From IMG/VR virus record IMGVR_UViG_3300023490_000072, positions 1 to 6,799 of that record: a stretch of DNA of 6,799 nucleotides. One strand, 5' to 3'. Each line of letters starts with the position of its first letter. Within the stretch, counting starts at the first letter, position 1. Of this stretch, positions 1 through 6,799 are shown one piece after another. Under the pieces are notes generated by a model. It worked only from the letters and a program-made list of their open reading frames with translations. It had not been told where the DNA came from and ran no database searches. A program made the translations under genes and the position numbers. The stretch comes from a virus.

Positions 1-55
1 CGCCCTATTTCCATGTCAGATGCGTATTACTCTCAACTGTCCGTTAGATTTACAG
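1..55. repeat. Terminal direct repeat, copy 1, identical to 6745..6799; marks the closure point of a circular 6,744-nt genome
   Basis: Base-by-base comparison: cgccctatttccatgtcagatgcgtattactctcaactgtccgttagatttacag occurs at 1-55 and again at 6745-6799 with no mismatch. Confidence 0.95.
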
Positions 56-621
56 GCTCTTCCTTTTTTGATGTTAACGCAACTTCTTCCCTATTTCGTT
101 CGGTGGTATTCTGCGCCCGCCGATTCTTCTGCTCGTCAGGTGAAATTTATAATGATGCATTCGTAAGGGAGTTTATGTTGTGGGTACTTGACCCCGATAC
201 TTCTGTGTTATATAAACATATTTATCAGTACCGTGCTGTTCGTTGGTATGTTGAAACTTTTGTGAAACCGATATATAACAGTTCCGGTTCTGTCAATTCT
301 TTAAAATCGTTGCTTTATGCTGCGCACCGTCACTATTCGCTATCCTCCTATTTAGGTTTGGATTCGTACACGTGTTTAAAATTACGTTTTGATTTCGTTG
401 TCTGGAAAGATTATCAAAATATGATTCAGTATTTTCAGGCTTTGGAAAATGATAAACTTTTTGCGTATGAAAATTACGCTAGTATGTCTCCTTTTACGGG
501 AACGTATGATTTTGATATTTTAAAAACACGCTCTATTTTTCAGTATCAAGTGCAACAAGCTAATATGTCTTATACTGAGAATATTAAACATAGAGCGGTT
601 GTGGATTCTTATAAAAATTAA
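1..621 (+). CDS. VP4: C-terminal 206 codons of the replication initiation protein (Rep, VP4-like); continues the ORF that starts at 5812 and wraps the circular junction
   Basis: Frame 1 is open from base 1 (cgc cct att tcc atg = RPISM) to TAA at 619-621. The same 55 nt at 6745-6799 are read in the same frame by the ORF beginning at 5812. The unit length 6744 is divisible by 3, so the frame is preserved. The ATG at 13 used by the ORF track is an internal Met. Confidence 0.9.
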   Translation, partial: RPISMSDAYYSQLSVRFTGSSFFDVNATSSLFRSVVFCARRFFCSSGEIYNDAFVREFMLWVLDPDTSVLYKHIYQYRAVRWYVETFVKPIYNSSGSVNSLKSLLYAAHRHYSLSSYLGLDSYTCLKLRFDFVVWKDYQNMIQYFQALENDKLFAYENYASMSPFTGTYDFDILKTRSIFQYQVQQANMSYTENIKHRAVVDSYKN

Positions 622-626
622 TTATT

Positions 627-2681
627 ATGGCTAATAAAGTTTTAGGTATGCATCGCCTTAAGAATAAGGTAAATCGTAATGCTTTCGATTTGTCTCATCG
701 TCACATGTTTACTGCTCAAGTTGGTGAATTGCTGCCTGTTTTTACTCAGTGGGTTAATCCTAATGAGACGTTTAAAATTGGGTACAATGGTAAGACCCGT
801 ACCGCTGCCCTTAACACAGATGCGTTTACTCGCATTCGTGAAAACATACAGTACTATTTTGTACCTTTCCAGTCACTTTGGAAGTATTTTGAACAACAGG
901 TTAATAATTTGACTAAAGGTGATGCAGGTCAGAATATCTCTAAATTTGCTAGTAGTTCTACTGAGGCATCTAAGATTTCAACATCTTTGCCTTATATTTC
1001 TTATGTAAAATTGGGACATTGGTTAAATTTAATGGTTATGCATGCTTTAAACGCTTGTGGTGCTTATTTTGCTTCTTATCCGGGTGTTTCTCTACGTTCT
1101 GCACAAGGTTTTAAAGACTTTTGTGTTTCTAGTGAAGATTTTGCTGATATTTTCGTTTGTGATGGTTATCGTTATTGTCGTGCTGCTAAGCTACTTATGG
1201 CTTTAGGTTATGGTAATTTTGATACTGTTATTCAGTATGATATTTATTCTTTTGCTGAACTTTATGTTGCTGATGGTAATGAATGGAACACTGGTAAATT
1301 CTCATTATCTGACTATTATCTCAAATTTAATATTTCTGAAGCATCAAAAATTCTAAACAGTCCTAATCTTTCGATTTTGCCTTTGTTGGCTTATCATAAG
1401 ATTTGTAACGACCATTATAGAAATGAGAAATGGCAGCCTTTCGAACCTTGGACATGCAACATTGATTACTTGGCTCCTACTGATAATATGAATGCTCAAT
1501 CGTTTATCTCTGAAGCTTCGTTCTCTAAGTTGATTACAACTATCATCGATTTGGAAAATTCTAATCTTCCAATTGATTATTTTACTTCGGTTTTGCCACG
1601 TGCTCAATATGGTGATGAGTCTGCTGTTCCTATCGGTTTAGATAATACTGATGCTACTTATATTGTTAAAGATTCTGCTGACCCTAAAAAGGGTGTTATT
1701 TTTGGTTCTCCGGCTCATACCCCTAATGATACTTTAGTGAAAGCTGATGATGACCCTACACCTGTTGATGGTTCTTATGCTACGTGGATTCGTTCCTCTT
1801 CTACTGGTGACGTTCTTCTTGGTTTTAGGGGTAAACTTTCTGCTGCAGGTTCTTCTTTGAAAATCTCTGCTTTGCGTTCTGCTACCGCTCTACAGAAATA
1901 TAAGGAGATTCAAAATAGTAATGACCCCGATTTTGCTAATCAGGTCTTGGCACACTTTGGTATTAAGCCTAATGTTGATTCCCGTACATCAATTTTTATT
2001 GGTGGTGATGATAAAACTTTGAGCATTAATCCACAAGTTAATACTAATTTCGTCGATGGTGGTCAACCTGATATTAAAGCTATTGGTGTTGGTGATTTGT
2101 CTGCTGGTTGTAAGTTTACTGCTTCTACCTATGGTATGATTATTGGCATTTATCGTGCTGTTCCTCAACTTGATTATGCCCACGTCGGTATTGACCGTAA
2201 TTTGTTCAAGTCTGACGCTACCGATTTTCCTATACCGGAATTAGATAACATAGGTATGCAGACTCAATTTAGATGTGAATTAAGTGCGCCTTTAATTGGA
2301 ACTTGTGGAAAAGTTGTTCCTTTTGAGTCTTCTGCTAATTCTTTGGATATGTCTGTTACTTATGGTTACGCTCCTCGTTATGCTGAACTTAAGAGTGCTC
2401 GTGATTACTTTGAAGGTGGTTTTTGTGGAACTTATAAGAGTTGGGTTACTGGTTATGACCAATTTTTCCTTTCTCGATGGCGTCGCAATTTAGGAAGTCC
2501 ATCTGCTGCTAATTATGGCAGCATTGATGATTTATTCAAGTGCCGCCCGTCTTTGCTTTATCCTATCTTTGTAAATCAGTGGTCAGGTACAGTAAATGAC
2601 GATAAGTTACTTATTGGTAGTGTTAATACTTGTGTTGCAGTCCGTCCATTTAGCATGTATGGTTTGCCTTACTCAAAATAA
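627..2681 (+). CDS. VP1: Major capsid protein, Microviridae VP1 / phiX174 F-protein family (684 aa)
   Basis: This is the longest ORF. The N-terminal block NAFDLSHRHMFTAQVGELLPV...AFTRIRENIQYYFVPFQSLW and the mid-protein block ISALRSATALQKYKEI match hallmark conserved blocks of Microviridae major capsid proteins as I recall them. Codons are strongly T-ending. The ORF starts 5 nt after the Rep stop. Confidence 0.95.
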   Translation: MANKVLGMHRLKNKVNRNAFDLSHRHMFTAQVGELLPVFTQWVNPNETFKIGYNGKTRTAALNTDAFTRIRENIQYYFVPFQSLWKYFEQQVNNLTKGDAGQNISKFASSSTEASKISTSLPYISYVKLGHWLNLMVMHALNACGAYFASYPGVSLRSAQGFKDFCVSSEDFADIFVCDGYRYCRAAKLLMALGYGNFDTVIQYDIYSFAELYVADGNEWNTGKFSLSDYYLKFNISEASKILNSPNLSILPLLAYHKICNDHYRNEKWQPFEPWTCNIDYLAPTDNMNAQSFISEASFSKLITTIIDLENSNLPIDYFTSVLPRAQYGDESAVPIGLDNTDATYIVKDSADPKKGVIFGSPAHTPNDTLVKADDDPTPVDGSYATWIRSSSTGDVLLGFRGKLSAAGSSLKISALRSATALQKYKEIQNSNDPDFANQVLAHFGIKPNVDSRTSIFIGGDDKTLSINPQVNTNFVDGGQPDIKAIGVGDLSAGCKFTASTYGMIIGIYRAVPQLDYAHVGIDRNLFKSDATDFPIPELDNIGMQTQFRCELSAPLIGTCGKVVPFESSANSLDMSVTYGYAPRYAELKSARDYFEGGFCGTYKSWVTGYDQFFLSRWRRNLGSPSAANYGSIDDLFKCRPSLLYPIFVNQWSGTVNDDKLLIGSVNTCVAVRPFSMYGLPYSK

Positions 2682-2698
2682 TTTAAAATTGTTTGATT

Positions 2699-3148
2699 AT
2701 GATAGCTAAAAATAAAGTAGTTTATGTACCACCTGTTTATGAGGAAGTACAACATGAAGTAACATCTGTTGACGATAATAACAATCCTTTGTGTACGTCT
2801 TTTCACACTGATGTTTCTTTGTTGCAACGTATTGATAATATGCGTGCTGATGCCCAGACCTTGCGAGAGATTAAGGAATCTTTGCAGCCTATGATTGATA
2901 CATCTAATTTCCGTTCCCAGTTTGAAGAAACTTTCGGCTCTTTGACTGATGATGAATTAATCAATTCTTGCCCTTCTCGTTATGTTCAAACGGCTAGTGA
3001 AAAAATGTCTTATCTTAAAGAACTTGCTATTAAAGATAAAGAGGTTCGTGATAAGGCTGCTGCCGCTCTTAAGGAGAAAGAGGAAAAAGAAAAGGCTGAA
3101 AAAGAAAATGCCGATTTCCAGTCTCGTTTAATGGATATTTTTAAGTAG
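2699..3148 (+). CDS. Hypothetical 149-aa protein with a Lys/Glu-rich helical C-terminus; possibly an internal scaffolding (VP3-like) protein, by position only
   Basis: The ORF sits between VP1 and VP2 with 17-nt and 8-nt gaps and shares their codon bias. The track start 2693 is a TTG; the first ATG is 2699 (ttg att ATG ata gct). The C-terminal stretch KDKEVRDKAAAALKEKEEKEKAEKENADFQSRL looks coiled-coil and charged. I recognise no family signature, so the function is inferred from size and position. Confidence 0.7.
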   Translation: MIAKNKVVYVPPVYEEVQHEVTSVDDNNNPLCTSFHTDVSLLQRIDNMRADAQTLREIKESLQPMIDTSNFRSQFEETFGSLTDDELINSCPSRYVQTASEKMSYLKELAIKDKEVRDKAAAALKEKEEKEKAEKENADFQSRLMDIFK

Positions 3149-3156
3149 TTCTGCCT

Positions 3157-4614
3157 ATGTTGTCTAATATTATTTTAAGGAGTGCTGCCGCTTTTGGCGG
3201 TGCTCCTTTTCGCTTAAATAAGTGTACTGCTTTAACTTCTGCTGCTGGTGGTGCTGCTGCTGGTTCTGCTGCTGGTGGTGTTCCTGGCGCTCTTGTTGGT
3301 GGTGCTCTTGGTGTTGCTAGTTCATTACTTGGTGGTCTTTTTGGTAGTCATAATACCAATAAAACCAATGAAATGAATTATAAAATCATGCAAGAACAGA
3401 ATCGTTTTAATGCTGAACAAGCTAAGAAAAATCGTGACTGGCAGGAACTCATGTATCGTATGTTTGGTACCTCTTCTGCTAAGGCTAATGATATGCGTGC
3501 TGCTGGTCTCAATGCTTTGCTTGGTGATGTATCTGCTAGTGGTAACGTTGGTAGTGGTTCTGCTGCTACTGCTGCGGAATCTGCTCAAATGATGCCTACT
3601 GATTATTCGTTTATTGCTGATGCTGCTCATAGTGGTCTTGCTGGATATAATACTACGCGTTCCGTTGATGCTTCCGTTTCTCTCCAAAAATCTCAAGAGA
3701 ATGTGAATAAGTCTATTGAGGGTATTAATGTTGCGCAAAAAGGTCTTATCGAATCTCAAACCGATATGCAAAAAATGACTTATAAATTCGCTCAAGATAC
3801 TTATCAGAATAGACTTTTGCAAGAACAATTTAAGGCTGAGTTGCAGAATTGGCAAGGTTTTGATGCTATGTATGATGCTCGCTTAAAAGCTTTCAGTCTC
3901 TACAATGTCATGCCGCAAGAAGTCGAGAAGAATGTCGCTCAAACTATGTCTTTCTATGCTTCGGCTTTCCGTGATATTGCTGACGGTAAGTATACGCTTA
4001 AACAGACAGAAAATTATGGGCGTTGGCTATCTATTCAGCAAACATTTGCGCATGCTGCTACTGTTCAAAGTAGTGCTGCATTAATGCAAGGTCGTGCCGC
4101 TTTGACCAATGCTAGTGCTAATGCTTCTTATCTGGGTAAATTAGGTAAATATTATGGCTCTTTAACTTCTGGTCAGAATATGACAAATGAAATGTCTCGG
4201 TATTATACCGATTTTATGTTAGGTAAAATGCCGCTTGGTAAAGCCGAATCTATTCTGCGTCAAACACCTTATAGGCATCTGTTGGATTTGAATATACAAC
4301 AGAATGAATGGTCACTTAATAAGTTAATGCAAGAGCCGGATTTGATACGTTCTCTTAGTGGTATGTACAAATCAGAAGCTTCGCTTACTAATAAGCGTGT
4401 TGATAGTTATGATACCGATAAAATCTTTGAGCGTGGTGAATCTATTTCCCGTATGGTTAAGAATATCTCCGATGGTATTAGTAACTTTACACCTAAGCCT
4501 AGATTTAATAGAGGTTCTTCTGCGGGTAGCGAATCCACACCGCCACCGAGTGGTAGATCGTGGCTCGATGCGTATCGTGAAAATCCTAATTATAGCCCTA
4601 CCGGCAATAGATAA
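3157..4614 (+). CDS. VP2: Minor capsid / DNA pilot protein, Microviridae VP2-like (485 aa)
   Basis: The N-terminus is Gly/Ala-rich and hydrophobic (AAGGAAAGSAAGGVPGALVGGALGVASSLLGGLFG). It is followed by NRFNAEQAKKNRDWQELMYRM and ANDMRAAGLNALLG, which resemble conserved VP2 blocks as I recall them. The central part is long, Q/K/E-rich and helical. Its position downstream of VP1 is typical of non-phiX microviruses. Confidence 0.8.
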   Translation: MLSNIILRSAAAFGGAPFRLNKCTALTSAAGGAAAGSAAGGVPGALVGGALGVASSLLGGLFGSHNTNKTNEMNYKIMQEQNRFNAEQAKKNRDWQELMYRMFGTSSAKANDMRAAGLNALLGDVSASGNVGSGSAATAAESAQMMPTDYSFIADAAHSGLAGYNTTRSVDASVSLQKSQENVNKSIEGINVAQKGLIESQTDMQKMTYKFAQDTYQNRLLQEQFKAELQNWQGFDAMYDARLKAFSLYNVMPQEVEKNVAQTMSFYASAFRDIADGKYTLKQTENYGRWLSIQQTFAHAATVQSSAALMQGRAALTNASANASYLGKLGKYYGSLTSGQNMTNEMSRYYTDFMLGKMPLGKAESILRQTPYRHLLDLNIQQNEWSLNKLMQEPDLIRSLSGMYKSEASLTNKRVDSYDTDKIFERGESISRMVKNISDGISNFTPKPRFNRGSSAGSESTPPPSGRSWLDAYRENPNYSPTGNR

Positions 4615-4620
4615 TAAATT

Positions 4621-4665
4621 AGGCGCAAAGGATAATTCCCTTGCGCCTTTTCATTATATTTTTTC
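4621..4665 (+). terminator. Candidate intrinsic terminator after the structural gene block
   Basis: aggcgcaa(a)gg at 4621-4631 pairs with ccttgcgcct at 4639-4648: 8 contiguous bp plus 2 more across a 1-nt bulge, with a short AT-rich loop. It is followed by ttttcattatattttttc and begins 7 nt after the VP2 stop (TAA 4612-4614). Confidence 0.6.
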
Positions 4666-4674
4666 TATTCTTAC

Positions 4675-4839
4675 ATGTGTTTCAATCGTTTCTCTTACTC
4701 CCTTAGTATTCTTTTTGCTTTTATAGCAATTCAGTCCGTTTTTACGTCTTCGACACTACCAAATAATTTAGTTAAATATCTGTTGATTGTACGTTACAAT
4801 AATGCAAACACGTTTTTAAGTAATTCTCATTCAACATAA
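4675..4839 (+). CDS. Possible small ORF (54 aa) with one hydrophobic segment; weakly supported
   Basis: ATG 4675 to TAA 4837-4839 translates as MCFNRFSYSLSILFAFIAIQSVFTSSTLPNNLVKYLLIVRYNNANTFLSNSHST. About half of its codons end in T, as in the real genes. However, the surrounding DNA is T-rich anyway, the ORF lies just downstream of the terminator hairpin, and I see no promoter or family signature. It is below the ORF-track length cutoff. Confidence 0.25.
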   Translation: MCFNRFSYSLSILFAFIAIQSVFTSSTLPNNLVKYLLIVRYNNANTFLSNSHST

Positions 4840-4903
4840 ATACCTTCTGTAAAAATCCATATTTTTCTTATGAAATAATAAAAATTTATATTACACCCTT
4901 AAT

Positions 4904-4970
4904 GTATCTGTTTTATATTTGTGTGCGTGCGCATTTTATACGTACGTACACAATTTAACTAAACAGATAC
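4904..4970. repeat. 67-nt compound inverted repeat (long hairpin or cruciform) in the non-coding region
   Basis: The outer arms gtatctgttt (4904-4913) and aaacagatac (4961-4970) are perfect 10-bp complements. The inner arms 4919-4931 (ttgtgtgcgtgcg) pair with 4941-4953 (cgtacgtacacaa) over 13 positions, two of which are G:T (4925:4947, 4929:4943). The apical loop is the 9-nt cattttata. Both inner arms are alternating purine-pyrimidine runs. Confidence 0.85.
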
Positions 4971-5068
4971 TTTATTTTGGTTTGTCTGCCAGAAAAACCT
5001 TAGCTTTGCGCGGAAAAGTCTATAACTCTCTACTAACTACCTTTTTATGAAAATTTTCCCTGAAAATT

Positions 5069-5160
5069 CCTACTCTCTTGTTTGAGGTAGGCAAAAGCGG
5101 GAATACATATTCCCTAGTTACTGCGCTTTTGTTCCCCCTGTAACTATTTTCTTAAATAGT
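5069..5160. other. Cluster of three adjacent stem-loops in non-coding DNA; candidate ssDNA structural element
   Basis: Hairpin A: cctac 5069-5073 pairs with gtagg 5087-5091. Hairpin B: outer stem caaaagcg 5092-5099 with cgcttttg 5124-5131, enclosing an inner stem gggaat 5099-5104 with attccc 5109-5114; G5099 can belong to only one of the two stems. Hairpin C: actattt 5143-5149 with aaatagt 5154-5160 and a 4-nt loop. Confidence 0.6.
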
Positions 5161-5169
5161 CTTAACAAA

Positions 5170-5202
5170 TTTGGTGTTTTCAAATTTTATTTTTTATCTT
5201 TG
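5170..5202 (+). promoter_or_regulatory. Candidate Bacteroidetes-type promoter (-33 TTTG, 21-nt spacer, -7 TAnnTTTG)
   Basis: TTTG lies at 5170-5173 and TAtcTTTG at 5195-5202, separated by 21 nt. This matches the published Bacteroides sigma-AB promoter consensus TTTG-N19-21-TAnnTTTG. It lies immediately upstream of the ATG at 5207, implying a very short or absent leader. Confidence 0.5.
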
Positions 5203-5206
5203 CACC

Positions 5207-5422
5207 ATGAAAAAGGAAATTATACAAATTATCCTCAAAGTCGCTATCTATGCGCTTGGGTTGATAGCTGCCTATTTTGGAGTCACTTCTTTGACTTCTT
5301 GCAGTACGTCTCACAATGTAGTTGCTAGTGGTCGCACTACTATTGTTACAGTTGATACCACAATTGTTAAACATAACGGTTTTGTCCGTTCTAAAAATTT
5401 TAAGCCTTATGGTGAAAATTAA
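5207..5422 (+). CDS. Small putative lipoprotein (71-aa precursor, 40-aa mature part)
   Basis: MKKEIIQIILKVAIYALGLIAAYFGVTSLTSC has a basic n-region, a hydrophobic h-region and the lipobox L-T-S-C. The Cys is residue 32 (tgc at 5300-5302). The mature part is CSTSHNVVASGRTTIVTVDTTIVKHNGFVRSKNFKPYGEN. The track start 5171 is a TTG that would add 12 residues ahead of an otherwise canonical signal peptide, so I prefer ATG 5207. Codons are T-ending like those of the core genes. Confidence 0.7.
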   Translation: MKKEIIQIILKVAIYALGLIAAYFGVTSLTSCSTSHNVVASGRTTIVTVDTTIVKHNGFVRSKNFKPYGEN

Positions 5423-5588
5423 TTCTCGTTGTTTCATCGTAGAAGTCGACGGCGTTCAGTATGTAGTTAAGTATGGCAAAATTGATGAATTTATTTGTTT
5501 GTTTTTGCCTAGTGTAGTCATCGTTCAGTCAATGATTACTTCATATGTTTCTTGGGAACATGAGTATCAATGGTACAAACGTATTTAG
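5409..5588 (+). CDS. Hypothetical small protein (59 aa)
   Basis: ATG 5409 overlaps the last 14 nt of the lipoprotein ORF, a compact and possibly coupled arrangement. The product is MVKINSRCFIVEVDGVQYVVKYGKIDEFICLFLPSVVIVQSMITSYVSWEHEYQWYKRI. The track start 5322 is a non-ATG start that would lie deep inside the lipoprotein ORF. I recognise no family. Confidence 0.5.
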   Translation: MVKINSRCFIVEVDGVQYVVKYGKIDEFICLFLPSVVIVQSMITSYVSWEHEYQWYKRI

Positions 5589-5809
5589 TTTTTTTGCTTA
5601 TGACGGCTAAAGATTATTTGACTGCTCTCAAAGTCATTAGAGAGATTCAGCGCAAACAGGCATATTGTAGTGGTCAATCTAAACTCTATCTTGCTGAAAC
5701 GTTGAAGGAGATTGAAATGTATTGTCCTTTGGATTTTTCCAGAAGTGGCGGTCGTGTTATCGACAAGGTTATTTTAAGTTGTTATGATGGTAATTTATTT
5801 AATACATAG
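5570..5809 (+). CDS. Hypothetical small protein (79 aa, or 69 aa if it starts at ATG 5600)
   Basis: The ORF ends at TAG 5807-5809, 2 nt before the Rep ATG. ATG 5570 overlaps the preceding ORF by 19 nt. The alternative ATG 5600 (MTAKDYLTALKVIREIQRKQ...) has a T-rich upstream context and leaves an 11-nt gap. I recognise no family. Confidence 0.55.
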   Translation: MVQTYLVFLLMTAKDYLTALKVIREIQRKQAYCSGQSKLYLAETLKEIEMYCPLDFSRSGGRVIDKVILSCYDGNLFNT

Positions 5810-5811
5810 AT

Positions 5812-6799
5812 ATGGCTTTATTTCCGCGATGCAATAATCCTGTTCCTGTCGTTGGTCGACATGGTGTTACTCTTGTTGGTTGTCACTCGTGTATTCAATG
5901 CCGTGTTGCCGCACAGGAGCATCTTTGCAAAATACTCGAGGTAGAAGCTTCTAAACATAAATATGTTGAATTTATTACTAATACGTATGATGATGAACAT
6001 CTTCCGTATATAGATACTTCTTATATGTATCCGTTTGGTTATGCTATTCGTGTTCCTAATCGGGTTATTAAGAAATATAATCGTAGAACTAAAAGTTTTT
6101 ATCTTGTTGAGGATAAAGTTTCTAAGTCTTTTCAACTTACAGATTTTGGAACTATAGATACTGCTGCTATGCTTCGTGACTACTATGCACGTATTGCTAA
6201 ATATTATAGTAGATTTCCTTTTCGGTCACGGGGCATACGTAATAATTCTGTTATCCCCATACTTTGGTATGATGATATACGAAAATATATTGGTCGTTTA
6301 AGAAAATGGTTTTTGAAAGAATATGGTGAAAAAATACGCTACTACATTATTTGCGAATACGGAACACAATCATTCCGTCCGCATTATCATATCCTACTAT
6401 TCCACGACTCGCCTAGAGCGAGAGCGGATTTTAGGGATGTTCGGTCTTTGCCAATGTCCACAAGAGACAATCCCAGAGAAGTTTGTATTAAACTCGATTT
6501 GGCTCAATTATGGCTCTATGGTGATACGACTACAAAGGTTACCGATGGAAATATGCAAGAATACGTTTCTAAGTATCTTACACAACATTCTGATTTCCCT
6601 CGAGTGCTTGACAAGTTTCCACAAAGGAGTTTTCACTCAATCTTATTGGGTTCAAAGAGCAAATCAGAGATTAAAGAACTTTTTACCGTTAGAGACTTCG
6701 AAGCACTTACTACAGATTATGTTGTTAACAAAAAAGGTATCAGACGCCCTATTTCCATGTCAGATGCGTATTACTCTCAACTGTCCGTTAGATTTACAG
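5812..6799 (+). CDS. VP4: N-terminal part of the replication initiation protein (HUH rolling-circle Rep, phiX174 gpA / VP4 family); the ORF is open at the window end and continues at base 1, giving 517 aa in total
   Basis: My manual translation from ATG 5812 finds no stop through 6799. It begins MALFPRCNNPVPV...GCHSCIQCR, a Cys cluster. Motif I-like FITNTY is at 5971-5988. The HUH motif RPHYHILLF has HYH at 6382-6390. The twin-tyrosine motif EYVSKYL has YVSKY at 6562-6576, with the same Y-x-x-K-Y spacing as the phiX174 A-protein active site. The ORF track omits this ORF because it has no stop inside the window. Confidence 0.93.
   Translation, partial: MALFPRCNNPVPVVGRHGVTLVGCHSCIQCRVAAQEHLCKILEVEASKHKYVEFITNTYDDEHLPYIDTSYMYPFGYAIRVPNRVIKKYNRRTKSFYLVEDKVSKSFQLTDFGTIDTAAMLRDYYARIAKYYSRFPFRSRGIRNNSVIPILWYDDIRKYIGRLRKWFLKEYGEKIRYYIICEYGTQSFRPHYHILLFHDSPRARADFRDVRSLPMSTRDNPREVCIKLDLAQLWLYGDTTTKVTDGNMQEYVSKYLTQHSDFPRVLDKFPQRSFHSILLGSKSKSEIKELFTVRDFEALTTDYVVNKKGIRRPISMSDAYYSQLSVRFT
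6745..6799. repeat. Terminal direct repeat, copy 2, identical to 1..55
   Basis: Exact 55/55 identity with bases 1-55. It is redundant sequence from a circular molecule and most likely an assembly overlap. Confidence 0.95.

Follow-up and report, generated by a model that had tools for sequence, protein, structure and literature searches.

The colicin or bacteriocin release lipoproteins (BRPs; PF02402, Lysis_col) are tiny lipoproteins, with a precursor of about 50-70 residues and a mature part of about 30-40. A BRP is known to permeabilise or lyse the Gram-negative cell single-handedly, and its signal peptide is functionally important. These proteins are plasmid-borne in Enterobacteria and act via OmpLA. 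Another kind of small lipoprotein is the outer-membrane spanin Rz1, which is phage-encoded and periplasm-facing and has about 40 mature residues. It is defined by a partner spanin, an accompanying endolysin and holin, a proline-rich mature part and an extra cysteine. T5 Llp and the Cor proteins are also small phage lipoproteins (about 60-77 mature residues); they carry no surface-export signal and are encoded at a promoter-proximal, early position. Genes for the exclusion of rival phages are usually patchy and fast-evolving. In minimal phages that lack an endolysin, lysis is brought about by small transmembrane (TM) proteins, namely E of phiX174, which is overprinted in gene D, and the single-gene lysis (Sgl) proteins of ssRNA phages, with MraY, MurA and MurJ as Sgl-type targets. 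None of these is a lipoprotein, and their N-terminal TM helix is the most constrained part.

For microviruses other than phiX174, the mode of lysis is stated as not known (PMC3394797). In the Alpavirinae, M15_3 peptidases lie in the slot between the pilot-protein and Rep genes (Roux 2012, PMC3394797). This Alpavirinae-like module, present also in phiHBP1, is accessory, horizontally mobile and assumed to be lytic. The accessory gene content of microviruses as a whole has been described as minimal and genetically isolated (PMC9239249). By October 2024 some 6,600 complete microvirus genomes were public (PMC13064476).

Here, a small gene from the same slot is analysed. The window, i.e. the whole stretch of 6,799 nucleotides from IMG/VR record IMGVR_UViG_3300023490_000072, covers a microvirus genome of 6.7 kb (6,744 bp), and the features around the gene are as follows.

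4621-4648, plus strand: 12-bp GC-rich hairpin followed by a T-run, 6 nt past the pilot-protein stop
5170-5202, plus strand: Bacteroidetes-type promoter; -33 TTTG (5170-5173), 21-nt spacer, -7 box TATCTTTG (5195-5202)
5207-5422, plus strand: lipoprotein precursor gene; ATG at 5207, 71 codons plus the stop TAA at 5420-5422
5409-5588, plus strand: ORF59, with a 14-nt overlap with the end of the lipoprotein gene and a hydrophobic stretch at residues 25-47
5600-5809, plus strand: ORF69, listed as a 79-residue ORF (5570-5809), with its start probably at ATG 5600
5812-6799, plus strand: start of the Rep/VP4 gene, which runs on across the circular junction to position 621

Like the BRPs, the product is tiny and has a constrained signal peptide, as measured here. 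It is, however, without sequence relationship to them (no Pfam match at E <= 0.1), is encoded by a phage of another host phylum instead of a plasmid, and its lytic role is putative. The sequence-only reading of this locus had suggested Rz1, and the receptor-plugging Llp and Cor proteins, as possible models; the first lacks its defining features here, and the second has no sequence support but stays a serious rival as regards function. With Rz1 the product shares its phage origin, the predicted periplasmic orientation and the mature length, and two homologues lie right after putative lysin genes. But no Rz-like partner overlaps or adjoins the gene: the upstream DNA is non-coding, and ORF59 has its hydrophobic stretch in mid-protein, without an N-terminal transmembrane domain (TMD) plus coiled coil. 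The window genome has no endolysin or holin, no PHROG spanin match was found, and the mature part is not proline-rich (one proline, P67) and has no cysteine other than the predicted lipidated Cys32, hence none for an intermolecular disulfide. Llp and Cor resemble it in size class, lack of a surface-export signal and early position, but no homology to them was detected (Pfam, PHROG, PADLOC), the gene does not adjoin that of the receptor-binding protein, its mature part has 40 residues only, and it is universal in its clade, not patchy. With E and the Sgl proteins it has in common a minimal phage without an endolysin and an N-terminal helix that is the most constrained part; in contrast to E, the gene has its own frame and promoter, and it is homologous to neither. 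The M15_3 module occupies the same slot, but it is an enzyme, not a lipopeptide, and occurs in genomes that lack the lipoprotein gene.

A conserved gene in two kinds of phage

The 71-codon ORF (216 bp) is a real gene, strongly conserved and under purifying selection. It is intact in 39/40 related loci, and among 39 distinct relatives its frame is the sole open one of six. In this frame dN/dS is about 0.22-0.26 (pN/pS 0.26) and variability falls from the third codon position to the first and then the second, whereas the other five frames give 0.43 to 2.5 and contain stops in 32-39 of the 39 sequences. Homologous proteins fall into 95 clusters at 50% identity and, at 90% identity, into 915, one of which has 1,670 member sequences. 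The sequence-only reading had placed the ORF, the lipobox LTSC (residues 29-32) and the 40-residue mature part correctly; its reservations, that the ORF might be unconserved or interrupted in relatives, or free of purifying selection, are removed by these data. A chance ORF or gene-calling artefact in a non-coding region, to which the shortness of the gene, the lack of a database annotation and its being unannotated in most GenBank records of relatives might have pointed, is refuted by the open frame in 39/39, the pN/pS of 0.26 and the 95 clusters, and its probability is practically nil.

Some other gene models were rejected. An antisense ORF (5180-5437) has stops in 32/39 relatives and a pN/pS of 1.1. 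The upstream extensions found in database proteins of 83, 87 and 124 residues are gene-calling artefacts: they are poorly conserved, suffer indels and contain the conserved promoter, and two relatives begin with GTG at the place of the ATG codon.

No significant family was found for the lipoprotein in Pfam (E <= 0.1), PHROGs, NCBIfam, PADLOC or PDB sequence profiles, the PHROG matches being marginal and unrelated (phrog_301, E = 0.02; phrog_35642, E = 0.039). By sequence comparison, the gene founds an undescribed family, common to gut microviruses and tiny Bacteroidota podoviruses. Its novelty for microviruses, as proposed by the sequence-only reading, agrees with a literature search in which no paper linking microviruses with a lipoprotein or lipobox was found.

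In all the microviral relatives the gene lies upstream of Rep, and directly so in the more distant ones, including Bacteroidales prophages. Thus, the synteny that had been put forward as worth looking for holds across very divergent microviruses. Every clade contig that spans the pilot-to-Rep interval carries the gene, and the six VP1-positive contigs without it each end exactly at this slot. The 6.7-kb genome has three non-core ORFs only, and the lipoprotein gene alone of them is conserved beyond the clade; ORF59 and ORF69, the latter with its stop 2 nt upstream of the Rep ATG, are conserved within the window clade only. At one locus (L003) the lipoprotein is 97% identical while VP1 is 71% identical.

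The promoter ends 4 nt upstream of the ATG, and the lipoprotein mRNA would, therefore, be leaderless or nearly so. The pattern TTTG-N17-23-TAnnTTTG was searched for, and the match here is TTTG-N21-TAnnTTTG. Of the unique upstream sequences, 37 have the -7 box at the 4-nt offset and one more has it at 5 nt, which makes up essentially all window-clade upstreams; in this clade both boxes are conserved and the spacer is variable. To call this the only recognisable promoter, as had been done, was a slight overstatement since a second match lies at 4976-5008 (two matches arise in 17/200 shuffles); it is conservation that picks out 5170-5202. The hairpin at 4621-4648 is probably the terminator closing a single transcription unit that is opened by the lipoprotein gene.

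A surprise, missed by the sequence-only reading, came from phi29-like podoviruses of ~11 kb: there, too, a homologue comes first in gene order and follows the Bacteroidetes-type promoter motif. The same TATCTTTG box is found there 26-27 nt upstream of the gene. In ~25 podovirus contigs the genome end starts with the homologue, and the replication genes come after it. The shared promoter box suggests that microviruses and podoviruses probably infect the same host phylum. A profile search of genome contigs returned only two podovirus-sized MAG contigs, with little information on hosts. The podoviruses also encode a 68-residue protein in which an N-terminal TMD precedes a helical tail and which could be a holin or an inner-membrane partner.

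As regards lysins, no window ORF matched a hydrolase in Pfam, PHROGs or NCBIfam, and searches with an M15 HMM and for DUF5675 were also negative. In related microviruses (L070 and L074) the pilot-to-Rep slot holds M15_3 peptidases, and the B. fragilis isolate phiHBP1, without the lipoprotein gene, likewise encodes an M15 peptidase. Counted over the raw loci at hand with kinship ignored, lipoprotein-positive microvirus loci, most of them from one clade, carry an M15 peptidase in 0/65 and DUF5675 in 1/65 cases, and 4/12 complete lipoprotein-negative genomes carry an M15 peptidase. In two phages a putative lysin gene runs into the start of the homologue, namely a DUF5675 gene in the microvirus L075 and an M15_3/phrog_894 endolysin gene in the podovirus L044. 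The DUF5675 protein is described as a C82-like candidate lysin (bioRxiv 10.64898/2026.04.11.717860). Such adjacency is seen in only 2 of about 14 distinct gene neighbourhoods, a count that speaks against lysis, and a Pfam scan of 35 neighbour-gene representatives gave no lysin case besides these two.

Predicted signal peptide, lipobox and mature lipopeptide

The precursor of 71 residues (MKKEIIQIILKVAIYALGLIAAYFGVTSLTSC / STSHN...) starts with a basic N-terminus and a hydrophobic helix; these are followed by the lipobox LTSC and, from Cys32 on, a mature part of 40 residues. Its predicted parts are as follows.

5207-5299, plus strand: signal peptide or N-terminal TM helix (residues 1-31), with an MKKE n-region, K11 and the h-region VAIYALGLIAAYFGV
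5291-5302, plus strand: lipobox L29-T30-S31-C32, with Cys32 the predicted lipidated first residue of the mature protein
5300-5419, plus strand: predicted mature lipopeptide of 40 residues (C-STSHNVVASGRTTIVTVDTTIVKHNGFVRSKNFKPYGEN)
5330-5380, plus strand: family core motif G-[KR]-x-x-I-[IV]-T-x-D-T-T-x-[IV]-x-H-x-G (residues 42-58), a predicted beta-hairpin

By every sequence criterion applied, the gene product is a lipoprotein precursor. The rule used was of the PROSITE-PS51257 type, {DERK}6-[LIVMFWSTAG]2-[LIVMFYSTAGCQ]-[AGS]-C, with the Cys at 15-35 and K/R within the first seven residues. The ORF matches it with K2, K3, LTSC and Cys32, and is the only one to do so among the 72 Met-started candidates of at least 40 residues in the six frames of the window. 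In the family, 52/70 representatives match, and most failures have over-long called N-termini. The lipobox Cys is invariant in 62 sequences with pairwise identities under 50%; S/G/A occupies position -1 in 62/69 (90%), and L/F/V/M occupies position -3 in 59/69. In some distant members the signal peptide is of the short classical kind and the Cys is residue 15-21, and in the podovirus homologues it is found at 36-42. Pattern scans were done with the narrower family alignments, the broad one being unsuitable.

Hydropathy marks residues 3-30 as the hydrophobic segment, and AlphaFold2 models residues 3-31 as a helix (pLDDT 89-96). The signal peptide has a dN/dS of 0.15 against 0.32 for the mature part, and in 37 distant microviral members the mean top-residue frequency is 0.54 against 0.46. 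It is, thus, unusually constrained, and probably adds to the activity beyond targeting; that it is as conserved as the mature part had been overlooked in the sequence-only reading.

The N-terminus also resembles the smalltalk peptides (NCBIfam NF033879, a 29-residue model), with lipoprotein residues 2-29 aligning with model positions 1-28. The window N-terminus scores 12.7 bits (E = 0.087), below the cut-off of 24.7 bits, and several members give sub-threshold end-to-end matches, of which the best (P0141) reaches 19.3 bits (E = 7e-4). Genuine smalltalk members occupy the same pilot-to-Rep slot in L068 (42 bits) and in L070 (38 bits, beside the M15 peptidase). Those peptides (29-32 residues), however, stop where the lipobox and hairpin domain start here. 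Another candidate, YgdI/YgdR (NCBIfam NF033216), was rejected: the window protein and the family member P0196 reach 17.3 bits (E = 0.003) against a cut-off of 42 bits. This match is probably driven by the signal peptide and lipobox since a family-profile search of all PDB chain sequences returned nothing at E below 1, and a YgdR structure lacking its signal peptide is, we assume, in the PDB.

In the mature part, G42 and D50 of the core motif are invariant and T51 and H56 nearly so, and the hairpin motif is the sole part common to all the family lineages. AlphaFold2 places strands at 38-47 and 51-60. The beta-rich fold guessed from the letters agrees with this hairpin, but only at low confidence (pLDDT about 60). 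Foldseek searches with the model (PDB, BFVD) gave no family; for a model made of one helix and a hairpin of low confidence, such results carry no meaning.

The surface-export signal of Bacteroidetes is acidic and lies just after the Cys (K-(D/E)2, SDDDD; PMC5080379). It is absent here, as had been noted, the residues +2 to +6 being STSHN; among the representatives there are no acidic residues at these positions in 55/70, one in the other 15 and never two, and position +5 is mostly R/H/K. Since this signal is missing, a periplasm-facing location of the mature lipopeptide can fairly be inferred.

A proposed role in lysis and its alternatives

The lipoprotein gene is the best candidate for an envelope function, either lysis or else the exclusion of rival phages. 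We tentatively favour lysis, with the gene product as the membrane-active component of the lysis module and, in this phage, as its endolysin-independent effector. This preference has several reasons. Relatives without the lipoprotein gene hold M15 peptidases in the same slot, and the two are complementary in the loci at hand. The homologue overlaps a putative lysin gene in two unrelated phages. By elimination, there is no hydrolase, and no other lysis candidate is as widely distributed, although ORF59, with its own hydrophobic segment, could be an alternative lysis protein. Finally, constraint is stronger on the signal peptide than on the mature part, and the signal peptide resembles the smalltalk TM peptides of the same slot. 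Profile searches of Pfam, PHROGs, NCBIfam and the PDB gave no homology to any characterised lysis protein.

By sequence rules, the following course can be proposed. The lipoprotein gene would be read as the first cistron of the single operon of the phage from a sigma-type promoter of its Bacteroidota host. The 31-residue N-terminal helix would insert the precursor into the inner membrane, whereupon Cys32 would be lipidated and the signal peptide cleaved by signal peptidase II. The 40-residue lipopeptide, with a predicted beta-hairpin on G-R-x-x-I-V-T-x-D-T-T-x-V-x-H-x-G, would then reside on the periplasmic side of the envelope. Its accumulation may harm envelope integrity or block the biogenesis of the cell wall or outer membrane, by analogy with the colicin lysis lipoproteins and the small TM single-gene lysis proteins of phiX174 and the ssRNA phages.

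The most serious rival, though a less likely one, is a superinfection-exclusion or receptor-masking lipoprotein of the Llp or Cor type. Made early and abundantly, it would sit in the periplasmic leaflet of the outer membrane and inactivate a receptor or entry factor, so that the infected cell or lysogen, its debris and its vesicles are shielded from further adsorption. In microviruses and podoviruses alike, it is this gene that directly follows a host-type promoter, and its sharing by two unrelated phage groups with the same promoter box fits a host-directed accessory function. Its position at the extreme genome end of the podoviruses suggests early, strong expression, which suits exclusion or take-over better than lethal lysis. 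The gene also occurs in integrated Bacteroidales prophages, and the missing surface-export signal would make the product a periplasm-facing lipoprotein like Llp. However, neither sequence nor profile comparison relates it to Llp, Cor or an exclusion family of PADLOC or PHROG, and it is not linked to the receptor-binding capsid gene. It is universal and, as at the locus compared above, more conserved than the capsid protein, and a luxury function is less expected in genomes of 6.7 and 10.8 kb. Moreover, a 2021 study by Kirchberger reportedly places the superinfection exclusion of temperate microviruses in the hypervariable region of the pilot protein.

It is distinctly less probable that the active form is the N-terminal TM peptide, acting in the manner of smalltalk, or else a type II membrane protein that stays uncleaved, with the lipobox as a juxtamembrane motif, or that the protein has some other envelope role, such as a beta-strand mimic docking TonB or BAM/Lpt. 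The long, strongly conserved N-terminal helix, the sub-threshold smalltalk matches and the genuine smalltalk peptides of the same slot are consistent with this. The D-T-T-x-[IV] strand recalls what we take to be TonB-box strands, and mimicry of a TonB box is speculation. Against it stand the invariant Cys, which in 62/69 comes after S/G/A and in every case closes the hydrophobic segment, the members with classical signal peptides of 15-21 residues, and the fact that the mature hairpin motif is the only part that all lineages share.

A role in the outer-membrane step of a multi-component lysis, as a spanin- or disruptin-like accessory that breaks or fuses the outer membrane after peptidoglycan degradation, is very unlikely. 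The product is a small, periplasm-facing lipoprotein like Rz1, its start overlaps the lysin gene end in L044 and L075, and the 68-residue podovirus protein could serve as its holin or inner-membrane partner. But no recognisable lysin is found in the window genome or in 64/65 lipoprotein-positive microvirus loci, the distribution is complementary to that of the peptidases rather than joint, and the missing partner and cysteine and the single proline described above also argue against it.

Significance for microviruses and their hosts

Going further than the lysis role as such, the protein could be the first single-gene lysis effector of the lipoprotein type: a 40-residue lipidated hairpin, possibly together with the released TM signal peptide, would kill Bacteroidota without a hydrolase and would have been swapped horizontally between ssDNA microviruses and dsDNA phi29-like podoviruses. 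This fuller proposal is rather doubtful.

Microviruses rank among the most abundant phages of the mammalian gut, and the lipoprotein gene is very common in them yet has hardly ever been annotated. Very few microviral genes are present in tailed phages as well, and this is one of them; what is shared is a module in which a small lipoprotein gene, as the first cistron, comes after a host promoter. If the horizontal exchange is true, it would be a cross-realm gene transfer into a virus group that is thought to be almost closed to exchange. As an exclusion factor, the lipoprotein would give microviruses a second immunity mechanism, this one lipoprotein-based, and would offer a way to their receptor. 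If it is instead a lysis effector, it would offer a new target or mechanism for killing Bacteroidota, as well as a compact lysis cassette for engineering them.

Layout of the circular genome

The first 55 bases of the window recur exactly at its end (1-55 = 6745-6799). The window is thus a circular genome of 6,744 bp, in which Rep, beginning at 5812, resumes at position 56. All the genes are found on the + strand, and the features are as follows:

627-2681, + strand: major capsid protein VP1 (Pfam Phage_F, phrog_514)
2693-3148, + strand: scaffold-like ORF, 151 aa
3157-4614, + strand: pilot protein
4621-4648: hairpin with T-run; 12-bp GC-rich stem (AGGCGCAAAGG...CCTTGCGCCT), 6 nt past the pilot-protein stop
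5170-5202: promoter, TTTG-N21-TATCTTTG, fitting the -33/-7 consensus of Bacteroides
5207-5422, + strand: lipoprotein gene, 71 codons
5409-5588, + strand: ORF59; 14-nt overlap with the lipoprotein gene; hydrophobic stretch at residues 25-47
5600-5809, + strand: ORF69; 11-nt gap after ORF59; ends 2 nt before the Rep ATG
5812 through the circular junction to 621, + strand: Rep (VP4), 517 aa

The lipoprotein gene, ORF59 and ORF69 are three small ORFs packed tightly upstream of Rep. Conservation of the latter two is limited to the clade of the window's close relatives, and neither matches any known family. The hairpin looks like a terminator; alternatively, it could be a single-strand origin hairpin. 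From 4615 to 5206, about 590 nt contain no convincing or conserved ORF, an unusual length for a microvirus; at 4976-5008, this stretch has another match to the TTTG-N-TAnnTTTG pattern.

Both promoter boxes are conserved, with a variable spacer between them. In 37 unique upstream sequences, 4 nt separate the end of the -7 box from the start codon, and in one more the distance is 5 nt, these being essentially all the upstream sequences of the clade; a leaderless or near-leaderless first cistron is therefore predicted. Taken with the hairpin that follows the pilot gene, this promoter gives the genome the appearance of a single transcription unit opened by the lipoprotein gene.

The lipoprotein and its family

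The ORF described in the sequence-only reading, with its lipobox LTSC (residues 29-32) and 40-residue mature part, was found exactly so in the window. The lipoprotein call was also right. Of the 72 ORFs of 40 aa or more that start with Met, over all six frames of the window, this one alone matches the PROSITE-type lipoprotein rule. It is intact in 39 of 40 related loci, two relatives having GTG as the start at the same codon. Variability is highest at the third codon position, followed by the first and then the second. Purifying selection is evident from a dN/dS of 0.22 and a pN/pS of 0.26, against 0.43 to 2.5 in the other frames; across 39 distinct sequences, only the lipoprotein frame is open in all. 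The finding is real and merits experimental follow-up.

Database versions of 83, 87 and 124 aa were rejected as start mis-calls, their extensions reading through the promoter. A single copy on a partial contig (L040, 3982-4176; protein P0123) is truncated or frame-shifted, and the database protein P0164 has the N-terminus of ORF59 fused to the C-terminus of the lipoprotein; recombination or faulty assembly may explain either one. Another database protein, P0156 (254 aa), carries five tandem copies of a segment like the post-Cys residues (ATSHNVSA[TR]GR...) and may be an artefact.

A search with the protein itself gave 915 clusters at 90% identity, most of them from contigs of 6.4-7.2 kb, with 1,670 sequences in one cluster. 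A profile made from the clade only, searched against 1.8 billion representative proteins, yielded 95 clusters (50% identity), with E <= 1e-10 for 32. In an alignment of 62 of these, Cys32, Gly42 and Asp50 are invariant, and Thr51 and His56 nearly so. Relative to the Cys, S/G/A occupies position -1 in 62 of the 69 representatives, and L/F/V/M position -3 in 59; short signal peptides of the textbook kind, such as MKQLILFLALIAVGLASC and MKKIIVLLMVVLTVSAC, occur in several distant members. Among 70 representatives, 55 are free of acidic residues at +2 to +6 and none has two; thus, the Bacteroidetes surface-export signal, K-(D/E)2 or SDDDD (PMC5080379), is absent from the family, and the periplasm-facing location proposed earlier would stand. 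AlphaFold2, run on the family alignment, predicted a confident helix at 3-31 and a beta-hairpin at 38-47/51-60 whose pLDDT was only about 60. Sequence and fold searches did not link the lipoprotein to anything known.

Distribution in microviruses and podoviruses

All VP1-related contigs that span the pilot-to-Rep interval have the gene, including three (L060-L062) with a VP1 identity of only 48-53%. The six VP1-related contigs without it all break off exactly inside this interval. The lipoprotein is conserved above the capsid protein, for example at 97% identity against 71% for VP1 in the related locus L003. Synteny also holds in far more distantly related microviruses, sampled from pig, chicken, lemur and human, where the gene is always just upstream of Rep. 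It is absent from ten sampled GenBank microviruses at about 30% VP1 identity and from phiHBP1, a cultivated B. fragilis microvirus. In GenBank, the closest records are unclassified Microviridae of gut origin, one from dog (MG945894) and one from human (PV067919), at 84-86% DNA identity, both with the lipoprotein ORF unannotated; among the GenBank microvirus records encoding a homologue, 23 of 28 have no feature annotated over the gene. The gene also occurs in prophages, on contigs 23-79 kb long, that are integrated beside SusC/SusD-type genes, an indication of Bacteroidota hosts.

Unexpectedly, homologues are also present in small podoviruses (9.4-11.7 kb), whose phi29-like nature was recognised by Phi29_MCP, connector, Gp16 ATPase and protein-primed PolB. 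These homologues matched the clade-only profile significantly, their E-values on the whole library ranging from 6e-6 to 3e-4. About 25 such contigs have the homologue as their opening gene, 70-640 nt in from the contig end; next come three ORFs (70, 118 and 217 aa) and, after these, the polymerase. The same TATCTTTG box (Bacteroidetes-type -7) lies 26-27 nt upstream of the podovirus homologues. Microvirus gene exchange outside their own families was described in a published survey as rare to nonexistent (PMC9239249), and the lipoprotein gene is an exception to it.

The gut-metagenome podoviruses with the homologue as first gene (L086-L106, L116 at 81-374 and L117 at 108-347) are of about 10.7-11.7 kb, with about 13 genes, almost all on the same strand. 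Pfam detected no recognisable endolysin in L116 or L117. Both encode, between the packaging ATPase and connector genes (5162-5368 and 5099-5305, respectively), a protein of 68 aa in which an N-terminal TMD is combined with a charged helical tail; it is a possible holin or else a possible spanin-like partner in the inner membrane.

Possible functions

Judging from gene neighbourhoods and conservation, the lipoprotein is tentatively proposed to be a lysis effector. M15_3 peptidases occupy the same pilot-to-Rep slot in the related microviruses L070 and L074, which favours such a role; peptidase insertions between VP2 and VP4 of Alpavirinae have been proposed as endolysins (Roux et al., PMC3394797). 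The distribution is likewise suggestive, M15 peptidases being found in none of 65 lipoprotein-positive microvirus loci (DUF5675 in one) against 4 of 12 complete lipoprotein-negative genomes, in counts that ignore phylogeny. Further support comes from overlaps with lysin-type genes: in podovirus L044, the homologue begins before a putative M15_3 endolysin gene has ended, and in microvirus L075 (Dulem virus 260, lemur gut), its start overlaps the stop of a DUF5675 gene (3649-4041, E = 8e-30). DUF5675 has lately been proposed as a C82-like phage lysin (bioRxiv 10.64898/2026.04.11.717860); no mention of it in Microviridae was found in the literature searched. A lysis role is also favoured because no hydrolase was found in the window genome, and the lipoprotein is the only one of its three non-core ORFs conserved beyond the clade.

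Constraint is stronger on the signal peptide than on the mature part (dN/dS 0.15 vs 0.32; conservation in distant microviral members 0.54 vs 0.46), and the signal peptide bears a sub-threshold resemblance to the ‘smalltalk’ transmembrane peptides (NF033879), which again argues for lysis. A functional signal peptide, as suggested here, would recall the colicin lysis lipoproteins, whose signal peptide is functional, and the TM-helix lysis proteins E and Sgl. Two microviruses from rodent faeces, L068 (4209-4304) and L070 (3968-4063), encode genuine smalltalk peptides by the NCBIfam model (31-32 aa, 38-42 bits) in the same slot, just upstream of Rep; the L070 peptide directly precedes the M15_3 peptidase gene. 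On this evidence, smalltalk would be, in part at least, a family of microviral membrane peptides belonging to the lysis slot.

Three points speak against the lysis role: the podovirus first-gene position, suggestive of early, high expression; lysin adjacency in only 2 of about 14 neighbourhood types; and ORF59 as an alternative membrane candidate. An early position, prophage carriage and periplasmic orientation would instead fit superinfection exclusion of the Llp/Cor kind, and this earlier proposal is kept as a serious rival, less likely than lysis. It finds no homology support, clashes with the universal, slow-evolving pattern of the gene and would duplicate the exclusion that temperate microviruses reportedly carry out through the pilot protein. 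Another envelope role, or an activity centred on the TM peptide, is improbable, and its form as an uncleaved membrane protein or active TM peptide is disfavoured by the invariant lipobox. An outer-membrane accessory is less probable still, and the Rz1 spanin role once suggested is largely rejected, three defining features of the classical Rz1-type spanin being absent.

Small lipoproteins are a known kind of phage protein; by sequence, this family is unrelated to all of them and, within the literature that could be searched, has no precedent in Microviridae. It is an abundant, almost wholly unannotated lipoprotein family, common to different viral realms.
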